From assembly GCA_048938445.1 (NCBI GenBank), contig JBHLME010000001.1:27951-91950 (forward strand): 64,000 nt of DNA, read 5' to 3'. How positions within the stretch are numbered: position 1 is the first letter of the stretch; every line of letters starts with the position of its first letter. Source of the stretch: Promethearchaeota archaeon (GTDB lineage: Archaea; Asgardarchaeota; Lokiarchaeia; Sigyniarchaeales; SOKP01). Positions 1 to 64,000 of the stretch are shown here, one piece after another. A model generated the notes under the pieces. That model was not told the origin of the DNA. It worked only from the letters and a program-made list of their open reading frames with translations, and did not search any database. The position numbers and the translations under genes are program-made.

Positions 1-45
1 AATATTATAGCTAAATGATATCTCTTATTTATAATTTAGAATTGT

Positions 46-480
46 ATGGTTAATGATCTAATGAATAACAAAAAATTTTCAAAAATTTTAACTGGAATGA
101 TTTATCTAGCAGTTTTAATTTTAATAGTCCCTTCTATAATTAAACTTTTCACTATTCTACATATTTCTAGGATAATTATCTTAAATCAATGGGTATCACT
201 CTTTTTTGCTATTCTTTTCTTAACCTTAGATATTACAAGAATGTTTGTTATAATCATATTAGTTCTTTTAATACCATTTATTTTATATGTTAAAAAAAAG
301 TATAAATTGTTCTTATTAATTCCATTATTTCTTGATTTTATCTTAACAATTGTTTTTTTAGTAAGGTTTATTGTCTTCATTTGTTTCGCACCACTATATT
401 CTTTTATAAGCTTTCCATTTATATTGTTATCATTAATAATATTGAAGATAATATCAAAAAAACAAGAAAAAGCAAGATGA
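46..480 (+). CDS. Hypothetical membrane protein
   Basis: 144-aa ORF, mostly hydrophobic segments; converges on the next gene with a 4-nt gap. Confidence 0.55.
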   Translation: MVNDLMNNKKFSKILTGMIYLAVLILIVPSIIKLFTILHISRIIILNQWVSLFFAILFLTLDITRMFVIIILVLLIPFILYVKKKYKLFLLIPLFLDFILTIVFLVRFIVFICFAPLYSFISFPFILLSLIILKIISKKQEKAR

Positions 481-484
481 AATT

Positions 485-1411
485 TTAAAGTAGTATTATT
501 AATAACAAAAGCATTAACCAAAATAAAATCCAAATTAGAAAGAGGGAAAAATAAAGAAATAATGAAATTTTCCTTTTCCATTTATCATTTTTAATATTAA
601 CTATTATTATTAGGACTATTAAACAAATGAATAATAAATGAGGCATTTGTATTAATCGCCAGATAATTAAAATAAAATTTACTATAATAGAATCGGTTAA
701 CTCTCCCGTAATATTTAGCCAATTTGAAACCAATTGCGTGAAATAATTAAAATTAATCATGTATGGAATACAAAAAATAACAAATGGAAGGATATAATAA
801 AGGATATTTTTCAATTTAATTTTTCTAATGACAATTAAAGACACTGGAAATATTACAATAATTGTTTTAAACATTGCAAGAGCAAAAAAAAATCCAGATA
901 ATAACTTTCTCTCCTTTTTTAATTGTAAATATGAAAAGAAAAGAAATAATAATATCAACCAATTTGTATTGTTGAGATACATATCAGCAAAATATCCAAG
1001 ACTACAAAAAATGAAAAAAAATAACATGTCTTCTTTATTCTGAGTTATTTTTTCTATATTTAATACAATATAGATAGTTGTAAATAGTCTTAGGACATCC
1101 CAAACATAAACTGAAATATCTAAAGGGATGAGATAAAAAGGAAAAAATATGAAATACCAATAATATAGATAAATCATTTTGTCACCTGTTAAAGGATTTT
1201 CTTTATAGATATCGAAGATTCCGTTATCCATTAAAGTGTATAATGTTTTAAAATTTAAGTCTCGATTACGAATTAGAACATAAAAGAAGAGGTTATCTGA
1301 AGGAGAAACTATTTGAATAAAATAAAAAATTATTCTTAAAATAATTAAAATAATAGTTATGACAATGATTATAATTAGAAAGATGTTTTTATATTTCTTT
1401 AATTCTTCCAT
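485..1411 (-). CDS. GT-C fold membrane glycosyltransferase (GT87/DUF2029-like)
   Basis: Polytopic protein; D-x-x-F near N-terminus, Y-L-Y-Y-W..F-F-P-F segment, N-N-T-N and 'LSGFFFALAMFK' segments typical of GT87. Confidence 0.6.
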   Translation of the reverse strand: MEELKKYKNIFLIIIIVITIILIILRIIFYFIQIVSPSDNLFFYVLIRNRDLNFKTLYTLMDNGIFDIYKENPLTGDKMIYLYYWYFIFFPFYLIPLDISVYVWDVLRLFTTIYIVLNIEKITQNKEDMLFFFIFCSLGYFADMYLNNTNWLILLFLFFSYLQLKKERKLLSGFFFALAMFKTIIVIFPVSLIVIRKIKLKNILYYILPFVIFCIPYMINFNYFTQLVSNWLNITGELTDSIIVNFILIIWRLIQMPHLLFICLIVLIIIVNIKNDKWKRKISLFLYFSLFLIWILFWLMLLLLIILL

Positions 1412-1592
1412 TAAAGAGATTAAGATACTTTAATATAAAATGATTATTTTTTAAGTAAAGTCTTTTTTAAATAGTAAAATTCCCATAAAATTGAAACTTG
1501 ATTAGAGTTCTCTATTTAAAATAAAAAAGTATTAAAATAGATTTAATTTTAGTAATTAAATTTTAATAATTATAGTGATTTTCTGAATTATA

Positions 1593-2084
1593 ATGATTCA
1601 ATTAGAAGTAAAACTTCCTGATCAACCGGGCTCTTTAGTGGAATTAATTAAACCCATTTCTGATAATGGTGGAAATATTTTTGGCATTTTGCATCATCAT
1701 GATAAAAAACTGAATAATTTAATTCCCGTAACTGTGACTTTCGAAATTAAGGACGAATTAATGGAAAAAAGTCTTAAAAAGATTCAAGAAGAATTTAATA
1801 ATAAAAAAATAGAAATTGTAAACATCACTTTAGGCGAAAATAAACGTCAATTAATTGTAATTCTTACTGGACACGTGTTTGAAACAGATATCGTAGATAC
1901 TATAAAACAGTTAGCTTTAAAAAAAATAAAAGTATCCGAATTACAAGCTAAATTTACTGATATTTCAGAAGTAAGCAATGTAAAATTCAAGTTAAAATAT
2001 CCAGAATCCACCACGAAAGAAGAATTATTGACTGAACTTGAAAAGATTTGTAATGAAAAGGATCTTTCGCTATTGAGAAGTTAA
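1593..2084 (+). CDS. ACT-domain protein, archaeal homoserine dehydrogenase regulatory-subunit type (COG2061-like)
   Basis: 'LPDQPGSL..L.PIS..GGNI..I.H' ACT motif and second ACT with 'LTGHVFETDIVDTI'; hom lies 3.6 kb downstream. Confidence 0.8.
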   Translation: MIQLEVKLPDQPGSLVELIKPISDNGGNIFGILHHHDKKLNNLIPVTVTFEIKDELMEKSLKKIQEEFNNKKIEIVNITLGENKRQLIVILTGHVFETDIVDTIKQLALKKIKVSELQAKFTDISEVSNVKFKLKYPESTTKEELLTELEKICNEKDLSLLRS

Positions 2085-2107
2085 TTACATAATTAAAATC
2101 CTTAAAA

Positions 2108-2260
2108 ATGGCAAAAAAAAAAAAAATTCCAATAGGAAAAATTGCATGTCATTCTTGTAATGAAATCATTGATGAGGGACTTACTTTTTGCCCTGAGTGT
2201 GGAGAACGCATCCCAGAGTTTTTACGATTCAATCCTGATTCCACAGGAGGTCTTTTTTAA
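2108..2260 (+). CDS. Small zinc-ribbon protein (50 aa), absent from the ORF track
   Basis: Hand translation MAKKKKIPIGKIACHSCNEIIDEGLTFCPECGERIPEFLRFNPDSTGGLF*; CxxC-x10-CPxCG motif; 23 nt after the ACT gene. Confidence 0.8.
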   Translation: MAKKKKIPIGKIACHSCNEIIDEGLTFCPECGERIPEFLRFNPDSTGGLF

Positions 2261-2559
2261 ATATAAATTAAGAGAATTAAGGTAAAAGAACTAAAGAAAT
2301 GATCTTATTTTTTTTTTTATATAATAGACCTTTAATTTCTTTAGTAATAGCTTAAAATAATAATATTAGATTTTTAATCGTCTTAAATAATTCCTTAATG
2401 TTGAAAGATTGATGATCTCTTCTGAATATTTATGATTAATACTCCATCAGAAGATAACAACGTTATTTCAATTATTTCTTGAAAAAATATCTAAATTTTT
2501 AAATAGTTAAAACGGTATTACTATTAAGTAATTTAAAGATTAAAACTAGGTATACCTAT

Positions 2560-3420
2560 ATGAGCTCTGATGAACATTCTGTTAAAATCACGATTTACTG
2601 TCCAATCTGTAAAACCATGGGTCAAGTAAGGATTGAAAAAAATATCGTAACTATGAGTGATAAAGGTGTTACAGCTGTGAACGTGGCAGAAAACCTCATA
2701 TGTGAGCACTCCTTTGTAACTTATATTGATAAAAATCTCGATATTAGGGATTCCTTTGTTTGTGATTTTAGAATTGAAATTCCACAGATTGGAGTCCCTG
2801 AAATTGAAACTCAAGATACTAAATTAAATTTTGATTTAAGTATTGTTAAAATTAATCTCATACCTTCAGTGTTAGCTAGAATAATTAGAGCCGTGCTCAT
2901 GGGTGAAAAAATAGTTTTCATCTCTGAACAAGAGTTTTTAAATGGGCATTACATAAGATTTTTAGAATACGTGTTTGGAGCTACTTTCAATATAGATTTA
3001 ATTTTTTTAACAAATAATGACTATAAGAAAAATAAAAAGAACTATAAGAATCATATTGTAATTGATAGTGTTAAAGTTATAAGAGATAAAAAAAAATTAA
3101 TTGAACAATCAAAATTGAAAATCGAACTGGCATTTGTACAACAATTTTACAAGGAATATGATGAAATAACGAGTTTAATTATATTTAAAAATGAAATCGA
3201 TAAAATTGAAAGAATTATACACCAAATATTAAAATTTCATAAGACGCAAAAAGAAGGGAGGGAATTTAATACAAAACAAGCCATAAATTATTTACGGAGT
3301 ATTTATAAAATCATAGTACCACTTCCTTATTTTAATTTCTTATTAGATATTATTGAAAGTTATTTTTCAATCAACTTGAATCGACCTTCCAAAATGATTG
3401 ACTTTTTAGGACTGATGTGA
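2560..3420 (+). CDS. Zn-binding N-terminal domain plus DENN-core-like domain protein (Asgard-type)
   Basis: CPIC...CEH metal motif; 'RAVLMGEKIVFIS' resembles the cDENN signature (LLxExKIVxxS). Confidence 0.5.
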   Translation: MSSDEHSVKITIYCPICKTMGQVRIEKNIVTMSDKGVTAVNVAENLICEHSFVTYIDKNLDIRDSFVCDFRIEIPQIGVPEIETQDTKLNFDLSIVKINLIPSVLARIIRAVLMGEKIVFISEQEFLNGHYIRFLEYVFGATFNIDLIFLTNNDYKKNKKNYKNHIVIDSVKVIRDKKKLIEQSKLKIELAFVQQFYKEYDEITSLIIFKNEIDKIERIIHQILKFHKTQKEGREFNTKQAINYLRSIYKIIVPLPYFNFLLDIIESYFSINLNRPSKMIDFLGLM

Positions 3421-3598
3421 AGTTATCTTGATATATTTTAGCAGATATTCTAAGTCTTAAGTTATTAAATTAAATGAAAAAAGTAGATTTTTTTTTTAAT
3501 TTTATAATGAAAAATATACCAATATCTTATGTATTTTTATAATACAAATTTTATTATATATTTTGAAATAAATAATTTAGAATTTATAGGTGTAATAT

Positions 3599-4342
3599 AT
3601 GTTACCACCAACAGAATTTATTGAGGGATTATTTAGCCTGCTTTATGTAATTATCTCCACGTTTATGGGTATTTTAATAGCATCGAAATATTCAATATAT
3701 AGGGATAACACATTCCTTTACATTGGTATCGCGTCAATTGGACTTGGTACCACTCATTGGCCTTCTTCGGTCTCGTTTCTTACCAATGTACTCCTTAATC
3801 AGCCCCTTCCAGAAGACATTTTTCTTCTCACTTCAAGTGCTTTTATCTCATTTTTTTTAATTATATGGATTATTGGAATTAGTAACTTGTTATTTGACAA
3901 AAAAAATTTAATATTCATAATTTTGTTTGTAATACTTCATATTACAATGGAAACCATATTTTTAGTGGCATTTTTCATAAATCCCGATTATGTTGGAGAG
4001 GTTATTGGTCCATATAACTTAAATGCAAAGGTAACAACATTAATGTTCGTTTTAGGGATTATCAATCTCTTAACAATAATTATAACAGGATTTTGGGCAG
4101 CAGTGAGATCCATGAAATCGACTAATCGCTTGATCAAGTTAAAAGGAACATTCTTATTTTGTTCTTTTTTATTGTGGTTTATAGCAATCGCTTTAGAGAT
4201 TCGTGCCGAAGTGCCAACCATTGGAACAGTAATCATAAGAACTCTTTTAATAATAAGTGTAGTTGGATTATATTTTGGATTTGTAATGCCCAATATTGTT
4301 CAAAAATTCTTTATAAAGATTAATCTTTTAAAACCAGAATGA
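3599..4342 (+). CDS. Seven-TM-like membrane protein of unknown function
   Basis: About 7 hydrophobic segments in 247 aa; AGGTG SD-like sequence upstream. Confidence 0.6.
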   Translation: MLPPTEFIEGLFSLLYVIISTFMGILIASKYSIYRDNTFLYIGIASIGLGTTHWPSSVSFLTNVLLNQPLPEDIFLLTSSAFISFFLIIWIIGISNLLFDKKNLIFIILFVILHITMETIFLVAFFINPDYVGEVIGPYNLNAKVTTLMFVLGIINLLTIIITGFWAAVRSMKSTNRLIKLKGTFLFCSFLLWFIAIALEIRAEVPTIGTVIIRTLLIISVVGLYFGFVMPNIVQKFFIKINLLKPE

Positions 4343-4472
4343 AACTTAAAATATACTCTAATCTATTTTTATTTAATTTTATTCTTAGAGTTAATTTATC
4401 ATTTAATTCAACTATCAAGTATTTTCTACTTTCACCCTTAGAACATTAATTTTATAAAAAATACTTGAAAAT

Positions 4473-5615
4473 TTAATCCTTAGGAATAATGTTTACGATT
4501 CTCTTGTTTTGAATCAATGAAATTGCATTTTCAGGACAATGTAGAGCACATACTCCACATCCAATACAATATTCTTCTATCCTTTCAGCTCTATCATCAT
4601 CATTTAATTCAATTGCATCATTGTGGCATTTTTCAACGCAAGTTCCACATCCCGTACACACATTTTGGTCAATTTGAGCCACCCAATTAGTTGAATTATT
4701 CAATGGTATGAATGCATGGGACCTACTGTTAATACAGCAGCATTTACAGCAATTACAGATAGCAACTTCCTCCTTACTGGTATCTGAATACAGATGGTAA
4801 GCTTTATGAACCAATCCTGCTTTCTCCGATTTTTTTAAGATTTCAAGAGCCTCTTCTTGAGACACCATTCGAGAGAATCCATGTTTTGACGTATGTCTTG
4901 CAGATTTTCCTAAAGTAAAACAGTTTTCAACCTCTAATTCAATTTGCTTGCATGGTTCCCCCAAAAAATGCTTTTGATGCCTGCAATAACAATGTCCAGC
5001 AGCAATCTCATCATATTTCTTGATTAAATCTTCAATCCTTTGGGTTGGTAAAATTTCTTCTAAAGGAATGTCCAATTCTTTATCAATTGAAATTTCAATC
5101 GAGTCTCCATCTTTATTTTCTAATGTAGGAACCGTTCGATCGATTGGAGGTAAAGTTTTCAAGAATTCGGTTAATGCATCTTGATTCATATTGAAACTTT
5201 TCTTTAATTCTTCATGTAATTTATTAAATAATATAGCGAGTTCTTTATTTTCTTCTGTTTTTTCAAGTTTTTGCATGAATATATATTCCGATTGTCTGAT
5301 TATTGGTAGTAATCGATATATCATAACACCCCTTCGGTTTGGTTGATCAAATATCACACCCATTTTAGCAAGATTAGAAACATTTTTCAATATTTCTTCT
5401 TCTGATAATTTAGAACTTTCTTTTAACTGCTCCATAGTTTGTGAAATATTTCTTCTAAAGGCTAAAATAAAATCCAATTCTTCTACTTTAATCGTGTGTT
5501 TTAAAATTTTTAAAAGAACATCAGAAAAAGGAATGGGAAATTCACCAGCTTTGTTTAAAACGTTTACAACTTTTTTATATTTGAGATCTATGTTCCTTTC
5601 TTCTTTAGCAGACAT
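4473..5615 (-). CDS. 4Fe-4S dicluster protein with N-terminal wHTH-like region
   Basis: CYCR, CNCCKCCC and C-terminal CTGCGTCVEKC / CIGCGVCALHCP ferredoxin motifs. Confidence 0.85.
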   Translation of the reverse strand: MSAKEERNIDLKYKKVVNVLNKAGEFPIPFSDVLLKILKHTIKVEELDFILAFRRNISQTMEQLKESSKLSEEEILKNVSNLAKMGVIFDQPNRRGVMIYRLLPIIRQSEYIFMQKLEKTEENKELAILFNKLHEELKKSFNMNQDALTEFLKTLPPIDRTVPTLENKDGDSIEISIDKELDIPLEEILPTQRIEDLIKKYDEIAAGHCYCRHQKHFLGEPCKQIELEVENCFTLGKSARHTSKHGFSRMVSQEEALEILKKSEKAGLVHKAYHLYSDTSKEEVAICNCCKCCCINSRSHAFIPLNNSTNWVAQIDQNVCTGCGTCVEKCHNDAIELNDDDRAERIEEYCIGCGVCALHCPENAISLIQNKRIVNIIPKD

Positions 5616-5750
5616 TTTTTATTCACGATATTTTTTTACCTATTTTTAAATAACAGATTTATTTAATCTTTTTATGTATTAAAGCTTTTTATAATGTATT
5701 ATACTCTAAAATATTATATTTTAGAATTTTACTTAATGCGAGTGAATAAA

Positions 5751-6755
5751 ATGGAACAAAAAATTTGCTTAATTGGAAAAGGAAATGTAGGAACGTGTCT
5801 TCTCCAGTTATTGAAAGATAAAGAAAAAGAAATTAAACAAAAATTTCAAATCAATTACTCCATTATGGCAATCTTTGAAATTGATGGAGCATTAATCAAT
5901 AAAAATGGAATAAATTTAGGAGAAGTTATAGAGAAAGGTAAAAATTATAGAGATTTACCTTATTGGAACTCTGGTGTTAAAGCAATAGAAGAATTACCCA
6001 AATTAGATTTAGATATCTGTATTGAAACAACACCAACAAATCCAGATACAGGAGAACCTGCCTTAAGTCATATAATTACAGCATTAAAAAATAGAATAAA
6101 TGTTGTAGCCTCAAATAAAGGACCATTTTATTTACAATACGAAAATATTAAAAAATTAGCAAGAGAAAATAAATGCTCCGTAAGATATGAAGCAACTGTA
6201 GCTAGTTGTGTTCCGGCTTTAAGTATTAGGGAAGGACTAATTGGAAATACGATTACGAGTATAAAGGCAATATTAAATGGTACAACTAATTATATTTTAA
6301 GCAGAATGTCCTCTGAAAGCGTAGAATTCTCAATAGCATTAAAAGAAGCCCAAGAATTAGGATATGCCGAGGCAGATCCTACATTAGACATAGAAGGGTA
6401 TGATGCAGCAGGGAAGTTAGTAATATTAGCAAATGAATTACTTGGGTGGTCAAAAACGATTAAAGACGTGAAATCTAAGGGTATTTCTAAAATTAATGCA
6501 CAAACAATAGAACTAGCTAATATAGACGGATTAGTAATCAAGCATTTGGCCATTGCGGAAAATGATAAATTAATTGTTGAACCTAGATTAATAGAAAAAG
6601 ACAGTCCATTAAATATTTCAGGAACGTTAAATGTAATTGAGCTTCAAACCAAGAATGCGGGTCCAATTATTCTCATGGGTCGGGGAGCTGGGGGCTGTGA
6701 AGCAGCCTCTGCAATATTAAATGATATGATAAATATATCATTAGACCAAAATTAA
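5751..6755 (+). CDS. hom: Homoserine dehydrogenase
   Basis: GKGNVG Rossmann motif, 'VVASNKGP', 'YEATV', 'GTTNYIL', 'GYAEADPTLDIEGYDAAGK'; start moved to ATG 5751 (track starts at 5694). Confidence 0.95.
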   Translation: MEQKICLIGKGNVGTCLLQLLKDKEKEIKQKFQINYSIMAIFEIDGALINKNGINLGEVIEKGKNYRDLPYWNSGVKAIEELPKLDLDICIETTPTNPDTGEPALSHIITALKNRINVVASNKGPFYLQYENIKKLARENKCSVRYEATVASCVPALSIREGLIGNTITSIKAILNGTTNYILSRMSSESVEFSIALKEAQELGYAEADPTLDIEGYDAAGKLVILANELLGWSKTIKDVKSKGISKINAQTIELANIDGLVIKHLAIAENDKLIVEPRLIEKDSPLNISGTLNVIELQTKNAGPIILMGRGAGGCEAASAILNDMINISLDQN

Positions 6756-6796
6756 AAAAGTAGAATATATCTATTTATTTTATTTAGATAAAGAAA

Positions 6797-7357
6797 TTGA
6801 GTATGATGTTAATGAACTTCGAATTTAAAAGCCAATTTAGGGGAATTATTTCTGTTATTGGAGCAAGTGAAATCGATAAAGAAACTGAAAATAAAACAAT
6901 TGAAATTGGGAGGTTATTAGCAAAAAATAATTATATCGTATCTTGTGGAGGTTTGACAGGAGTCATGGAAGCCGTTTGTAAGGGTGCTAAAGAAGAAAAT
7001 GGATTAACAATTGGAATCATTCCATATAAAGATAAATCTGCTGCTAATCAATATGTCGATATTGCTATTCCTGTTCCTTTTTCACAGGCACGAAATATTG
7101 TAGTTGTATTAAGTGGAGATGCATGTGTTGCAATAGCAGGGAAGGCTGGAACATTATCTGAAATATGTTTTTCATGGATATATGGTAAACCACTTATTGC
7201 TTTAACTGATGTCGAAGGATGGTCTTCAAAAATCGCAGGTCAGAAACTTGATGATCGAAGAGAGGATACAATACATGCTGCAAAAACACCAAGAGAAGTC
7301 ATTGAGATCATAAATAAAGTTTTAAAATTAGATAAACCAAAAGGATTTTCCTTTTGA
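6797..7357 (+). CDS. LOG/TIGR00725 family Rossmann-fold nucleotide-binding protein
   Basis: 'CGGLTGVMEAVCKGAKEENGLTIGIIP', 'ARN', 'GKAGTLSE' motifs. Confidence 0.9.
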   Translation: MSMMLMNFEFKSQFRGIISVIGASEIDKETENKTIEIGRLLAKNNYIVSCGGLTGVMEAVCKGAKEENGLTIGIIPYKDKSAANQYVDIAIPVPFSQARNIVVVLSGDACVAIAGKAGTLSEICFSWIYGKPLIALTDVEGWSSKIAGQKLDDRREDTIHAAKTPREVIEIINKVLKLDKPKGFSF

Positions 7358-7390
7358 ATAGTTTTAATCGATTACAATCATAGAATTTAC

Positions 7391-8716
7391 GTGATAAATA
7401 TCGAGGAAAATAATGTATCTAGAACCAAGATAAAGACGTTTCTAAGTTCTAACTCTCTATTCGTGAAGAAGTTATTTAAAACGATGTTAGTATCCATCAT
7501 TTTAGGTGGTTTTTGTGGTATAGTAATGGTGTTATTTAATTATTTATTACTTATTTTTAAATTTAGCTTTTCCTTCTTACCCTATTTCCTATCACCATTA
7601 ATCGCTGGGTCATTAACAAGTATTTTAGTTAAGTTGGGTAAATTTGACAGAGTACTAGGAACAGGGGCTACTGAATTTGTTGAAGAAATACATGAAACAA
7701 GAACAAAATCTAAAAAAATCCCAAATTTAATTGCTAAAACATTTGCTACTTCTTGGACATATGGTTCGGGTATTATATGTGGTGTTGAAGGACCTGGAAT
7801 TTTAATTGGTGCCGATATAGGTCAAATCCTTTCAAGCAAGTTGGGATCAGATGAAAAAAACAATATGTTTATAGGTGCAAGTGCCTGCACGGGTGCAATT
7901 TTAAAAGCACCTATAACTGGAGCACTTTTTTGCGCGGAATTGCCATATTTAAACCATATTAAATACGAATCATTGATTCCTTCTATTCTAGCATCAACCG
8001 TAGCATATCTAATCTTTTGTTTATTTTTTGGGTTCAAACCTTTAATAGAAAGTAATATTTCGTTTAATCCTGATCTTTTTTTTCACATAACTCTTTTACC
8101 GCTACTTTTTTTATTTGGTATTATTACTGGACTCATCATCTTAATCTTTATGGGAATTTTAAATGTGATTAAATCTAAATTGAAAAACACATTCCAATCA
8201 AAATCCTTATTTTGGCTACTTCCATTAGTAGGGGCAACTTTATATGCAATTTATCTACTAATACTTATCCCTTTTACTGAAGAGCAATATCAAGTAGCTT
8301 TCATAGGTCCAGACATGTCATTTTTATCGTATTTGATAAATAACTTCACTAAAGTTAGCTTCTTATTTTTAATAGTTGCTCCCGTCCTAATTTTAATTGC
8401 AATATATTTTTCAATTGGAACTTTTAATAGCGCAGGAATTATTTTACCATTAATGCTATTTGGAGGTCTGGTTGGAGGTTTATTTGGTGTAATTTTCTAT
8501 CCTAATAATCCTGAATTATTTGTAATATTAGGAATCTCAGCTGTCTTGGGATCAGCAACAAACAATCCCATCGCAGCAATAGCAATTATCATTGAAATGA
8601 CATGGATTCCAGAATTATTCATTCCTGCAGGAATTACTACTATCATTACTTATATTTTTAGTGGACCAAACTCTATTATTCCAGGGCAAAGATCAGTTAA
8701 ATTTCAATTGATTTAA
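7391..8716 (+). CDS. ClC-family chloride channel/antiporter
   Basis: GVEGP gating motif, 'APITGALFCAE', 'GIILPLMLFGGLVG', 'IIIEMT'. Confidence 0.9.
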   Translation: MINIEENNVSRTKIKTFLSSNSLFVKKLFKTMLVSIILGGFCGIVMVLFNYLLLIFKFSFSFLPYFLSPLIAGSLTSILVKLGKFDRVLGTGATEFVEEIHETRTKSKKIPNLIAKTFATSWTYGSGIICGVEGPGILIGADIGQILSSKLGSDEKNNMFIGASACTGAILKAPITGALFCAELPYLNHIKYESLIPSILASTVAYLIFCLFFGFKPLIESNISFNPDLFFHITLLPLLFLFGIITGLIILIFMGILNVIKSKLKNTFQSKSLFWLLPLVGATLYAIYLLILIPFTEEQYQVAFIGPDMSFLSYLINNFTKVSFLFLIVAPVLILIAIYFSIGTFNSAGIILPLMLFGGLVGGLFGVIFYPNNPELFVILGISAVLGSATNNPIAAIAIIIEMTWIPELFIPAGITTIITYIFSGPNSIIPGQRSVKFQLI

Positions 8717-8748
8717 AATCCCATCTAAATGATAAAAATCCAATTTGT

Positions 8749-9129
8749 CTATAATTGGTTAATATTATCTTCCAATTGATTTACTATCAATTTAGTTAAG
8801 TCAGAAAGTTTTTCGTATTTGATTTTAGTTAAATAATTCTCAAGAGTATCGACACTTTCAATCAACATTTCGAAAAATTTATCATTAATACCATTATCTC
8901 GCTTTAATTTAGATTCTAAAACAAAACAATATTGATATAAGTTTTGTAACCCCATTACTCCAGAATTACCTTTAATAGTATGAAATATTAGGCTAAAATT
9001 TTTAATAATTTCCTTATCTTCAAGATTTCTTTTTAGTTTTGGGAGTAATATTTTAAAATCTTCAATTAGTTCTTCAAGTTCTTCAATAAAAAGCTCCGTC
9101 AAATCTTCTTCTTTCATTATAATATTCAA
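8749..9129 (-). CDS. Stand-alone histidine phosphotransfer (Hpt) domain protein
   Basis: 'LFIEE..E' and 'FHTIKGNSGVMGL' Hpt/CheA-P1 motif with phospho-acceptor His. Confidence 0.85.
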   Translation of the reverse strand: MNIIMKEEDLTELFIEELEELIEDFKILLPKLKRNLEDKEIIKNFSLIFHTIKGNSGVMGLQNLYQYCFVLESKLKRDNGINDKFFEMLIESVDTLENYLTKIKYEKLSDLTKLIVNQLEDNINQL

Positions 9130-9225
9130 TTCTTAAGATAATTTTAAAATTTCATTTATGAATAATGAGTTAAATTCATAAATATCACGGTAAAAGATAA
9201 ATTTAAAATTTTTGTTAAACTGATC

Positions 9226-9489
9226 TTGATCATGGTTAGAATTAGCGGAGGGGATGGTTCCTCCATAGATAAAGCTATAGTTATCTCAGACTGTGATCAC
9301 ATGGAAGGTATAGACCAGGAATATAGAGAAATTAGACGAAAATTTGGGTTCTATAAACTGATTGAACAATCCTTATTAGATGTTAAAGGTAGAAAATATG
9401 ATAGATTAATTTTGGAAATAGACGGTCCTCAAACCATAGAAATTTATTTTGATATTTCAGAGATTTTTGGAAAAGGTTTTGAATTTTGA
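9226..9489 (+). CDS. Conserved small hypothetical protein
   Basis: 'GGDGSSIDKAIVI...YD.L......IYFDIS..FGK' looks like a conserved family; coding-like composition. Confidence 0.65.
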   Translation: MIMVRISGGDGSSIDKAIVISDCDHMEGIDQEYREIRRKFGFYKLIEQSLLDVKGRKYDRLILEIDGPQTIEIYFDISEIFGKGFEF

Positions 9490-9519
9490 TAATTTAAATT
9501 TACTAATATCGAACAATCC

Positions 9520-10881
9520 TTGATAATAATGATGTTGCATTCTACAAATAAAAATACTCAAGATGTTGATTTTAAAACAGCCATTATTAGGGGCCAAGCA
9601 TTAGATAAAGGTTTATACATGTTAAATGAATTTCCTAAGCTCAATAAAGAGACGATTTTCTCTTTTAAGACCTTTAAGATTAATGAAATTGGTCATCTTA
9701 TATTATCAAAAATCGTGGGAGATTCCATTCCAAAAAAAGACCTAGAAAATCTTATTGATAAAGCTCTGAATTTTGATGTTCCAGTCGAAAAAATTAATGA
9801 TAATGATTATATTTGTTATTTAGACCGAGGACCGACTGCGAGTTTTAAAGACTTTGGGGCAAGAACTTTAGCACGAATCATGGAATATTATCTTGAAGAA
9901 GATGATTCAAGGGCTATCATATTAACAGCAACATCGGGAGATACAGGAGGTGCTGTAGCACAAGCATTTTATAACATGGAAAGAATAAAAGTGGTTGTAT
10001 TATATCCCAAGAATGAAATTAGTGATTTACAGAGAAAACAAATGACTACACTTGGAAAAAACATAACCGCAATTGGTATTAACGGAAAATTTGATGATTG
10101 TCAACGCCTCGTAAAAACCGCATTTGCCGATCAAGAATTGAAACATCTCAATCTCTCCTCTGCAAACTCGATCAATATTGGGAGATTAATCCCTCAGACA
10201 CTTTATTATTTTTGGAGTTATTCTCGTGTTGTTGAGAGAGAAGGAGAGAAAGTAATATTTTCGGTACCTTCGGGTAATTTTGGAAATTTGATGGGTGGAT
10301 TGATAGCATTTAAAATGGGACTTCCTGTAAAAAAATTTATCAGTGCGGTTAATGAAAATGATGAATTTCCGCGATTTTTAAAAACGGGAGAATATCATAA
10401 AGTGGAGCCTTCTCGAAAATGTATAAGTAATGCCATGAACGTTGGACACCCCTCTAACCTTGCAAGATTGATTGATTTATATGGTGGTCATTTAGATGAA
10501 ACTGGAATAATTCATGTCAATCCCGATATTGATGAAATTAGAAAGGAGATCATTTCTTACTCAATTTCAGATGAATTGACTAAAGAAACAATTGTCAATT
10601 TTTACAAAAAATATAACAAAATAATTGAACCACATGGAGCAGTGGGATGGGCATGTCTTGAAATTTTTCGCAAATCTTATCCTGAAAATGAACAATATAA
10701 AATAATCAATTTTGAAACAGCTGATCCTGCAAAATTTCCAGATGAGATTATATCATTAATAAACATTAATCTAAAAATGCCAGAATCGTTAGATTTAATT
10801 AGTAACAGAAAAGAAAATCCAAATCCAATAGACATTAATAAATATCAAGAATTTAAGAATTTCTTAAAAAACAACTTCTAG
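9520..10881 (+). CDS. thrC: Threonine synthase
   Basis: 'GPTASFKDFG' PLP lysine, 'ATSGDTG', 'SANSINIGR', 'VPSGNFGN'. Confidence 0.95.
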   Translation: MIIMMLHSTNKNTQDVDFKTAIIRGQALDKGLYMLNEFPKLNKETIFSFKTFKINEIGHLILSKIVGDSIPKKDLENLIDKALNFDVPVEKINDNDYICYLDRGPTASFKDFGARTLARIMEYYLEEDDSRAIILTATSGDTGGAVAQAFYNMERIKVVVLYPKNEISDLQRKQMTTLGKNITAIGINGKFDDCQRLVKTAFADQELKHLNLSSANSINIGRLIPQTLYYFWSYSRVVEREGEKVIFSVPSGNFGNLMGGLIAFKMGLPVKKFISAVNENDEFPRFLKTGEYHKVEPSRKCISNAMNVGHPSNLARLIDLYGGHLDETGIIHVNPDIDEIRKEIISYSISDELTKETIVNFYKKYNKIIEPHGAVGWACLEIFRKSYPENEQYKIINFETADPAKFPDEIISLININLKMPESLDLISNRKENPNPIDINKYQEFKNFLKNNF

Positions 10882-11000
10882 CCATGTTATTTATTATTTT
10901 ATCAATTAATTGATAAAGAATTTAAATAGAATACGATATATTTAAGTTAAGGTATTTTTTTTTGTTATAAGAATATTAAAAGTTTTAAAGTGGATAATCC

Positions 11001-11942
11001 ATGGAATATCTAAAAGAAGAAACTCAAGCTCAAAAACTACTTTTTACTGGATTAGATAATGCTGGAAAAACTTCAATAATATTGACCCTTCAGAGAGAAT
11101 TTTCGAAGTTTGCAATTCTCTCTCCAACTAAAGGGGCTCAGAGAAGGGTATTCAGTTTCTTAGGAAAACATATCTCCGAATGGGATCTTGGTGGTCAAGA
11201 AAATTATCGTATCTCTTATTTAAGAAATCCAGATAAATATTTTGAAGGAACAGAAATAGCTATTTACGTGATAGATACTATTAATAGGGATCGTCATGAA
11301 GAAGCTCTTAGCTATTTAAAAGATGTAATTGAAAAATTTGAGGAATTAGAAATAGAACCGCCCATTTTCATTTTCTTCCACAAATATGACCCAGTTATTG
11401 TTAAGACTTCAATTGAAGAACTGAATAATACATTAATAAAAATAAAACAGACTATCAAAGAAGAAATTGATTATAAGAAAATTTATTATTATACTACTAG
11501 TATTTATGATAAACCGACAATAATTTCGGCAATGAGTGAAATCTTATTAACCTTATATCCAAAATCAGAGTTGTTGCAGAGGACTATTGAAGAATATGTT
11601 AAAAAAGTTAATGGAATTGGTGGAATTGTTGTTGATGAAAACTCACTTGTAATCTGTACCTATTTCAGTGATGATGATTCAAAAGCAATATTAAATACGA
11701 CCACCCCTCATTTTTTAGCTCTTCATGACAGTTTAAATTTAAGTATTAAGGGTACAACTACTTTACCTAATAATGATGAAATGTTAATACATCGATTTGA
11801 AAAATACTTTGTATTCAAGCCCATTCCATTAGACGATCAAGATATTAATTATTATTTGCTCTTGTTAAAAGATTCTCCAGAATTTACAGAAAGTTATTTT
11901 GAAACATTTTCTAGCGTGTTAAAAGAAGTTCTTGCCAAATAA
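11001..11942 (+). CDS. Rag/Arf-like small GTPase with C-terminal roadblock-like domain
   Basis: G1 GLDNAGKT, G2 PTKG, G3 WDLGGQ, G4 HKYD, G5 TSI; C-terminal 'GGIVVDENSLVI' roadblock-like start. Confidence 0.9.
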   Translation: MEYLKEETQAQKLLFTGLDNAGKTSIILTLQREFSKFAILSPTKGAQRRVFSFLGKHISEWDLGGQENYRISYLRNPDKYFEGTEIAIYVIDTINRDRHEEALSYLKDVIEKFEELEIEPPIFIFFHKYDPVIVKTSIEELNNTLIKIKQTIKEEIDYKKIYYYTTSIYDKPTIISAMSEILLTLYPKSELLQRTIEEYVKKVNGIGGIVVDENSLVICTYFSDDDSKAILNTTTPHFLALHDSLNLSIKGTTTLPNNDEMLIHRFEKYFVFKPIPLDDQDINYYLLLLKDSPEFTESYFETFSSVLKEVLAK

Positions 11943-12132
11943 CTCCTATTTTCATTAATTATTTTTAAGATAGTTTTTTCTTGATTAACCCTATATATAT
12001 GGTTAATGAAAAGTAATGAGAATTTCTTCATGTTAAGAGAACAACTTTCAATTAATAATAATTATTGCTAAAATTAATAAAACTGAATTATTTCTAATAT
12101 AATTGTAGATAAAAAAAAAGACGATATCATTA

Positions 12133-13332
12133 ATGAGAATTTGTAGTAATTGTGGGGCAACCAATCATGAAGAAGAAGGAAGTGTTTGTAGAAAATGTGG
12201 TGCGTTACTTCCTGTAAGTAGGAGTAGTAGAAGGCGCCGAATTGAAATGCCTACCGATGAAGTGAAACAAAAAAAACCTACAATTTCTCAAGAGAAACCC
12301 CTTATTGAAAATAATCAAATTGCACGTAATAATCAGAAAGCAATACAAGCTAATCCTGAAGTAACTTTTTTTGCACCTCAAGAGAAATCAAGTGAGCCAA
12401 TTAAACATCAATTTGATTTACAAGAAATTCCCTTACCAGAGGAATCTGCCGTGGAGGATTCCCAAAGTGAACTAGTTCAAATTCCAACGGTCAAATCTAC
12501 AATTAAGACTCAAAAGAAATTTACTTCTGAAAGGCCTTCAGTGAAACAATTACCCAGAGAGAATGGGATTAGTTTACAAGAAATTAAACCCCAACCGTAT
12601 CAAGGCACGATACTAAAACCCACAGTTCCAAATTTACAAGAGAGTGCTAATCAGTCAAATTCAAAAAATTACTCATCATTACCAGCATTAAAGCCTATAC
12701 CACCAGGAAAGTCTCCAAATAAAATAAAGACTAAACAAACAAAACAGAATGTATCAAAATCCAATAAAAATGTAACGTTACAAGCCACTGATAACATCGC
12801 TTCAATGCAAAAGCAAAAACAACTGGACTTAGAACAAGACATGATCAAGGTCTTAAAATTTCTTTCCAGTAAACTGAGTTTACCCGAAAAACAAACACTA
12901 GCTAAGGGTGAAATCCACGTAGAGAAAAAGTTAGAAAAACAAATAAAACCATCCAGTTTAAATGAAATATTAAAAAGCTTGCTAACAATGGATAGGTATA
13001 TAGAAGCTGCCGCCCTTTTAAAGACAGATGGGACTATTTTAGCTGCTGCAATATCCACGAGAATCTCTGATTCTCTATTTGCCACAATTGGGCAAAACCT
13101 TTCCATGATTGGAACTGATATCATACATGGCCTTAGCGCAGGTGACTTACAATCAATTTCAGTTCGCGGTACAAATGGAATCTTAGATCTAGCTCCTTTG
13201 AATAAGAATTCACCTATAGTAAAAGACATGATATTAATGATTTTTTCACATCCGAATGTGAGAAGTGGAATGATTAATTTTGCCGTTAAGAATGTCGAGA
13301 AGCAGATAATCGAATTTTTAAACGGAAATTAA
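12133..13332 (+). CDS. Zinc ribbon + long disordered linker + roadblock/LC7 domain protein
   Basis: CSNCG..CRKCG; about 200 aa Q/P/K/S-rich linker; C-terminal 'IEAAALLKTDGTILAA...ISVRGTNG' roadblock pattern. Confidence 0.8.
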   Translation: MRICSNCGATNHEEEGSVCRKCGALLPVSRSSRRRRIEMPTDEVKQKKPTISQEKPLIENNQIARNNQKAIQANPEVTFFAPQEKSSEPIKHQFDLQEIPLPEESAVEDSQSELVQIPTVKSTIKTQKKFTSERPSVKQLPRENGISLQEIKPQPYQGTILKPTVPNLQESANQSNSKNYSSLPALKPIPPGKSPNKIKTKQTKQNVSKSNKNVTLQATDNIASMQKQKQLDLEQDMIKVLKFLSSKLSLPEKQTLAKGEIHVEKKLEKQIKPSSLNEILKSLLTMDRYIEAAALLKTDGTILAAAISTRISDSLFATIGQNLSMIGTDIIHGLSAGDLQSISVRGTNGILDLAPLNKNSPIVKDMILMIFSHPNVRSGMINFAVKNVEKQIIEFLNGN

Positions 13333-14360
13333 CAACAAAATAGTATTTATAGTAAAATTATTTTTTATTATTTTGATAAAGGATTGATTTAAACTATCGA
13401 TGTTCAATCGACTTCATATCAATATTTTTTATTTGAATGTTTCCAGTTGAATACATAATAATAAAGAATAGTTATTACATTTTCGTAAAAAACACTTAAA
13501 TAATTATAAATAAAAATAATTAATATGGACAAAAATAAAATTAAAAATCTATGGTTATTACTATTAACGAATTTTATTATTATATCACTAGCACACTTAG
13601 CTAGCTTTATTACTCTATATGAAAATGACCGAGAACCAGTAATTTTTGTTTATTGGATTTTTATAGTAATAGTGTTTCCAATACTCTTAATTATGATATT
13701 AATATTAATAATCAAGGTTTTTAACCATAAAATAATTTGGAAAAAAGCATCAATTCAATGTATAATTATTAGTATTATAATTATAGGTTTTATCTTTTTT
13801 GAAATAATTGAATACTTATATATACCCACTTATGATACAGAGTGGATATTTATTAATGGATCGTACAGACCATTCCGAGTCTCTGTTTCTGAAAGGCCCC
13901 CACCGATAATTTCTACAATTTTTTTAATCTCAAGCATAGCTTCATTATTAATCAGCAGTTATTATCTGGATATCTCGGAATTAACAGTTGAGATAATGGC
14001 ATATCCCAAAAGATATTGTAATAATTGTATGATAAATGTCCTGCCTAAAAAAAAATTTAAATTTTGGATTTTTATAGTTCTACTGATTAGTACTCCTTTA
14101 TTCGGGATTCCAGCAATAATTTATCCAATAGCATATATATTTATGAATAAGAAATGTCCAATATGTAAAGGGAAAAATTTTTCAGCTTATCGAGAAGATC
14201 AACCTGATCAATTACCATTTTCCCCTGATATTCAACAATCTAATCATAAATTTTGTACAAATTGTGGAAATCTATTAATCAGTGGAGCATCTTTTTGTCC
14301 TTATTGTGGAAAACAAATTATTGAATTTTTAAACGAAAATTAACAAAAAAACAGTATTTA
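13300..14360 (+). repeat. Imperfect 50-bp direct repeat (13300-13349 and 14311-14360) spanning two gene ends
   Basis: 43/50 identical by hand alignment; both copies encode KQIIEFLNxN* plus the 3' flank. Confidence 0.85.
13525..14343 (+). CDS. Membrane protein with zinc-ribbon domains
   Basis: N-terminal TM segments; CNNC..TM hairpin..CPICKG; C-terminal CTNCG..FCPYCG. Confidence 0.7.
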   Translation: MDKNKIKNLWLLLLTNFIIISLAHLASFITLYENDREPVIFVYWIFIVIVFPILLIMILILIIKVFNHKIIWKKASIQCIIISIIIIGFIFFEIIEYLYIPTYDTEWIFINGSYRPFRVSVSERPPPIISTIFLISSIASLLISSYYLDISELTVEIMAYPKRYCNNCMINVLPKKKFKFWIFIVLLISTPLFGIPAIIYPIAYIFMNKKCPICKGKNFSAYREDQPDQLPFSPDIQQSNHKFCTNCGNLLISGASFCPYCGKQIIEFLNEN

Positions 14361-14362
14361 GA

Positions 14363-14683
14363 TTAAAGTAATCTAAGTTTTATACCTAAAGAAAAGTATA
14401 GAATTGTTGACATGATGACTATACAGCTGAATACGAAAATACATAATGTCCTTTCCAAACGTAATTTTCTATTCTTCTTAGAACGCGTGATGTAATAATA
14501 TAAAGCAATTATGTTCATTCCTAAAGCCATCAGTAATAATATCATGCCTATTATTAGCACTTCAAAAAAGAATAATGAATCGAATATCAAACTTGAAAAA
14601 ATCAAAAATATCAATCCAAAATACAAGAATACTAACATTACATCCTTATATTCTTGCCTTCTTTTTTCTGATATAAATATCAT
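14363..14683 (-). CDS. Small membrane protein (about 3 TM)
   Basis: Hydrophobic 106-aa ORF with AGGAGG SD upstream. Confidence 0.65.
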   Translation of the reverse strand: MIFISEKRRQEYKDVMLVFLYFGLIFLIFSSLIFDSLFFFEVLIIGMILLLMALGMNIIALYYYITRSKKNRKLRLERTLCIFVFSCIVIMSTILYFSLGIKLRLL

Positions 14684-14751
14684 GTTAATATACCCTCCTT
14701 TTTTAATTATATATCTTGTTTTAATTTTTAATTACAACTACAATTGAAAAG

Positions 14752-14817
14752 TTAAAACATGGGAGAAAGAAGCGTGATAAGTGAATCGAGAGCGGAAATG
14801 TTTGAGTTCCATTTCAT
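14752..14817 (-). CDS. Putative 21-aa peptide, in frame with the upstream 34-aa ORF
   Basis: MKWNSNISALDSLITLLSPMF* with GGAGG 7 nt upstream of ATG. Confidence 0.3.
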   Translation of the reverse strand: MKWNSNISALDSLITLLSPMF

Positions 14818-14841
14818 ATTATTTCCTCCGGCAGGCTCTAA

Positions 14842-14946
14842 CTATAGTATGAGCCCCACTATTACCAAGAAAACTGCTCCTAAAGCCATTAATCCCGACA
14901 TGCCGAGGATACCCATGAGAATTTCATAAACGACTTTAGCTTTCAT
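14842..14946 (-). CDS. Putative 34-aa hydrophobic Gly-rich peptide, absent from the ORF track
   Basis: MKAKVVYEILMGILGMSGLMALGAVFLVIVGLIL*; GAGGTGA SD upstream; locally elevated GC. Confidence 0.55.
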   Translation of the reverse strand: MKAKVVYEILMGILGMSGLMALGAVFLVIVGLIL

Positions 14947-15380
14947 TTTTTGGCAATTTCACCTCTATTATTTTTAAATTATTTGATCTTCAATATACAG
15001 ATATATAATAGTATATTTAAATATTTCGGTCTTATATATCTATACATGCTAGCTTTAATATACATTTTTCATATTAATCATTCAAAAATACAAAAATCAA
15101 GTAAAAATAATTGTATCGAAATATTAAAATCTCATTTCTTTAATATTAATATATTTAACTTAAATATCATTAGAATTTGAGAGTTTAAATATAAGGATAT
15201 TAATTAATTCAACAAATTTTAATGTATAAAGAGAATTATTTCATTAATCCTTAAAGGATTATTACGGAGCATCCCTCAGATATTATAAGAAAGTAAAGGT
15301 TTTAATTGAATTGATGAATCTTAAGAATTAGTTTATGTAAAATCGAATGGATTAATAAACCATCCACGAGGCAAGAAATT

Positions 15381-16763
15381 ATGAAGAATCATTTAAAAAA
15401 GCGATGTATAATATTTTTTGGAACGACTTTAATTATATTATGTGGATTTCTGTTCAATAATAATGCTAATATTAAGATAAGTAAATTTAATTCTAATAAT
15501 AATAATATTAATATTGCTTCACCTCCATCATTTGAGCAGTATTACACGTGGGGGGGTAGTGGTAATGATATTGGGTTTGGTGTGGCTTTGGATGCAGCAG
15601 ACAATGTATATGTTTCGGGATACACAGAGAGTTTTGGAGCACTTTCTCAGGACATGTGCTTAGTGAAATTCAATTTAAATGGAGTGGAATGGAATCACAC
15701 ATGGGGAGGAAGTGGAGATGAGAGTGGAAACGATGTGGCATTAGACTCAGTGGGCAATGCCTATGTAGCAGGACAAACAAGTAGTTTTGGAGCAATTAAT
15801 TACGACTTATGCTTGGTGAAATTCAATTCTACGGGGGTGGAATGGAATCATACGTGGGGGGGCAGTGGAGATGATCATGGACGTAGTGTAGCCTTGGATT
15901 CGGGAAGCAATGCTTTTGTTTCTGGCTACACTGAGAGTTTTGGAGCAATTAATTACGATTTATGCTTGGTGAAATTCAATTCTACAGGAGTAGAATGGAA
16001 TCGTACATGGGGTGGTGGTGGATATGATATTGGATTTGGTGTGGCCTTGGATTCAGCTGGCAATGCATATGTTGCTGGATATACTGGGAGTTTTGGAGCA
16101 GTTAATAACGACTTATGTTTGGTGAAATTCAATTCAACGGGAGGCGTGGAATGGAATTCCACCTGGGGAGGAGCTGGAACTGATGTAGGGCATGATGTGG
16201 CCTTGGACTCGGCAGGTAACGCTTATGTAGCGGGATATACATATAGTTTTGGAGCAATTTTAAGAGACTTATGCTTGGTGAAATTTAATTCAACGGGAAG
16301 CGTGGAATGGAATTATACCTGGGGAGGAACTGGGCATGATTATGGGGCAGAAGTGGTCTTAGACTCATCAGGCAATATATATGTAGCAGGATCTACAAAC
16401 AGTTTTGGTGTGAATGGTTATGAGACATGCTTGATCAAATTCAATTCTACAGGAGTAGAATGGAATCGCACATGGGGGGGTAGTGAAAAAGAAGAAGGGA
16501 ACGATCTGGTCTTGGATGCATCGGGCAATATATATGTTGCGGGATTTACTGAAAGTTTTGGAGCAATAAATAGTGACATACTTTTAGTTAAATTCAGAAT
16601 TCAATCATCTAACGATGGTTCGCAGATACCTGATATCTTGTTCTTCATAATAATAGGAATTATTATTGGAGGTATCACGGGAGGTACAGGAATTGCAATA
16701 ATAATCATAGTAGGTAAAATCCTTCCAAGAAAAAAAAGAGCTCGCGTCAGTAAGGCAACTTAA
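15381..16763 (+). CDS. Membrane-anchored extracellular beta-propeller (SBBP-like repeats)
   Basis: Signal-like N-terminus, seven ~50-aa repeats (WGGxGxDxGxxVALDSxGNxYVxGxTxSFG...LVKFN), C-terminal TM followed by a basic tail. Confidence 0.9.
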   Translation: MKNHLKKRCIIFFGTTLIILCGFLFNNNANIKISKFNSNNNNINIASPPSFEQYYTWGGSGNDIGFGVALDAADNVYVSGYTESFGALSQDMCLVKFNLNGVEWNHTWGGSGDESGNDVALDSVGNAYVAGQTSSFGAINYDLCLVKFNSTGVEWNHTWGGSGDDHGRSVALDSGSNAFVSGYTESFGAINYDLCLVKFNSTGVEWNRTWGGGGYDIGFGVALDSAGNAYVAGYTGSFGAVNNDLCLVKFNSTGGVEWNSTWGGAGTDVGHDVALDSAGNAYVAGYTYSFGAILRDLCLVKFNSTGSVEWNYTWGGTGHDYGAEVVLDSSGNIYVAGSTNSFGVNGYETCLIKFNSTGVEWNRTWGGSEKEEGNDLVLDASGNIYVAGFTESFGAINSDILLVKFRIQSSNDGSQIPDILFFIIIGIIIGGITGGTGIAIIIIVGKILPRKKRARVSKAT

Positions 16764-16857
16764 TCCATTATAAATAATTGTAACATCTCGAAGGGCGGTG
16801 ATTGGACTTTTGAGGTTAATTAATTGAATTTTCTAACAAAAATTATTTTCTTTATTT

Positions 16858-17649
16858 TTAAAATAACTGTTTTTGAATAAAGAGCTTTTTTATTTCAATA
16901 GTTTTATACCAGTTGATATACATTGGCAATTCTTGAAGGAAAGCATTCAAGCGATAAATTCCGACGAGAGGGATCTGGTTATCATTCATTTTTACTCCGT
17001 TATCTTCCATTGTAATCATCATCGGAATCATTATAAAGGGCAATTTTACTTTATAGTTCATTCCTAATAATTCTTGTATTAGACTAGATAGTTTTTGAGG
17101 ATTTTTTTTTAAAGCAATAACCCTACGAAGTTGATGATTTGCCGCTTTATTGATTGCATTAAAAGAATCTTTATTTTTCCATTGTTTCGCATCTATAATT
17201 AACATGTATTTATCATGTATTCCAATAACATCAATTTCATACCTTTTTTGCTTAGTATTAGATTTAAAAGTTGATTGATCACTAAATCTAAAGTTTTTAA
17301 TCACATGAAATCCATGTCTTGACAGAATTTCTTCTATGAGGGCTTCAAATCCAGAATAATCTAATAAAATTGAGAGCTTTTTGATGTCTAAATTAATATA
17401 TTTCATGCATTCGCAAATATATTGAATTTTATTAATTGATACATAAAAATTTTTTGTATAATTCCCATCTTCAATTTCTATAAAGTTAAACTCATGTAAA
17501 AAATGGTCCAAATCAATTTTATTTGATATTTTACATAATACGGGAATCTCATTAATTTGTTGCCAAACATCCATTACATTTCGGTCAACATTTTTAAGAA
17601 TATGATAAACTTCTAAGAAAAAGCGTTCTATAATTTGAGGGGAATGCAT
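16858..17649 (-). CDS. PD-(D/E)xK restriction-endonuclease-like protein (Mrr/NERD-like)
   Basis: 'FEALIEEILSRHGF', 'EIDVIG...IIDAKQW' catalytic motif. Confidence 0.8.
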   Translation of the reverse strand: MHSPQIIERFFLEVYHILKNVDRNVMDVWQQINEIPVLCKISNKIDLDHFLHEFNFIEIEDGNYTKNFYVSINKIQYICECMKYINLDIKKLSILLDYSGFEALIEEILSRHGFHVIKNFRFSDQSTFKSNTKQKRYEIDVIGIHDKYMLIIDAKQWKNKDSFNAINKAANHQLRRVIALKKNPQKLSSLIQELLGMNYKVKLPFIMIPMMITMEDNGVKMNDNQIPLVGIYRLNAFLQELPMYINWYKTIEIKKLFIQKQLF

Positions 17650-17873
17650 TTACTTACTTAAGATTTTATTTGAAAATAAAATTAAGAGACACAAAATTTT
17701 TTAACTTTTGAGATGACTTTAAAAAATTAGGTGAAATTAAGGTTACAAAGGGATTATCATTACCAAAATTATATAAATTCGTTTCCTATTATTATTATAG
17801 ATATTTTTTAAAATCATCTTGTAAATTCTTCTCTTTATAAATATTCAAAATCATCCTATTATGTAATAGTAAA

Positions 17874-19292
17874 ATGGCAGACAGCAAAAAAGAACTCATA
17901 AAAAGCATAGTATTATCCATATTCGATGAAGAAGGGCCAAGTCCGATAGTCTACTGGCCAGAGAGCTTAGACGAGACATCAAGCCACCTGATTGCTATGA
18001 AAACTATTAGTTTATTAATGGGTGATGCTGTATATCAAGATGGAGAAAATGTTGATGGGATAAATTATTTTGGAATATTACCTTTTCCAGATATAGGTTT
18101 AAATGGTTTAACTTACTTTTTTTTAATTTCTGATGAACGTGCTCGAGGTCAAGCAAAAGCAGCTACGATCACGATTTTAATAGATGAACGGAATAACAGC
18201 TTTTTCTATTCGAACATGAAATACCTCAGGATATTGCTCGATAAAACGGCGACTAATGTTCAAACTACACTTGAATTTGACAAATATTCAAGATACATGG
18301 ACGAATTGCGTGAAGAATTAAATGAATTTACAAGTGAATTGAAGGATCCATTTTTTTCAAATCGAAAATTAAAAATTATTATGGCTGGACTAGATAAAGC
18401 GGGGAAGTCCAGTTTCCTTAAGGGTGTAAAAAAAAAATATTCTGAAATCATCAAAATATTACCAACAAAAGGAGTTGACAGGACAGAAGAAAAATTATTT
18501 GAGGAGCAAAATTCTCAGATCTCTATTTGGGATTTAGGTGGCCAAAAACAGTACAGAGATAAATATCTTGAAAATAGTAAAATTTATTTATATAATGTTG
18601 ATTTAATTTTTTATTTAATTGACATTCAAGATACGAAAAGAATGGATCATTCTTTAGAACTATTTAGAGATATCATTAACACTTTAAAGCAATTCGATGA
18701 GTATCCTCCTATAGTTATTTGTTTTAATAAATTCGATCCTGATATTAAAAATTCAGATAAATTAATAAAAATCAGTGAACAAGCGACCCAAGAGATTAAA
18801 AAATATTCAGATAATTTCTTCATTAAAGTATTTCATACATCTATTTTTGACCATTATTCTTTAATTACAGCATATTCTTTTGGGTTATCACAATTAAGTC
18901 CTAACCGAGAATTGTTTTTAAATCAATTGAGAAACCTAGCAAATCGAATTGATGCAGGAGCTTTACTATTAATTAATGATAATGGCATTATTCTTTCTAA
19001 TTTTTCAAAGATCTCAGATAAAGTCTCTGATAAAGTATTTGAGATATCAGCACCTCACTTTCAAACTTTATATAAAACATTTAAAGAATTTAAATTATTG
19101 AAAAAAGACTTTATCATGTCTACAGGAATTACTGATGATTCTAAAAAAATTGTATTTAAAAAAATAAATGTTGGAAAATATAACTTGTATTTACTTTTTT
19201 TCATAGAATCTGAATTTGGCATGGATAAATTAGACCAATTTTTACCAGATTTCAGTCTAAACTTGACTGAACTGATGAAAACTTATCTTTAG
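17874..19292 (+). CDS. Folliculin/uDENN-like longin + Rag/Arf-like GTPase + roadblock fusion protein
   Basis: N-terminal 'VLSIFDEEGP' and 'FLISDERARG'; G1 GLDKAGKS, G2 PTKG, G3 WDLGGQ, G4 NKFD, G5 TSI; C-terminal 'ALLLINDNGIILS'. Confidence 0.85.
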   Translation: MADSKKELIKSIVLSIFDEEGPSPIVYWPESLDETSSHLIAMKTISLLMGDAVYQDGENVDGINYFGILPFPDIGLNGLTYFFLISDERARGQAKAATITILIDERNNSFFYSNMKYLRILLDKTATNVQTTLEFDKYSRYMDELREELNEFTSELKDPFFSNRKLKIIMAGLDKAGKSSFLKGVKKKYSEIIKILPTKGVDRTEEKLFEEQNSQISIWDLGGQKQYRDKYLENSKIYLYNVDLIFYLIDIQDTKRMDHSLELFRDIINTLKQFDEYPPIVICFNKFDPDIKNSDKLIKISEQATQEIKKYSDNFFIKVFHTSIFDHYSLITAYSFGLSQLSPNRELFLNQLRNLANRIDAGALLLINDNGIILSNFSKISDKVSDKVFEISAPHFQTLYKTFKEFKLLKKDFIMSTGITDDSKKIVFKKINVGKYNLYLLFFIESEFGMDKLDQFLPDFSLNLTELMKTYL

Positions 19293-19325
19293 CATATTAA
19301 AAAAAAAAATAAAAAAAAAAGAAAA

Positions 19326-20603
19326 TTACCACGCACTTTTATTTCTTCTATTTTTCTTGACTATTGCGGAAATTATTATAACCGAAACAACCACGGCCGC
19401 TCCGATAATACTTAAAATAATAATTAACGGTAACAATTTTAGCCAGTCAAATGGTGGAAGCAAATTTGTATCAGTCACAGTTATGGTTAACATATAATTA
19501 TCGCTCAGACCACTTGTATAGGCAGTATATAAATAGTTATATTCACTAAGATTATAAAAATGGAGACTTCCATCATAATAAGGAAATGGAAACCACGCAC
19601 CGAGAGTTTGAGTCATTCGAAGATAACTACTTGTTTTTACATAACTTGGATTTTGAGGTTCACATTGGATCCATCCAACTGTAGGAATGTAATATTCAAC
19701 CCAGGCATGTGCCAATAATTCTGTAAATGAATAAGTCCAAGTTTGGCCAACATAAGGTTTATATCCCATATCTTGAACAATCATGAAACCACCTGCTTTG
19801 CGGGCGGGTATTCCTTGAATTCTCAATAAGGTTATCATTAATGTAGAATATTCTGAACAATCCCCAGTCGCTTGAACTTGTGCCCAGAGAGCACCTTTCT
19901 CATCAGCACCAAGTTGATCATTATAAGTAATATGGCTACTCACATAGTTAATTATTGCTTGAGCTTTATCGAATGGATTTGTATAACCACCAGCAATCAC
20001 ATTTGATACAATACTTAAAGTTGGATTGTCTCTTGGATAAATTGAATCTGATTGATTACAAAAATAAAGAAACATATCATCTGAAGTGTTATAATCATTC
20101 ATGGTAATGGGTAAACTAGAAAGATCTCCATATGTCACTTCATTTAATGTAATATTATACTTTTGGTCAAATGTAATCGATTGTCCTGTAGGCAATGCTG
20201 AATGATTGAATAAATCAAATGTATTCCCATATTCATCACGGATGACAGTAGAAGGTGTCTGACTTCCGACTACTTTACTATAGAGAAGTTGGCTTTCTTG
20301 AAAAGGACCGGAGTATTTTGATGTAGTAGAATTAGGTTGCAAATCATCAAATCTAGGATGTCTCAGATAATAATGACCAGTACCACTTCCGGTTTGCGTG
20401 ATTGAGAAATTTATTTCCACGTCATAAGTAACGCTTTGAGTGATCATGTAGTTAGAAACTCCCGCAGCAGAAGTATTTAAAGAATAACTTGAATTGTATA
20501 TTGAGTATGATGAGACTTGAAAAATTGGAACAAAAAAGTTTGCAAAAATAGCAAAAATTAATAGAATACTTGATGCTATATATTTAGGTTTGATACTTTT
20601 CAT
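19326..20603 (-). CDS. Membrane-anchored secreted transglutaminase-like protein
   Basis: 'GDCSEYSTLMITLLRIQGIPAR' and 'HAWVEYYIPTVGW'; signal peptide and C-terminal TM. Confidence 0.9.
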   Translation of the reverse strand: MKSIKPKYIASSILLIFAIFANFFVPIFQVSSYSIYNSSYSLNTSAAGVSNYMITQSVTYDVEINFSITQTGSGTGHYYLRHPRFDDLQPNSTTSKYSGPFQESQLLYSKVVGSQTPSTVIRDEYGNTFDLFNHSALPTGQSITFDQKYNITLNEVTYGDLSSLPITMNDYNTSDDMFLYFCNQSDSIYPRDNPTLSIVSNVIAGGYTNPFDKAQAIINYVSSHITYNDQLGADEKGALWAQVQATGDCSEYSTLMITLLRIQGIPARKAGGFMIVQDMGYKPYVGQTWTYSFTELLAHAWVEYYIPTVGWIQCEPQNPSYVKTSSYLRMTQTLGAWFPFPYYDGSLHFYNLSEYNYLYTAYTSGLSDNYMLTITVTDTNLLPPFDWLKLLPLIIILSIIGAAVVVSVIIISAIVKKNRRNKSAW

Positions 20604-20737
20604 TCTATCGTCTAATATTATTTATTATAGATTATAATATCAATAAAAATTACTACTTTTATTCTTAATGTTTATCATTCTTAAAGGTGAATTTTTATTA
20701 GATTACTATCAATATGAAAAAACAATCACGATAAATT

Positions 20738-21379
20738 TTGATTTACAAGGTATACTTAATTGACGCTAACAACGGAATTTCAATATTAGAATCTACATTT
20801 AAAGAATTTGAAGATCCAAAAATTAATTCAGATTTATTTCCAGGTTTTTTTAATATAATCAATAAGATAATAGATAAAATTCAGCAAGCGATGTTAAAAA
20901 AAGAGAAAATCAATGAATTATTAAGAGTTATTGAAGCGGAACAATCTACAATACTAATTTTTTTTCATCCAGATTCAAAAGTCCTTTTTTGTAGTATTTC
21001 GGATACAGATGATGATATTAATAAGTTAAAAGAGGTAATGCGCAAGATTGCGTCACGTTTTTGGAAAAAACATCAATCAGACTTGAGATTATTTCGATCC
21101 ACATCAAATAAAAGCAAATTTCAGTCAATCATTGTTGATATTGAAAATTTGACCATAGGGGGAAAAATTGCTGAAACATTTCCAAAAATTTTAGTTGTCC
21201 CTTCAGTATTGGATAAGATTTATTCCATGGGATTAATCAATGATTTAGACCATAAAATTGCTTTAAACTGTAATGGTAGTAATTCACCAAAAAAAATTTC
21301 GCAATTAATAGAGGTTAGTAAAGAAGATGTTTATTCTATATTAAAAAAATTAAAAGAATTAGATATAATTTTAATCTAA
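20738..21379 (+). CDS. Longin/roadblock-like domain fused to a C-terminal winged HTH
   Basis: 'VYLIDANNGISIL...LFPGFF..I' start; C-terminal 'CNGSNSPKKISQLIEVSKEDVYSILKKLKELDII'. Confidence 0.6.
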   Translation: MIYKVYLIDANNGISILESTFKEFEDPKINSDLFPGFFNIINKIIDKIQQAMLKKEKINELLRVIEAEQSTILIFFHPDSKVLFCSISDTDDDINKLKEVMRKIASRFWKKHQSDLRLFRSTSNKSKFQSIIVDIENLTIGGKIAETFPKILVVPSVLDKIYSMGLINDLDHKIALNCNGSNSPKKISQLIEVSKEDVYSILKKLKELDIILI

Positions 21380-21492
21380 TTTTTTTTAAAAAGGAACTAA
21401 TAATTCGAACTTGTTCGTTTTAAATCGAAAAAAATAAAAATTATCAAATTTTCTTTAATACAAGAAAGATCATTCTATTACGTTGATAAATA

Positions 21493-22185
21493 ATGGAAGT
21501 TAAACCAATCGCTCATATAAATTCACCATCAAGAAACAATTATTATAAATTGAGAGAAGGAAAAGGATTTTCTCTATCAGAAATTAAGAAAGCAGGAAAA
21601 TCTATACAATTATTAAAAGAGTTGGGTATTAAAATTGATTATTTTAGAAAATCAACTCATGACTTTAATGTTAAGGTATTAAAAACTCTAAAAAGTATTG
21701 AAAAGAAAGGCGAAAAACGCCAGCCATTTGTTAAAAAGGAGAAAAAGAGAACTGCATTTAAACCTCTACCTCCAAAAAAGAAAATGAAAAAACCAGCTGC
21801 TAAGACAGTTACAAAGAAAAAATCAGCACCTAAACCAAAGAAAATAAAAGAAAAAGTTCCAAAGGTTAAGGTTGAAACAATAAAAGAAAAGACACCTACA
21901 CAAGAAATTAAAAAAGAAAAAATAAAAGTAAAGACACCAACACAAGAAATTAAAAAAGAGAAGATAGAAATAAAAACCAGTAAAAAGGAAGGCACTTCAT
22001 TGACTTCACTTACAGGTCTGGGAATCACGACAGCGAAAAAGTTTGAAAGTATTGGTGTTACCTCAGTAGAAGAGCTAATTAAAGAAAATCCCGAAGAATT
22101 GGCTAAGTTGGTTAAAGGAGCGTCAGTTGTAAGAATTTCTACTTGGATAAAAGAGGGTCAAAAATTATTGGAAGAATCAAAATAA
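21493..22185 (+). CDS. rpl13e: Ribosomal protein L13e with Lys-rich linker and C-terminal helix-hairpin-helix domain
   Basis: 'REGKGFSLSEIKKAG...LGIKID..RKSTHDFNV..LK'; C-terminal 'LTSLTGLGITTAKKFESIGVTSVEEL'. Confidence 0.85.
   Translation: MEVKPIAHINSPSRNNYYKLREGKGFSLSEIKKAGKSIQLLKELGIKIDYFRKSTHDFNVKVLKTLKSIEKKGEKRQPFVKKEKKRTAFKPLPPKKKMKKPAAKTVTKKKSAPKPKKIKEKVPKVKVETIKEKTPTQEIKKEKIKVKTPTQEIKKEKIEIKTSKKEGTSLTSLTGLGITTAKKFESIGVTSVEELIKENPEELAKLVKGASVVRISTWIKEGQKLLEESK
21889..21972 (+). repeat. 42-bp in-frame tandem duplication in the L13e linker
   Basis: Two copies encoding KTPTQEIKKEKI(K/E)(V/I). Confidence 0.85.
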
Positions 22186-22290
22186 TCTTCCGAGATATTC
22201 TAATAAAATTATCTTTAGATATTTTATAAAATTTTATTAATACTTAATATATTAAGTATAAAAGAGACGTCTTTTATTAAATAAAATCAA

Positions 22291-22794
22291 TTGTTTAACA
22301 TCATGCATAAAACAACATATGTTTATGATAAACCGGAATTTGGACTTAAATTGAATTTAATGCCTATTTGGTTTAAAGAAATCGAAACTTCCGGAGATAT
22401 AAATGCGGGTTCAATTATTTTAGAATCTCAAAACATATTTGATGAGTTCTGGGGTCCAATTGCACGGATGGAATTAAATTGGGAAAACAAAGATGTCAAT
22501 GACTTTTACCATCCAAGAGAGGTCCAGAAAAATATTGACGTTTATAGTGGGATACAAGTAGCAGTAACAAAAAAAAAGAATGATTGGATTAATAGCCACA
22601 ATTACACGATTTGGTATGGTCATAGGAGAAAATTGATTAAAACATCTTATTATGAAGAATTATCGATTCATGGAATATTCTATTGCGATCAGTCAAATAA
22701 AATATATGATTTAAATGCTGGTGTAATTAAAGAACATTATGAAGGTTTTGAACCATATATTTTAGATGCCTTTAATTCTATTGTGTGTCATTAA
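22291..22794 (+). CDS. Hypothetical protein
   Basis: 167-aa ORF ending 'SIVCH'; stop overlaps that of the convergent gene. Confidence 0.7.
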   Translation: MFNIMHKTTYVYDKPEFGLKLNLMPIWFKEIETSGDINAGSIILESQNIFDEFWGPIARMELNWENKDVNDFYHPREVQKNIDVYSGIQVAVTKKKNDWINSHNYTIWYGHRRKLIKTSYYEELSIHGIFYCDQSNKIYDLNAGVIKEHYEGFEPYILDAFNSIVCH

Positions 22795-23537
22795 TCTTTT
22801 AGGATTTTAGAAAAAATAAAAAAATTATCTTTACCTGTAGAACCTCCTATTTTCCTAATATCTTTAATTTCAAAATTACATAATAATTTTTTCACTTCTT
22901 TTTTAGAAAAAAAATGATAAAATCTTTCATGAGTTTCTTGTTTCTTGGAAATAGTCCAAGGAATGAAATTATCACCATAATATTCAAGCCCCTTGCTTTT
23001 TTGCATTTTTTTATAGCTTGATATGAAAACACGTTTTAATTTATCAAAAAAGAAATATTTTCTATATTTTTTTTGCCATCTCCTCCAAACGGTAAATATA
23101 AAGTATCCATTTTTAGTTAATACTTGTATTATTTGATTCATTGCCCTAATTCTGTTATTTTGATTCTCCAGATGATGAATAGTAGCAATTGAAAAAATAT
23201 TCTGGACAATATTTGGTCTTATGGGTAAATTTACAACGTTTGCCATTAGAACGTGGATATTTGATTTTTCTTTATATGAATAAATGGTGCTATCATTTAG
23301 GATTTTATTTGCAATTTTCAAAAATTCAAATGAATTGTCAATTCCAATTAAAATGTTAGATTTTTTTTTAAATAATTTAAAATGCCTTCCATTAGCACAT
23401 CCAATATCTAAATTTACACCATTAAATTCATAACTTTGTGAATTTAATTCACTAATATAATTTTCTAAAGGACCCCATGGTTTTTTTCTCTTTTGATGAT
23501 AATCATCTGCGATTTTATTATAATAATTACTTTTCAT
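22791..23537 (-). CDS. Class I SAM methyltransferase, Trm9/ALKBH8-like
   Basis: 'YNKIADDY...R.KPW', 'LDIGCANGRH', 'SIATIHHL', 'IPW...RFYHFF'. Confidence 0.85.
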   Translation of the reverse strand: MKSNYYNKIADDYHQKRKKPWGPLENYISELNSQSYEFNGVNLDIGCANGRHFKLFKKKSNILIGIDNSFEFLKIANKILNDSTIYSYKEKSNIHVLMANVVNLPIRPNIVQNIFSIATIHHLENQNNRIRAMNQIIQVLTKNGYFIFTVWRRWQKKYRKYFFFDKLKRVFISSYKKMQKSKGLEYYGDNFIPWTISKKQETHERFYHFFSKKEVKKLLCNFEIKDIRKIGGSTGKDNFFIFSKILKD

Positions 23538-23643
23538 GAATAATTACAATTTATACGAGACATTTATTAAATAGGATATAAAATATATATTCAATTAAGG
23601 ATTTAAGATTAGTATAAAAAGAATAAAATGAGAGCCTAAAAAA

Positions 23644-25377
23644 ATGGAAGTGTTAATTAATTTTTCACAGTCACTAAAAGCTCAAATCTTAGAATATTAT
23701 AAAAAAACATACAAATACATAGAAGATTTATTAGCTTATAAAGAAATTAATTTAACTGCAACCATTCTTGACAAATCACAGGAAGAAATGAAAGAAATGG
23801 TTGTAACAATGATCAAAGTCACTAAAGTTTCGTTAAAAACCATTGGAGTTCCGGAGAATCAAATTAAAAAGAATGAGAAACAAATTAATGATATAGCCAG
23901 TATGGAAGGTGTAAATTATATTAGTATAGCAGATTATTTTGATGAGATCAAGATAATTTTAAACAAATTCTTGTTCAATAGCATCATAGACTATCTCATA
24001 GATGAAGATATAAATCAATTAAATACAGCAGAATTGTTTGACCTCCTTCCAGAACATTTTAAAGAACAAATAGTCGATTTTAAATCTACAAATATCATTT
24101 CAAAAAATATTAAAAAAGAAATTAAGAATAATATTGAAAAAATAGGAGAAATAATAGATCTTTCCACTTTGGAAATGAGAGATAGGAAACAAATGGGAGA
24201 GATTCCTAAAATAGAGCCAAAAGAGACCCCAATTAAAAACGAAATGCAAGGATTTAATCAAGCGGATATAGACCGCTTAGACTTGGTACCTCCACCTCAG
24301 AGCTCAAAAGTAGAAAAAAAAATAGTTTCTCCAAAAGAAAATTTATTTGTTTTTTCAGATAACAAACCTGGTGAAATAATAAGAGAAATGGAACCATCTC
24401 CAATAAGAACCCCGATAATAGAAGAAAAAATCGAAGAACCTCAACCTAAAGAAGATATAAAAATAACCACAATCGATGAAATTCCTAAAAATTTCTTAGA
24501 TTTCTATGGCAAATTTCCTAAACTTGATAATAAAATGATAAATAAATTTAATATCAACTCGGTAAACTTAATTAATTCAAGGGTTGCAAATCCAAGTGAA
24601 TTTCTTGATCTAGAAACTCTATTTTATTATATTGCTATATTAAAAATGATAGGAATAGGATTTCCTTTCTCATCCATCGAAATTATAGAAGTTGCAAAAA
24701 ATTACATTAATGATAAAGTATTTAGTAGTTCGAGAATAAATGCTCCAGATCCTATAAATATCTTGTTTGGTTTAGCTTTATTTTCAGAATTAAATCTTTT
24801 AGAGCGAAAAGATATAATTGATATTCATAAAATTAGAGACTTTCTAACATCTGAATTTGCACATGCCATGCCTGAGAAATTAGATTTGAATTTTCATACA
24901 CTATTAGCATTACGATTAATGGAGAGAAGAGGGATAAGTATAATTGATTCTAAAGAAATAATTGATCAGATAATTAAATTAAGTCTATCTAGTTTAGATG
25001 AACGTGAACCCATAACAGATATATTTTATCAATTAGCTTCCATCAAATTATTTGAAAATCAAGGGAAAAAAATACCATCTACTTTTAAAGGAATGTACAT
25101 GAAAGAGCTGAAGAACTTAATTCAAAAAAATGGTTCAATTAATAATCTCATAACAGATTCCGCCAAAATGCTTTTAATTATTGATTTACTTGATTTAAAA
25201 CAAAAAGAAAAGTCTATCTGTAATAAATTAATTGAATATATGATAGATACACCTGTCTTCTTTGATTCAAGATCGTTAAATCCAGAATTTAATTGGAAAC
25301 AACATAAGTTAGCCTATGTTATTGAATTAAGGATGCTATTTTGGGCATTACTGGCTTGTTCTCAATATGCTAATTAA
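23644..25377 (+). CDS. Large hypothetical protein with central low-complexity linker and helical C-terminal domain
   Basis: 577-aa ORF; P/E/K-rich middle region. Confidence 0.7.
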   Translation: MEVLINFSQSLKAQILEYYKKTYKYIEDLLAYKEINLTATILDKSQEEMKEMVVTMIKVTKVSLKTIGVPENQIKKNEKQINDIASMEGVNYISIADYFDEIKIILNKFLFNSIIDYLIDEDINQLNTAELFDLLPEHFKEQIVDFKSTNIISKNIKKEIKNNIEKIGEIIDLSTLEMRDRKQMGEIPKIEPKETPIKNEMQGFNQADIDRLDLVPPPQSSKVEKKIVSPKENLFVFSDNKPGEIIREMEPSPIRTPIIEEKIEEPQPKEDIKITTIDEIPKNFLDFYGKFPKLDNKMINKFNINSVNLINSRVANPSEFLDLETLFYYIAILKMIGIGFPFSSIEIIEVAKNYINDKVFSSSRINAPDPINILFGLALFSELNLLERKDIIDIHKIRDFLTSEFAHAMPEKLDLNFHTLLALRLMERRGISIIDSKEIIDQIIKLSLSSLDEREPITDIFYQLASIKLFENQGKKIPSTFKGMYMKELKNLIQKNGSINNLITDSAKMLLIIDLLDLKQKEKSICNKLIEYMIDTPVFFDSRSLNPEFNWKQHKLAYVIELRMLFWALLACSQYAN

Positions 25378-25388
25378 CATTAATGGCC

Positions 25389-26027
25389 TTACTTTTTTTT
25401 ATTTTCATCTAAATTTTCTATTGTTAATATAAAGTTTCTAGCTGAAGCTTCTATTTTACCAGATTTAACTGTTTCATTCCATTTTTTTATTAAAATATTA
25501 TTATCTTCAATTCTTTTAATAGTATGCTTTCCTAATTCAATCCATGTACTTTTATCAATCAAGGGATTCTTACCTGAAATTCCTTCGCAATATTGGTATC
25601 CTTTGTCCGTTAGATATATTTCAATTCCCTTTTTTTCTTTTTTTTGACTATCAAATAAAATTTTGAAAGAATAAGGAAAAGTTCTACAAAAATTAGGTCT
25701 TAGATTATATATAGAGCATTTTTTCTCTTTAGAATTATAAAAATAACACTCTCCATTTTTTTTCTTGAATAATCCTATAAAAGCAAGCCCTCTTTCAGTT
25801 TCAATAGGAGGTACCACCATTTTCTTTAAATCTTCCTCAGTGGGCTTCTTTTCAAATATATAGAAGCCCAATATCACTAAAGTTTCATCAATGGTTAGGT
25901 TTAATCCATTTTTTAATCTCAGTATATCTTGAAAAGTAACGTTGACAAGTGTATTTTTATCGAGGCAACAATTTCCACAATTATTACAAATAAATCTAAA
26001 TTCCTTTTTATTTTCCATCAAAAACAA
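25389..26027 (-). CDS. YkgJ family cysteine-cluster protein
   Basis: 'FICNNCGNCC', 'C.FY....KCSIY..RP.FCRTFPY', terminal 'CEGI'. Confidence 0.9.
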   Translation of the reverse strand: MFLMENKKEFRFICNNCGNCCLDKNTLVNVTFQDILRLKNGLNLTIDETLVILGFYIFEKKPTEEDLKKMVVPPIETERGLAFIGLFKKKNGECYFYNSKEKKCSIYNLRPNFCRTFPYSFKILFDSQKKEKKGIEIYLTDKGYQYCEGISGKNPLIDKSTWIELGKHTIKRIEDNNILIKKWNETVKSGKIEASARNFILTIENLDENKKK

Positions 26028-26288
26028 TTCAGCATTAAGGTCTAAATAGATAATAATATTTTATTTTTGAAAGTTAAAATAATTTATTCTGCTCTAATCC
26101 AAATACAAATTATCATTTTACGTAATTTAGGTAAGAAATAATATTTTATAAATAGAGAGAGGTGTTAATTTAAAATAATTTGTAAGATTGTAATAAGATC
26201 ATTTATATTTAACTATAATATTTAAGATAATTTTTTAAACACATGTTAGCATGTAAAGTATATAAGGATATGGGTATGAGTATATCTT

Positions 26289-27419
26289 ATGATTTTTCAA
26301 ACTAATTTCTTAGGTAGTTTTCTATTTATTGAAATGTTATTTTTCATACCAATTACTTTATTATCAAATTTTTTTACATATAAGGTTATCAAGACACGTC
26401 GTCCAATATTTGGATATTTAGCGGCGATGAACATTTGTTATTTGTTATCAATTTTTTTAGTATTGTTTCAATTTATTGCTAGTGATCCATTGAGAGCAGA
26501 ATGGTATTTTATCTTTTCAGAAATTTCAAAAATATTGTTAATACTATTCTTGTTATTAACCTTTGAAATTTTTTATAGAAACACGCAGTATTCGAAACGA
26601 CAGACAATAACAATAATTCTCGTCTTTACTATAATCGGTGGTTTAATTGCTAAACCCGAGATTGAGCTGGAAATAATTTCTGAGAGATTCAATGTCATGA
26701 GATTACCTGTATTAAGTCCTACTAGTATTCTCAAACTTTTTTTTAGTGCTATTGTAACTGTTTTTCTAATATTTATTCTTATTAAGAGTAGGAAATCAGC
26801 GTGGAATTCTAAACAAAAAAAGTATATCTCATGGCTTTTAATAGGTTCCTTAATTGGTGTCTTAATCCCTTCACTTCTAAATTTTATTTGGGATTTATTT
26901 ATAGATCCATCATTCGTTCTAGGTCAAACTATTATCATCTCAAGTCAGTTATTTCAGTTCATTCCTCAAACTATCGGTATTTTAATTATAGGTTTAATCT
27001 TTTTTAAGATTAGCAAGAATTTATGGCTATTACAAAATCAAAAAGTCTATTTACTCATAGTTTATTCCCATAGTGGATTAACCCTTTATTCTAAAAGTTT
27101 CATGGAAGATATTACTCCACAAGATACACAATTATTAGCGGGAGCTTTTTCAGCAATATCCTCTCTAATAAAAGACGGGACTAAAACATCTGGAGAAGTT
27201 AAAGCCATATTATTAGAAGGCAAGTTATTAAAGGTTATTAATCGAGAGAATTTTATATGCGCTCTTTTAGTTGAATATTCTACACAAGCAACTGAAGAAG
27301 CTCATGAGAAGTTTACTTTAGAGTTTGAAAGAAAATTTAATGATAATTTAAAACATTTTGATGGTGAAGTCACTCAATTCACTTCAGCTGATAATATTAG
27401 TAATAAATACTTTACATGA
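26289..27419 (+). CDS. Seven-TM membrane protein fused to a cytoplasmic longin/roadblock-like domain
   Basis: About 7 TM segments, then 'LLIVYSHSGLTLYSKSF...LLAGAFSAISSLIK...FTLEFERKF...FDGEV..F'. Confidence 0.7.
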   Translation: MIFQTNFLGSFLFIEMLFFIPITLLSNFFTYKVIKTRRPIFGYLAAMNICYLLSIFLVLFQFIASDPLRAEWYFIFSEISKILLILFLLLTFEIFYRNTQYSKRQTITIILVFTIIGGLIAKPEIELEIISERFNVMRLPVLSPTSILKLFFSAIVTVFLIFILIKSRKSAWNSKQKKYISWLLIGSLIGVLIPSLLNFIWDLFIDPSFVLGQTIIISSQLFQFIPQTIGILIIGLIFFKISKNLWLLQNQKVYLLIVYSHSGLTLYSKSFMEDITPQDTQLLAGAFSAISSLIKDGTKTSGEVKAILLEGKLLKVINRENFICALLVEYSTQATEEAHEKFTLEFERKFNDNLKHFDGEVTQFTSADNISNKYFT

Positions 27420-27499
27420 AAAGGTTTAATCTTATTTATTTATAAAAATGCATTAAAACTCTCATGATTGATTTAAATTATTCAACTATACTTTTTTTA

Positions 27500-28357
27500 C
27501 TATGAAGTAGCTTTTATGAAGGTTCCATTATTGAATTCGTTGAAAGCTAGTTGTAATTCTTCCTTCGTGTTCATGACAATTGGTCCTCCCCATGCAATTG
27601 ATTCCTCAATGGGTTTACCAGATATTAAAAGAAAACGAACATGACTATCCTTTGTTGTAATTTTTATATTAGACCCTTCTTGATAAACTACGAGTTCTCC
27701 AACATTTTTTTCTCTATCGAGATTGTCATCGAAATACCCACTTCCTTCAAAAATATATGCAAAAACGGTGTTCTTACTTTTAACTTCATGGACAAATTCC
27801 GTATTAGGGGGGATTTCTATATCCAAATATTCCGGTTCTGTAATAATATCTTTTACAGGTCCTTTTATACCTTGAATATCACCACATATTACCTTTATAA
27901 TTACATTATTATCAAGATTAATAATAGGTATTTGTGATTCTTTTATGTCTTGATAACGAGGATTCATCATTTTATGTGATTTTGGCAAATTTGCCCATAG
28001 CTGAAAACCCATCATATTTCCATCAGTTCTTTTTGGCATCTCTTCATGAATTATACCACTACCAGCAGTCATCCATTGTATGTCCCCTGATGAAATAATA
28101 CCTTCATTTCCCAATGAATCTCTATGCTGAACCTTTCCATTTATCATATAAGTGATCGTTTCAATACCTCGATGCGGATGCCAAGGAAATCCTTTAAGGT
28201 AATCATTGGGATTATCGGAACCAAAATGGTCAAGTAACAAAAACGGATCGAAAAGCGGTATCTCATTGTAGCCAAAGACGCGCTTTAATTTAACCCCTGC
28301 ACCTTCCATCGTAGTTCGAGCTTTTAATGTCAATTTTATTTTTCTTGTATCATTCAT
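27500..28357 (-). CDS. Pirin family protein
   Basis: 'DPFLLLDHF', 'GFPWHPHRGIETITY', 'WMTAGSGIIHEEMP', 'GGPIVMNT'. Confidence 0.95.
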   Translation of the reverse strand: MNDTRKIKLTLKARTTMEGAGVKLKRVFGYNEIPLFDPFLLLDHFGSDNPNDYLKGFPWHPHRGIETITYMINGKVQHRDSLGNEGIISSGDIQWMTAGSGIIHEEMPKRTDGNMMGFQLWANLPKSHKMMNPRYQDIKESQIPIINLDNNVIIKVICGDIQGIKGPVKDIITEPEYLDIEIPPNTEFVHEVKSKNTVFAYIFEGSGYFDDNLDREKNVGELVVYQEGSNIKITTKDSHVRFLLISGKPIEESIAWGGPIVMNTKEELQLAFNEFNNGTFIKATS

Positions 28358-28512
28358 AACTTTTTTCTCTAAAATAAAATTTAATTAATCATTAAACTAG
28401 ATTTCAGGATTCAATATATTACTTTACGTTATAGAAAATAAAGAATTGATAAAAAGCTCTTATTTTAAATCCAAATTTATTATAAAATTTCTTTAAAAAT
28501 AAAAAAAGTTGT

Positions 28513-29934
28513 TCAAGATTCTGGTCTAAGGCCTTTTTCTAATGAATTCATATGTGAAAGGTGTAAATCAAGTTTTAATATAACGAATAATAAGGTTATA
28601 CATTCGATTACAATAAAGACAATTAAAGAGAAAAACTCTGTAATTATATTTAACAAGCTATAAATCAAAAGTATTATAAAAAGTGTTGCGGTGGTTATCA
28701 TCCCTATAATCGGAAAAATTTTTCTACTTTTTGTTTTTTTTCTGACGTGATAATTCGTAAAATTAACGAAAAAATATATCTGAGAAAATAATAATCCTGC
28801 TACTCCAGCGATTGCTAAAGCACCCCCGCTTATCATTGCTATTAAAATACTAAATAATCCTACAATTATTATTGAAACAATGGGTTCGTGTTTAGAATTT
28901 AGTTTAGAAAGCGAGAGAGGTAATAATTTTTCTGAACCCATCATAAATGCTAAACGGGATGATCCGATAATTGTAGCATTAATAGCACTTGCGGTAGAAA
29001 AAAGAGCGCCTATGATTATTATAACGGCTCCAAAAGGCGTGAGGAATTTAGTAGCAGCTATAGCAATTGCAACTTCTGAATCATGTGCATCTTTACCCAT
29101 CACTCCTGAAACACCTAATATTGATATAGCTGTAATTCCAACAAAAATATATATAGCCATTGAAATTATTAAGGACCATTTCATCATTCCTAATCCCCCC
29201 TTCTTGTCTTTCATTTCATACACTTCATGAGCAATTAATTGAAATCCTTGATAAGATACTACGATTGATGCACTTCCAATCATAATTCCAATAAAATTAA
29301 AATTATGGAAGGAAGCAAAATCCAACCCTAAATTGGTGATCATTTGACTAGGTGTAGTTAAAGCATAAATCATACCAAAAATAATAAACAATCCGAGAAT
29401 AATTATTTTTGTAACTACTAATATATTTTCTAAATAAGTAGAGTCCTTAATGTTAAATAGATTAATTATCGTAAAAAAAGATATTAAACTAATGATTATG
29501 ATCATTACAAACAAATAATTCACTGGAATACCAAATAAATAAAGAAAATAAATACTAAAAGTATAAGCATATAATGCCACAGTAACAATGTATCCAAAAT
29601 AGAGTAATAATCCAACAATCGGACCTAATGCTTTGAATTTTTCACCAGTAAACGCATTCCTTATGATTGTATATTCCCCACCAGGACTTGGCCATACATT
29701 ATTTAATTTAGAATAAGAATAAACCGTGATTAAAGCAATTAATCCTGTAATTATATAACTAATGTAACTATATGGCCCCGTATATTCACTGATCGCCCCG
29801 ATGACGCTAAATATTCCTCCTCCAATTAAACCCCCAATCCCAATCATCAAACAACTGAATTTGGAGATGTTCTTTTCAAATTTAGATTCCAATACTTTTT
29901 TACTGCTCTTTCCATTTTTGTAAATTAAATTCAT
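28513..29934 (-). CDS. APC family amino acid permease
   Basis: 'IGIGGLIGGGIFS', 'PSPGGEY', 'SAINATIIGSSRL'; about 12 TM. Confidence 0.9.
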   Translation of the reverse strand: MNLIYKNGKSSKKVLESKFEKNISKFSCLMIGIGGLIGGGIFSVIGAISEYTGPYSYISYIITGLIALITVYSYSKLNNVWPSPGGEYTIIRNAFTGEKFKALGPIVGLLLYFGYIVTVALYAYTFSIYFLYLFGIPVNYLFVMIIIISLISFFTIINLFNIKDSTYLENILVVTKIIILGLFIIFGMIYALTTPSQMITNLGLDFASFHNFNFIGIMIGSASIVVSYQGFQLIAHEVYEMKDKKGGLGMMKWSLIISMAIYIFVGITAISILGVSGVMGKDAHDSEVAIAIAATKFLTPFGAVIIIIGALFSTASAINATIIGSSRLAFMMGSEKLLPLSLSKLNSKHEPIVSIIIVGLFSILIAMISGGALAIAGVAGLLFSQIYFFVNFTNYHVRKKTKSRKIFPIIGMITTATLFIILLIYSLLNIITEFFSLIVFIVIECITLLFVILKLDLHLSHMNSLEKGLRPES

Positions 29935-30062
29935 CGATAAATCTCGTTTCTGAAAAAGTAGAATAAATTATATAATTAATTTAAAATAATAAATTTTATG
30001 ATAAAATCCTTGATTTTCATTAGAATGTTTGATTAAATGTTCAATATATAAAAATTAGCATT

Positions 30063-30386
30063 CTAAATAACCAAGAGTTCCCTTTCTAACTCATGGCGGA
30101 TGATATTCTTTTCATCAAGCGTTAAATGTTCAATACTTTCTCCTTGAGAATTAAGAGTATCAGGAGGGATTTCCTCCAATAAAGCGTTGATGATGATGAT
30201 AGAATTAATGATGACTTGTTTGCTTTGTCTATTATTTTTAAGATCGTCCATGAGCTTGATTAATTGTTTCGAGCGCCAAATCTCGATTTGTTGAGGATCT
30301 GTTTCTTTGCTTTCAAAGAAATCTATGATCTCAGAGTAGTAAGTTAATTCAGTATCTTGATATTTATTATCCACAGGCATTTTCAA
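30063..30386 (-). CDS. Small acidic hypothetical protein
   Basis: 107-aa helical-looking ORF with purine-rich SD; 1 kb of non-coding DNA upstream. Confidence 0.7.
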   Translation of the reverse strand: MKMPVDNKYQDTELTYYSEIIDFFESKETDPQQIEIWRSKQLIKLMDDLKNNRQSKQVIINSIIIINALLEEIPPDTLNSQGESIEHLTLDEKNIIRHELERELLVI

Positions 30387-30708
30387 ATATTCCCCTACTG
30401 ATACTTAATAAATACAAAAAAATTTATTTTTAAAAATTATTTTTTTTTCGTGAAATGTTGTTCGTATGACACATACATTTTTATCAAAAAGATTTAATTG
30501 TGTACAAAAAATATTTTGAAAATATTAAAAAGATTTTTTATATATAACAAATATTAAAAAAAACTGCTATCAGTAAACTTTAAATTTAAAAAAAACATTG
30601 GATAAGTATATTTTTTTTAAAAAATATAAAAAAATGACAAATATTATTTAAACTTAATATAACTAGCGTATTTAATAAGATAAGAGCTGTTGAATGAAAG
30701 ATAAAACC

Positions 30709-31221
30709 AGGGTCTGGCAGAAATAAATAACTAGTTTATCAGAGGGCGAAATCATTTTACTACATTTAACTAAATTTTAATTTTTTAAAGGCAATAATCA
30801 ATTTATTAGAATTCATAGAAAAAATATATTGTATACTTTTTTCATTGAGTAATAGCTCAGAACTGTATATATTTAATTATTTAATCCACTATAATTTTAA
30901 ATAATTCATTAGATTTCATTATGGAAATTCATATCTTTAAATTTTGTTCCATAAATTTTTAAAAAAATGTCTGAATTGCTGTTTTTCTTTAAATAGAATA
31001 AATTTAAATAATTCTTTAGTTTAACTATATTAAGAAAGAACAAAAAAGATCAACAATGATCAATATCTAAAAAAAATTAATAAGGTTTAAGGATATAAAC
31101 AATGATCCCCACCACGTCCTGGATTTTTGTCTTTTGGTTAGTGTAGAAATACACTTTGATTTCGCCCTCCTTATCCTTTATTATTTTTAGGCCCTATGTT
31201 GGTCTCTGTGGTGGGAATCAC
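30709..31221. ncRNA. Candidate structured non-coding element (nested inverted repeats, GAAA-capped hairpin)
   Basis: Perfect 13-bp IR 30742-30754/31157-31169; 12/13 IR 31103-31115/31208-31220; AGTGTA-GAAA-TACACT at 31140-31155. Confidence 0.4.
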
Positions 31222-31370
31222 CCTTTTCCTTTTATATTTCTAAATTATAAGCCAGAGAAATCATTTAAATTAAAAATATAAAAACTAATGTAGTAGGTAA
31301 TCATTAATGCTATATTTTTTTTAAAATAAAATAATGAAGTCAATAAAAAGAGTGTAAGTTTCGAATTATT

Positions 31371-32369
31371 TCATAAACTTTCTAATTGAGCTGGCATGTA
31401 ATTATATGTTTTAAAATAACGCTTTTTTACATCATTTAGATTGTAAAAATGTGTTTGTGCACCTGAGGTTTCAACTACAAAAGATCCAATCACCGCCCCC
31501 AATCTGCAAGAGTCTAGTAAGGTCATGTTTAAGCTTAAACCAGTAAGTAATCCTGCCCTATATCCATCACCTGCTCCAGTAGAGTCTTCAACTTTAGTAG
31601 GTTGACTAATTGGAATATCCACATGGAAGATCTTCCCATTATTATCTTTGTAAATTAATTGTGAACCATCTTCTCCCTTCGTTGTGATAATTGCATTTAT
31701 AATTTTTAGCAATTTTTCCTCTTCAAGATCAGTCTTTTTTTTAATTTGCTCAATCTCATACTTATTTCCAATTAAAATATCCGATTTTTCAATGATTTCA
31801 ATTAATAATTCCTTAGGAAATAGAGGTGTCACTTGTCCAGGGTCAAATATCTGTGGAATGTTCATTTCGTAGAGCTGTTCTGCAAAATTGGACATAGCGT
31901 CTACGCTTTGGGTAGCATTGATTGCATAAAGATATTCCGAAGGGTTATCAATTCTTTCTCTTAAATCGATATCCTTACATTTGTCCAATGCTCCACCATG
32001 AAATATTATCATTTGATTAGCTTTAATATCATTTACAATATAACATGCCGCTGTGAATAAGTTTTCATACACATCTATACCTACTTTTATATTTTCAAAC
32101 TGAGAAATGTGATCTTTATAGCCTAGACTACTGAAGTCTTTACCAACCGATCCAAATAAATGCACGCTCGCAATATTAAGAACCCCTAGATTATATGAGA
32201 TATTACCTGCTGTGCCACCAAAATATTGAATCCTACTATTTGCTGTTACTGTACTTTGATATTCTTCTTTTTCATGATTTATAGAAACTGCATTGATAAA
32301 ATTTTCCTCAAATCCCATCAAATAATCAAAAGCAATAGAACCCAGTACTAATACTTTATTCTTTTTCAT
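31371..32369 (-). CDS. PfkB family nucleoside/adenosine kinase
   Basis: 'GSIAFD', 'FGGTAGNISYNL', 'FDPGQ', 'DSTGAGDGYRAG'. Confidence 0.92.
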   Translation of the reverse strand: MKKNKVLVLGSIAFDYLMGFEENFINAVSINHEKEEYQSTVTANSRIQYFGGTAGNISYNLGVLNIASVHLFGSVGKDFSSLGYKDHISQFENIKVGIDVYENLFTAACYIVNDIKANQMIIFHGGALDKCKDIDLRERIDNPSEYLYAINATQSVDAMSNFAEQLYEMNIPQIFDPGQVTPLFPKELLIEIIEKSDILIGNKYEIEQIKKKTDLEEEKLLKIINAIITTKGEDGSQLIYKDNNGKIFHVDIPISQPTKVEDSTGAGDGYRAGLLTGLSLNMTLLDSCRLGAVIGSFVVETSGAQTHFYNLNDVKKRYFKTYNYMPAQLESL

Positions 32370-32561
32370 CTTTAAATTAATTTAAGTTTTATTTCTATGT
32401 TAAGAATAATAGAAAAAAATACCTTAAATGTTTAATTCATTTCCATTATAACCCTACTTTTTAACTGAGGAGAAATGAGATTCTTCAAGTTAATAAAAAG
32501 ATTTTTAAATTTATAGATACAATAGTTTATTAAAATCCATAAATCCATTAGAAATAAAATC

Positions 32562-33029
32562 ATGAGAAAGCGTAAATTTGATTACGTTGATTATATCTTA
32601 ATTTCACTAATTCCTTTTGAGTTTGGTTTTTTAATTAGTGGTGATATTTTGTATACTTTTTCTATAAATCCAATTTTAGGTCAAATATTATTAGCTTTAA
32701 GTGGTGGACTCTTTTTTTTCCAAATCGTACAGGCAATCGTTGGGAGCATTAGGACTGGTGAAAAAATATATATTGGTCGTCATGATATTAAGTATCTCAC
32801 GTACTACGTGCAATTAATTGTTTTTTCATTATTAGCATTTGGTACAGCATTTTTATTTATAGTATTTTTATTTAACTTAACTTTTAGTAATCTTATTTTG
32901 TTTGGAGTTTTATGTTCAAATTTTTTTATTTTTTCCTTTTTAGCCGTGATTGGTTTAGAAAGACATAGAGTTAATAAATTAAAAAAGGAACCTATTTCTA
33001 AAGCTCATAGGAGACAATATTCAAAATAA
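32562..33029 (+). CDS. Hypothetical membrane protein (about 4 TM)
   Basis: Hydrophobic segments and basic C-terminal tail. Confidence 0.65.
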   Translation: MRKRKFDYVDYILISLIPFEFGFLISGDILYTFSINPILGQILLALSGGLFFFQIVQAIVGSIRTGEKIYIGRHDIKYLTYYVQLIVFSLLAFGTAFLFIVFLFNLTFSNLILFGVLCSNFFIFSFLAVIGLERHRVNKLKKEPISKAHRRQYSK

Positions 33030-33181
33030 TAATCCTTTATCTACAGAATGAGACAATTCTGAAATCAATATATAATAATTGAAGAAAATAACGAGTATAA
33101 TTAAAATTTATTCGCTTTATTAAAATGACTTATAATAGGTAGGAGGAATGATTTTATTATATAATTATTTTTTAAAATAAA

Positions 33182-33811
33182 ATGAAAGAATTACTTAACA
33201 ATATTAAAAATTTAAAGGAGGATCCTACCGTAAATTTACTTATTAATGAAAGAATGACAGAATTCAGCAAGATTAGAAATGATTCCATTGAGTTCATATT
33301 TAAGGAAATGTGTTTCTGTATAATGACTGCAAACTGTAGTGCTGAAAAATGTATTGAGATCCACGAAAATATGGGAGATGATTTTTTATTGCTTTCAGAA
33401 AAGGATCTATCTAAAAGATTTAAAGAATTAGGATATCGATTTCCAAATGTTAGAGCGAGTTATATCGTAGAAAATCGAAAATGTATGAAAAATATTGATT
33501 TCAAAATAAAAAATGAGATAAATGATAAAGACTTAAGAGACTGGTTGGTAAAGGCTGTAAAAGGTCTCGGATACAAAGAAGCTAGCCATTTCCTTAGAAA
33601 TATTGGTTTCACCAATTATGCAATAATAGATTTCCACATAGTTGATTTGTTGGTAAAGCATGAATTAATTGAAAAACCGAAAACCATGACAAAAAAACAG
33701 TACTTAGAGATTGAAAAATTATTAAATGAGATCGCATCAAAACTCAAGCTAAACCTCGGAAAATTGGATCTCTACTTATGGTATTTAGAAACGCGAAAAA
33801 TCCTCAAGTAA
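33182..33811 (+). CDS. ogg: 8-oxoguanine DNA glycosylase/AP lyase (Ogg2/archaeal type)
   Basis: 'E.CFCIMTAN', 'GYRFPNVRA', 'KGLGYKEASHFLRNIG..NYAIIDFH', 'LDLYLWY..T..ILK'. Confidence 0.93.
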   Translation: MKELLNNIKNLKEDPTVNLLINERMTEFSKIRNDSIEFIFKEMCFCIMTANCSAEKCIEIHENMGDDFLLLSEKDLSKRFKELGYRFPNVRASYIVENRKCMKNIDFKIKNEINDKDLRDWLVKAVKGLGYKEASHFLRNIGFTNYAIIDFHIVDLLVKHELIEKPKTMTKKQYLEIEKLLNEIASKLKLNLGKLDLYLWYLETRKILK

Positions 33812-33976
33812 AAACATTTTATTGTCAAGATTATTTAAATTCGAGCTTTATAAATTTAGAAATGTATATTATTAGAAATGTAAAAAAAAATTTTTAGATA
33901 AAGTTTTAAATAATTCAATGTTAAATTATTAATATCTTTATTTCACGAGGAGAAAAATAATAGGTGAATAAAAAAA

Positions 33977-34426
33977 ATGTCATGGGAAAATGAAAAATGG
34001 GTTTCAATAATGGGAAAATGGGCTTGGGTCGTTACATTAGTATGTGGACTCATCAACTTATTATGGGCTATAGTTAGCACAGTCTCAGCGTTCTCAGCAT
34101 ATCAAGCTAGTGTGGCTCTTTACGGAATTGGAATAGTAGGAGCCTTTTCAATAAATATAGGTTATGTGTGGAACATCATTAGTTCGATAATATTGATTAT
34201 TTTCTCTATTGTAATAGTTAAACCTAGATTTTCGAAAAAATGTGCGGATAATGATTGGGATTATTTACTCAATGATGTCTTGCCTCTTGGAAGCATAAGA
34301 TTTCCAATGATATTTGTATGGGCGATAATCGCTGAAATTTTACTTTATTGGAGTGGAATACTTATAATTATTCCCGCAATAATGATAATCTTCTTCGGTC
34401 CAGAAGAATATCAGTGGAAAAAATAA
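33977..34426 (+). CDS. Hypothetical membrane protein
   Basis: AGGTGA SD; Trp-rich TM segments. Confidence 0.75.
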   Translation: MSWENEKWVSIMGKWAWVVTLVCGLINLLWAIVSTVSAFSAYQASVALYGIGIVGAFSINIGYVWNIISSIILIIFSIVIVKPRFSKKCADNDWDYLLNDVLPLGSIRFPMIFVWAIIAEILLYWSGILIIIPAIMIIFFGPEEYQWKK

Positions 34427-34528
34427 AATAAATTAAATTTTCCTTTTTTCTCTTTTTTTTAATCTCTCATTCATTTAATCTTTAATAAAAGTCTTAAATA
34501 TAATTACTAGAAAAAATAAAGTTTAAAA

Positions 34529-34593
34529 CCTTTTTCCCCCGTGAAAAAGGCTGATACATCTTAACCCCTTTTAAATCCGTAAAAAAGGCTGAT
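34529..34593. repeat. Two tandem 27-nt hairpin units, period 38
   Basis: CCTTTT-N4-CCGT-R-AAAAAGGCTGAT at 34529-34555 and 34567-34593. Confidence 0.75.
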
Positions 34594-34596
34594 TAA

Positions 34597-34932
34597 TTAA
34601 TAACTTATCGAATCTTCTGATTCTTCTTCATCTGATTCTTCATCGCTTTCTAATAGAAAGTCTAATGGTATGTCAATTTCTATTTCAGCGGTTCTTAATT
34701 TTCTCATGAATTGCCGGGCACCATAATCATTGAGCATTAATTCAAGAAAATTTTGATAAATGCCAATTACATTGTCTAATCCCATTTTGAATAAAGCATC
34801 ATCATCATTCAATGTGATTTTCAAGATTTCATAGATACCTTTTACACAACTCTTAATTCGGGAGAAATTATCATCAGCCTTATTTTCAAGATCCGCATTA
34901 AATTGCATGTTAATAGCTTCTTCCCTTATCAA
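34597..34932 (-). CDS. Small orphan protein with acidic tail; paralogue of 36261-36512
   Basis: GAGGTG SD suggests a TTG start near 34932 (alternatives: ATG 34908, or 35016 as in the track); shares G-x2-EIL-x-I..G-x-DN..N-x-LE-x-M..R..KLR with the 83-aa ORF. Confidence 0.7.
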   Translation of the reverse strand: MIREEAINMQFNADLENKADDNFSRIKSCVKGIYEILKITLNDDDALFKMGLDNVIGIYQNFLELMLNDYGARQFMRKLRTAEIEIDIPLDFLLESDEESDEEESEDSISY

Positions 34933-34997
34933 CCCGTACACCTCAAAATAAGTAAGTATGATCAAGTATAAAAAATAGTTTTTTTTTGTCGATTTAT

Positions 34998-35033
34998 GAT
35001 ATGATATCACGAACATATATCATATCTTCGTGA
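34998..35033. promoter_or_regulatory. Interleaved palindromes upstream of a TATA-like box
   Basis: GATATGATAT/ATATCATATC (34998-35007/35017-35026) and TCACGAA/TTCGTGA (35007-35013/35027-35033); TTTTTATA on the minus strand near 34967-34974. Confidence 0.5.
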
Positions 35034-35078
35034 AAAATGTATAATAACTACAATTTTAATTGAATTTGTATCTTCAAA

Positions 35079-36125
35079 TCAGATTATTACAATTAATTCA
35101 ATTTTATGAAAGAAATATCCAGTAATCCAGATAATGATGACACTCACAATTCCAACCATTAATGCTCCGATTAAAAGTAAATCATCAGGAAAGAAATTAA
35201 ATGAAACAAATATCACAATCAAGTGAATTATGAATAACATTAGAGCATTTTTCCCTAACACGCTAATTATATTATCCTTTTGTAAAATAGGATGAGAGCG
35301 TCCAAAAATTTCAAAAACATAAAAAATTAAAAGTAATATAAGAGAAGCAATTCCGATTGATATCAGAGAATATGAAATAGTCATGTATTGCCTACTAACA
35401 AGGAAATTTATATTAAAAACATAAAAAGAATTCAAAGATATCCCTATAACTATAAGGATCATGCCCCCATATCCAAAAACTTGCAATGGTTTCTTAAAAT
35501 TACCATCATTATATGAAGAAATGCCATCAGCTAACACGGTGGATAAGAGCATCATACCAGCCCATGATAGTGAACCAAAGAAACCACCCTCAGCACCATC
35601 ATAAATTATTTGTTTAAATGGCGTTTCTAAAAGTAATTGATGCGAAATAAAAAGTAATATTGCAAAGGAAATCCTAATATACTTTTTTTGCTCTATAAAA
35701 GGTAATGCGATAAGTCCGGATAGTCCAAGAACTTGAAGAGTCCCCCAATTAAATGTAAAAATTCCTGCTTCGGTTTCACCAATAGATAAAGCCATTCCCA
35801 ATCCTATGAAAATTAAATATCGGTAGAAAAATCTGAAATATGCTCGTAATCTGCCAAACTCTTTTAAACGCCGAGAAAATGAACTCCTAAAATTTAGAGC
35901 CATCATGAAAAGAAAAAAGGGTGCTATTAAATCAACATAAGTTAATCCATAATATTCAGGGTGTTTACTCCACACTGGAATGTTATCAAAATGTCCTGTA
36001 GTATTAACAAAAACCATTAAAAGTATTGTCAAACCCTTAAAGAAATCAATACTCAATAACCGTTTCTTAGTAACCTCTTCATTTTCGCTATTCTTACTCT
36101 CACTGTTAATATTTGAATCATTCAT
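35079..36125 (-). CDS. HGSNAT/DUF5009-like membrane acetyltransferase
   Basis: 'RLLSIDFFKGLTILLMVFVN', 'H...GLTYVDLIAPFFLF', 'GTLQ', 'LGKNAL'. Confidence 0.85.
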   Translation of the reverse strand: MNDSNINSESKNSENEEVTKKRLLSIDFFKGLTILLMVFVNTTGHFDNIPVWSKHPEYYGLTYVDLIAPFFLFMMALNFRSSFSRRLKEFGRLRAYFRFFYRYLIFIGLGMALSIGETEAGIFTFNWGTLQVLGLSGLIALPFIEQKKYIRISFAILLFISHQLLLETPFKQIIYDGAEGGFFGSLSWAGMMLLSTVLADGISSYNDGNFKKPLQVFGYGGMILIVIGISLNSFYVFNINFLVSRQYMTISYSLISIGIASLILLLIFYVFEIFGRSHPILQKDNIISVLGKNALMLFIIHLIVIFVSFNFFPDDLLLIGALMVGIVSVIIIWITGYFFHKIELIVII

Positions 36126-36260
36126 GTTTTGAAAAAGTAGTATTAGTACAATTTTATACTAATATATAATATTAAAGCTTAGAAATAAAGAATGGTTTTT
36201 TTTAAAAACAAGAAAAATAATTAAAATATCATTAAATTATTTAAATAAATGAAATTAAGC

Positions 36261-36512
36261 TTAAAATGGAAAAGGATTATTTGATTCGATTTCATCATTC
36301 TCGAGTTCTCGCAATTTAATTCGAATTTCTCGAGGGGTATGACAACTTTTCATTATTTCAAGGATATTTTCGTTTAATGCTTTTAGATTGTCCATACCTA
36401 CTTGATGATAAAAATTATTTTCACTAAAATTAATATTAAGAATCTCAGCCAATCCAGAGAGCGACTCTCTTACTTTTTCGTAATATCCAAATGTTTTATC
36501 AATTTTTTCCAT
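36261..36512 (-). CDS. Small orphan protein; paralogue of 34597-34932
   Basis: GGTGA SD, TTTATATA box upstream, shared motif pattern. Confidence 0.75.
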   Translation of the reverse strand: MEKIDKTFGYYEKVRESLSGLAEILNINFSENNFYHQVGMDNLKALNENILEIMKSCHTPREIRIKLRELENDEIESNNPFPF

Positions 36513-37195
36513 TTTTTTTAATCACCATATTTATTTATATTTTAAAATTTTTTTTCCTATGATTAAAATAGTTTTTTTCATATATAAACTTGTCACTTTT
36601 CCGCACTTCTGTGTCATAAAAACGAACAAATAATGTATGTGATCAGATCATTTTCGATTAATTTAGTATTGTTATTTTGTTAATTATCAGTATAATGTTA
36701 GGATCATCATTATATAATTATTTCATTATACTATATTATTATGATCGAAATCAGTCATTTCATGATTTTAATATGCATAAAATATATAATAAATTCCGAA
36801 AAACAATATTTTTGACGGATTCATTACCTTTTTAACTTTTTCGCGACTGTCTCGCTACTTTTTCAAGGGTTTTTTGACTAAATCAGGAATATAATAATTA
36901 AATAGTGATTTCTCTGATCAATAAACGAAAGTATATGAAACTATGAATTATAATTTTAAATCCTCTAATTTAATAAGGGAATAATTTATTAATCATTATC
37001 AAAAACAATTAATTCTACAAAATATTTTATTTACTAAATATAAGTGCAAAAATATGATATAGATTATCTATAATTTAAAAAATTTTTTCTTAAATTAACT
37101 CAAAGCTATTTTTATTTTTTTTATTTTTATTTCCTAACTTTTAATAAGTACGATAAATACTTCTTCACTTGATCTACTACTATAAAAAAAGTATT

Positions 37196-38626
37196 ATGAC
37201 GTATACAGGAACAATGTTTGGAACTGCTGGAATACGAAAGGTCTTTCAAAATTATAGTGAATCAGATCTAATGTTCACGCCACATATGGCTTTAGACGTA
37301 GGTCTTGCTTTAGGTAGTTATGTTAATAAAGGAGTAGTTGTCATTGGCAGGGACATACGGATGTCAGCTTTGGCAATAGAGCATGCCTTAATTTCGGGAT
37401 TAGTCAGTTGTGGATGCAAGATAATGACACTAGGGATTGTAACCACGCCTACGTTAGCCATGTCTCTTCGATATTTAGGGGCAGATGCAGGTGTTATGAT
37501 AACGGCTTCACATAATACACCTGAATATATAGGTTTGAAGTTGTGGAATCGTTCAGGTTTGGGATTTACTCCAGATCAAGAAGAAGAAATAGAAAGACTG
37601 TATAATGATAAAGATTTTTGCACTATTCATTGGGATGAAATTGGAAAAGTCACGCATATAAATGATATCAATGATACACATATCCTAGATATTACAGAAA
37701 GAATAATGTTTGACGGAAGTGAACTGACAGTCTTAGTGGATCCAGGTAACGGTTCAAGCTGTGAAATTGTTCCAAAACTCTTAAGCGAATACAGTGTTAA
37801 CATAATGACCATCAATGCTCAAATGGATGGTAAATTCCCTGGTCGCCATAGCGAACCTAGTAAAGAGAATTTAGAACAAATTGCAAAATATTTAACAATT
37901 TCAAATAAAGAAGATATAGGTATAGCTCTTGATGGAGATGCTGATAGAGTAATATTTCTTGATGAGAATGGGACAATCGTGGATCCAATTCGACTTTTAA
38001 CCCTCATGGCAAAATACTATTTAGAAAATAATAAGAAATCATTGAAAAAAGAAAATCGAAAAATAGTAACACCGATAAATTCATCAAGTATTGTTGAAGA
38101 TGTATTAAATCCTCTTGGTTGCGAAGTGATTAGATGTGAGGTAGGAGATATAAAAGTCGCCCTTAAATTAAAGGAAAATGGAGGATTTTTAGGAGGTGAA
38201 AACTCAGGGACATATATTTGGCCTGAATTTCACTGTGGTCCTGACTCAATAGTTACCATCGCAAAAGTTTTACAGATGATGGTTAAAGAAGATAAAGCTT
38301 TGAGAGTGCTTTTAGACGAAATACCTAACTATCCATTTTATCGTCAAAATTTCCGATTAAAGAAGGATATTCCCTTTACAAACGATATGAATCAAAAAAT
38401 ATTGGATAAAATAAAGGAAACTTTTAAGTCATTGGGAATAAAAATCGATAATATAAATAAGTTGGATGGATTTAGATTTGATTATGAAGGAGGTTGGATT
38501 TTAATAAGACGATCAGGAACGAGTCCTTATTTAAGAATTTCTGGTGAATCCATAGAATCAATGCAAAAATCTGTAGAGATGAATAAAATCGTAGAAGAGA
38601 AAATGAGAGAATTAAATTTAATATAA
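37196..38626 (+). CDS. Phosphoglucomutase/phosphomannomutase/phosphoglucosamine mutase family
   Basis: 'FGTAGIR', 'ITASHNTPEY', 'DGDADR', 'GGENSG', 'RRSGT'; ATG 37196 preferred over TTG 37169. Confidence 0.93.
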   Translation: MTYTGTMFGTAGIRKVFQNYSESDLMFTPHMALDVGLALGSYVNKGVVVIGRDIRMSALAIEHALISGLVSCGCKIMTLGIVTTPTLAMSLRYLGADAGVMITASHNTPEYIGLKLWNRSGLGFTPDQEEEIERLYNDKDFCTIHWDEIGKVTHINDINDTHILDITERIMFDGSELTVLVDPGNGSSCEIVPKLLSEYSVNIMTINAQMDGKFPGRHSEPSKENLEQIAKYLTISNKEDIGIALDGDADRVIFLDENGTIVDPIRLLTLMAKYYLENNKKSLKKENRKIVTPINSSSIVEDVLNPLGCEVIRCEVGDIKVALKLKENGGFLGGENSGTYIWPEFHCGPDSIVTIAKVLQMMVKEDKALRVLLDEIPNYPFYRQNFRLKKDIPFTNDMNQKILDKIKETFKSLGIKIDNINKLDGFRFDYEGGWILIRRSGTSPYLRISGESIESMQKSVEMNKIVEEKMRELNLI

Positions 38627-38645
38627 TTTTATTTTGTCAAGCAAT

Positions 38646-39842
38646 CTAATTCTTTGCTAATCTTGGTAGATAAGTTTCTTCACATAATTTAATAAGAGAA
38701 TTTTTGTATTCAATCATATTTTTTGCCCAATCTGGATCACTGAGGTATCTCTTATCAATATCATCAGCTCTCTCCCATAAATAAAAAGGTGCTTTTTCAA
38801 AACGAACTTTTTTCTTAAATTCCTTATACCAAATTTCTGGTAACTTGTTTTCTATTTCAACTTCTAACATTTTTGCTAGAAATAATGACCAAGCTCGAGG
38901 AACCACACTCATTAAATAACCTCCTCCTCCAAATGCCAACCATTTATTTTGGCAATATTCTCTTGCACTTGTTTTTAAAGACTGGGCAATATCCCTATAA
39001 ATTGAAACTGATAGTCCTAATTGGGTGAGAGGATCCCTATGGTTGGTATCTACGCCTAATTGAGTCAATAATATATCAGGTTTATATGTTTCTAAAATCT
39101 TTGGAGCTGTTTTTCTTAATAAATCTATAAAAAGCTTATCATTAAAATAGCGTTTTAATGGAAAATTAATTGAAAATCCCTTTCCCTTTCCTTCTCCAAT
39201 TTCATTGATAGAACCTGTACCTGGAAACAAGTGCTTACCATCTTCATGATACGATATTGTTAAAACATTGGGATCATCATAAAATAACCATTGAACTCCA
39301 TCTCCATGATGGCAATCGATATCTATATAAGCGATTTTTATATCTTTTTTTAAGGTTTTCAAATGAGCAATGGCAACAGCAATATCATTAAATATACAAA
39401 ATCCCGAAGCCCTGCTTTTTTGCGCGTGATGTAGTCCTCCTGCAGGATTAAAAGTTACTTTAAAAACATCATCCGACCAAACTTTCTCTGCGGCCATCAA
39501 ACTTGCACCACATATTAATGCAGATGCTTCATACATTCCTTCAAATACAGGATTATCTCCAGGACCTAATCCAAAACTATATGATATTACTGAATTATCT
39601 CGCGGATTAGAGCTTAATTTTCTAATTACATCAATATATTCAGGAGAATGAACTCGTGCTAATTCGTCTCTTGTACAATATCTTGGCTTTATTATTTCTA
39701 ACAAGCTATTATTAAGTAAGCCCAATTCTTTAAATAAGCTAAAAGTAAGTTCGAGCCGTAATGGTCTTAATGGATGCGTATCTCCAAAATTATATTGATA
39801 ATATTCTTCAGTAAAATAAAGACCTACCTTATAGTTTACCAT
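38646..39842 (-). CDS. acuC: AcuC-type Zn-dependent protein deacetylase (HDAC family)
   Basis: 'HPLRP.R', 'GDNP', 'GGLHHA', 'SGFC', 'DIDCHHGDG', 'FPGTG', 'GGGGY'. Confidence 0.93.
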   Translation of the reverse strand: MVNYKVGLYFTEEYYQYNFGDTHPLRPLRLELTFSLFKELGLLNNSLLEIIKPRYCTRDELARVHSPEYIDVIRKLSSNPRDNSVISYSFGLGPGDNPVFEGMYEASALICGASLMAAEKVWSDDVFKVTFNPAGGLHHAQKSRASGFCIFNDIAVAIAHLKTLKKDIKIAYIDIDCHHGDGVQWLFYDDPNVLTISYHEDGKHLFPGTGSINEIGEGKGKGFSINFPLKRYFNDKLFIDLLRKTAPKILETYKPDILLTQLGVDTNHRDPLTQLGLSVSIYRDIAQSLKTSAREYCQNKWLAFGGGGYLMSVVPRAWSLFLAKMLEVEIENKLPEIWYKEFKKKVRFEKAPFYLWERADDIDKRYLSDPDWAKNMIEYKNSLIKLCEETYLPRLAKN

Positions 39843-39976
39843 CTCTAATTAAACCAATATAGCATGCCCTTTTAAAGTATCCTTTTTTAAAAAATAACTC
39901 CAATAATAGGTCTATTTCTTCTGTTAGGGGAATAAAGTAATATTATTCTTTATTGTTTCCTTCTTCTATTTTTTAG

Positions 39977-41869
39977 TCATTTTTTTTCAAAAAAAAGTTC
40001 AAAAAATAATTCCTTTTCTCCAGCTGCAGGTGGAGTAACTTTGATATTACCAAATTTTTTAAAAATATGAATAGTATCCTTATTTTCTATATGAATGTTT
40101 CCAAAAAAACCTTTAACACCTTTCTCTTTAGCAATGATAATGAGATGGTTTAAAAGATAAGAACCTAAACCTCTCCCTCGCCAATCCTTTTTTATGATAA
40201 AACTAAATTCTGCCATATTAATTTTTTTATTGAGATGATAAGTTGCATCTCCAACCATTTCTTGATCGGCAAAATCACCAACAAAAGCTCCAATTGAAAA
40301 GGTATTTTCATAATCAATATTCACTTCATTTTGAGTTTTAGAATGGAGAAAATCTTTTTTCACTAAAAAAAAACGTAAGTACCTGTCTCTTTCATTTAAA
40401 GAATAATAAAGATCTTTTAATGATGTCTCATCTGTAGTCCTTAAAGGACGCACGTATATCTTTTCATTCTGTTTTGTCTTAAATATCGTCTCATATCGTC
40501 GAGGGTATACACATATATTCCCTTCTTCATCACATGCTAATATTTGATCGGAATAAATATAGTTCAGTTTCTTAGCTTCATCTAGAAGTTCTTGCCTAAA
40601 CTTCGGATGAGCCACGCAAATGAGTTCTAAAACCCGATCTCTTATGGTTTTACCATGTAAATAAGCAACACCCCATTCAGTAACAACGTAATGAACATCC
40701 GCTCTTGGAAAAATTACCCCTGCGCCCTTATCTAATTGAGGCACAATTTTCGATTTCTTTCCATTTAAACTTGTAGAAGGCATGACTATGATTGGTTTTC
40801 CACCTTTAGAAAGAGCAGCACCTCGCATAAAATCAACTGCATCACCAATACCAGAATAAAAATTATATCCTTTCGTTGATGCATTCACTTGACCTGTTAA
40901 ATCGATCTGAAATGCTTGACTTATTGATACCATCTTCTTATTTTTGCTTATAATATAAGGATTACAGACATAATCTGTCGGATAAAACTCGATATAAGGA
41001 TTGTTATTGATAAAATCAAATAATTTTTTTGATCCCAACGCGAAGCTAGTCACGATCTTTTCTGGATGATAATTTTTTTTCCTACACGTAAGCACACCAT
41101 TTTCTATTAAAGGTATTATATTATCTGTTATAAAATGACTATGCATTCCAAGATCTTTTTTATCCATCAAATATTTCAAACAAACATTGGGAATCGTTCC
41201 CATTCCTATGCTAATTGCTGATTTATTTTCAATTAAATTAGCTACATTCTCAGCAATTCTTTCAGATATGTCGCGTTCCTTAAATTGAAATTCTAATAAG
41301 GGAGTATCATTGTATATAAAAAAATCGATCTCTTTCATGTGAATCATACTATTTCCCGAGGTACTTGGCATCTGTGGATTAATCTCCGCTATTGTTAAAT
41401 ATGCAGATTGAGCTATTGGTTTTGAAGAATCTACATTTATTCCTAAGGAGCAAAATCCAAATCGGTCAGGAGGTGTAACTTGAATTAATGCTACATCAAC
41501 ATATTTTCTTCCTGAAAGAAATAGTGAAGGAATTTCACTTGCATAAATTGGGGTATAATCAGATTGTCCCTTATTAATCTCTTCTCGAAGTTCTGCACTT
41601 CCTATGAAAAACGCGTTATGCCTAAATTGATCTTCTGCTTTATCTTTAAAATATTTCTCAGGCCATATTGTTAGAAAATGGATAATTTCAGTATCAAGCA
41701 ACATCTCTGATTGTCTTATTAATTCCGAGGTGAGAGCTTGGGGTTCAGAACACCCCGTTCCAATGAAAACTCGATTTCCGGGAATAATCTTACTTATTGC
41801 TTCTTCTTTTGTAATTTCCTTATCTGCCCATTTTAATCTCCAATCATCTATCAATCCATTTTTATCCAT
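39977..41869 (-). CDS. Acetyl-CoA hydrolase/CoA-transferase domain fused to C-terminal Pat-type GNAT acetyltransferase
   Basis: 'PPDRFGFCSLG', 'IDLTGQVNA', 'SGIG...DF.RGA..S.GG', 'VVTEWG.A.L.GK'; GNAT 'RYLRFF', 'AEFSF....WRGRGLGS.L'. Confidence 0.9.
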   Translation of the reverse strand: MDKNGLIDDWRLKWADKEITKEEAISKIIPGNRVFIGTGCSEPQALTSELIRQSEMLLDTEIIHFLTIWPEKYFKDKAEDQFRHNAFFIGSAELREEINKGQSDYTPIYASEIPSLFLSGRKYVDVALIQVTPPDRFGFCSLGINVDSSKPIAQSAYLTIAEINPQMPSTSGNSMIHMKEIDFFIYNDTPLLEFQFKERDISERIAENVANLIENKSAISIGMGTIPNVCLKYLMDKKDLGMHSHFITDNIIPLIENGVLTCRKKNYHPEKIVTSFALGSKKLFDFINNNPYIEFYPTDYVCNPYIISKNKKMVSISQAFQIDLTGQVNASTKGYNFYSGIGDAVDFMRGAALSKGGKPIIVMPSTSLNGKKSKIVPQLDKGAGVIFPRADVHYVVTEWGVAYLHGKTIRDRVLELICVAHPKFRQELLDEAKKLNYIYSDQILACDEEGNICVYPRRYETIFKTKQNEKIYVRPLRTTDETSLKDLYYSLNERDRYLRFFLVKKDFLHSKTQNEVNIDYENTFSIGAFVGDFADQEMVGDATYHLNKKINMAEFSFIIKKDWRGRGLGSYLLNHLIIIAKEKGVKGFFGNIHIENKDTIHIFKKFGNIKVTPPAAGEKELFFELFFEKK

Positions 41870-42132
41870 ATTTTATCCCAGCTTCTATACATAAAAAAAA
41901 TTATATTAGTTATTGTTTCATTTCTTTAAAAAAATAACTATTAATTTTAGAATTTAATATTATTTTTCCTTTTTATTTCTTAATCTAATAAAATGGATTA
42001 ATGAATTTGTTCATCTTAATTAATGATTTATAATAAAAAACCTTATAATTTTTTCAATATTACAAATTACAATCAAAGTCAATGAAATGTAAAAATACCG
42101 TAAATACAAATAATACGAAAAAAGTGGAAGAA

Positions 42133-44103
42133 ATGTCTGAAGAAAAGAAAATGGAGTCAATCCTTAAAGAAGGACGTAAATTTGACCCAGTCGAGTTAAA
42201 TCCAGAATATGCAAAAACTGGAATGTCTTTTGAAGAATACAAAAAGTTATGGCAAGCATCAATTGAAGATATGGAAGCATTCTGGGGAGAACAAGCAAAA
42301 TCTATTGATTGGCTTAAACCATATGATAAAGTATGGGAAAAAACCGATCTCTTCCCTGGAAAATGGTTTGTTGGTGGAAAAACAAATGTTGCCTATAACT
42401 GTATTGATAGGCATATTAAAAATGGAAAAGGCAATGATGTTGCAATAATTTGGGAAGCTGATGAACCAGGAAATGTGAGAAAGTTTACTTTTAATGAACT
42501 TCAAAAAGAAGTCAGCAAGTGCGCAAATGGAATGAAAAAATTGGGCCTAAAAAAAGAGGATAGAGTTACAATCTGGCTTCCAATGATTCCTTCCTTAGCA
42601 ATCGTAATGCTAGCTTGTGCTCGCATTGGTGTTATCCATTCAATAGTTTTTGGTGGCTTTTCTAAAGAGGCTGTTAAAGATAGAATTGAAGATTCAAATT
42701 CACGCCTTCTATTCACGTGTGATGAAACATTACGTGCGGGAAAAATTTATCCTAAAATGTCAGATGTTGTTCAAATCATAGATGATTGTCCAACAATTGA
42801 GCATGTAATAGTAGTGAAACATACTGGAAACGATGTCCCTCATACTGATAAAGATATATGGTATGATGATTTTGTTTCAGGTGTTTCTGATGATTGTCCA
42901 TGTGAAGAAATGGATTCTGAAGATACACTCTTTATCCTTTATACAAGTGGAACAACTGGTAAACCTAAAGGAGTAAAACACACGACTGCAGGATATATAT
43001 TATATACATCTTTCACACATAGGTATGTATTTAATTATAAACCTGGGGATGTTTGGTATTGTACCGCAGATATTGGTTGGATTACAGGACATAGTTATAT
43101 CATATACGGTCCATTAGCTAATGGAGCAACAACATTAATGTTCGAAAGCGTTCCAACTTATCCAGATGTTGATCGTTTCTGGGATATTTGCGAAAAACAT
43201 AAAGTCACGCAATTTTATACTGCCCCAACTGCAATTCGTGCATTAATGAGAAATGGAGATGATCCTGTTAAAAAACATAATCTTAGTTCATTAAGAGTTT
43301 TAGGAACTGTGGGTGAACCAATTAATCCTGAAGCATGGATTTGGTACCACAATGTAGTTGGAAAGGGTAAATGTCCTATCGTTGATACATATTGGCAAAC
43401 TGAAACTGGTGGTTTTATCATGACCCCTATCGCAACAGCAACACCTACTAAACCAGGTTCTTGCTGTTTACCAGCCTTAGGTATCAAACCAGTCATCTTC
43501 GACATGGAAGGTGAGGAGATAACTGAAGCAAATGAAGGAGGTTACTTCTGCATGGCTCAACCATGGCCAGGAATGTTAAGAGATGTATGGGGTGATACTG
43601 AAAGATTCAAATCAACTTATTTATCCAGATATCCAGGTTATTACTATACCGGTGATGGTTGTAGGAGAGATGAGGATGGATATTATTGGATTTTAGGAAG
43701 ATTGGATGATGTCATTAAAGTATCTGGTCATAGAATTGGAACAATGGAAGTAGAATCAGCAATCGTTAGTCATCCAAAAGTCGCTGAAGCAGCTGTTGCA
43801 CCATTCCCTCATGAAATTAAAGGACAAGCAATTTGGGCTTATGTAACTTTAATGGGAGGTGTTGAAAAAACCGATGATTTAGCAAAAGAAATCAAGATGC
43901 ATGTCAGGACTGAAATAGGACCTGTTTTCCAACCTGATGTCGTTCAATTTGCTGATGCCTTGCCAAAGACCAGAAGTGGAAAGATCATGCGAAGAATCTT
44001 GAAAGCTATTGCGTCGGGTGAAGACGTAGGAAATACGACCACTTTAGCTGATCCATCCGTAGTTGATGACCTCCTAGAAGCAAGAAAGCACATTAAGATT
44101 TAA
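42133..44103 (+). CDS. acs: AMP-forming acetyl-CoA synthetase
   Basis: 'YTSGTTGKPKG', 'ADIGWITGHSY', 'DTYWQTETG', 'LPKTRSGKIMRR'; ATG 42133 preferred (track starts at 42082). Confidence 0.97.
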   Translation: MSEEKKMESILKEGRKFDPVELNPEYAKTGMSFEEYKKLWQASIEDMEAFWGEQAKSIDWLKPYDKVWEKTDLFPGKWFVGGKTNVAYNCIDRHIKNGKGNDVAIIWEADEPGNVRKFTFNELQKEVSKCANGMKKLGLKKEDRVTIWLPMIPSLAIVMLACARIGVIHSIVFGGFSKEAVKDRIEDSNSRLLFTCDETLRAGKIYPKMSDVVQIIDDCPTIEHVIVVKHTGNDVPHTDKDIWYDDFVSGVSDDCPCEEMDSEDTLFILYTSGTTGKPKGVKHTTAGYILYTSFTHRYVFNYKPGDVWYCTADIGWITGHSYIIYGPLANGATTLMFESVPTYPDVDRFWDICEKHKVTQFYTAPTAIRALMRNGDDPVKKHNLSSLRVLGTVGEPINPEAWIWYHNVVGKGKCPIVDTYWQTETGGFIMTPIATATPTKPGSCCLPALGIKPVIFDMEGEEITEANEGGYFCMAQPWPGMLRDVWGDTERFKSTYLSRYPGYYYTGDGCRRDEDGYYWILGRLDDVIKVSGHRIGTMEVESAIVSHPKVAEAAVAPFPHEIKGQAIWAYVTLMGGVEKTDDLAKEIKMHVRTEIGPVFQPDVVQFADALPKTRSGKIMRRILKAIASGEDVGNTTTLADPSVVDDLLEARKHIKI

Positions 44104-44240
44104 ATTTTTTAACTTTATTTTTGTTTTTTTTATTAATATTTTTATTTATAACATTTTTAATGATTCATTATCATTCTACTTTAATTAATAATGATACATA
44201 TTTAGTGATTAATCATTTTTAATCTTGAAGACATACTGGA

Positions 44241-44525
44241 ATGGGTAACAAATTAATAATGAAAAAAATTGTTAACATGATTTTATTTCATTGTGCTAAA
44301 GGAGCAACTGGATGTGAGAAATGTAAAGCACTAGCTGCACAAGGAGAAAAATATTGTTTAATAAATCTTGAACCTAGAGGTGGAATTATTTCTCGACCGA
44401 TGGTAAATCTAAATAATAAAGGTGAAGATATCTGGTATGAATATGACATAATTAATATCTTTGAAAATGAAAAGGAAGCACGCGATTATTCTAAAAAAAA
44501 TGATATTGAAATAATAAAAAGATAG
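44241..44525 (+). CDS. Hypothetical protein with HC..C..C motif
   Basis: 94-aa ORF, 'FHC....GCEKC'. Confidence 0.55.
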   Translation: MGNKLIMKKIVNMILFHCAKGATGCEKCKALAAQGEKYCLINLEPRGGIISRPMVNLNNKGEDIWYEYDIINIFENEKEARDYSKKNDIEIIKR

Positions 44526-44688
44526 AAATTTCACATAAAGTAAGTCAATACATAATATTTAACTTGTAAACGAAAAAACCACAATTTAGTTATTAAATTA
44601 AACAGATAAATATATCAACTTAGATTTTATTTGATTCTTTGGAACCATTTAGTATGACAATTCCAAAAAATATTTTATTTAAACTTAA

Positions 44689-45639
44689 ATGGGGATTAAA
44701 AGGACTCATAATTATATAAATGGAATCGATATTAATCTAGACTGTGGTTCAAATTGCTGTGAAGAACCACATATAGTCAATATTAAAGGAGAAAAAACAT
44801 GTACTAATTGTGGTGTAATTTCTGGTTTAGACATAGTTGGTATTGAAAGACGAGCATATTCTGAGGAAGAGGTTAACGAAAGAAGGCATCATGAACCAAC
44901 TTGGAGAGTTTTTGGTCCTAGAACCATAATTCCTATAAATAAGAAAGATTTTAAAAACGAATCAATTAATTCAAAAAATTCAACATTATTTTCCCGGTTA
45001 TCAAAGATTCAAAATTCTGTTATCAATAGTCTTGAAAGGAACTATTGGGAAGCCCTTCCTAAGTTAAAAATGCTTTCTTTAAAACTAAATTTACCACCTC
45101 ATATTAAAGAACTTGCTTGGAGGATATACACAATCGCTGCTCAAAAAAAGCTTACGATAGGGAGGTCTATAGATGGATTTATTGTTGCTTCTATATATGC
45201 AGCAATAAGAATTCATGAATTTCCCAAAATTCTTCAAGAAGTATGTGAAGCTTTAATGACAAAAAGACATGGAGTTATCATTTCCTTAAGCTTAATTATA
45301 AAAAAAGTTTTACCAGAATTAGGATTAAAATATAAACCAATTACAGCTGAAACACTTATATGTCGTTTTTCTAATGAAATGGGGTTACCAATGAATATAC
45401 AGAAAGAAGCAAGGGATATTCTTGAAATAGCAACAATAAATGGATTAGAAAGAAGCGGTAAGAATCCAAAAGGTTTAGCTGCTTCTGCGATCTATACTGC
45501 TATAAAGCGTAACAATTTAAAATTTTCGCAGAAATATATTTCTGATATAGCAAATATTACAGAAGTCACTTTAAGGAGTCGAACCAAACAGATAGAAAAT
45601 CGTTTAAAAACTGATAACACAAATTCAAGTAAATATTGA
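44689..45639 (+). CDS. tfb: Transcription initiation factor IIB paralogue
   Basis: Zn ribbon CC..CTNCG, two cyclin repeats, 'GRSI', 'GKNPKGLAASAIY', 'ITEVTLRSR'. Confidence 0.92.
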   Translation: MGIKRTHNYINGIDINLDCGSNCCEEPHIVNIKGEKTCTNCGVISGLDIVGIERRAYSEEEVNERRHHEPTWRVFGPRTIIPINKKDFKNESINSKNSTLFSRLSKIQNSVINSLERNYWEALPKLKMLSLKLNLPPHIKELAWRIYTIAAQKKLTIGRSIDGFIVASIYAAIRIHEFPKILQEVCEALMTKRHGVIISLSLIIKKVLPELGLKYKPITAETLICRFSNEMGLPMNIQKEARDILEIATINGLERSGKNPKGLAASAIYTAIKRNNLKFSQKYISDIANITEVTLRSRTKQIENRLKTDNTNSSKY

Positions 45640-45770
45640 TTTTACCAATTATAAATAGCAGTAATAAGATGGTTATAACTTATAATTAATAAAAATAAGA
45701 AGATCATATTCTTATTAAATTACTAAGAATTTAGATTTAGATGATAAATTTTATAATTGTCTATTAAAAA

Positions 45771-45989
45771 ATGACCAATATTAAAAGATGGGAAGATTCA
45801 GAACATTGGGTAGAGATAGATTTGGATCAATGCACTGGCATGGCAGTATGTGTTGAAATATGTCCTGCAGAAGTTTATGATCTCGTAGATGGAAAGGTAA
45901 TAGCTGAAAATATCGGAGAATGTACCGATTGCATGGCATGTCTTGACGCATGCCCCACAGATGCTATTTTAAAACATTCAGCATGGTAA
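45771..45989 (+). CDS. Ferredoxin (3Fe-4S/4Fe-4S type)
   Basis: CTGMAVCVEICP and CTDCMACLDACP. Confidence 0.9.
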   Translation: MTNIKRWEDSEHWVEIDLDQCTGMAVCVEICPAEVYDLVDGKVIAENIGECTDCMACLDACPTDAILKHSAW

Positions 45990-46021
45990 AAATAATTAAA
46001 TAAAAAAAAGTTTTAATATAT

Positions 46022-46609
46022 TTATTTTTTCATTGTGTTTGTAAAAACCATCTCATTGCTAATGACTTGCCACGTTCTCCAACCATTATTTACCTTTTTT
46101 TTTAATTCCTCAATAAAAGCAGTGTAGCCTATTTCGCGACATTTTTTTAAGTTATTAACCGTGTCTCTATCATATCGAGAACATAGTAATTGAGTCATCG
46201 TTCCTTTATCTGCCATTGGCATTGTATTTGGAGTCACCTGTGGACAAGGAGTTTCAGAATCCACATCGTATTCATTACATTCAGCACAGGTCCAAAAATC
46301 CTTGGATTTGACACACTGAGCAATACCACAGAATTGTGACATGGGGCTTCCAATAAAACATCCAGGGCATTTTCCTTGATCTGATTTTATCACATTGTCT
46401 ATAACCTTTAAAGTAGTCTCAACATCGTTAGGATTTAAACGTATTACCATTGCTGTATCTAATAGATTACTACCTTCCCAAATGGCTTTAAGCTTTTTTG
46501 CAGCTTCAATACCTTCTCCTACATGACTATCACATCCAAGACAAGCGATTCCGCAAGGCGAGAGAACTCCTCTATCTTCTTCTTTTACATCTTCTAATTT
46601 TAGATTCAT
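46022..46609 (-). CDS. DUF3795-like Cys-rich protein
   Basis: 'PCGIACLGC', 'CPGC', 'C.IAQC......CAEC'. Confidence 0.75.
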   Translation of the reverse strand: MNLKLEDVKEEDRGVLSPCGIACLGCDSHVGEGIEAAKKLKAIWEGSNLLDTAMVIRLNPNDVETTLKVIDNVIKSDQGKCPGCFIGSPMSQFCGIAQCVKSKDFWTCAECNEYDVDSETPCPQVTPNTMPMADKGTMTQLLCSRYDRDTVNNLKKCREIGYTAFIEELKKKVNNGWRTWQVISNEMVFTNTMKK

Positions 46610-46864
46610 TAGATTTCACTATTTTATAGTAGTTTATATTTATTAATTGTATGTAATGTTTTATCATATAAGTCGTTAGCAATTTTGTGATTTATTTAAT
46701 GCTATTTTTTTTGAAGATACTACTTTCAAACATCTATACTTTTCTAATTTTTTTTATTAATTTTATATTTCAAAAAATTGTAAAATCGGACTCCCTTTCT
46801 TATAAATAACAATCTTAATTTTCTTTATATAATTAACAAATCGTTAATTCAAAAGGGAAGAAGA

Positions 46865-47326
46865 ATGGAGAATAAAACTTTAATTGCATACAAAACAAAA
46901 AATGGAGTTACTCGAGAAAATGCCCAAATTATCGGTGATGTGTTAAAAACGAATCATGGGCTTGATGTAGATATAATAAACTTGAAAAATAACTCCAATA
47001 TAGATATTAGTGAATATCATAACGTTCTTGTTGGGTATGGCGTGATGGCTCAGAGAGCGTATGGAAAATCAATGAAATTTTTAAAAAATAATGATTTTTC
47101 AAATAAAAATTTAGCCGTATTTTTCTCCTCTTTAGAAGCGGGAGGAGTAAAAAGTCATGATGAAGCAATTGAGAAGTACGTTAAAAAAAAAATCCTAAAT
47201 AAATTTCACCTAGATCTAATAGCATATGAAGGTTTTGGTGGAAGGGGGCTTAAACAGGATTTAACAAACCCCGATAAAGTAAGAGAATGGGCAGATCAAT
47301 TAGGAATTAAGCTAAAAAATTCTTAA
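46865..47326 (+). CDS. Flavodoxin-domain protein (Flavodoxin_5/HemG-like)
   Basis: 'LIAY.TKNG.T...A..I', 'FGGR', 'VREWA'. Confidence 0.85.
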   Translation: MENKTLIAYKTKNGVTRENAQIIGDVLKTNHGLDVDIINLKNNSNIDISEYHNVLVGYGVMAQRAYGKSMKFLKNNDFSNKNLAVFFSSLEAGGVKSHDEAIEKYVKKKILNKFHLDLIAYEGFGGRGLKQDLTNPDKVREWADQLGIKLKNS

Positions 47327-47813
47327 ATCCTTTATTTTTTCTTAATATTATATATAAAAACGTTCATTTATTTTATAATTAATATAATTTTTTTTCTATA
47401 CAACTAAATGCATTAATAATATATTAAAATTTAATATATAGTTAATAATGTTAAAGATTTACCAAGTTTTGAAGATTTAATTAAAAGAGTTAACATTTAG
47501 AAATTAAATAAGATTTTTATCTAAAAATTCTTCTTAAATCCGAAAAAATTAAATATTTGATCTTTTATTATAATTATAGATTTAAAAATGTTTTGACATC
47601 TTCCTATCTCAAATTTTTCATTAGATTGATTTTAATTTTAATTTTTAACCTCTGATAGTGAAGAAAATATAAAATTAATACCTTATATAAGAAATAGATA
47701 CTTGGATTTCGAAGTTTTCCTCACTGAGGTAAAAATTAAATAATCTTTTAATGAATAATAAGAAAAAATAGGTATTTAATATTGATTAATTTAATATAAA
47801 AAAAGATGATAAA

Positions 47814-48074
47814 TTGGGAAATTCGGAATATTTCATAAAAAGAGTATATGAACTCATTGGAGAATTAAAAATTCCTTTAATTGATGAAATAATATATGAT
47901 GATGTAAAAATAAAATCACCAGCTATGGAAATCAAACTTAACTTTGAACAAGATGAAGCAATTATTCGTGGATTTTTAGGTTTAGCTGATTATTTTCACT
48001 CAATCGTGTTGAAAAAAAAGGATAGATTTTATATTCCCCAAGATGATATATTGTTCACATTAGAGAGTAATTAA
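47814..48074 (+). CDS. Hypothetical protein
   Basis: 86-aa ORF, 'IIRGFLGLADYFHS'. Confidence 0.6.
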   Translation: MGNSEYFIKRVYELIGELKIPLIDEIIYDDVKIKSPAMEIKLNFEQDEAIIRGFLGLADYFHSIVLKKKDRFYIPQDDILFTLESN

Positions 48075-48125
48075 TTCATTTTTATTTAAGAATTTCTTCA
48101 TAAAAAGAATATTGGAGGTGTTTAA

Positions 48126-48455
48126 ATGAAATATAAGCGGAAAAATAGGAATTTAATAAAAAATAAAGAAGAAAAAAAGAAATTTATACAATTAAATGAA
48201 GAAAGTAAGGTGAAAATGAATAATCACATTAAAAATAAGAGAGATTTTGAAAATAATTTTTATGATCTTGAATATTTTAGAAATAATCCCACTCATAAGA
48301 ATTTTTATGAGAGATATAAAGATATATCGTTAATGAAGAGTCCAAATATTCCTAAATTAGAGGATAACGAGAAACGAAAAGAAATTTTTATAGAAATCTC
48401 TGAAAGTCTTAATTCAATTAAAAATGAATACAAGAAAAAATCAAAAAATGAATGA
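48126..48455 (+). CDS. Basic hypothetical protein
   Basis: GGAGGTG SD directly upstream; K/N/E-rich. Confidence 0.55.
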   Translation: MKYKRKNRNLIKNKEEKKKFIQLNEESKVKMNNHIKNKRDFENNFYDLEYFRNNPTHKNFYERYKDISLMKSPNIPKLEDNEKRKEIFIEISESLNSIKNEYKKKSKNE

Positions 48456-48505
48456 TTCGATCTATAGAACAATAATTTTTAAAAATTTTTAAATAAGAAA
48501 AAAAG

Positions 48506-48829
48506 GTGATAAATATTTCAAAATATTTTTGTAAGAAGTGTAAAAGATTCCACTATCATGGTAAAATCTATGAAGATCATTTAAAATATAATGATAAAGA
48601 AAAAAATAAAAAAAATATCTCAAAAAATCTGAATTTAAAATCGAGGAAAGAGAATAAAATCCAAAATAAAAAAGTAATGGACTTCAATTATGATGACCTT
48701 AGACCCATAGCAAAAAGGCAAATCGATAAACTATTCAATAAAATGAGAACTACACACAATAATGACTTATACGTTTTTCAAATAAATAAATTAATTATAC
48801 ATGAACAAAATCGCGGAAAAAAAGGGTGA
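48506..48829 (+). CDS. Small basic protein with CxxC-x3-H-x8-H Zn motif
   Basis: 'YFCKKCKRFHYHGKIYEDH'. Confidence 0.6.
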   Translation: MINISKYFCKKCKRFHYHGKIYEDHLKYNDKEKNKKNISKNLNLKSRKENKIQNKKVMDFNYDDLRPIAKRQIDKLFNKMRTTHNNDLYVFQINKLIIHEQNRGKKG

Positions 48830-49496
48830 AAGCGTGAATAAATTATTAGAGAACCTTTGGCAAGAAAAAATAGAGATTATTACATCAGAAAACTTAAAAG
48901 AAATATCAAAAAAATTTTACTATAATTATGAGACCATTATTAATTACTTGATTAAAAAAGAACAAATACTGAAAATTTTCGATAATATATACTATGTGAA
49001 AAGCCCTAATGAAGTTCGTTCAAGAGATTTTAAATTAAAATATAATCCACTCGAATTACTTTCAAAAGGTCTTGAATTTAAAAATAATACTAAGTGGTAT
49101 TTTGGTTTACATACTGCTTTAAGGCACCACGGTATTTCAATTACCGAAAATAAAGACGATTATCTGCTAAGTGAAAATTCTCTATTTAAAACGAAAAAAA
49201 TAAATTTATTGGGAAAAAATATTACTTCTCTTATTTTTAAGTCAAATTTATTTCAATTTGGTATAATAAAAAATGATATTCGATATTCTGACCTTGAAAA
49301 GACGTTTCTCGATTTTATTTATTTATGGAAGTATAAGAACATCCCTAATCATAAAATTATTTCAAAATTAGAAAAGTACCACAATATACTTTCTCAAGAA
49401 ATAATCAATGAATATGCTATCTATTATCCAAGTAACGTCATAAAATTAATTGAAGAATTCTTTAATGTTAATAATAAAGTAAAAAAAAGATATTAA
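48801..49496 (+). CDS. AbiEi/type IV antitoxin-like wHTH protein
   Basis: 'IYYV', 'WYFGLHTAL..HG', 'YSDLEKTFLDFIY' pattern of the AbiEi/COG5340 family. Confidence 0.7.
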   Translation: MNKIAEKKGESVNKLLENLWQEKIEIITSENLKEISKKFYYNYETIINYLIKKEQILKIFDNIYYVKSPNEVRSRDFKLKYNPLELLSKGLEFKNNTKWYFGLHTALRHHGISITENKDDYLLSENSLFKTKKINLLGKNITSLIFKSNLFQFGIIKNDIRYSDLEKTFLDFIYLWKYKNIPNHKIISKLEKYHNILSQEIINEYAIYYPSNVIKLIEEFFNVNNKVKKRY

Positions 49497-49502
49497 AATT
49501 AT

Positions 49503-49946
49503 TTAAGCTTTCTGGATTACATCCATATCCTTTTTATATGCTTCAGGAATGCCACCAGCAATGAGATGGTTGACATAAGCTTTTAAACTTTTTAAAAAAA
49601 AATCTCCCGCGATTTTCAGAACAGCAGTTTGGGATTCATCCTCGAAAGTCGCCCAGAGTGTTACTTCAGACCCAATACCTTTTGGTTCTACAATATAACC
49701 TATGGATTCCATTGGACTTCCTTCTTGGTCAGATGTTATGCTCTTATTTGGTACTCTTTCAGTAACTATATTTGTAACATCCCCTACATTCGTTTTTAAA
49801 AAGTATTTATCATCTCCAAGGTCAGTTATCTCATTTACAACGATATTCCATCGAGGTAATGTCATTAAATCCGCTAAAATTTCATACACTTTTTCTATGG
49901 ACATGTCTAAATCTTTTTTTAAATCAATCCTTGCCACATCAGTCAA
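49503..49946 (-). CDS. SRPBCC/START family protein
   Basis: 'SIEKVYEILAD...LPRWN', 'TERVPNKSI', 'L..LKAY'. Confidence 0.8.
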   Translation of the reverse strand: MTDVARIDLKKDLDMSIEKVYEILADLMTLPRWNIVVNEITDLGDDKYFLKTNVGDVTNIVTERVPNKSITSDQEGSPMESIGYIVEPKGIGSEVTLWATFEDESQTAVLKIAGDFFLKSLKAYVNHLIAGGIPEAYKKDMDVIQKA

Positions 49947-50148
49947 CTCTTTGTAAATTCTTTAAAACCGAATTAATAATGTAATTAATATAAAACAATT
50001 TATAAATTCAATTACAACTAATGTCGTAGGAAGAAGATAAACTAAATGAGAAAATTTACATTAAATGTGCTTTTTCAATATGGATCAATTTCACAACGAC
50101 GATATTATTTAAAATTTGTTTGAAAATCCTTTTGCGGAAGTTAATATT

Positions 50149-51234
50149 CTAAAGAATATTATCCCAATTTAAGGATTTTTCAACAAGATCATAAATTGTT
50201 TGAATTTCATCTGATTGAAGTCCTGGTTTTATTCGATCTATGTTTCTCATAGTAGTATATGTATCTGAAGGGCTAAGTATAATTGGCACGCCTTTTTCGG
50301 TTGCTGCGGTAATGATACTCGTATCAGGTTGCATAAATCCTGTTAGAATGAGAACAGATACATCTTCATTTAACGCAGCTAGAATCAAATCCGACCTATC
50401 TCCTCCTGTGATGAATGCAAATTTCTTTACTTGTCTTAAATATTTTAATGCTGCTTGGGTATTCATCGCGCCTATAATGTAGGTTTCTACACGATTATTT
50501 AATCCATGAGTGGCAGCTTCATTGAGCAATTCTCCTCCTATACTTGCTAAGACTTCCAAAACTCTTGGTGAAAATAATTCATAACTTTTTTCAACAATTC
50601 CTATTACGGGAATTCCATATCGTTTTATATTATTTTCTTCTAATTCTTCTATTCTTGCGATATATTCATGATCAATGACATTAAATATTACACCCTTTAT
50701 CTTAATTTGTCTAAAATCGAAGTATTTCTTCGTAAAGAATAAATTATCAATACATTTGTCCGAGGATTCACAATTTACTATAATCAATTCATCAATACCT
50801 AGCATCTGAGCAATTGAGATATCATCAATACCCACCCTGATGAATTTTTTTATACTAGGGGCCCCCTCGATGACTATATAATCTACTCCTTTAGAAATTT
50901 CTTCATAAGCAGCTTTAATTTTATTCAAATAATCCTCTTTAATATCTGCATCAACTAGATCAATATAATAAGAATCTGGAATTGAAACGGGAGAGGTGAT
51001 CTCATAAGGTAAGACTTCTTTGATCACTGAATTTTGAATGAATCCGACATCTAAATCTGCTTTATTTGAAAAAGCTGCTTTAGGTATCCCAATTGGTTTG
51101 AAGTAGGCGACTTTCTTTCCTTGTTTTTGAAGATATTGAATTATACCAATACTAAGGAGCGTCTTTCCAACTCGCTCTTCCAGTGAACATAAATATAAAT
51201 TTTTAACCATCTTTTTTTCCTCTTTTTTTTTCAC
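50149..51234 (-). CDS. Stand-alone Pta N-terminal (BioD-like P-loop + DRTGG) protein
   Basis: 'RVGKT', 'YFKPIG', 'IVIEG', 'ITGGDRSDL..AAL', 'LILTG'; no PTA catalytic domain. Confidence 0.88.
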   Translation of the reverse strand: MKKKEEKKMVKNLYLCSLEERVGKTLLSIGIIQYLQKQGKKVAYFKPIGIPKAAFSNKADLDVGFIQNSVIKEVLPYEITSPVSIPDSYYIDLVDADIKEDYLNKIKAAYEEISKGVDYIVIEGAPSIKKFIRVGIDDISIAQMLGIDELIIVNCESSDKCIDNLFFTKKYFDFRQIKIKGVIFNVIDHEYIARIEELEENNIKRYGIPVIGIVEKSYELFSPRVLEVLASIGGELLNEAATHGLNNRVETYIIGAMNTQAALKYLRQVKKFAFITGGDRSDLILAALNEDVSVLILTGFMQPDTSIITAATEKGVPIILSPSDTYTTMRNIDRIKPGLQSDEIQTIYDLVEKSLNWDNIL

Positions 51235-51273
51235 AATATTTTTTGTATTCTTAATTTTATATACTTTCTCGTT

Positions 51274-53442
51274 TTATTGGGTAATTGTAATTTTAATATC
51301 AACAGCAGTATACCCTTTCACAAAAGATAGAAGTGGATTAATATCTAATTCAACTATCTCAGGAAAATCATTAACTAATTGTGAAAGTCTTAGTAAAACA
51401 TCTAATACTACTTCAATATCGGAAGGACTTTCGCCCCTCACACCTTGTAATAAGCTATAAATTTTAGTATTTTCTATTTGTCTCTTCGCATCTTCTCTTG
51501 TATATTTATAAGATAAAGCAAATGACACGTCTTTCATGAAATTAGCATAAATTCCTCCAGTGCCAAACATTATTAATGGCCCAAATCCAGGATCCATTGA
51601 CATTCCTATTATTAATTCAGTTACTTTTGGTTCTTTTTTAAAATCAATCATTTCTTGAACCTCAACACCATAAATCATAGCATTTTGAGGTCCAAATTTT
51701 TTTGAATTCTCAACAATTTGAATGTAAGCTTCGAATGCTTGTTGCGGTGTTTCGATATTTAATGCAATGCCTCCAACATCTGTTTTATGAATGATCTGTG
51801 GACTGACAATTTTCATAACTGCTTTTCCAATCTCTCCTTGCAATTCCATTGCTTCTTTTGGCGTTCGAGCTAATCTAGATTTGGGAGATTGAATTCCATA
51901 GCAGTAAAAGACTTCACTCGTTTCATAACTTAAAAGAACTTTTCGCCCATCTTCTCTAGCACTATTAAATATTTCTCTAACTCTTTTCTTATTTACCTCA
52001 TGATTTGGGATACTGAGTTCAGATAAAGGAGTGCTTTTCAAATAATTACCGTGTTTTATTAAAGTCTTGAGAGCATGTGCTGCCCTGTCGGGAAAATGAT
52101 AACATGGAATATGATTTTGTTTCAAATAAGTTCTACCTTCAGCAATAGATTTTTCCCCAATAAAAGAGCATACGATTGGTTTATTGCATTTTTTTAAATG
52201 TTTAGAATATATTTCATATATTAATTTTGCTACTTCAGTCGGTTTCGTTTGAGCTTGAGGTGTAACTATTATTAAAGCACCCTGCGTGGTGATTTCTTTT
52301 TGGTTATTACTTGAATTATTAATACCAAATACTGTTTTTAATGTAAATTCATATCGATCGGGACTAGCATCTCCAACAATATCTATTGGATTAAAAATTG
52401 CCGCTTCTAATGGCAACTTTTCTCGTAGAGCATGAAGAATAGGTTCTGAAAATGAAGCAAAATTAAGTTTTTCTCTTTCAAATGCGTCAGTAGCTACAAT
52501 TCCTGGACCACCTGCATTTGTAATGATTGCAAATGAATTTTCCTTAGGAATCGGTTGATATAGAAAAATTTCACCATAATCAAAAAGATCCTCTATAGTT
52601 TGTGCTCTTATGACACCACATTTCTCAAAAGCTAGATTATAAGCGATATCTGCTCCTGCGAGAGCACCAGTATGGCTAGAAGCAGCTCTTGCACCTGCTT
52701 CACTTACTCCTGATTTTAATATCACAACAGGCTTTTTTCGAGTAGCAATAGGGAGAACTTCCAAGAATCTTTCTCCATCTTTGATACTTTCTAAATAGCA
52801 AATTATAACCTTAGTGTCTTTATCATCTGCCAAATATTCTATAAAATCTACGGCACTCAAATCAGCTTTATTCCCCAAACTTATATTACATGAAAATCCA
52901 AACGCCTGTGTCATAGAATAATCCATCATCCCCGTAAGCATTGCACCAGATTGAGAAATCATTGCTATATTCCCTTTTTTTGGTGTTTCTGCAGCAAAAG
53001 ATCCATTATAATTCAAGCCGATAAATCCAAGACAATTCGGTCCAAGCATTCTCATGTTATAAGTTTTTGCAATTTCAATCAATTTTTCTTCTCTTTCTTT
53101 ACCTTCTCCACCTATTTCTTTAAAACCTGCGGTGATAATAATTAATCCTTTAATTTTTTTTTCTCCGCATTCAATAGCTGCCGTAAGGACGAATTTACTT
53201 GGGATTACGAATATTGCGAGATCAATCTCATCATTCACGTCTAAAACACTTTTATATACAACATGCCCTAATATTTTATCTGCGTGAGGATTAATTGGAA
53301 AAATTTTACCTTGATATCCAGATTTAATTATATTGTTTAGCACGGTATTTCCGACTTTACCAGGAGTTTCACTTGCTCCGATAATAGCAATGGATTTTGG
53401 ATTAAAAAAGAATGAAATATCCTTATCCTTTTTATTAGACAT
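51274..53442 (-). CDS. acd: ADP-forming acetyl-CoA synthetase, fused alpha-beta
   Basis: 'PKSIAIIGAS..PGKVG', 'GPNCLG', 'SQSGA', 'ASSHTGALAG' with catalytic His, 'HKTDVGG', 'ELDINPL'. Confidence 0.93.
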   Translation of the reverse strand: MSNKKDKDISFFFNPKSIAIIGASETPGKVGNTVLNNIIKSGYQGKIFPINPHADKILGHVVYKSVLDVNDEIDLAIFVIPSKFVLTAAIECGEKKIKGLIIITAGFKEIGGEGKEREEKLIEIAKTYNMRMLGPNCLGFIGLNYNGSFAAETPKKGNIAMISQSGAMLTGMMDYSMTQAFGFSCNISLGNKADLSAVDFIEYLADDKDTKVIICYLESIKDGERFLEVLPIATRKKPVVILKSGVSEAGARAASSHTGALAGADIAYNLAFEKCGVIRAQTIEDLFDYGEIFLYQPIPKENSFAIITNAGGPGIVATDAFEREKLNFASFSEPILHALREKLPLEAAIFNPIDIVGDASPDRYEFTLKTVFGINNSSNNQKEITTQGALIIVTPQAQTKPTEVAKLIYEIYSKHLKKCNKPIVCSFIGEKSIAEGRTYLKQNHIPCYHFPDRAAHALKTLIKHGNYLKSTPLSELSIPNHEVNKKRVREIFNSAREDGRKVLLSYETSEVFYCYGIQSPKSRLARTPKEAMELQGEIGKAVMKIVSPQIIHKTDVGGIALNIETPQQAFEAYIQIVENSKKFGPQNAMIYGVEVQEMIDFKKEPKVTELIIGMSMDPGFGPLIMFGTGGIYANFMKDVSFALSYKYTREDAKRQIENTKIYSLLQGVRGESPSDIEVVLDVLLRLSQLVNDFPEIVELDINPLLSFVKGYTAVDIKITITQ

Positions 53443-53679
53443 GAACGATTCTATATCAAAATTATTTTATTATTGATATTAGTTATATTTCTTGATTATT
53501 TTTTAAGTTTTCATTATAAATTATAAATTAATTGCTTCCTTTCAAAAAAAAAATAATTGATTAGATTGACTTTTTCATAAAATTTATATATTAAAATTGC
53601 AGAAATAACAATTCTGAAACATTTTATATTTTGTTATATTATTACATGTATATAAATTTACTAAATTGGAAAAAATAAA

Positions 53680-55005
53680 ATGTCAGAAAAATTAAAAAGT
53701 ATAAATGATAAATTAAATCCTATAAGAAACAGATGGATTGTTGTTATAGGGGCAATTTTAGTCCAATTAGCGCTCGGGACGATTTATAGTTGGAGTACAA
53801 TAACATTATTTGCTACACCTTACTTGAAATTTTTCGATGCGATGGTGACAAAAGAAGCTACAACGTTTATTTTTGCATTTGGTTTGGTTTCATTTGCAGT
53901 TACAATGATCTTTGCAGGCAAATTACAGCAAAAATATGGTCCTAAATTAATTGCAATTATCGGAGGTATCCTTCTAGCAATTGGAGTAATTGCTTCAGCA
54001 GCAATGACCACCTTTATTGGAATGCTTATCACTTATGGTATTATTTTTGGCTGTGGTATAGGTTTTGCTTATGTTTGTCCAATTGCTTGTGCAAGTAAGT
54101 GGTTTCCAGATAAAAAAGGATTTATAAATGGAATTGCTGTAGCTGGTTTTGGAATGGGTAGTTTTATATTTAATTATCTTATCAAGTTTTTAGCGAATCC
54201 AACAAATATTGATGTTGATGTTGCTCCATTAGCCTTTCAACAAACTGTTCTTTTAAATGTTCCTATCATGTTTATAGTTATAGGAATTATCTATCTTGTG
54301 ATGGTAGTTGTAGGGGCGTTGACTTTAATAAATCCTCCTGAAGGATGGAAGCCTGAAGGGTGGAATCCACCACCTGCATCTGTTGAAGATGGAATCTCTG
54401 GTTTAGATTTTACAAGAGGGCAAATGATTAAACTACCTCAATTCTGGATGCTATGGTTGGCATTTGTTTTTAGTGCAATCTGTGGTTTAATGACTATTGG
54501 AGCATATAGTTCTTTTGCAAAAGATTTACCTCCAGGTATAATAAATGCAGAATTCTTCCTTACTACAGTAGGAGCTCTTGCTGCAATGTTCAATGGAGCA
54601 GGAAGAATTGTATGGGGTGCTTTAGCAGATAAAATCAATTATAAAAGAACAATGATGGTCATGTTCTTGACTCAAGGAATATTAATATTAATTTTCTTTG
54701 CTACAGGATTAAATGAAATATTGTTTTTGATATTTGTTTGTTTACTATACTTCTGTTTTGGTGGTAATTTCTCATTATTCCCTTCAGCAACTGCCGATTT
54801 GTTTGGTAATAAGAATTTAGGTCCAAATTATGGAATAGTTTTCACGGCCTACGGTATAGCAGGATTTCTAGGTGCAACGTTAGTTCTTCTTTTTGCAGGT
54901 TTTGAAGTATATGGATATTTAATCTTGTTCATTATTATGGGATTAATGTCATTTGGAGCTATGGTTATAGCATATATTTTAAAACCACCAACAAAAGAAA
55001 GGTAA
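53680..55005 (+). CDS. OFA (oxalate/formate antiporter-type) MFS transporter
   Basis: 'LGTIYSWS', 'KWFPDKKG..NG.AVAGFG', 'FNGAGRI.WG', 'FG.KN.G.NYG'. Confidence 0.92.
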   Translation: MSEKLKSINDKLNPIRNRWIVVIGAILVQLALGTIYSWSTITLFATPYLKFFDAMVTKEATTFIFAFGLVSFAVTMIFAGKLQQKYGPKLIAIIGGILLAIGVIASAAMTTFIGMLITYGIIFGCGIGFAYVCPIACASKWFPDKKGFINGIAVAGFGMGSFIFNYLIKFLANPTNIDVDVAPLAFQQTVLLNVPIMFIVIGIIYLVMVVVGALTLINPPEGWKPEGWNPPPASVEDGISGLDFTRGQMIKLPQFWMLWLAFVFSAICGLMTIGAYSSFAKDLPPGIINAEFFLTTVGALAAMFNGAGRIVWGALADKINYKRTMMVMFLTQGILILIFFATGLNEILFLIFVCLLYFCFGGNFSLFPSATADLFGNKNLGPNYGIVFTAYGIAGFLGATLVLLFAGFEVYGYLILFIIMGLMSFGAMVIAYILKPPTKER

Positions 55006-55087
55006 AAAATATCCTTCATCTATCTTTTTTTTTATTTTATTATTATTTTTCTTAATCCTTTTATAAGAGTCAGTCTTATTTATCTCT

Positions 55088-55564
55088 ATGACTAAAGTTG
55101 AAATTGTTACCAATAGAGGGAGTATTAACCTCAATTTATTTGATGATGACTCTCCAATGACCGTAGCAAGTTTTCTTCATCTTATAAAAGAAAAATTTTA
55201 CAATGGTTTGATTTTTCATCGTGTCATCGATAATTTCATGATACAAGGAGGGTGTCCGTTAGGAAAGGGATATGGTGGTCCAAAGGATAAGGGTATTACG
55301 GCATTTCCCTATAGCTCACAAAATATTAGCTATCCTTTTAAGGATGAATTTAGGAGTGGACGTACCTTTGACAGACCAGGACTCTTAGCAATGGCAAATT
55401 CAGGACCAAATACTAATGGCTCCCAATTTTTCATTACTCATGTGGTTACTGATTGGTTAAACAATAAACATACTATTTTTGGAGAAGTCATCAGCGATTC
55501 AGACCAAGCTGTTGTTAATAGCATCCAACAAGGAGATCAAATTATAGAAATTAAAATTTCTTAA
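55088..55564 (+). CDS. Cyclophilin-type peptidyl-prolyl isomerase
   Basis: 'FHRVIDNFMIQGG', 'AMANSGPNTNGSQFFIT', 'WL..KHTIFG'. Confidence 0.96.
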   Translation: MTKVEIVTNRGSINLNLFDDDSPMTVASFLHLIKEKFYNGLIFHRVIDNFMIQGGCPLGKGYGGPKDKGITAFPYSSQNISYPFKDEFRSGRTFDRPGLLAMANSGPNTNGSQFFITHVVTDWLNNKHTIFGEVISDSDQAVVNSIQQGDQIIEIKIS

Positions 55565-55703
55565 ATCTAAATTTACATTTTTTATATTTTTTTTTGTTTT
55601 ATATTATTCACTTAATCATAGTATAATCCTAACATTTTTTAAAATGAATCTCCATTAATTTATCGTAGAAAATAAAAAAAGCAATCTTAAAGTTGAGATA
55701 ATA

Positions 55704-57347
55704 ATGGAACGAGACCTTAAAGGGTTGATAGACTCGATCGATGAAAAAGATAAAACGGAAGCAGTACTAGAAAGAAAAATCGAATCTTTACAAGAAGAAA
55801 TTAATAGGTTAAAATTTACAATTCGAGAACAAAAGCTCTTAATTCAATCGTTAAAAGAGGATAAGAATGAAAGCGATGAGATCATCTTAGATGATGATAT
55901 CCAACTTTTAAAAGAGATGATTTTCTCACAAAGACAAGAGATATTAAAAAAGGATGAGCAAATTCATAAATTAAAAGAAAATTTAGATGGAATAGGTAAT
56001 ATTGGAAGCATTCCAGGAAAATCAAATCAATACATGGAAGAAATAAATAATCTCAATGAAAAAATTAAAGTTTTAAATCAACAATTAGAAATATTTAAAT
56101 CTAATGAAGAAAATGCTAAAAGACTCATACAAGAATTAACTGAACAAGAAGAATTATCTAAAAATGAACTAGAAGAATTACAAAAATACATTCAAAATCT
56201 AGATTCAGAGAAAAGTGATGATGTTGCTTTGAAAGAAAATGAGAATCGAAACAAAGAATATGAGGATTTGCAATCTGAAATTGCTGATTACCAATTACAA
56301 GTTATAGATTTACAGCAATCACTTCAAAGTCTTGAAAATGCTTCAAAACAAGAGAGAGAAAAATCAAATTATGAAATTTCTCAATTAAAATTAGAAAGTG
56401 AAAGATATCAAGAAGAAATTATTGAATTAAAGGATAAATTTCAAAATATTGAAAAATCCGAATTAAAAGAGGGATTAATAGAGAATATAGATGAGTATGT
56501 TGAATTAGAGAAACATTATGAGAATCAAATGGCCAGATTAGAATCAGAAAATAAAGCGTATGAAGCAGAACTTGAATCGTTAAGGACTCAAATTCGTAAT
56601 ATCCAAAGTTCAGAACAAAAAAACAAGAATGAACAACAAGAATTATATGATATAGATTCAACGGAAATAGTACAAGCTCTTAAAAACGAAAATGAGACTC
56701 TTAAAGAATCATTATTCCAATTAAAGAAAGAAAAAGTGGAATTGGATGATAAAATCCTGAAATTGGAAGAAAATTATATAGAAAACATGAAAATGTCGGA
56801 TGATGATGAGGTTTCATCCATTATTAGAGAATTAAAAGCAGAAAATCAAGATTTAATAATAGAAAATCGAGAACTTAAAACAAAATTATCTATAAAATTA
56901 AGCGATGAAGCCGAATTAAAACAAATTATTGAAAAATTAAAGGTTAAAAATCATAAATTAAAGACTCAACTTGAAGTAGAAATTTTAGAAAAGGAATATG
57001 AAATCCCTAAGGAATCAGAGAGTCAATTATATAAAGATTTTTTAAATAACCTTGATCAAAAGAATATGCAATATGTGATAGATAATTTGATAAGAGATAT
57101 AAAGGGAAATACAAGCTATGATGTGAAAAAAAGCTCATTAAGCTTATTAGCAACAATAAATGATGTTAAAGTTAAAAACCTCTTTTCAAAATTAATAATG
57201 GATAAAGATTGGCTCATTAGATATCATTTAATAAAAGCTATTGGGAAGACAAGGAATATAGAATATAAGGATCTTTTAATAAAACTTTCAAAAGATAGAG
57301 ATGTCGATGTTCGTGAAGCTGCTATAGATGCTTTATCAAAATTATAA
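55704..57347 (+). CDS. Long coiled-coil protein with C-terminal HEAT repeats
   Basis: About 430 aa of E/K/L/Q heptads; 'DKDWLIRYHLIKAIG', 'DRDVDVREAAIDAL'. Confidence 0.8.
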   Translation: MERDLKGLIDSIDEKDKTEAVLERKIESLQEEINRLKFTIREQKLLIQSLKEDKNESDEIILDDDIQLLKEMIFSQRQEILKKDEQIHKLKENLDGIGNIGSIPGKSNQYMEEINNLNEKIKVLNQQLEIFKSNEENAKRLIQELTEQEELSKNELEELQKYIQNLDSEKSDDVALKENENRNKEYEDLQSEIADYQLQVIDLQQSLQSLENASKQEREKSNYEISQLKLESERYQEEIIELKDKFQNIEKSELKEGLIENIDEYVELEKHYENQMARLESENKAYEAELESLRTQIRNIQSSEQKNKNEQQELYDIDSTEIVQALKNENETLKESLFQLKKEKVELDDKILKLEENYIENMKMSDDDEVSSIIRELKAENQDLIIENRELKTKLSIKLSDEAELKQIIEKLKVKNHKLKTQLEVEILEKEYEIPKESESQLYKDFLNNLDQKNMQYVIDNLIRDIKGNTSYDVKKSSLSLLATINDVKVKNLFSKLIMDKDWLIRYHLIKAIGKTRNIEYKDLLIKLSKDRDVDVREAAIDALSKL

Positions 57348-57427
57348 AACTTTTTGAAATAAAATGACCTTATTATACTATATTAATCAATTTTTTTTAT
57401 CATTTTAAAAATTTAGGTGGATTCCAC

Positions 57428-57691
57428 TTGACGAGAAAATTTACTCCTGGTAGATGGAACTACTCTCAAAAAAGTCAAAAGTGGGTTTATGTTACAATTA
57501 ATAAAAATGGTAAAAGAAAATATAAATATCAAATAGAACCCCCTGAAGAGTTCGTGAGATTAAGTGAAGAATTGCGCAGATTAAACATAATACAAGCTCA
57601 AACTACAGATCCCGAGGAAAATATGAAATTATTCCATGAAATGAAGAAATTGGCTCAAAAAATGCAAGCCATGACAATGAATAATGAGTAA
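57428..57691 (+). CDS. Hypothetical protein
   Basis: AGGTGG SD; 87-aa ORF. Confidence 0.65.
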   Translation: MTRKFTPGRWNYSQKSQKWVYVTINKNGKRKYKYQIEPPEEFVRLSEELRRLNIIQAQTTDPEENMKLFHEMKKLAQKMQAMTMNNE

Positions 57692-57733
57692 AAATTAATC
57701 TACATGAGATATCTAATCTTATTAATAAAAATA

Positions 57734-58024
57734 TTAATCTTTGTCTTTACCCGTTTTGTTTATGATTAATTTATCAAATTCATGCAGGTTAAGAAATAAA
57801 ACTTTTTTCCCGTTGAAATAAAGAACTCCTTGTTCTATATAATTACAATCAAGATTAATACAAAAATCTACAGCTTTAAATATAATACCCATCTTTCTAA
57901 GTCCTTTAAATTGAGATGTATCTATTTTGATTCTTTTACGATATAATATTCCTTTACATCTCGGGCAATTTTCATTGGTTTTTAAAGTTTCACATTCTCT
58001 AAAGGTATCAGAAAGATTTCGCAT
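57734..58024 (-). CDS. Small Zn-ribbon-like hypothetical protein
   Basis: CPRC...C-x4-C; GAGGT SD. Confidence 0.55.
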   Translation of the reverse strand: MRNLSDTFRECETLKTNENCPRCKGILYRKRIKIDTSQFKGLRKMGIIFKAVDFCINLDCNYIEQGVLYFNGKKVLFLNLHEFDKLIINKTGKDKD

Positions 58025-58196
58025 GTTCTAACCTCAAATCAAGAGTGCATTTTTTTTCTAAACACTTGCATTTTCAAAAATTAATAAAAATATTCTTGTT
58101 ATCCACATATTATTTAATGCTATAACCATCATTCTTAATTTATTTATAAAATCTAATCTAAAAATTTAATATCATTTTATCAATTATTAATACAAA

Positions 58197-59000
58197 ATGA
58201 AGATTGCTGTTTCTGGAAAGGGTGGTGTTGGTAAGACTTCTATAGCAGGTACTCTCGCTAGACTCTTTGCCAAGGATGGTTTTAAGGTATTAGCTATTGA
58301 TAATGATTCTGCTATGAACTTGAGTTATAGTTTAGGAATTGATCCCGACATAAAGGAGAAAATAGTACCCATCTCAGAAATGACCGACTTAGTTAAAGAG
58401 AGAACTCAAGTAGAAGGAGCACCTTCTGGTGTATATAATATCACTCCCGAAGTTTCTGACATACCAGATAGATTTAAAGTTCAAGGTCCAGATGGATTAG
58501 AATTACTCGTATTAGGGGGGATTGAAGAACCTGCCACAGGGTGCCTTTGCCCCCAAAATGCTTTAATTCGAACCCTATTATATAATTTATTTGTTAAAAG
58601 AGATGAGGTAGTGGTTGTCGATTTTGAGGCGGGACTTGAACATTTAGGAAGAGGAACCGCAAAAGGAATTGATGTAATGTTAGTAATAACAGAACCATCG
58701 TTAAAATCCTTAGATTTATGCTCAAAAATTATAGATCTATCTAAAAAATTAGGAATCATTAACATATATTTAATAGCAAACAAGATAATTGAAGAATCTC
58801 AACTAGATATAATAAATAAAAAAATTAATGATTGGGAAATTCCACTTTTTCACTCAATTCCCTTTGATCCTGAGTTAGGAAAAGCAGATTTAAACGGTAT
58901 TTCTCCATTAGATTTTGCTCCAAAATCAAAAGCCATGGAATCTATAAAGCTATTGTATTCAAAGTTAAAGAAACTAAAAAGAGAGATATTTGATATGTAA
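58197..59000 (+). CDS. cooC: CooC-type nickel-insertion ATPase
   Basis: 'SGKGGVGKT', 'GCLCP', 'VDFEAGLEHLGRGTA..ID'. Confidence 0.93.
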   Translation: MKIAVSGKGGVGKTSIAGTLARLFAKDGFKVLAIDNDSAMNLSYSLGIDPDIKEKIVPISEMTDLVKERTQVEGAPSGVYNITPEVSDIPDRFKVQGPDGLELLVLGGIEEPATGCLCPQNALIRTLLYNLFVKRDEVVVVDFEAGLEHLGRGTAKGIDVMLVITEPSLKSLDLCSKIIDLSKKLGIINIYLIANKIIEESQLDIINKKINDWEIPLFHSIPFDPELGKADLNGISPLDFAPKSKAMESIKLLYSKLKKLKREIFDM

Positions 59001-59015
59001 ATTTATTCTTCCCTA

Positions 59016-59264
59016 CTATATAACATCAGAAAGATCTAAGTTTTGATCTTCAGAAATATCTTTCCATTGATTTATTGCTTCTAATGCATCTTCTTCATTC
59101 ATTTGTTCAATGGCATATCCCGCGTGAATGATGACATATTTTCCAATTTGAGGGTTTTGGATTAAAGCTATGATGACTTTTTGTTTAATCCCATCAAAAT
59201 CAACTAAAGCTGTCTTTTCATCAAGATTTATTTCCAAAATTTTTCCAGGGATTGCTAAACACAT
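59016..59264 (-). CDS. hypC: Hydrogenase maturation chaperone HypC
   Basis: 'MCLAIPGKI...A.VDF.G', 'G.YV.IHAGYAI'. Confidence 0.96.
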   Translation of the reverse strand: MCLAIPGKILEINLDEKTALVDFDGIKQKVIIALIQNPQIGKYVIIHAGYAIEQMNEEDALEAINQWKDISEDQNLDLSDVI

Positions 59265-59437
59265 CTAACTTCTATGAATAAAAGTGATTTATTATAACCT
59301 TGATAATATGTTTAAATAAATAAAATTAATGCTTATAAAATACGATATCAGAATGATTAATTTTTTATATATAAAAATGATTATATCAAAACATTATCAC
59401 ACTTATAAATAGTATCTCGTGAGTGATCTAGTCTGAC

Positions 59438-60070
59438 ATGTTTGATGAAGAATATTGGAACAAGATAGAAAGAGAAGAAAAGGCAAAATTTTTTCTTAAA
59501 TTAGCCTATAAATTAAGAAAAGTGCCAAGGACGAGAAATTTGATATTCATATTACTATTTTCATTTGTAGCATTCATGTGGATGTATGTATTCGTGTTTA
59601 TTGCAAATGATGATTTGTTAAAAGAGCTTGGAGCACCCCTTCTATTTGAATTTGAATTTGCATTTACTTATGATCAAGCAAACTTGATAATTTCTGCTTG
59701 GAATGCTCAAGGAATGCTCTCTTGGAATATTTTACTTAATATTTTAGATTTTCCGTTCATTTTTTCATATGTTTTAATCTTAATGTCCTTGTCTGTATTT
59801 GCCATGAGGCAATTGAAAGATAAATTTCTAAATATTGGTTTAAAATTAATTTATTTACCAATTTTAGCTGGATTATTAGATGTAATCCAAAATATTTTCA
59901 TTCTAATCATGTTATTAAATGCTAATGCTTTAAACATAACGTTCCCATTAATTGTTTCTCTATTAGCAATAATAAAATATGCTTTAATGTTTGGAACTAT
60001 AGGATTTTTAATCCTTGCTATAATCGTGAAAATATTATATTATTATCAAATCATTCAAGAGGGTAAGTGA
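59438..60070 (+). CDS. Membrane protein; stop codon lies inside the IS right end
   Basis: 4 TM, 'LD..FI..Y', 'AGLLDVIQN', 'K'; terminal TGA (60068-60070) overlaps GTGAA. Confidence 0.75.
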   Translation: MFDEEYWNKIEREEKAKFFLKLAYKLRKVPRTRNLIFILLFSFVAFMWMYVFVFIANDDLLKELGAPLLFEFEFAFTYDQANLIISAWNAQGMLSWNILLNILDFPFIFSYVLILMSLSVFAMRQLKDKFLNIGLKLIYLPILAGLLDVIQNIFILIMLLNANALNITFPLIVSLLAIIKYALMFGTIGFLILAIIVKILYYYQIIQEGK

Positions 60071-60240
60071 ACTACACACGGCTTAAAAGCCGTTGCTTCC
60101 TACGAGTGCACAATCGCTTCTAAAACGGATCGGTCTGTGTGTCGTAGAAAACCATTCCATTGTGTTAGGAATGATTCCTCGTTCACGGAGGGTTTATGCG
60201 AGAGGAAATCGAAAAACTGTTTGGTTTTTAAAAATCTTAC
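60067..60240 (-). ncRNA. Putative omegaRNA (reRNA) scaffold of TnpB
   Basis: Inferred from family behaviour: scaffold overlaps the 3' end of tnpB and ends at the right end; 5' boundary uncertain. Confidence 0.5.
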
Positions 60241-61398
60241 CATAATATTAATTGCCGAGTTAAGATCCCGGTCAATATGATTTCCACAGTCGCAATTTAT
60301 AATCCTTTCAAAGAGGGGTCTTTTTTCAAGCTTTCCACATTTACAGCAAGCGCGAGTGGTTTTTGACTCGTCAATTCTTATCACTCTCTTACCTATTTTT
60401 TCAGCCTTATAGGTCAAGAATTCGACAAATCGCGCCATATAGCCCGTGTTATGTACTGAATGGTTGAGTGTCTTGTGTGCTTTTGTTTTTAGTGAATTTC
60501 CCGTTCCCTTTTTCTTTTGAGCCATCTGTTTTACTTTTAAGTCTCCTATAATTATCGTATTTGCCTTAGTATTGCGTACAATCTGCCTTGAAAGCCAATG
60601 CTGGAAATCTTTTAGTTGATGAGCCTGTTTGGTGATCATATTCTTTAGTTTTGTATCATACCATTGCCATCTATTGCTATATTTCTTACAATGGTCGCGT
60701 TTCGACTGGACTTCTTCTATCTTCTTTTTCCAATACATGTCAGCTCGTCTATTGGTGAACTGTATTGATTTTCTTGATAAGTTTATTCCCACGATTTGAT
60801 TGATTCCCAAATCAAAAGCTTGATATAAACCATTGTCTCGATATTCTGGCACCTCAATCTCATAAGTAATAGAAATAAACCATTTATTTCTTGAGAGAAA
60901 CAGTTCTGTCTGCTTGATGGTTTCTTTTGGAATGAGATAGGATGGAAGTTTAAATTCAAGCACTATATTGGAGGGATGTCTATGTGAAAAAACAATTGAA
61001 CTTTTATTTACCCTGAAGCCAGACTGGTTATAACAAAGTGTTGTAAAATACTTTTTTCCTCGAAATCTTGGTGGTCTTGCCTTTTTATCTCCTCTTTTCC
61101 AGAGGTTAAAAAAGGATTTATAGTTCGCATCGAGTTTTTTAAGAGTATTTTGGAGGACTTTCGAATATACCCACCGATATTCGGGATACTGCGTTTTCAA
61201 TGTGGGTAAATTGCTTGATTGATCCACATATCTCAAATAATTTCGCTCTTTTTTTGGTTTAACTTTCTCTTGGTGCCAATTTTTTAACCGTTCCGCCAAT
61301 GCAAAGTTATAAAGGAGTCGACATTTTTCTGATAAATCCCAAAGAACCTGTTTTTGCTCCTTATCAGGAGCGATCCTAATTTTTTGGGTGAGATACAT
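60100..61398 (-). CDS. tnpB: RNA-guided endonuclease TnpB with rearranged RuvC-II
   Basis: HTH 'CRLLYNFAL', RuvC-I AFDLG (D196), 'IIIGDL', 'IDESKTT', Zn finger CCKC..CDC, RuvC-III DRDLNSAINI (D378). Confidence 0.95.
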   Translation of the reverse strand: MYLTQKIRIAPDKEQKQVLWDLSEKCRLLYNFALAERLKNWHQEKVKPKKERNYLRYVDQSSNLPTLKTQYPEYRWVYSKVLQNTLKKLDANYKSFFNLWKRGDKKARPPRFRGKKYFTTLCYNQSGFRVNKSSIVFSHRHPSNIVLEFKLPSYLIPKETIKQTELFLSRNKWFISITYEIEVPEYRDNGLYQAFDLGINQIVGINLSRKSIQFTNRRADMYWKKKIEEVQSKRDHCKKYSNRWQWYDTKLKNMITKQAHQLKDFQHWLSRQIVRNTKANTIIIGDLKVKQMAQKKKGTGNSLKTKAHKTLNHSVHNTGYMARFVEFLTYKAEKIGKRVIRIDESKTTRACCKCGKLEKRPLFERIINCDCGNHIDRDLNSAINIMVRFLKTKQFFDFLSHKPSVNEESFLTQWNGFLRHTDRSVLEAIVHS

Positions 61399-61573
61399 TA
61401 TTCCATTAATAAGGTTAGATTGGTCTAAAGCAATGAGTGTCTAAAGGATTAATGATTTCTTCTTGTATTCAATTTAGCTTTTTCCTAAAATGATATATAT
61501 TCTTGAAAATATATTGATTAACTATCTCAAACCTACTTTAACTACTTCTTATATTTTAAAATACAGTATTAAC

Positions 61574-61620
61574 AAAAAAAAAAATAAAAATAAATAAAAC
61601 TCGATATTTAACCGAGTTTT
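61574..61620 (-). terminator. Hairpin plus U-tract terminator of the vhu-hdr operon
   Basis: AAAACTCG/CGAGTTTT stem (61596-61620) over the hdrB stop, followed by T-rich runs on the minus strand. Confidence 0.6.
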
Positions 61621-62477
61621 GCTAATATATCATTTAATCGAACCCTATGGAATTTAAGGCCAATATCATCGCCACTAATTCCCATAGCTAGTGCTAATAA
61701 TTCAGTTAAGTATAAAACAGGGATATTATATTCAGTTTCATACTTTTTAGAAAGATCTCGTTGTTGAGTATCGAATTGTTGGAAGCAAGCAGGGCAATTC
61801 GCCACGATCACGTCAGCACCAGCTTTTTTTATGCTATCCATTTTTTTCTTCAATACTTCAGCACCATGCTCTGGGTAGGCATTAGTTACAGCTGAACCGC
61901 AGCATAAGGCGAGTTCATCATAATCTACTACGGTAGCACCAGTAGCAGCAACAATTTCAGCCAAATTCTTGGGCCGCATAGGATCATCAGATTCCATCCA
62001 TTCAACAGGTCTCATGTAATGACAACCTGGATGACAAGCAACTTTTAAACCACTTAATTGTTTAGTTATTGCTCCCTTTACACCATCAAGATTGTTTTTT
62101 ATTACATCTACGAAGTGTTTTACATCAATTGAACCTTTAAATTCCTTACCAATTTTCGCTAATTCAGCATTAACTTTGGCTTTTTTATTAGAATCATGCT
62201 TTAATTGAGTACATACACCACGTAATGTATTTGCACATCCATTACATAAAGAGATAATATCTTTTCCTTCAGCTTCTGCTAAGCAGATATTTCTTGCTCC
62301 AATTGTTAACCATGCATCATTATCAAAACTTTTCATTCCTGTTGGATCAGGACAACATGAAAATGGAGCTTGAGATGTTTGGACTCCAATTTTATCTAGA
62401 ACCTTTCGAGAAGCAGCTTCAATGAAAGGAATTCTATTTCCAATCGTACAACCTTCAAACATTTTAAATTCTGTCAT
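61608..62477 (-). CDS. hdrB: Heterodisulfide reductase subunit B
   Basis: CCG domains: 'GC', 'SCCP', 'CNGC', 'HPGCH', 'CCG', 'CPACFQQFD', 'PVLYLTELLALAMG'. Confidence 0.96.
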   Translation of the reverse strand: MTEFKMFEGCTIGNRIPFIEAASRKVLDKIGVQTSQAPFSCCPDPTGMKSFDNDAWLTIGARNICLAEAEGKDIISLCNGCANTLRGVCTQLKHDSNKKAKVNAELAKIGKEFKGSIDVKHFVDVIKNNLDGVKGAITKQLSGLKVACHPGCHYMRPVEWMESDDPMRPKNLAEIVAATGATVVDYDELALCCGSAVTNAYPEHGAEVLKKKMDSIKKAGADVIVANCPACFQQFDTQQRDLSKKYETEYNIPVLYLTELLALAMGISGDDIGLKFHRVRLNDILAKLG

Positions 62478-62493
62478 TTTTTTTTACCTCGCA

Positions 62494-63000
62494 TTATTTT
62501 AATTTCTTATCCGCTCCAATATTTTTCATTAATGTTTGTAATTCATTTATATCTGGAGCCGCAACAGCTGGTAATCCTAGCTGTTCTCGTCGCTTTTCAA
62601 TCGCAGGTTGTGATGGAATTGCTTTCGAATTCTCATAAATCGCTTTTGCTTGTGAATAGATAAAATCAGGAGCATCTCCTTTAGCAGTGCTTACATTCTT
62701 TAAAAATGAAAAGATCTCTGTCAATTCAATATGCTGAGGACAGACCTCATCACAAGTATCACATACAGTACAACCCCATATGGCAAGCTTTTCAGCACTT
62801 AAGAGTAAGTCTTTATATCCTAATAAAGAACCTAAAATTATATGCCTTGGGTTATAACCAGTCGTACCATAAAAATCAATAGTAACAGCAGCTACTGGAC
62901 AATTATCAGTACACCTGTTACATTGATAACAATACTTGATAGCTTCAGATCCTATGTGATAATCCATAATTTGTTTTCTAAATTCAAAATCTAATGACAT
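62494..63000 (-). CDS. hdrC: Heterodisulfide reductase subunit C
   Basis: CYQCNRCTDNCP and CTVCDTCDEVCP; directly upstream of hdrB; ATG at 63000 (track uses 63009). Confidence 0.94.
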   Translation of the reverse strand: MSLDFEFRKQIMDYHIGSEAIKYCYQCNRCTDNCPVAAVTIDFYGTTGYNPRHIILGSLLGYKDLLLSAEKLAIWGCTVCDTCDEVCPQHIELTEIFSFLKNVSTAKGDAPDFIYSQAKAIYENSKAIPSQPAIEKRREQLGLPAVAAPDINELQTLMKNIGADKKLK

Positions 63001-63047
63001 TTTTTTCACTTTTTTTGAGTTTTTTCCTTTATTTTTTCAATCATTAT

Positions 63048-63122
63048 TGTTGGTTTGAACCCTTGCAAGGGCAGTCATATCCAATCTATAATTTCTATTG
63101 GATATTTCATCCTAAACCAACA
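63048..63122 (-). promoter_or_regulatory. Eukaryote-like SECIS element of vhuU
   Basis: Minus strand AUGA-A-AUAUCCAAU-[AGAAAUUAUAG]-AUUGGAUAU-GA; outer helix UGUUGGUUU/AAACCAACA; side hairpin CCCUUGCAAGGG. Confidence 0.8.
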
Positions 63123-63256
63123 TTCAACTTGCGAGAGTAAATCTCTTCACCCTTCTCATCAACTACGGTGATGTGAGCGGCGCATGATAGTCAGCAGTCA
63201 AAACAACGGACTATCATTTCCAAGACATTTACTACTCCTTCGGGTACATCACTCAT
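63107..63256 (-). CDS. vhuU: Selenoprotein VhuU, small C-terminal subunit of a split [NiFeSe]-hydrogenase (Sec at residue 22), absent from the ORF track
   Basis: MSDVPEGVVNVLEMIVRCFDC-U(TGA 63191-63193)-LSCAAH-ITVVDEKGEEIYSRKLNVGLG*; supplies the L2 motif missing from the upstream large subunit. Confidence 0.93.
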
Positions 63257-63295
63257 TTTTTTAATTCACTTCTATATATTTAATTTTGATTTAGT

Positions 63296-64000
63296 TTATT
63301 TTATCCATGGATCTGGTAATTTCAGTCCATCCAACGCCTTGTCTTCAAAAACTTGTTTGGCAACGTGCATCAAGGATTTCTCGATGCCAGCAATGTTGTG
63401 ATTCGTCGCAACCAAGAGGTTTGCCTTCTCGCAAATTCCTTGCGCATCAGACCAAATATTATACAACAATATTCCTCGTGGTGCTTCTGTCATGCCAACA
63501 CCATTCCCAGCCCTTGGTTCGACATCCAAAGTCTTGCAATCAGGGTTTACGATGTCAGGATCCTTGAGCAATGTCGCGATCATTTCGATTGCTTCCACGG
63601 TCTCGATGATGCGAGCCCAGTGATAGGCAAACGTGTGATGCGGATTGTCTCCAATCTTAGCACGCATGTCCTTGAGGGCCTGATCGGCCAATGGTGTTGC
63701 CATCTTGTCAGCAGCATTGACCATTGCCAAACAGTTCGCACGATAAATTCCATCAGGGTAGCCCGCAGGCTTGTAGTACATGTGCGTGGCATAAGAATGC
63801 TCAGGAATGTGTTCACCTAACGCTTCCAAGTAGTTATGATAATCATAATCGATCTTCTTTCCATCGGGAGTCACGATCCTGATATCACCGTCGTAAATAT
63901 CGTGAACACCATTCTTGGTCATGCCAAAATAATACGTTGGAACGACGCCGACATTCGCGATGACATCAAAATAATCATCAACCACTTTTAAGGCAATTTC
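63296..64000 (-). CDS. vhuA: Group 3c [NiFe(Se)]-hydrogenase large subunit, 5'-truncated by the window edge and lacking the L2 motif
   Basis: 'YHWARIIE', 'GVGMTEAPRG.L', 'ANLLVAT.HN'; frame open to 64000; ends ...LPDPWIK without DPCxxCxxH. Confidence 0.92.
   Translation of the reverse strand, partial: EIALKVVDDYFDVIANVGVVPTYYFGMTKNGVHDIYDGDIRIVTPDGKKIDYDYHNYLEALGEHIPEHSYATHMYYKPAGYPDGIYRANCLAMVNAADKMATPLADQALKDMRAKIGDNPHHTFAYHWARIIETVEAIEMIATLLKDPDIVNPDCKTLDVEPRAGNGVGMTEAPRGILLYNIWSDAQGICEKANLLVATNHNIAGIEKSLMHVAKQVFEDKALDGLKLPDPWIK

Follow-up and report, generated by a model that had tools for sequence, protein, structure and literature searches.

In eukaryotic cells, amino acid sensing depends on Rag GTPases, whose nucleotide state is controlled by two GAPs with longin domains, GATOR1 and folliculin. 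The locus described here raises the question of whether a longin GAP and a Rag-like GTPase already belonged together in an Asgard archaeon, as parts of one polypeptide. The window used for the analysis is the whole stretch of 64,000 nucleotides presented above, and its features are listed in Table 1. The gene in question comes from a Lokiarchaeial (Asgard) archaeon and almost certainly encodes a small GTPase with three domains, in which a longin domain of the FLCN/NPRL2/SMCR8 class is followed by a helical linker with a conserved KDPF hinge, an intact G domain of the Arf/Rag type, and a roadblock domain of the Rag type. This architecture is near certain: the Pfam matches, the two AF2 models, the two fold searches and the ESM Atlas together back the reading of the initial annotation (folliculin-like longin, Rag-like G domain and roadblock).

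Table 1. Features of the three-domain GTPase gene and of two neighboring genes, with positions in the window
Feature	Position	Strand	Basis
Whole gene, longin / Rag-like GTPase / roadblock protein, 472 aa	17874..19292	+	ORF with ATG start; Pfam
Longin core, residues 8-131, beta-beta-alpha-beta-beta-beta-alpha-alpha	17895..18266	+	AF2 model, fold searches
GP motif G21-P22, beta1-beta2 turn	17934..17939	+	Conservation, AF2 secondary structure
A90-R91-G92, candidate arginine finger, beta4-beta5 loop	18141..18149	+	Conservation, AF2 secondary structure
Third helix (residues 136-157) and hinge K157-D158-P159-F160 before the G domain	18279..18353	+	AF2 model, alignment A1
G domain, residues 166-339	18369..18890	+	Pfam Gtr1_RagA, Arf; motifs
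G1 GLDKAGKS, residues 172-179	18387-18410	+	Motif
G2 T198	inside 18462-18473	+	Motif
G3 DLGGQ, residues 220-224 (Q224, catalytic Gln)	18531-18545	+	Motif
G4 NKFD, residues 285-288	18726-18737	+	Motif
G5 TSIFD, residues 322-326	18837-18851	+	Motif
Roadblock domain, residues 345-471	18906..19286	+	AF2 secondary structure, fold search
Second Rag-like GTPase-roadblock gene, LokiRagO homologue, 313 aa, without longin domain	11001..11942	+	Sequence match, synteny
Gene of zinc-ribbon / low-complexity linker / C-terminal roadblock (LAMTOR2-like) protein	12133..13332	+	Pfam, Atlas structure, synteny

The ORF and its length are as given in the initial annotation. Homologues of the 472-aa protein number 593, with source names of Promethearchaeota/Lokiarchaeota MAGs, and the best 120 of the 593 are all full length (467-489 aa). 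The strongest Pfam assignment is Gtr1_RagA (PF04670; 3.6e-26, 92.5 bits against a cut-off of 22), in which residues 167-383 cover profile positions 1-219 of 232, and Arf is also matched (2.5e-20, 73.1 bits). Among PDB sequences, the protein matches 8yl2 (3.9e-33) and RagA (4.6e-11). The G1-G5 set, claimed as complete in the initial annotation, is intact and includes Q224, all five motifs having been located. In an alignment of 99 rows, K178 is kept in 99, Q224 in 94 and D288 in 98; with K178 and Q224 the G domain retains all that a finger-assisted GTPase needs, which is in favor of a built-in GAP. Its P-loop, GLDxAGK[ST], has the same pattern as that of Arf1, a GTPase that accepts the SMCR8 finger, which is a further point in favor. 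The roadblock-like C-terminus proposed earlier was likewise recovered, as a roadblock topology in the AF2 model (alpha-beta-beta-alpha-beta-beta-beta-alpha, with low confidence at residues 380-424) and as fold matches of the G domain plus roadblock to LokiRagO, RagA, Gtr1 and RagC chains (TMt 0.65-0.75). The full-length AF2 monomer, with a pLDDT of 65.2, a pTM of 0.53 and an inter-domain geometry that is not trustworthy, aligned with RagA, Gtr1, RagC and LokiRagO chains over about 300-330 columns and with LokiRagO 8yl2 at an E-value of 2.5e-20.

For the N-terminal part, the AF2 model of residues 1-160 was obtained with a pLDDT of 90.2 and a pTM of 0.87, and its elements (E9-18, E21-28, H34-48, E65-71, E76-86, E94-104, H105-131 and H136-157) are those of a longin domain, followed by a hinge in which each of the four residues has a conservation of at least 90%. 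The initial annotation had left the fold of this domain to be compared with FLCN, SMCR8 and NPRL2, and the fold searches place it in their structural class. The top PDB match of the longin model is the longin of a Lokiarchaeota protein (8yqg, TM 0.72), followed by GATOR1 entries (9o5a_H at 1.1e-4, 9o5d_D, 9v0j_A and 7t3b_B), and then by Lst4 (4zy8_D, 6.2e-4) and FLCN-FNIP2 (6ulg_N at 7.5e-4, and 8dhb_J); C9orf72-SMCR8 entries also match (TMq 0.60). These eukaryotic longin-GAP entries outrank MglB, SRX and LAMTOR, with E-values that are modest (1e-4 to 1e-2, TMq 0.46-0.60). Structure matches in the Atlas are to eukaryotic FLCN/SMCR8-type, SMCR8 and C9orf72 clusters (TM 0.72-0.74). At the level of sequence, Pfam Folliculin (PF11704) was found at residues 79-139 with an E-value of 3.7e-4 and 20.8 bits, which is under the gathering cut-off of 23.3, and three relatives among the 93 scanned passed this cut-off (P0173 with 28.7, P0143 with 27.1 and P0194 with 24.5 bits). 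A longin profile (A2, 26 rows) searched against PDB sequences found 8yqg alone and, at E-values up to 10, no FLCN, NPRL2 or SMCR8 chain. The modest fold-search values, the sub-threshold Folliculin score of the query and this profile search all count against a built-in GAP.

Two short stretches of the longin domain carry the residues of functional interest, namely SIVLSIFDEEGPSP (residues 11-24 of the 472-aa protein), with the GP turn, and TYFFLISDERARGQAKAATITI (residues 80-101), with Arg91. In the canonical longin sheet, the strand order of which is 2-1-5-4-3, the beta1-beta2 and beta4-beta5 hairpins lie side by side. The presence of both stretches in the N-terminal part and the position of the Arg91 codon (cga, 18144-18146) agree with the initial annotation. 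The GP turn and the Arg91 loop are strictly conserved: G21, P22, R91 and G92 are invariant in 34/34 orthologues having 63-82% identity, so that the conservation of the arginine on which the earlier proposal depended was found. In the wider alignment, G21 and P22 are present in 99/99 rows and R91 in 90/99, and among 84 representative rows plus the query (85 in total), the G is found in 84 and the P in 80. Arg91 lies in the beta4-beta5 loop of the model and is a candidate for the finger position, a placement given by loop and conservation.

Because these four residues are invariant in the orthologues, and G21, P22 and R91 are kept in all or most of the 99 rows, the motifs are beyond chance. It is very improbable that they match accidentally within an unrelated N-terminal alpha/beta domain, a reading that could draw on the Folliculin match of the query being under the cut-off and on the PDB profile search without eukaryotic longin GAPs, but is opposed by the pLDDT of the longin model and the agreement of two independent structure searches, as well as by the invariant motifs and the relatives that pass the Folliculin cut-off. 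It was regarded as effectively refuted on the basis of conservation, the Folliculin scores of relatives, the longin model and the two structure searches. According to PMC12290439 (sections 2.4 and 2.6), the GP motif is specific to longins with GAP activity, which are marked by its combination with the arginine finger, and the same part of that paper describes both elements in Asgard FLCN/SMCR8-type longins as being “in the same structural arrangement” (section 2.6, Figure 5D).

We consider it an even chance that the 472-aa protein works as a switch that carries its own GAP. In this predicted mechanism, two chains would be paired by their roadblock domains and probably by their longin domains as well, and Arg91, which would share one end of the longin sheet with the adjacent GP turn, would be delivered into the nucleotide pocket of a fused G domain. 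The pocket reached might be that of the same chain or, somewhat likelier in our view, that of the dimer mate, where Arg91 would complete catalysis with Q224. Such a finger has precedents in FLCN (acting on RagC/D), NPRL2 (on RagA/B) and SMCR8 (on Arf1). Access to the pocket would be controlled either through reorientation of the domains or through partners, for which the LokiRagO-like GTPase-roadblock protein and the zinc-ribbon-roadblock protein, as conserved neighbors, would be the first candidates; a permanently tethered GAP would need gating, and that no gating mechanism was seen counts against a built-in GAP. The related Asgard longin 8yqg was deposited as a dimer, which is a point in support. 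A homodimer prediction (two copies of residues 7-472, alignment A3, two GTP) gave 0.38, 0.37 and 0.26, with a median of 0.37 against a mark of 0.42 and 0.00 for each of the three controls; this prediction counts neither for nor against dimerization or finger insertion.

To see how widely this longin class occurs with GTPases, 84 representative domains were surveyed, consisting of 15 Rag-type fusions, 26 Ras-type fusions and 43 others. In both fusion types the longin precedes the GTPase, and 10/15 Rag-type and 24/26 Ras-type members retain the Arg. This longin class fused to Rag-like and also to Ras-like GTPases, with the Arg mostly kept, is new here, and the presence of one class on both GTPase types is a pointer to the client that supports a built-in GAP. 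The RG motif is absent in seven of the 15 Rag-type fusions (P0139, P0148, P0150, P0164, P0198, P0211 and P0212), and therefore the finger is not needed for the fusion. Arg-less P0139 is encoded four accession numbers from Arg-bearing P0125 on one contig. The catalytic Gln was found in 4/7 Arg-less Rag-type and 3/3 Arg-less Ras-type fusions, and no pattern between Arg loss and Gln loss in the fused GTPase was detected across the 41 fusions, both counts being obtained with a regular expression that missed some motifs. The Arg-less Rag-type fusions, the lack of the Arg in 8yqg, and the uncoupled losses of Arg and Gln are observations against a built-in GAP.

These losses bear on an explanation, which we think improbable, in which the longin is non-catalytic and serves as a dimerization platform, an intramolecular clamp on the switch regions, or a GEF-like module, with a structural role or another binding partner for the Arg and GP. 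A precedent for the clamp is the SRX longin of SR-alpha, which binds SR-beta in its GTP-bound form, and most longin/DENN modules are GEF-like. The missing RG motif in 7/15 Rag-type fusions and in the solved 8yqg fits such a role, as do the deposition of 8yqg as a dimer and the statement that longin and roadblock modules mostly act as platforms or GEFs (introduction of PMC10933270). The SRPRB score of the G domain, 32.6 bits against a cut-off of 25, points in the same direction, and the SRX-SR-beta pair 1nrj takes rank 45 among the fold matches (E 2.6e-2, probability 0.54); however, this pair is not the best match of the protein, and the SRPRB score is well under that of Gtr1_RagA. It is difficult to reconcile a non-catalytic longin with the invariance of GP and Arg in 34/34 members of the orthogroup, with longin-GAP complexes rather than SRX, TRAPP or LAMTOR being the best eukaryotic fold matches, and with the report that GP and Arg do not occur together in non-GAP longins such as FNIP2, NPRL3, adaptins, TRAPP and DENND proteins (PMC12290439, section 2.4).

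The gene neighborhood introduces another possible client. The product of the ORF at 11001..11942, the existence of which we could confirm, has 30% identity with the G domain plus roadblock part of the focal protein and matches 8yl2_A at 1.3e-73 and Gtr1_RagA at 4.2e-24. The gene directly after it encodes a protein with Pfam matches to Zn_ribbon_3 (0.0017) and Robl_LC7 (0.022), the Atlas structure of which matches an Asgard “Roadblock/LAMTOR2” cluster with a TM of 0.93 and a Robl_LC7 cluster with a TM of 0.75. The block of the orthogroup is conserved across 80 MAG loci, with the LokiRagO homologue and the zinc-ribbon-roadblock gene, which is also a new observation. Of these loci, 60 have a RagO-like gene no more than 6 kb upstream of the orthologue, and 67 have the zinc-ribbon-roadblock gene, which comes directly after the RagO-like one.

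It is therefore conceivable, though rather unlikely, that the longin is a GAP module for another GTPase, chiefly the 11001..11942 product in a roadblock-mediated Rag-like heterodimer, or else a free Arf-related or Ras-like GTPase. Rag-type roadblock domains are common to both GTPases of the locus, and the Arg is also present in 30/43 other rows, comprising stand-alone proteins and roadblock-longins of this class, so that action in trans must exist somewhere in the superfamily. In eukaryotes, Rags form heterodimers on which the longin GAPs act in trans (PMC12290439, sections 2.4 and 2.6). On the other hand, the focal and RagO-like genes are in separate transcription units with an opposite-strand gene between them, and in one locus (L011) a housekeeping NrdD-like gene also lies in between. 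Housekeeping genes are part of the block as well, and it looks like general collinearity within one lineage. Moreover, the closest solved relative of the 11001..11942 product is titled a homo-tetramer, so that this product is not obviously in need of a hetero partner. For the functional link of the two genes proposed in the initial annotation, the conserved proximity lends some support, while the sharing of the block with housekeeping genes and the homo-tetramer title weaken it.

The tight orthogroup appears to be confined to Lokiarchaeota, and the suggestion of the initial annotation that the fusion is an ancestor of the FLCN-Rag switch found no support. Phylum labels of Hod-, Hermod-, Odin- and Thorarchaeota were considered as signs of a wider presence and rejected, because these rows are scattered singly among Promethearchaeota rows and the label changes (5, 5 and 2 for sets of 5, 5 and 2 rows, respectively) are no better than shuffles; accordingly, no presence beyond Lokiarchaeota is claimed.

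Returning to the switch with its own GAP, a bolder reading, which we think less likely than not, is that the fusion works as a “Rosetta stone”. It would point to Rag-like GTPases as native clients of Asgard GP/finger longins, and to Ras-like GTPases in sister families. A longin GAP and a Rag would then have been paired before eukaryotes, here as a self-timing polypeptide in which Arg91 acts across a dimer, joined through both roadblock and longin contacts, on a fused G domain, and Arg-less paralogues such as P0139 would prefigure the catalytic/non-catalytic pairs FLCN/FNIP, NPRL2/NPRL3 and SMCR8/C9orf72. The gene is a simple test case for the possible beginnings of the Rag switch by which eukaryotes sense nutrients, and as a small, soluble, single-protein system, it could settle whether the longin-GAP/Rag pairing predates eukaryotes. 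Should the arginine turn out not to be catalytic, the family would still demonstrate that longins of this class are a general addition to small GTPases in Asgards.

Parts of this picture are already in print, and the initial annotation overstated the novelty of the fusion. Longin-GTPase (Arf-like) fusions were reported in Lokiarchaeum in 2016 (PMC4917890, Box 1), and longin-GTPase-roadblock proteins of Prometheoarchaeum MK-D1 in 2024, within a set of 74 sequences (PMC10933270, section “Asgard small GTPases”). The focal gene has the same domain order and is a member of that kind. Both papers present architecture and AF2 models only, and the term “arginine finger” is absent from the text of PMC10933270. 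A 2025 survey of Asgard GP/finger longins (PMC12290439), to which the focal longin corresponds in motifs and structural class, left the client GTPase (ArfR or Rag/Gtr) as a question; since longin and Rag-like GTPase are covalently linked here, the gene family is a concrete candidate answer. The word “fused” is absent from the text of that survey, the 15 Asgard longins of which (Data S1) may include fusions, and with this reservation, the finger is not joined to the fusion in the accessible parts of the three papers.

Comparison with solved Asgard proteins separates the two halves of the chain. LokiRagO (8yl2) and LokiRagM (8zla, 9m28) share the G and roadblock domains and are the best matches in sequence (3.9e-33 and 1.3e-25) and in fold (2.5e-20); they align to residues 166-419 only and are therefore without an equivalent of the N-terminal longin. 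No paper on LokiRagO, LokiRagM or Roadblock-Longin was found in our literature search. The closest solved longin is 8yqg, from a Lokiarchaeota Roadblock-Longin protein (profile E 1.3e-22), which has the GP motif and is a dimer by its deposit title; in contrast to the focal longin, it comes after a roadblock, not before a GTPase, and has no Arg at the finger position in the profile alignment. In G-alpha, with its helical-domain arginine, and in dimerization-activated GTPases, the finger is provided by the same polypeptide or by the dimer mate. The proposed logic of a built-in finger is the same, while the folds are unrelated, and the likeness is an analogy only. With the eukaryotic systems (GATOR1, consisting of NPRL2-NPRL3, for RagA/B, FLCN-FNIP for RagC/D, and C9orf72-SMCR8 for Arf1), which are the best eukaryotic fold matches, the focal protein shares a longin having the GP turn and the arginine loop, and with their clients, the Rag/Arf-like G domain, the catalytic Gln and the roadblock C-terminal domain. 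It differs from these complexes in its weak sequence link (Folliculin under the cut-off, no FLCN, NPRL2 or SMCR8 match in the PDB profile search) and in having neither a DENN nor another C-terminal module after the longin, where Pfam gave no DENN-type match and the GTPase and roadblock stand instead, nor a separate partner longin gene among the 56 ORFs scanned in the window. Above all, the GAP-type longin and the GTPase, which are separate chains in the eukaryotic complexes, are here one chain.

The focal gene is a genuine open reading frame for a 472-aa product, which contains both peptides quoted in the initial annotation (residues 11-24 and 80-101), and the candidate arginine finger Arg91 is encoded, as annotated, by a cga codon at 18144-18146. 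In Pfam, residues 167-383 match Gtr1/RagA (3.6e-26, 92.5 bits), the protein also matches Arf (2.5e-20), and residues 79-139 match Folliculin below threshold (E 3.7e-4, 20.8 bits vs a cut-off of 23.3); NCBIfam adds only a generic small_GTP domain. The complete G-domain that had been proposed was found, with five of five G motifs located (listed in the table). The product is a Rag-type GTPase with all catalytic elements intact, fused at its N-terminus to a longin domain bearing both marks reported to be specific to longin GAPs.

A homologue search gave 593 matches. Every one of the best 120 is full length (467-489 aa; 63-82% identity), and those with a named source belong to Asgard MAGs and are annotated "ADP-ribosylation factor-like protein". 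The ARG motif was expected to be conserved in orthologues, and this was found: G21 and P22 of the GP turn, R91 and G92 are invariant in 34 orthologues from the best 120, with A90 at 90% or more. In a 99-row alignment that also takes in paralogues (27-45% identity), 99/99 rows have G21 and P22, 90/99 have R91, 99/99 have K178 and 94/99 have Q224. Both the longin half and the GTPase half are strictly conserved.

The full-length AF2 model, built from the 34 orthologues, is of moderate quality (pLDDT 65.2, pTM 0.53) and has the order longin, long helix, G domain and roadblock; the C-terminus, with the topology alpha-beta-beta-alpha-beta-beta-beta-alpha, bears out the annotated roadblock. Its PDB matches, over about 300-330 columns, are the Lokiarchaeal RagA-like GTPase LokiRagO (8yl2, E 2.5e-20) and RagA, Gtr1 and RagC chains (TMt 0.65-0.75). 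The model of the N-terminal 160 residues, from a diverse 26-row alignment, is of high confidence (pLDDT 90.2, pTM 0.87) and consists of beta(9-18), beta(21-28), alpha(34-48), beta(65-71), beta(76-86), beta(94-104), alpha(105-131) and alpha(136-157), with the GP motif as the beta1-beta2 turn and Arg91 in the beta4-beta5 loop. The canonical longin sheet order is 2-1-5-4-3, which would presumably set the two hairpins side by side at one end.

The longin fold suggested in the initial annotation was recovered in the PDB, where the top match of this model is 8yqg (TM 0.72), a longin domain from a Lokiarchaeal Roadblock-Longin protein, followed by GATOR1 entries (9o5a_H, 1.1e-4; 9o5d_D, 9v0j_A and 7t3b_B), the Lst4 longin domain (6.2e-4), FLCN-FNIP2 entries (6ulg_N, 7.5e-4; 8dhb_J), and SEAC and C9orf72-SMCR8 entries (TMq 0.60). 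Interspersed among these are TRAPPII (rank 8) and DENND1B (rank 12), with MglB, SRX and LAMTOR lower down; only six matches reach E of 1e-3 or better. Since the output consists of entries without subunit names, assignment to NPRL2 or FLCN chains is our inference. The ESM Atlas, searched with its own model, was independently concordant: Asgard longin-Ras fusions (TM 0.82), a Heimdallarchaeota cluster with Folliculin in 23% of members (0.79), and eukaryotic FLCN/SMCR8-type (0.74), SMCR8 (0.72) and C9orf72 (0.74) clusters. Counting against a folliculin-class reading, the only PDB match of a longin sequence profile was 8yqg; eukaryotic longin GAPs were absent from the matches up to E 10.

We judge the chances about even that the focal protein is a GTPase with a built-in GAP. 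Two chains would pair via their roadblock domains, and probably via their longin domains too; 8yqg, a solved relative of the focal longin domain, was deposited as a dimer. Arg91 would then be inserted into the pocket of a fused G domain, next to Q224, and domain movement or partners would control its access.

When residues 1-155 were searched against all cluster representatives, 113 proteins were found at E of 1e-3 or better. In Pfam contexts, read on 93 of them, the domain is the N-terminal partner of a Rag-type GTPase (in proteins mostly of 460-580 aa, a few of them shorter or truncated) or of a Ras-family GTPase (about 335-365 aa; P0143, P0144, P0147, P0160, P0183 and 21 more); it also occurs together with Ras and TIR (P0161), joined to TrmB or winged-helix domains (P0155, P0214), and in short or roadblock-longin proteins. 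In the motif alignment (the 84/112 rows covering both motifs, leaving out P0206 and P0216 as spurious and fragments for coverage), G21, P22, R91 and the R91-G92 (RG) motif occur in 15, 15, 10 and 8 of 15 Rag-type fusions, in 26, 24, 24 and 22 of 26 Ras-type fusions, and in 42, 40, 30 and 29 of 43 others; the GP turn is therefore nearly universal and the arginine common yet dispensable. Seven Rag-type families are without the RG motif, including P0139, a full-length paralogue of the focal protein (33% identity, 5e-97). The accessions of Arg-less P0139 and Arg-bearing P0125 are four numbers apart, on equal-sized contigs (51,416), and the two may be a catalytic/non-catalytic longin-Rag-roadblock pair encoded nearby. 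The longin domain of 8yqg is also Arg-less at the finger position, and together with the Arg-less paralogues this shows that the domain has finger-independent roles. That the focal longin domain is itself a non-catalytic platform or SRX-like clamp seems improbable to us, with R91 invariant in the orthologues.

Species-representative genomes yielded 107 relatives, from which 80 loci were retained: 55 are labelled Promethearchaeota/Promethearchaeia (the NCBI name of the Lokiarchaeal phylum), 10 are unlabelled, and the others are Hod- (5), Hermod- (5), Odin- (2) and Thorarchaeota (2) and Nanopelagicaceae (1). A FastTree with 74 full-length rows has the non-Promethearchaeota labels dispersed singly among Promethearchaeota rows, so the orthogroup was treated as Lokiarchaeial. 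The contig titled Nanopelagicaceae bacterium (L048, DATKTW010000091.1) carries the entire Asgard gene block and is probably mis-binned, since the focal protein encoded on it groups within the Promethearchaeota rows. The orthologue is broken into two ORFs at L069 (5947-7410), and at L015 (5956-6930, a complete chromosome record) the match is limited to residues 3-270; either case may reflect a frameshift, a pseudogene or an assembly error.

Features of the window and of the focal protein, with neighbour counts per 80 loci (misses include loci ending at contig ends)
Feature	Position (strand)	Loci/80	Remark
Threonine synthase, homoserine dehydrogenase, ACT-domain genes	9520-10881, 5694-6755, 1593-2084
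RagO-like GTPase-roadblock	11001-11942 (+)	60	313 aa
Zinc-ribbon-roadblock	12133-13332 (+)	67
Zinc-ribbon protein, 106-aa ORF, SBBP beta-propeller repeat protein	13525-16763	0, 0, 1
NERD-like	16858-17649 (-)	70	NERD/Mrr-like nuclease domain
Focal gene	17874..19292 (+)		472 aa
G1 GLDKAGKS	residues 172-179
G2 T198	residue 198
G3 DLGGQ	residues 220-224
G4 NKFD	residues 285-288
G5 TSIFD	residues 322-326
Transglutaminase-like membrane protein	19326-20603 (-)	63
213-aa protein		65
167-aa protein		60
Methyltransferase		57
HhH protein		48
577-aa protein		45
TnpB/IS605 OrfB-like mobile-element gene	60100-61398 (-)		Cas12f1-like TNB, HTH_OrfB_IS605, OrfB_IS605 domains

As a whole the window is typical of Asgards, and the focal gene stands alone in it between opposite-strand genes, the upstream, divergent one being NERD-like. 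The strongly conserved order across loci is (threonine synthase), RagO-like, zinc-ribbon-roadblock, NERD-like, focal, transglutaminase-like and five more genes. The RagO-like product is a close LokiRagO homologue (1.3e-73), and directly 3' on the same strand (also in L011, 925-3025) lies the gene for a zinc-ribbon, low-complexity and roadblock protein, whose C-terminal domain is roadblock/LAMTOR2-like. These genes, which recur upstream of the focal orthologue among loci L002-L080 (in 60 and 67 of 80), look like a Rag-plus-roadblock pair in their own right. There is perhaps one chance in five that the longin domain acts on a client in trans, such as this syntenic LokiRagO-like protein; the conserved block is weak to moderate evidence for a functional link, because strands and housekeeping genes are mixed within one lineage. 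In the window, and in the loci whose flank extends far enough (L002, L009, L011, L012, L020, L025 and L060), threonine synthase is the immediate upstream neighbour of the RagO-like gene, and homoserine dehydrogenase and an ACT-domain protein are farther upstream in the window; amino-acid biosynthesis genes thus adjoin the Rag-like GTPase. In L011 an NrdD-like reductase gene (3986-5791), absent there in the window, lies between the NERD-like and focal genes, where many other loci have a gap of about 2.2 kb. Three window genes lie between zinc-ribbon-roadblock and NERD-like.

Asgard longin-GTPase-roadblock proteins have been described, with AF2 dimers (PMC10933270, with no mention of an arginine finger), and the client GTPase of Asgard GP/arginine-finger longins, ArfR or Rag/Gtr, has been posed as a question (PMC12290439, in whose text "fused" is absent). 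In an Arf preprint, Asgard RagGtr sequences are placed around eukaryotic ones (10.1101/2024.02.28.582541). Our literature searches on Asgard longin arginine fingers, fused longin GTPases and PDB names found no publication joining finger to fusion. The initial annotation is confirmed as an observation (longin, Rag-type G domain and roadblock, with R91 kept) and partly supported in its interpretation, with an ancestor of the FLCN-Rag switch as a hypothesis. The focal gene belongs to a kind of Asgard protein that has been described before. What is new is that the longin half of such fusions belongs to the GP/arginine-finger class, that this class is joined to both Rag-like and Ras-like GTPases, and that the orthogroup lies within a conserved block holding two more roadblock proteins. 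Among known structures, 8yl2 and 8zla align with the focal sequence at residues 166-419 only, and LokiRagO (8yl2) and 8zla are thus without the N-terminal longin domain that is present in the focal protein.

Follow-up and report, generated by a model that had tools for sequence, protein, structure and literature searches.

A probable vhuU SECIS element of a Promethearchaeia genome, with a third helix that matches k-junction topology and recurs among Asgard archaea

Close to one end of the window (the whole 64,000-nt stretch of DNA that was analysed), the minus strand carries an RNA element at 63048-63122 that is very probably the SECIS element of vhuU in a Promethearchaeia genome. In the reading that we prefer, its third helix, placed as in a k-junction, would be an integral and general component of the element, which would direct selenocysteine (Sec) insertion at the upstream in-frame UGA, leaving the terminal UGA to serve as the stop codon. 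The three-helix anatomy is conserved and covaries among orthologues, is confined to Sec-type genes, and recurs in the SECIS elements of different genes and Asgard families. The SECIS identity, the overlap with the stop codon and the rationale for this overlap are known from the accounts of Mariotti 2016 (PMC4989117) and Huang 2024 (PMC11227280), and the element is a further orthologue in these respects. The stop overlap therefore adds nothing new, and the possible new point may be the third helix.

Anatomy of the element and its kink-turn core

The outer helix (helix I) is a perfect 9-bp duplex formed by a 5' arm within the coding sequence and a 3' arm in the spacer, and helix II is likewise a perfect 9-bp stem (Table 1). 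The side hairpin (helix III) could be drawn either with a CCC/GGG stem or with 4 bp closing a UGCA loop, and an extension by G63072-U63059 is possible. RNAfold of the segment 63130-63040 returned exactly this three-helix fold with a minimum free energy of -22.3 kcal/mol (z = -3.28), and none of 200 dinucleotide shuffles of the same segment matched the native folding energy. We do not attribute the three-helix structure to chance, because it recurs in orthologues with compensatory changes. An earlier note on this DNA, made from the sequence alone, had described a SECIS built as a three-way junction, and sequence reading together with RNAfold located each of its structural features where the note had placed them. 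The junction is real: RNAfold folds it, its outer and apical helices covary, and none of 500 shuffles reached the observed values. The note's assignment as a SECIS with a eukaryote-like AUGA...GA core is also supported and agrees with the published lokiSECIS.

Table 1. Positions of the element's parts and of the neighbouring genes, counted from the first letter of the window
Feature	Position	Strand	Details
vhuA 3' part, [NiFe] hydrogenase large subunit without the C-terminal Ni-binding motif	63296..64000	-	ORF and PDB sequence matches
vhuU	63107..63256	-	49 codons + stop (50-codon ORF); in-frame UGA 63193-63191, stop UGA 63109-63107
vhuU Sec-coding UGA	63191..63193	-	71 nt upstream of the outer helix's first base
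Helix I (outer, lower stem), 5' arm	63114..63122	-	within vhuU codons 45-48; 63122-63114 pairs with 63056-63048
Kink-turn 5' strand	63107..63112	-	U63109-A63107 is the vhuU stop codon
Kink-turn residues		-	G63112 = -1b, partner C63074; bulge G63111/A63110/U63109; sheared-pair purines G63108, A63107
AUGA core	63110-63107	-	sequence reading
Single extra unpaired A	63106	-	boundary of core and helix II
Helix II	63077..63105	-	9 bp, 63105-63097 with 63085-63077; sequence and RNAfold
Apical loop	63096-63086	-	11 nt, A-rich, AG at the end
GAC trinucleotide	63074..63076	-	GA (63076-63075), 3' half of the tandem G.A pairs, plus C (-1n)
Helix III (side hairpin)	63059..63072	-	CCC(U)/(A)GGG stem 63071-63060; GC in the loop
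Helix I, 3' arm	63048..63056	-	vhuU-hdrC spacer
hdrC-like gene, two 4Fe-4S motifs	62494..63009	-	ORF; Fer4_8 E 1e-11
hdrB-like gene, two CCG domains	61608..62477	-	PF02754 E 6e-29

Other types of SECIS elements were searched for in the same region. An Rfam scan of 62000-64000 at E<=10 returned no SECIS family, only chance-level hits to mir-194 and an S15 leader. There is no bacterial-type SECIS hairpin directly after the Sec UGA, because the 74 nt concerned (63196-63123) fold no better than shuffled sequences (z = 0.49; 133 of 200 shuffles fold as well). On sequence reading, the euryarchaeal asymmetric GAA/A internal loop with its G-C clamps is absent from 63048-63122. We also rejected a kissing interaction of the side loop with the apical loop, for which no conserved complementarity was found, and a GNRA reading of the side loop, in which the fourth base is often not A.

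The core can be read as a kink-turn when the G and A of AUGA are numbered 1b and 2b and the three bases before them (N-A-U) are taken as the bulge. In the window copy, the closing pair is G63112-C63074, the bulge is G-A-U, and the tandem G.A/A.G pairs are formed by G63108 and A63107 with G63076 and A63075. The extra A at 63106, a residue not found in a textbook kink-turn, separates this core from helix II. The closing pair (-1b/-1n) was of the Watson-Crick type in all 131 of 131 simply parsed cores (G-C in 121, C-G in 7, A-U in 2 and U-A in 1), and the conserved GAC is therefore the GA together with the C of the closing pair. The -2 and -3 positions beside the closing pair appeared by eye to pair inconsistently; a 3-bp C helix (UAG/CUG) at this place was rejected on the grounds that these positions pair inconsistently among the orthologue rows.

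Just 3' of the closing pair, the non-bulged strand gives rise to the third helix. Wang 2014 (PMC4005666) describes the k-junction as a three-way junction based on a kink-turn, as in TPP riboswitches, with the non-bulged strand of the kink-turn carrying the third helix. At the sequence level, we found the tandem G.A/A.G pairs, the 3-nt loop and the Watson-Crick closing pair of such a junction, and at the level of secondary structure its third helix. The topology of the whole element, with a third helix joining a kink-turn, therefore matches that of a k-junction. In three dimensions, the element may adopt the k-junction geometry, with a third helix coaxial with the C helix, A-minor hydrogen bonds across the strands and a tight kink.

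Gene context, orthologues and covariation

At the window's end, the minus strand carries the four-gene row vhuA-vhuU-hdrC-hdrB. The vhuA fragment is cut by the end of the contig and the window and terminates at TAA 63298-63296. Because Pfam at E<=0.001 gave no family for either the VhuA fragment or VhuU, the identity of VhuA was taken from its best PDB sequence matches, 9sfi_g (E 1.6e-56, residues 206-417 of the 418-aa chain) and MvhA 5odc_F (E 8e-42). With its internal UGA read as Sec, the following small ORF encodes the C-terminal Ni-binding motif missing from the large subunit, D-C-U-x-x-C-x-x-H, with Sec at codon 22. It is therefore vhuU, since it carries the nickel-binding motif with Sec at the first Cys position; in three Cys homologues (L079-L081), the codon aligned with the Sec UGA is TGT or TGC. 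The Sec UGA and the stop UGA are 84 nt apart.

The start of hdrC is likelier to be ATG 63000, preceded by GTGA, than the GTG 63009 proposed by the ORF finder, a choice made by eye from the orthologue flanks. The 3' end of the SECIS lies 47 nt before this ATG. Downstream of 88 Sec-type vhuU genes, we found hdrC without a T5 run in 48 cases, a T5 run without hdrC in 35, both in 2 and neither in 3. The window's locus belongs to the group with hdrC and no T5 run, and no terminator-like site was scored within 62900-63400. The earlier note had placed the element between vhuU and hdrC in a probable polycistronic mRNA, and the position holds: there is no oligo-T run, and the order vhuA-vhuU-hdrC-hdrB is conserved. 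The spacer context fits co-transcription of vhuU with hdrCB, for which it is indirect evidence.

Of the 80 loci collected with VhuA as the query, 11 (L173, L175, L204, L216, L217, L226, L232, L239, L245, L246 and L250, on Promethearchaeia MAG contigs) show a different arrangement, in which a truncated vhuA ending in ...DPWIK/D is directly followed by hdrC with neither vhuU nor a SECIS in between. These copies of the hydrogenase would depend on a VhuU from another locus, for example from a free-standing copy like that on contig C158 of the present genome. Further along the window, a gene for a 432-aa protein of the TnpB/IS605 OrfB type lies about 210 nt downstream of hdrB (60100-61398, minus strand), with Cas12f1-like TNB, OrfB_IS605 and HTH_OrfB_IS605 domains. 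A hypC/hupF-family hydrogenase maturation gene (59016-59264, minus strand) and a gene for a MinD/ParA-type P-loop ATPase (58197-59000, plus strand) are also near the hydrogenase-hdr cluster.

The host is a Promethearchaeia (Lokiarchaeia) MAG with an assembly of 4.63 Mb in 256 contigs and 29.6% G+C. It encodes SepSecS (378 bits). The best tRNA-Sec match with the Rfam model reached 39.5 bits against a cut-off of 47, the candidate being split over a contig break, and ARAGORN called no tRNA-Sec in the window or the whole genome. The candidate region, where the end of C108 and the start of C157 share a 73-nt overlap, holds a gene resembling a tRNA, which has a UCA anticodon, a long variable arm and CCA and lies immediately upstream of SepSecS (C157:291-1448). 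On inspection by eye, about 50 nt appear to separate its 5' acceptor strand from the D-arm region downstream, as an insertion or intron between them would do.

We collected orthologues by a six-frame VhuU search of the class, which gave matches containing a single in-frame TGA in 140 of 161 genomes. The 90 fetched loci and the genome's own second copy (C158) comprised 88 Sec-type and 3 Cys-type genes. A strict three-helix parser, which tolerated up to one mismatch in the apical stem but none in the outer helix or the side hairpin, accepted 82 of the 88 Sec-type elements and failed on 6. Among the 82 parsed elements, the core read ATGA in 74, TTGA in 6, CTGA in 1 and GTGA in 1, and the 3' core dinucleotide was GA in 58 and AA in 19. 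Helix II had 9 bp in 74 and the apical loop 11 nt in 56. An extra nucleotide between the core and helix II was present in 31 of them, including the window copy (A in 29), and absent in 51. Folded individually, most vhuU orthologues, in a number not tallied, also adopt these three helices.

The MAFFT alignment A1 comprised 79 distinct sequences pre-selected by the parser, so that its measures lean towards structure; 85.6% of its cells were paired, as opposed to 73.8% in column shuffles and 31-50% with slid partners, and none of 500 shuffles reached any of five measures. Changes on both sides were found in 7 of 8 pairs of the outer helix, 9 of 9 of the apical helix and 4 of 5 of the side hairpin. 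Two outer-helix pairs switch at synonymous third codon positions, in a Val codon (GUU/GUA; UA in 51 rows, AU in 11) and a Gly codon (GGU/GGC; UA in 38, CG in 24), with matching changes in the non-coding arm. RNAalifold independently recovered the outer and apical helices and only one pair of the side hairpin. The C-G pairs of the side hairpin are near-invariant (65-74 of the 79 rows) and show few double changes, and because this stem is mostly conserved in sequence, its pairing rests on few compensatory events.

We also built R1, a covariance model that covers the entire junction; run on 92 loci from various genes and families, it yielded 64 matches. In the R1-fitted alignment of these mixed genes and families (A2), which also leans towards structure, 82% of cells were paired, as opposed to 51% in shuffles, with double changes in all 22 of 22 pairs. 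The outer and apical stems thus covary strongly in both A1 and A2, the check by which the earlier note had proposed that its reading be judged. An unbiased sample was provided by 80 loci of close relatives (Promethearchaeota/Promethearchaeia, including Loki_b31 and Loki_b32) fetched by VhuA alone: 68 were matched by R1 over its full length, at a constant position, 1 was cut by the contig end, and 11 had neither vhuU nor an R1 match. The note had named the retention of the structure in Cys-only genes as evidence that would speak against a SECIS. No such retention was seen, as R1 matched none of 5 homologue loci with Cys or without a UGA, and the element is restricted to Sec-type genes.

Role of the third helix and fate of the terminal UGA

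A pattern scan of the host genome identified 13 lokiSECIS-type elements: 2 with vhuU, 4 with vhuD/mvhD-like genes containing two Sec codons, 1 preceded by a selD-like ORF, 5 with small ORFs carrying UxxU, CUU or other Sec motifs, and 1 with an unidentified gene. All 13 parse as the same junction, in which 0-5 nt separate the GA or AA from a hairpin and the outer helix comes next, and at least 4 of the elements outside vhuU match R1 end to end (E 3e-9 to 7e-6). The R1 search of this genome scored 150 of 6308 first-look candidates and cannot serve as a census, because it missed known elements on C53, C113, C117 and C204. Among the vhuD orthologue loci with the motif, 28 of 29 parse as the junction and the remaining one is cut by a contig end.

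The same architecture extends over the phylum. In a sample of 201 genomes, 30 loci were fetched from five other Asgard families with G+C contents up to about 0.7, of which 28 are Sec-type vhuU genes. The distance from the Sec codon to the stop is 84 nt in all 28, and the stop is UGA in 25. The strict parser accepted 21 of the 28, and in 18 of these the core coincides with the stop. In the 7 others, we recognised by eye a longer apical part, the GAC and a GC-rich hairpin with GC in its loop. The side-hairpin stem is CC/GG, and the loop contains GC in 79 of the 82 class vhuU elements, typically as UUGCAU, UGCA or CGCAA. As a control for chance, tails were scored for a hairpin with 4 bp or more combined with an outer helix with 5 bp or more, and 81 of 82 real tails had both, as opposed to 287 of 1640 shuffled ones. 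The earlier note's hunch that the side hairpin might be a new feature was borne out in that the hairpin exists, is conserved and occurs generally, without being special to vhuU. As judged from these comparisons, the third helix appears to be an integral and general part of the Asgard SECIS element rather than a peculiarity of vhuU.

On a locus from another family, the vhuU SECIS ends at 799, and a second full-length R1 match (L073:1013-1090, plus strand) lies about 215 nt further downstream. In the host genome, contig C53 holds three SECIS elements within 1 kb (11863, 12432 and 12786) and C113 two within 0.7 kb (15526 and 14866), each preceded by a small ORF whose in-frame UGAs belong to motifs such as UGUU, CUU and UxxU. 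Across the class, vhuD/mvhD-like genes with two in-frame UGAs are highly amplified: a single genome gave as many as 17 matches, and the present one gave 14.

What the third helix might do is a separate question. We tentatively propose, as a possible reading, that the Asgard SECIS elements could be k-junctions, in which a canonical kink-turn with a 3-nt bulge, of the kind bound by archaeal L7Ae, is combined with an obligatory third helix as a second recognition site, and that eukaryotic SECIS elements might have lost this helix once SBP2 took over. The second site would consist of the CC/GG stem and the GC(A) loop. The factor that presumably reads the element could be the archaeal Sec elongation factor, a substitute for SBP2, or the ribosome. 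If this proposal is correct, constructs and search models without helix III would be incomplete, which might be one reason why a Lokiarchaeal SECIS failed in M. maripaludis. Every SECIS element examined shares this third helix, the conserved nucleotides and a covarying kink-turn closing pair, across several selenoprotein genes and six Asgard families and in a stretch that the current models of Asgard SECIS elements treat as an unconserved internal loop. A functional helix would alter the picture of a 'transitional' SECIS between archaea and eukaryotes, provide a sharper descriptor for selenoprotein searches in Asgard genomes, and offer a testable site in a system without a known SECIS-binding protein.

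Alternatively, helix III and the outer helix might be a scaffold, or a leftover, holding the kink-turn, with recognition limited to the core, helix II and the apical loop. Outer-helix sequences indeed differ freely between gene families, and models confined to the core, upper stem and loop find 85.1% of about 1,438 genes (1224 sequences) according to Huang 2024 (PMC11227280). A scaffold, however, need not keep particular nucleotides, whereas the CC/GG stem and the GC of its loop are kept across gene families, six Asgard families and G+C contents of about 0.3-0.7. We therefore regard the scaffold explanation as unlikely.

The stop codon of vhuU lies within the AUGA core, as the earlier note had claimed (63109-63107). 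Among the 88 Sec-type class genes, the stop is UGA in 76, UAA in 10 and UAG in 2, and the core UGA is the vhuU stop in 73 of the 82 parsed elements, the others being located 5-34 nt further downstream. The vhuU SECIS would recruit the Sec decoding machinery and direct Sec insertion at the in-frame UGA that precedes the stop by 84 nt. By the time a ribosome translates the last vhuU codons, helix I and the core would already be unwound. The signal could then not act on the terminal UGA, which would escape recoding and presumably be read as stop. The distance of 84 nt is found in 87 of the 88 class Sec-type genes, and it is 81-87 nt in the Cys homologues; this spacing may merely reflect the conserved length of the C-terminal peptide.

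It is quite improbable, in our estimate, that the terminal UGA is partly unprotected and sometimes read as Sec, giving a product a few residues longer. The frame continues past the stop as AAU-AUC-CAA-UAG, so that the next in-frame stop is four codons on and read-through would add 3 residues. [NiFe] hydrogenase large subunits lose a C-terminal extension during maturation, and read-through would probably be harmless because the peptide after the His would be cleaved off. Neither is a UGA stop obligatory, as 10 of 88 orthologues use UAA and 2 of 88 use UAG. Against read-through stands the ribosome itself, which on reaching the stop must have unwound helix I and the core, as well as the minimal distance for recoding that Mariotti 2016 (PMC4989117) deduced from the pattern of stop codons.

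Very improbable is the idea that the side hairpin is a separate element beside the SECIS, such as a hairpin for mRNA 3'-end formation, stability or processing or a regulator of hdrC translation: although it is GC-rich in a genome of about 30% GC, lies in the intergenic spacer 47 nt before the hdrC start and shows little covariation in its stem, it is nested within the covarying outer helix, occurs both before hdrC (48 loci) and before an oligo-T run (35 loci), follows the SECIS elements of unrelated genes (vhuD, selD and small Sec proteins) at the same 0-5 nt from the GA, has no terminator-like site scored around it in 62900-63400, and is missing, as is the remainder of the element, from the 11 vhuA-hdrC spacers without vhuU.

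Comparison with known SECIS elements and k-junctions

The closest relative of the element is the lokiSECIS of VhuU.1 described by Mariotti 2016 (PMC4989117), with which it shares the gene family, the 9-bp stem, the 11-nt A-rich loop ending in G, the AUGA core and the overlap with the end of the coding sequence, where AUGA supplies the UGA stop. The earlier note had suggested that the stop overlap may be new; it was published for VhuU.1 in that work, and Huang 2024 (PMC11227280) repeated it, calling the overlap of SECIS and stop frequent. The main text of Mariotti 2016 (PMC4989117) further proposes, from the stop-codon pattern, that stop UGAs near a SECIS escape recoding through a minimal-distance constraint, which is essentially the note's idea that the ribosome melts the SECIS. 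The same text describes the loop-final G as ultraconserved and the dinucleotide after the stem as GA, or AA in VhuU. The window copy differs in having GA, like 58 of the 82 parsed orthologues, and in its extra A after AUGA. The main text of this account mentions neither the outer helix nor the side hairpin, although its supplement may do so.

Huang, Xiao and Zhang 2024 (PMC11227280) define the Asgard eSECIS-like type I by a GA_[G/A]A core, an upper stem of 7-15 bp and an apical loop of 8-20 nt, and the present element has all of these. Their lower-stem motif of frhA, [U/C]GG_C[C/U][A/G], is found in our outer helix as UGG/CCA. Their published models, as set out in the text, comprise only the core, upper stem and apical loop, and the stretch between the core and the lower stem is given as an 'internal loop' without conserved nucleotides, whereas we observed a conserved CC/GG hairpin with GC in its loop. 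The main texts of Mariotti 2016 and Huang 2024 contain no description of the third helix, which their supplements or figures may show. It is likewise absent from the portions seen of a 2026 review (PMC13188914), Sun 2021 (PMC9723677) and Peiter and Rother 2025 (PMC11881835), and a full-text literature search together with the text of the Huang 2024 supplement, figures aside, gave no description.

Methanogen SECIS elements, as presented by Peiter and Rother 2025 (PMC11881835), resemble the present one in being archaeal and 3'-located, in operating without SBP2 and in having short GC-rich helices beside an asymmetric loop. They differ in their GAA_A loop with G-C clamps, and the architecture of our element is another. 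The same study reports that a Lokiarchaeal SECIS was non-functional in Methanococcus maripaludis, which speaks against a functional role of the present element. No SBP2 has been reported in Asgard archaea by Mariotti 2016 (PMC4989117) or in the literature that we consulted.

Eukaryotic type I SECIS elements share with the present element the AUGA...GA kink-turn core, the unpaired A's in the apical loop, the two flanking helices and the action on a distant upstream UGA. By contrast, the element here has no match to an Rfam SECIS family, a helix II of 9 bp, a third helix in the 3' strand, a canonical 3-nt bulge, a Watson-Crick closing pair and an overlap with the coding sequence.

The k-junction of TPP riboswitches (PMC4005666) was compared as a secondary-structure topology, its sequence and function being unrelated to those of our element. 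Between the closing pair and helix III, the SECIS elements have 1-5 unpaired nucleotides. The riboswitch junction, as described there, and the present element agree in having the G.A and A.G pairs on the 3' side of the loop and a conventionally paired helix on its 5' side.

Follow-up and report, generated by a model that had tools for sequence, protein, structure and literature searches.

The small open reading frame at positions 63107–63256, on the minus strand of the window (the whole 64,000-nucleotide stretch of DNA analyzed here), is very probably vhuU. Its product would be the selenoprotein VhuU, the separately encoded C-terminal segment of the large subunit of a group 3c (Mvh/Vhu-type), F420-non-reducing [NiFeSe] hydrogenase, and its host an Asgard archaeon that is Lokiarchaeia-like. 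A preliminary description of this DNA had proposed that the missing part of a split [NiFeSe] hydrogenase is supplied here by a hidden VhuU selenoprotein. That reading is supported in its core: the gene is present at the coordinates given, and its in-frame TGA places selenocysteine (Sec) at the first ligand position of the L2 metal-binding motif. The gene, its decoding signal and the overlap of its stop codon with that signal are already known for Asgard VhuU (Mariotti 2016; Huang 2024). The conserved adjacency of Cys and Sec in the protein and the extra SECIS helices are not remarked on in the texts searched.

The vhuU gene and its locus

The genes follow one another on the minus strand in the order vhuA-vhuU-hdrC-hdrB. 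The end of the window is also the end of the contig (C176), and the 5′ part of vhuA lies beyond it. The features of the locus are these:

63296–64000, minus strand: 3′ part of vhuA, large subunit of a group-3c-type [NiFeSe] hydrogenase (last 234 codons and a TAA stop at 63296–63298)
63257–63295, minus strand: vhuA–vhuU spacer of 39 nt
63107–63256, minus strand: vhuU, 49 codons and a UGA stop at 63107–63109, with its ATG at 63256 (from translation, PDB alignments, NF041786 and orthologs)
63203–63205, minus strand: Cys18 codon, for the residue after the motif Arg (Ala in solved MvhA and VhuU)
63194–63196, minus strand: Cys21 codon, where DP(C/U) canonically has Pro
63191–63193, minus strand: Sec22 UGA codon, at the terminal Ni-ligand position of L2
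63173–63184, minus strand: Cys25-Ala-Ala-His28, with the bridging (second) Cys ligand and, at the end of mature L2, the His (from alignments and established [NiFe] hydrogenase roles)
63110–63172, minus strand: C-terminal extension of VhuU, 21 codons, presumably removed by a maturation endopeptidase
63048–63122, minus strand: SECIS element of the Asgard (lokiSECIS) type (from RNA fold and covariation)
62494–63009, minus strand: hdrC-like gene with two 4Fe-4S motifs (Fer4_8 and others; TIGR03290, 79.8 bits, cut-off 160)
61608–62477, minus strand: hdrB-like gene with two CCG domains (PF02754, 100 bits; TIGR03288, 277.8 bits, cut-off 345)

The upstream large subunit does lack L2, and the vhuU ATG does lie 39 nt beyond the vhuA stop, both as first described. 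The window fragment of vhuA ends '...LKLPDPWIK' without a DPCxxCxxH motif, and its match to PF00374 is weak. The locus occurs a second time in the genome, on contig C158, where the large subunit is complete, with 446 codons from stop to stop; its last 234 amino acids are identical to the window fragment, and at the DNA level the copies share 96.6% identity over 711 nt. Searched as a 442-residue protein starting at the first Met, the C158 VhuA retrieved VhuA chain 9sfi_g as its best PDB match (426 bits), followed by MvhA 5odc_F (345 bits), and VhuA (NF041785) as its best NCBIfam family (473 bits; equivalog cut-off 800). It contains the L1 motif R-I-C-G-I-C, and its alignments end near residue 416–425 of the 473-residue MvhA, where VhuU takes over. 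This motif and a small-subunit gene (PF01058) are seen only at the C158 locus because the window vhuA is cut by the contig end.

With its TGA read as selenocysteine (U), vhuU specifies 49 residues before a TGA stop, with Sec at residue 22 in the motif R17-C18-F19-D20-C21-U22-L23-S24-C25-A26-A27-H28 and a 21-residue tail after His28. Alignments with solved structures located this peptide within the hydrogenase: firstly, VhuU residues 4–31 align with residues 424–451 of MvhA; secondly, U22 aligns with the Cys of 'DPC' in MvhA chains 5odc_F, 9sw2_F and 7t2r_D, and with the X (Sec) of the solved VhuU chain 9sfi_M; thirdly, the match to FrhA (3zfs_A) covers its C-terminus and, through the tail, part of its extension. 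Thus, since VhuA stops before L2 and VhuU aligns there, the VhuA/VhuU pair is split at the Methanococcales site. It is established for [NiFe] hydrogenases that the Cys corresponding to Cys25 is the bridging ligand and that the His corresponding to His28 ends the mature L2 motif. The earlier reading of the tail as a removable extension is supported indirectly, cleavage itself being predicted: the solved chain 9sfi_M has 27 residues, precursors in the supplement of Huang 2024 (PMC11227280) extend past the His, and a HycI-family protease gene is found on contig C80.

The best NCBIfam family for VhuU is VhuU itself (NF041786, E = 2e-13, 49.9 bits, equivalog cut-off 70), and the low score probably reflects divergence from the Methanococcales proteins. 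Scores below cut-off nevertheless count against our identification at three points, namely VhuU (49.9 against 70 bits), VhuA (473 against 800) and a PSTK-like gene described below (159 against 290.5).

The small gene and its TGA are widespread among relatives. Of 41 related genomes searched with a 50-residue query, 37, among them the source genome itself, gave matches at E ≤ 0.01, and nearly all of the strong matches had exactly one TGA inside them. When the search was extended to a sample of 301 genomes of the phylum, 181 matched (E ≤ 0.001) and nearly all matches listed carried one in-frame TGA; the weak end of that list consisted of unsplit large-subunit C-termini, not VhuU. Two of the listed matches contained no stop of any kind. 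Because the same in-frame TGA position recurs in homologous small ORFs across relatives, the TGA is not a product of chance. From 30 loci of the 41-genome search, 40 regions picked from the match lists of both searches to span families, and 12 longer re-fetches we compiled 64 distinct small-subunit genes, which are thus no random set. Their ligand codon is TGA in 61 and TGT (Cys) in 3.

A cysteine beside selenocysteine

Solved MvhA and VhuU proteins read R-A-Y-D-P-C/X where the window reads R-C-F-D-C-U. The preliminary description called this motif unusual, and against the canonical DP(C/U) it is; within Asgard VhuU, however, it is the standard form, with Cys immediately before the ligand position (position −1) in 59 of the 64 genes. 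Its novelty was therefore overrated, R-C-[FY]-D-C-U being what Asgard VhuU proteins ordinarily have. The full distribution in this set comprised R-C-Y-D-C-U (43 genes), R-C-F-D-C-U (12), R-C-Y-D-C-C (3), R-I-Y-D-F-U (3), R-C-Y-D-P-U (2) and R-S-Y-D-C-U (1). Position −1 is accordingly Cys in 59 (TGC in 46, TGT in 13), Phe in 3 and Pro in 2, and position −4 is Cys in 60 (TGT in 33, TGC in 27), Ile in 3 and Ser in 1. Since both Cys codons are used at both positions, selection acts on the amino acid.

Further forms of the motif came from two other sources. Library representatives included R-N-F-D-C followed by a TGA called as W, together with R-S-Y-D-C-C, R-A-Y-D-C-C, R-C-Y-D-P-C, R-S-Y-D-N-C and R-A-F-D-L-C. 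The supplementary alignments of PMC11227280 hold R-C-[FY]-D-C-X sequences like that of the window; occurrences in that supplement, where sequences are probably repeated, number 546 for [YF]-D-C-X, 51 for Y-D-P-X, 6 for Y-D-F-X and 12 for Y-D-I-X, the last in Methanococcus and Methanofervidicoccus entries. At the level of sequence, the pair Cys18 and Cys21 is a conserved mark of the Asgard lineage of VhuU. Neither the main text of PMC11227280, figures aside, nor the other literature searched was found to discuss the Cys next to Sec, and sections 10 and 11 of PMC4989117 make no mention of it. A review describes the family only as 'UxxC' (PMC13188914).

A search of the whole library with the 50-residue query returned 11 matches at E ≤ 0.001, full-length large subunits falling below significance with a query so short. 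Among three candidates for fused long forms with the same words, one 112-residue protein was found at E ≤ 0.01. The outcome for the fused forms is weak evidence that D-C-C/U may be confined to split forms.

What might the two cysteines do? One suggestion had been that they are Cys versions of positions occupied by Sec in relatives. This idea finds no support in the data: no match listed in the 41- and 301-genome searches has a second TGA inside it, and U occurs at neither −1 nor −4 in the 64 genes.

A redox device, another of the roles suggested earlier, we consider unlikely. Here Cys21 and Sec22, possibly with Cys18, would form a reversible selenenylsulfide that keeps the Ni ligand in an oxidized, protected state or tunes the potential of the active site. 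The 59 genes with Cys at −1, encoded by TGC and by TGT, come from deeply diverged Asgard families and include the three Cys-type copies (D-C-C), and PMC13518236, in the relevant part, discusses Cys-Sec pairs as redox shuttles in HdrA, which belongs to this enzyme system. Against this stand the exceptions, which show the enzyme to work without a Cys at −1: the residue is Pro in two and Phe in three of the Sec-type genes fetched, Ile in some Methanococcales VhuU proteins, and Asn or Leu in library representatives. Moreover, no Cys column of VhuA tracks Cys18 or Cys21 in 26 VhuA/VhuU pairs spanning the D-C-U, D-P-U, D-F-U and D-C-C types, and the literature searched contained no mention of such a device. 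We would call it speculative that Asgard Cys21 makes a reversible Se–S bond with Sec. If it did form, this bond would be a built-in redox switch or protective state not known from any characterized [NiFeSe] enzyme. As a separate matter, the Asgard SECIS may comprise three helices, including a covarying lower helix and a 3′ C-C-Y...G-G-G mini-hairpin, where models so far have a core, a stem and a loop.

It is very unlikely that Cys18, Cys21 or both are added metal ligands, whether as a fifth or sixth ligand of the Ni-Fe site or as a transient Ni site during maturation of the free peptide. In favor of such a role, C-x2-C-U-x2-C packs thiols and a selenol closely together on a small separate protein that must capture nickel, and Cys18 and Cys21 are both strongly conserved. 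Both positions nevertheless have natural variants (R-I..D-F, R-S, R-N and R-A forms), and the four Cys/Sec ligands of the solved Vhu and Mvh sites suffice. The extra-ligand role suggested earlier is weakened in particular by position −1: with Pro, Phe, Ile, Asn and Leu all occurring there as well, an obligatory ligand is unlikely. Position −4 for its part takes Ile, Ser, Asn or Ala, in combinations uncoupled from −1, and R-C with D-P occurs as well as R-S/N/A with D-C; variation of this uncoupled kind disfavors both an indispensable ligand and an obligatory C-x-x-C pair. We judge a second-sphere, redox-tuning or neutral role for Cys18 and Cys21 more likely than direct metal ligation. If functional, the near-universal Cys beside Sec would add to [NiFeSe] chemistry a second-sphere solution that is new.

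Decoding machinery and the SECIS element

The Sec machinery, whose absence had been named as grounds for abandoning the VhuU reading, is present in the genome as tRNA-Sec, SelB, SepSecS, selenophosphate synthetase (SPS) and a PSTK-like gene. SepSecS scored 378.7 bits; SelB/EFsec scored 243.3 bits, barely above its cut-off of 242.25; the PSTK-like gene scored 159 bits, with a cut-off of 290.5; and the SPS gene itself has one in-frame TGA. Contigs C108 and C157 overlap at their ends, and across this overlap lies a tRNA with a UCA anticodon; SepSecS comes immediately downstream of it, and SelB is some 5 kb away. The tRNA was identified from its match to RF01852 (39.5 bits, gathering score 47), from reading of its sequence and from RNAfold, which gave a cloverleaf with acceptor, D and T stems of 9, 6 and 4 bp, respectively, and a long variable arm. 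ARAGORN reported 39 tRNAs in the whole genome and no tRNA-Sec, and with intron options it returned nothing or a spurious forced tRNA-Arg.

A SECIS element of eukaryote-like form begins at the vhuU stop codon, and the UGA of its AUGA (63107–63110) therefore supplies that stop. In order, the fold consists of a lower helix (63114–63122 paired with 63048–63056), the AUGA, one extra A, a perfect 9-bp upper stem (63097–63105 with 63077–63085; strands AUAUCCAAU/AUUGGAUAU), an A-rich apical loop of 11 nt (AGAAAUUAUAG, 63086–63096), a GA at 63075–63076, a small 3′ hairpin at about 63059–63072 and the strand that completes the lower helix. The 5′ strand of that helix doubles as the last four codons of the VhuU tail. 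An 86-nt segment (63125 to 63040) has a minimum free energy of −22.3 kcal/mol (z = −3.24), and none of 200 shuffled sequences was as stable. The features tested for a lokiSECIS were all found: the AUGA/GA core, the 9-bp stem, the 11-nt loop, the overlap with the 3′ end of the gene and compensatory changes.

To follow these changes, we aligned related 3′ regions. An in-frame TGA is the first terminator in 58 of 67 distinct Sec-type 3′ regions, and the consensus of those 58 sequences has 19 pairs, which fall into three parts of the structure, namely the lower helix (scored as two 4-pair helices), the upper stem and the 3′ mini-hairpin. Both sides vary in 18 of the 19 pairs, including all 8 predicted pairs of the upper stem. 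Across the 58 sequences 90.7% of cells are paired, compared with 69.3% after shuffling and 29–49% after sliding; the covariation score is 0.709, compared with 0.301 and 0.09–0.20, respectively. The shuffle control overstates significance because the sequences are related. The slide control agrees with the pairing, as do swaps within families, where close relatives carry GGUUU/AAACC or GGCUU/AAGCC.

We built a covariance model, R1, from the 58-sequence alignment; many of its matches are training sequences. The window SECIS scores 76.9 bits with R1, as expected of a member of the training alignment. Elsewhere in the genome R1 found four more SECIS-like elements, one of them directly after the SPS gene, and another of the four lies 3′ of a VhuD-like ORF in which, reading by eye, we saw two Sec codons in that part. 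Outside the training set, R1 matched 5 of 8 Sec-type loci and missed three (L061–L063); it gave no match at the 6 loci that carry the 3 Cys-type (D-C-C) genes. An Rfam scan of 62900–63350 returned only chance-level snoRNA and CRISPR matches (E > 2), and Rfam appears to have no family for the lokiSECIS type. A crude SECIS pattern scan, which missed many true elements, was set aside in favor of the alignment and R1.

It is extremely improbable that the TGA is a genuine stop or specifies another amino acid, through decay of the gene to a remnant, an assembly error or genome-wide reassignment of UGA: some public gene calls do put W there (P0002, P0003, P0005, P0009) and ARAGORN gave no tRNA-Sec, but the frame 3′ of the TGA is conserved as protein in all relatives, the final TGA of vhuU itself has to act as a terminator, the SECIS shows covariation, the Sec machinery and the UCA-anticodon tRNA are present, and Cys-type homologs show Cys, not Trp, at the site. 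The particular error that had been considered, TGC or TGT misread at 63191–63193, does not appear in contigs of the public runs X1, X2 and X3 (two studies; one may be the source sample), which span these positions with no difference listed. Given these contigs and the conservation of the TGA, an assembly error is implausible.

Proposed mechanism and known systems

We propose that the UGA at 63191–63193 is decoded as Sec by machinery of the archaeal/eukaryote type, acting with a kink-turn lokiSECIS that begins 84 nt downstream. SelB with Sec-tRNA would read the first UGA while the SECIS is still folded; at the second UGA the ribosome would already have melted the lower helix and the kink-turn core, and termination would win. 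This order fits the 'minimal distance' idea set out in the passages of Mariotti 2016 that treat these elements (PMC4989117). VhuU would then dock on VhuA, where Sec22 and Cys25 would join two Cys of L1 as ligands of the Ni-Fe site, and a HycI-type endopeptidase would cut the tail after His28 once nickel was inserted. The assembled enzyme would probably feed an Hdr-type bifurcating module; the disulfide substrate of the Asgard module is described as unknown in the part of PMC11291895 that deals with it.

The closest known counterpart is the Asgard VhuU with a lokiSECIS, which, in the passages of PMC4989117 and PMC11227280 that describe it, resembles the window gene in its length of about 50 amino acids, its single Sec, the shape of its SECIS and the overlap with the 3′ end. 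The lokiSECIS is described there as an AUGA, a stem of 9 bp and a loop of 11 nt that is rich in A and has G as its last base, followed by GA, or by AA in VhuU (Mariotti 2016, PMC4989117). The AUGA of VhuU.1 doubles as its UGA stop in the same account, and the corresponding passage of Huang 2024 states that stop codon and AUGA often overlap (PMC11227280). The window has GA after the stem, not AA, and otherwise differs in nothing essential from these descriptions. The lower helix, the 3′ mini-hairpin and the Cys beside Sec do not figure in the published passages on Asgard SECIS elements in either paper, their figures aside. The locus is thus a further case of the published Asgard Sec system, which bridges archaeal and eukaryotic SECIS types.

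Beyond Asgard archaea, the VhuA/VhuU proteins of Methanococcales (NF041785/NF041786; 9SFI/9T1S) share with the window the split site, the ligand position of Sec, the S-C-A-A-H segment, the tail and the link to Hdr; 9SFI and 9T1S are cryo-EM structures of Hdr-Vhu assemblies of Methanococcus maripaludis, according to the sections of PMC13518236 on these structures. They differ in motif, with R-A-Y-D-P-U or R-S-Y-D-I-U in place of R-C-F-D-C-U, and in SECIS, since published descriptions assign the methanogen element to the GAA_A archaeal type, unlike the lokiSECIS of the window. At the window locus, moreover, hdrC and hdrB come directly next, and the scores lie below the equivalog cut-offs of the Methanococcales families.

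Adjacent Cys and Sec also form the dyad at the C-terminus of animal thioredoxin reductase. There the fold and context are unrelated and the dyad itself is the redox centre, so that the likeness would be a functional analogy only, for the redox device considered above.

Standard gene callers miss or mistranslate vhuU, and several public predictions show W at the TGA. With vhuU left unannotated, the hydrogenase seems short of half its metal ligands.

Unsplit MvhA, as in Methanothermococcus thermolithotrophicus (5ODC) and in 9SW2 and 7T2R, belongs to the same fold family and has the same L2 segment, but is made as one chain, reads D-P-C and lacks Sec. An unsplit, Cys-type MvhA gene of this kind is also present in the genome, on contig C214, and its 452-residue product ends ...RAFDPCISCATH.

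Two hydrogenase loci in one genome

The genome carries two paralogous hydrogenase loci that differ in gene order: the window locus (61608-64000) reads vhuA-vhuU-hdrC-hdrB, while its counterpart on another contig (C158:3199-6219, minus strand) comprises a vhuG-like gene, vhuA, hdrC, hdrB and then vhuU. With hdrC and hdrB in between on C158, vhuA and vhuU are ~1.5 kb apart there. Each arrangement occurs repeatedly in the family, with 14 loci showing the window order and 11 showing hdrB directly before vhuU. Between the two locus types, HdrB and HdrC share only ~55-60% protein identity. Over 234 residues, the proteins encoded by the two vhuA copies (window 63296-64000 and C158:4873-5583) match at 100%, yet DNA identity across 711 nt is only 96.6%, so every difference within the coding sequence is synonymous. 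The contig that holds the window, C176, terminates within this repeated vhuA gene, and the repeat is probably what broke the assembly there.

A possible extended SECIS architecture

Searching with R1, a covariance model built from 58 aligned SECIS sequences including the window element, gave six matches in this genome:

63048-63122 of the window, minus strand: downstream end of vhuU
C158:3127-3220
C24:4365-4456
C4:7725-7815: 39.8 bits, locus L121
C226:2324-2405: contig of SPS
C214:62698-62784

Core, upper stem and loop are the only parts of the SECIS model in the excerpted text of PMC4989117 and PMC11227280. The window element (63048-63122, minus strand) has more than core, stem and loop: firstly, a covarying lower helix, in which the last vhuU codons pair with sequence ~60 nt downstream; secondly, a small C-C-Y...G-C-A-A...G-G-G hairpin between the 3' GA and that helix. 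The hairpin is visible in all six matches, including the SPS-adjacent one.

Mis-annotation of the vhuU gene family in public predictions is systematic: in the Asgard predictions P0002, P0003, P0005 and P0009, both TGAs are called W and the product overruns the true stop.

The ORF upstream of the C4 match resembles VhuD/MvhD and terminates at the SECIS-like element, with two Sec codons located within its conserved region; the SPS gene on C226 has one in-frame TGA, with a SECIS-like element just downstream.

tRNA-Sec and Cys-type relatives

The genome's tRNA-Sec gene was not detected by ARAGORN, and its Rfam score of 39.5 is under the gathering score.

Last ~120 nt of C108 / C157:1-75: tRNA-Sec, anticodon UCA, 9-bp acceptor stem, long variable arm

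A ~25-nt hairpin is inserted in the D-loop region and the T-loop is uninterrupted; the insert position therefore differs from that in the Loki tRNA-Sec, for which Mariotti 2016 (PMC4989117) reported a 31-nt intron in the T-loop.

Besides its two Sec-type copies, the genome encodes an unsplit large subunit with a D-P-C motif (C214). Three relatives' genomes each pair a Sec-type vhuU with a Cys-type small subunit (R-C-Y-D-C-C) that has neither an in-frame TGA nor a SECIS match:

G241:C96:5414-5557
G027:C117:3004-3114
G102:C63:34324-34455

These pairs recall the Vhu/Vhc duality of Methanococcus.

Neighbouring genes

60100-61398, minus strand: TnpB/IS605 OrfB-type gene (Cas12f1-like TNB, HTH_OrfB_IS605 and OrfB_IS605 domains)
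59016-59264, minus strand: HypC/HupF hydrogenase maturation chaperone gene
58197-59000, plus strand: MinD/ParA/CooC-type P-loop ATPase gene

The hdrB-like gene is closely followed, on its downstream side, by the TnpB-type gene. The HypC/HupF gene adjoins the ATPase gene ~2.3 kb past hdrB, with which the hydrogenase cluster ends on this side, and their products may be maturation helpers of the same hydrogenase.
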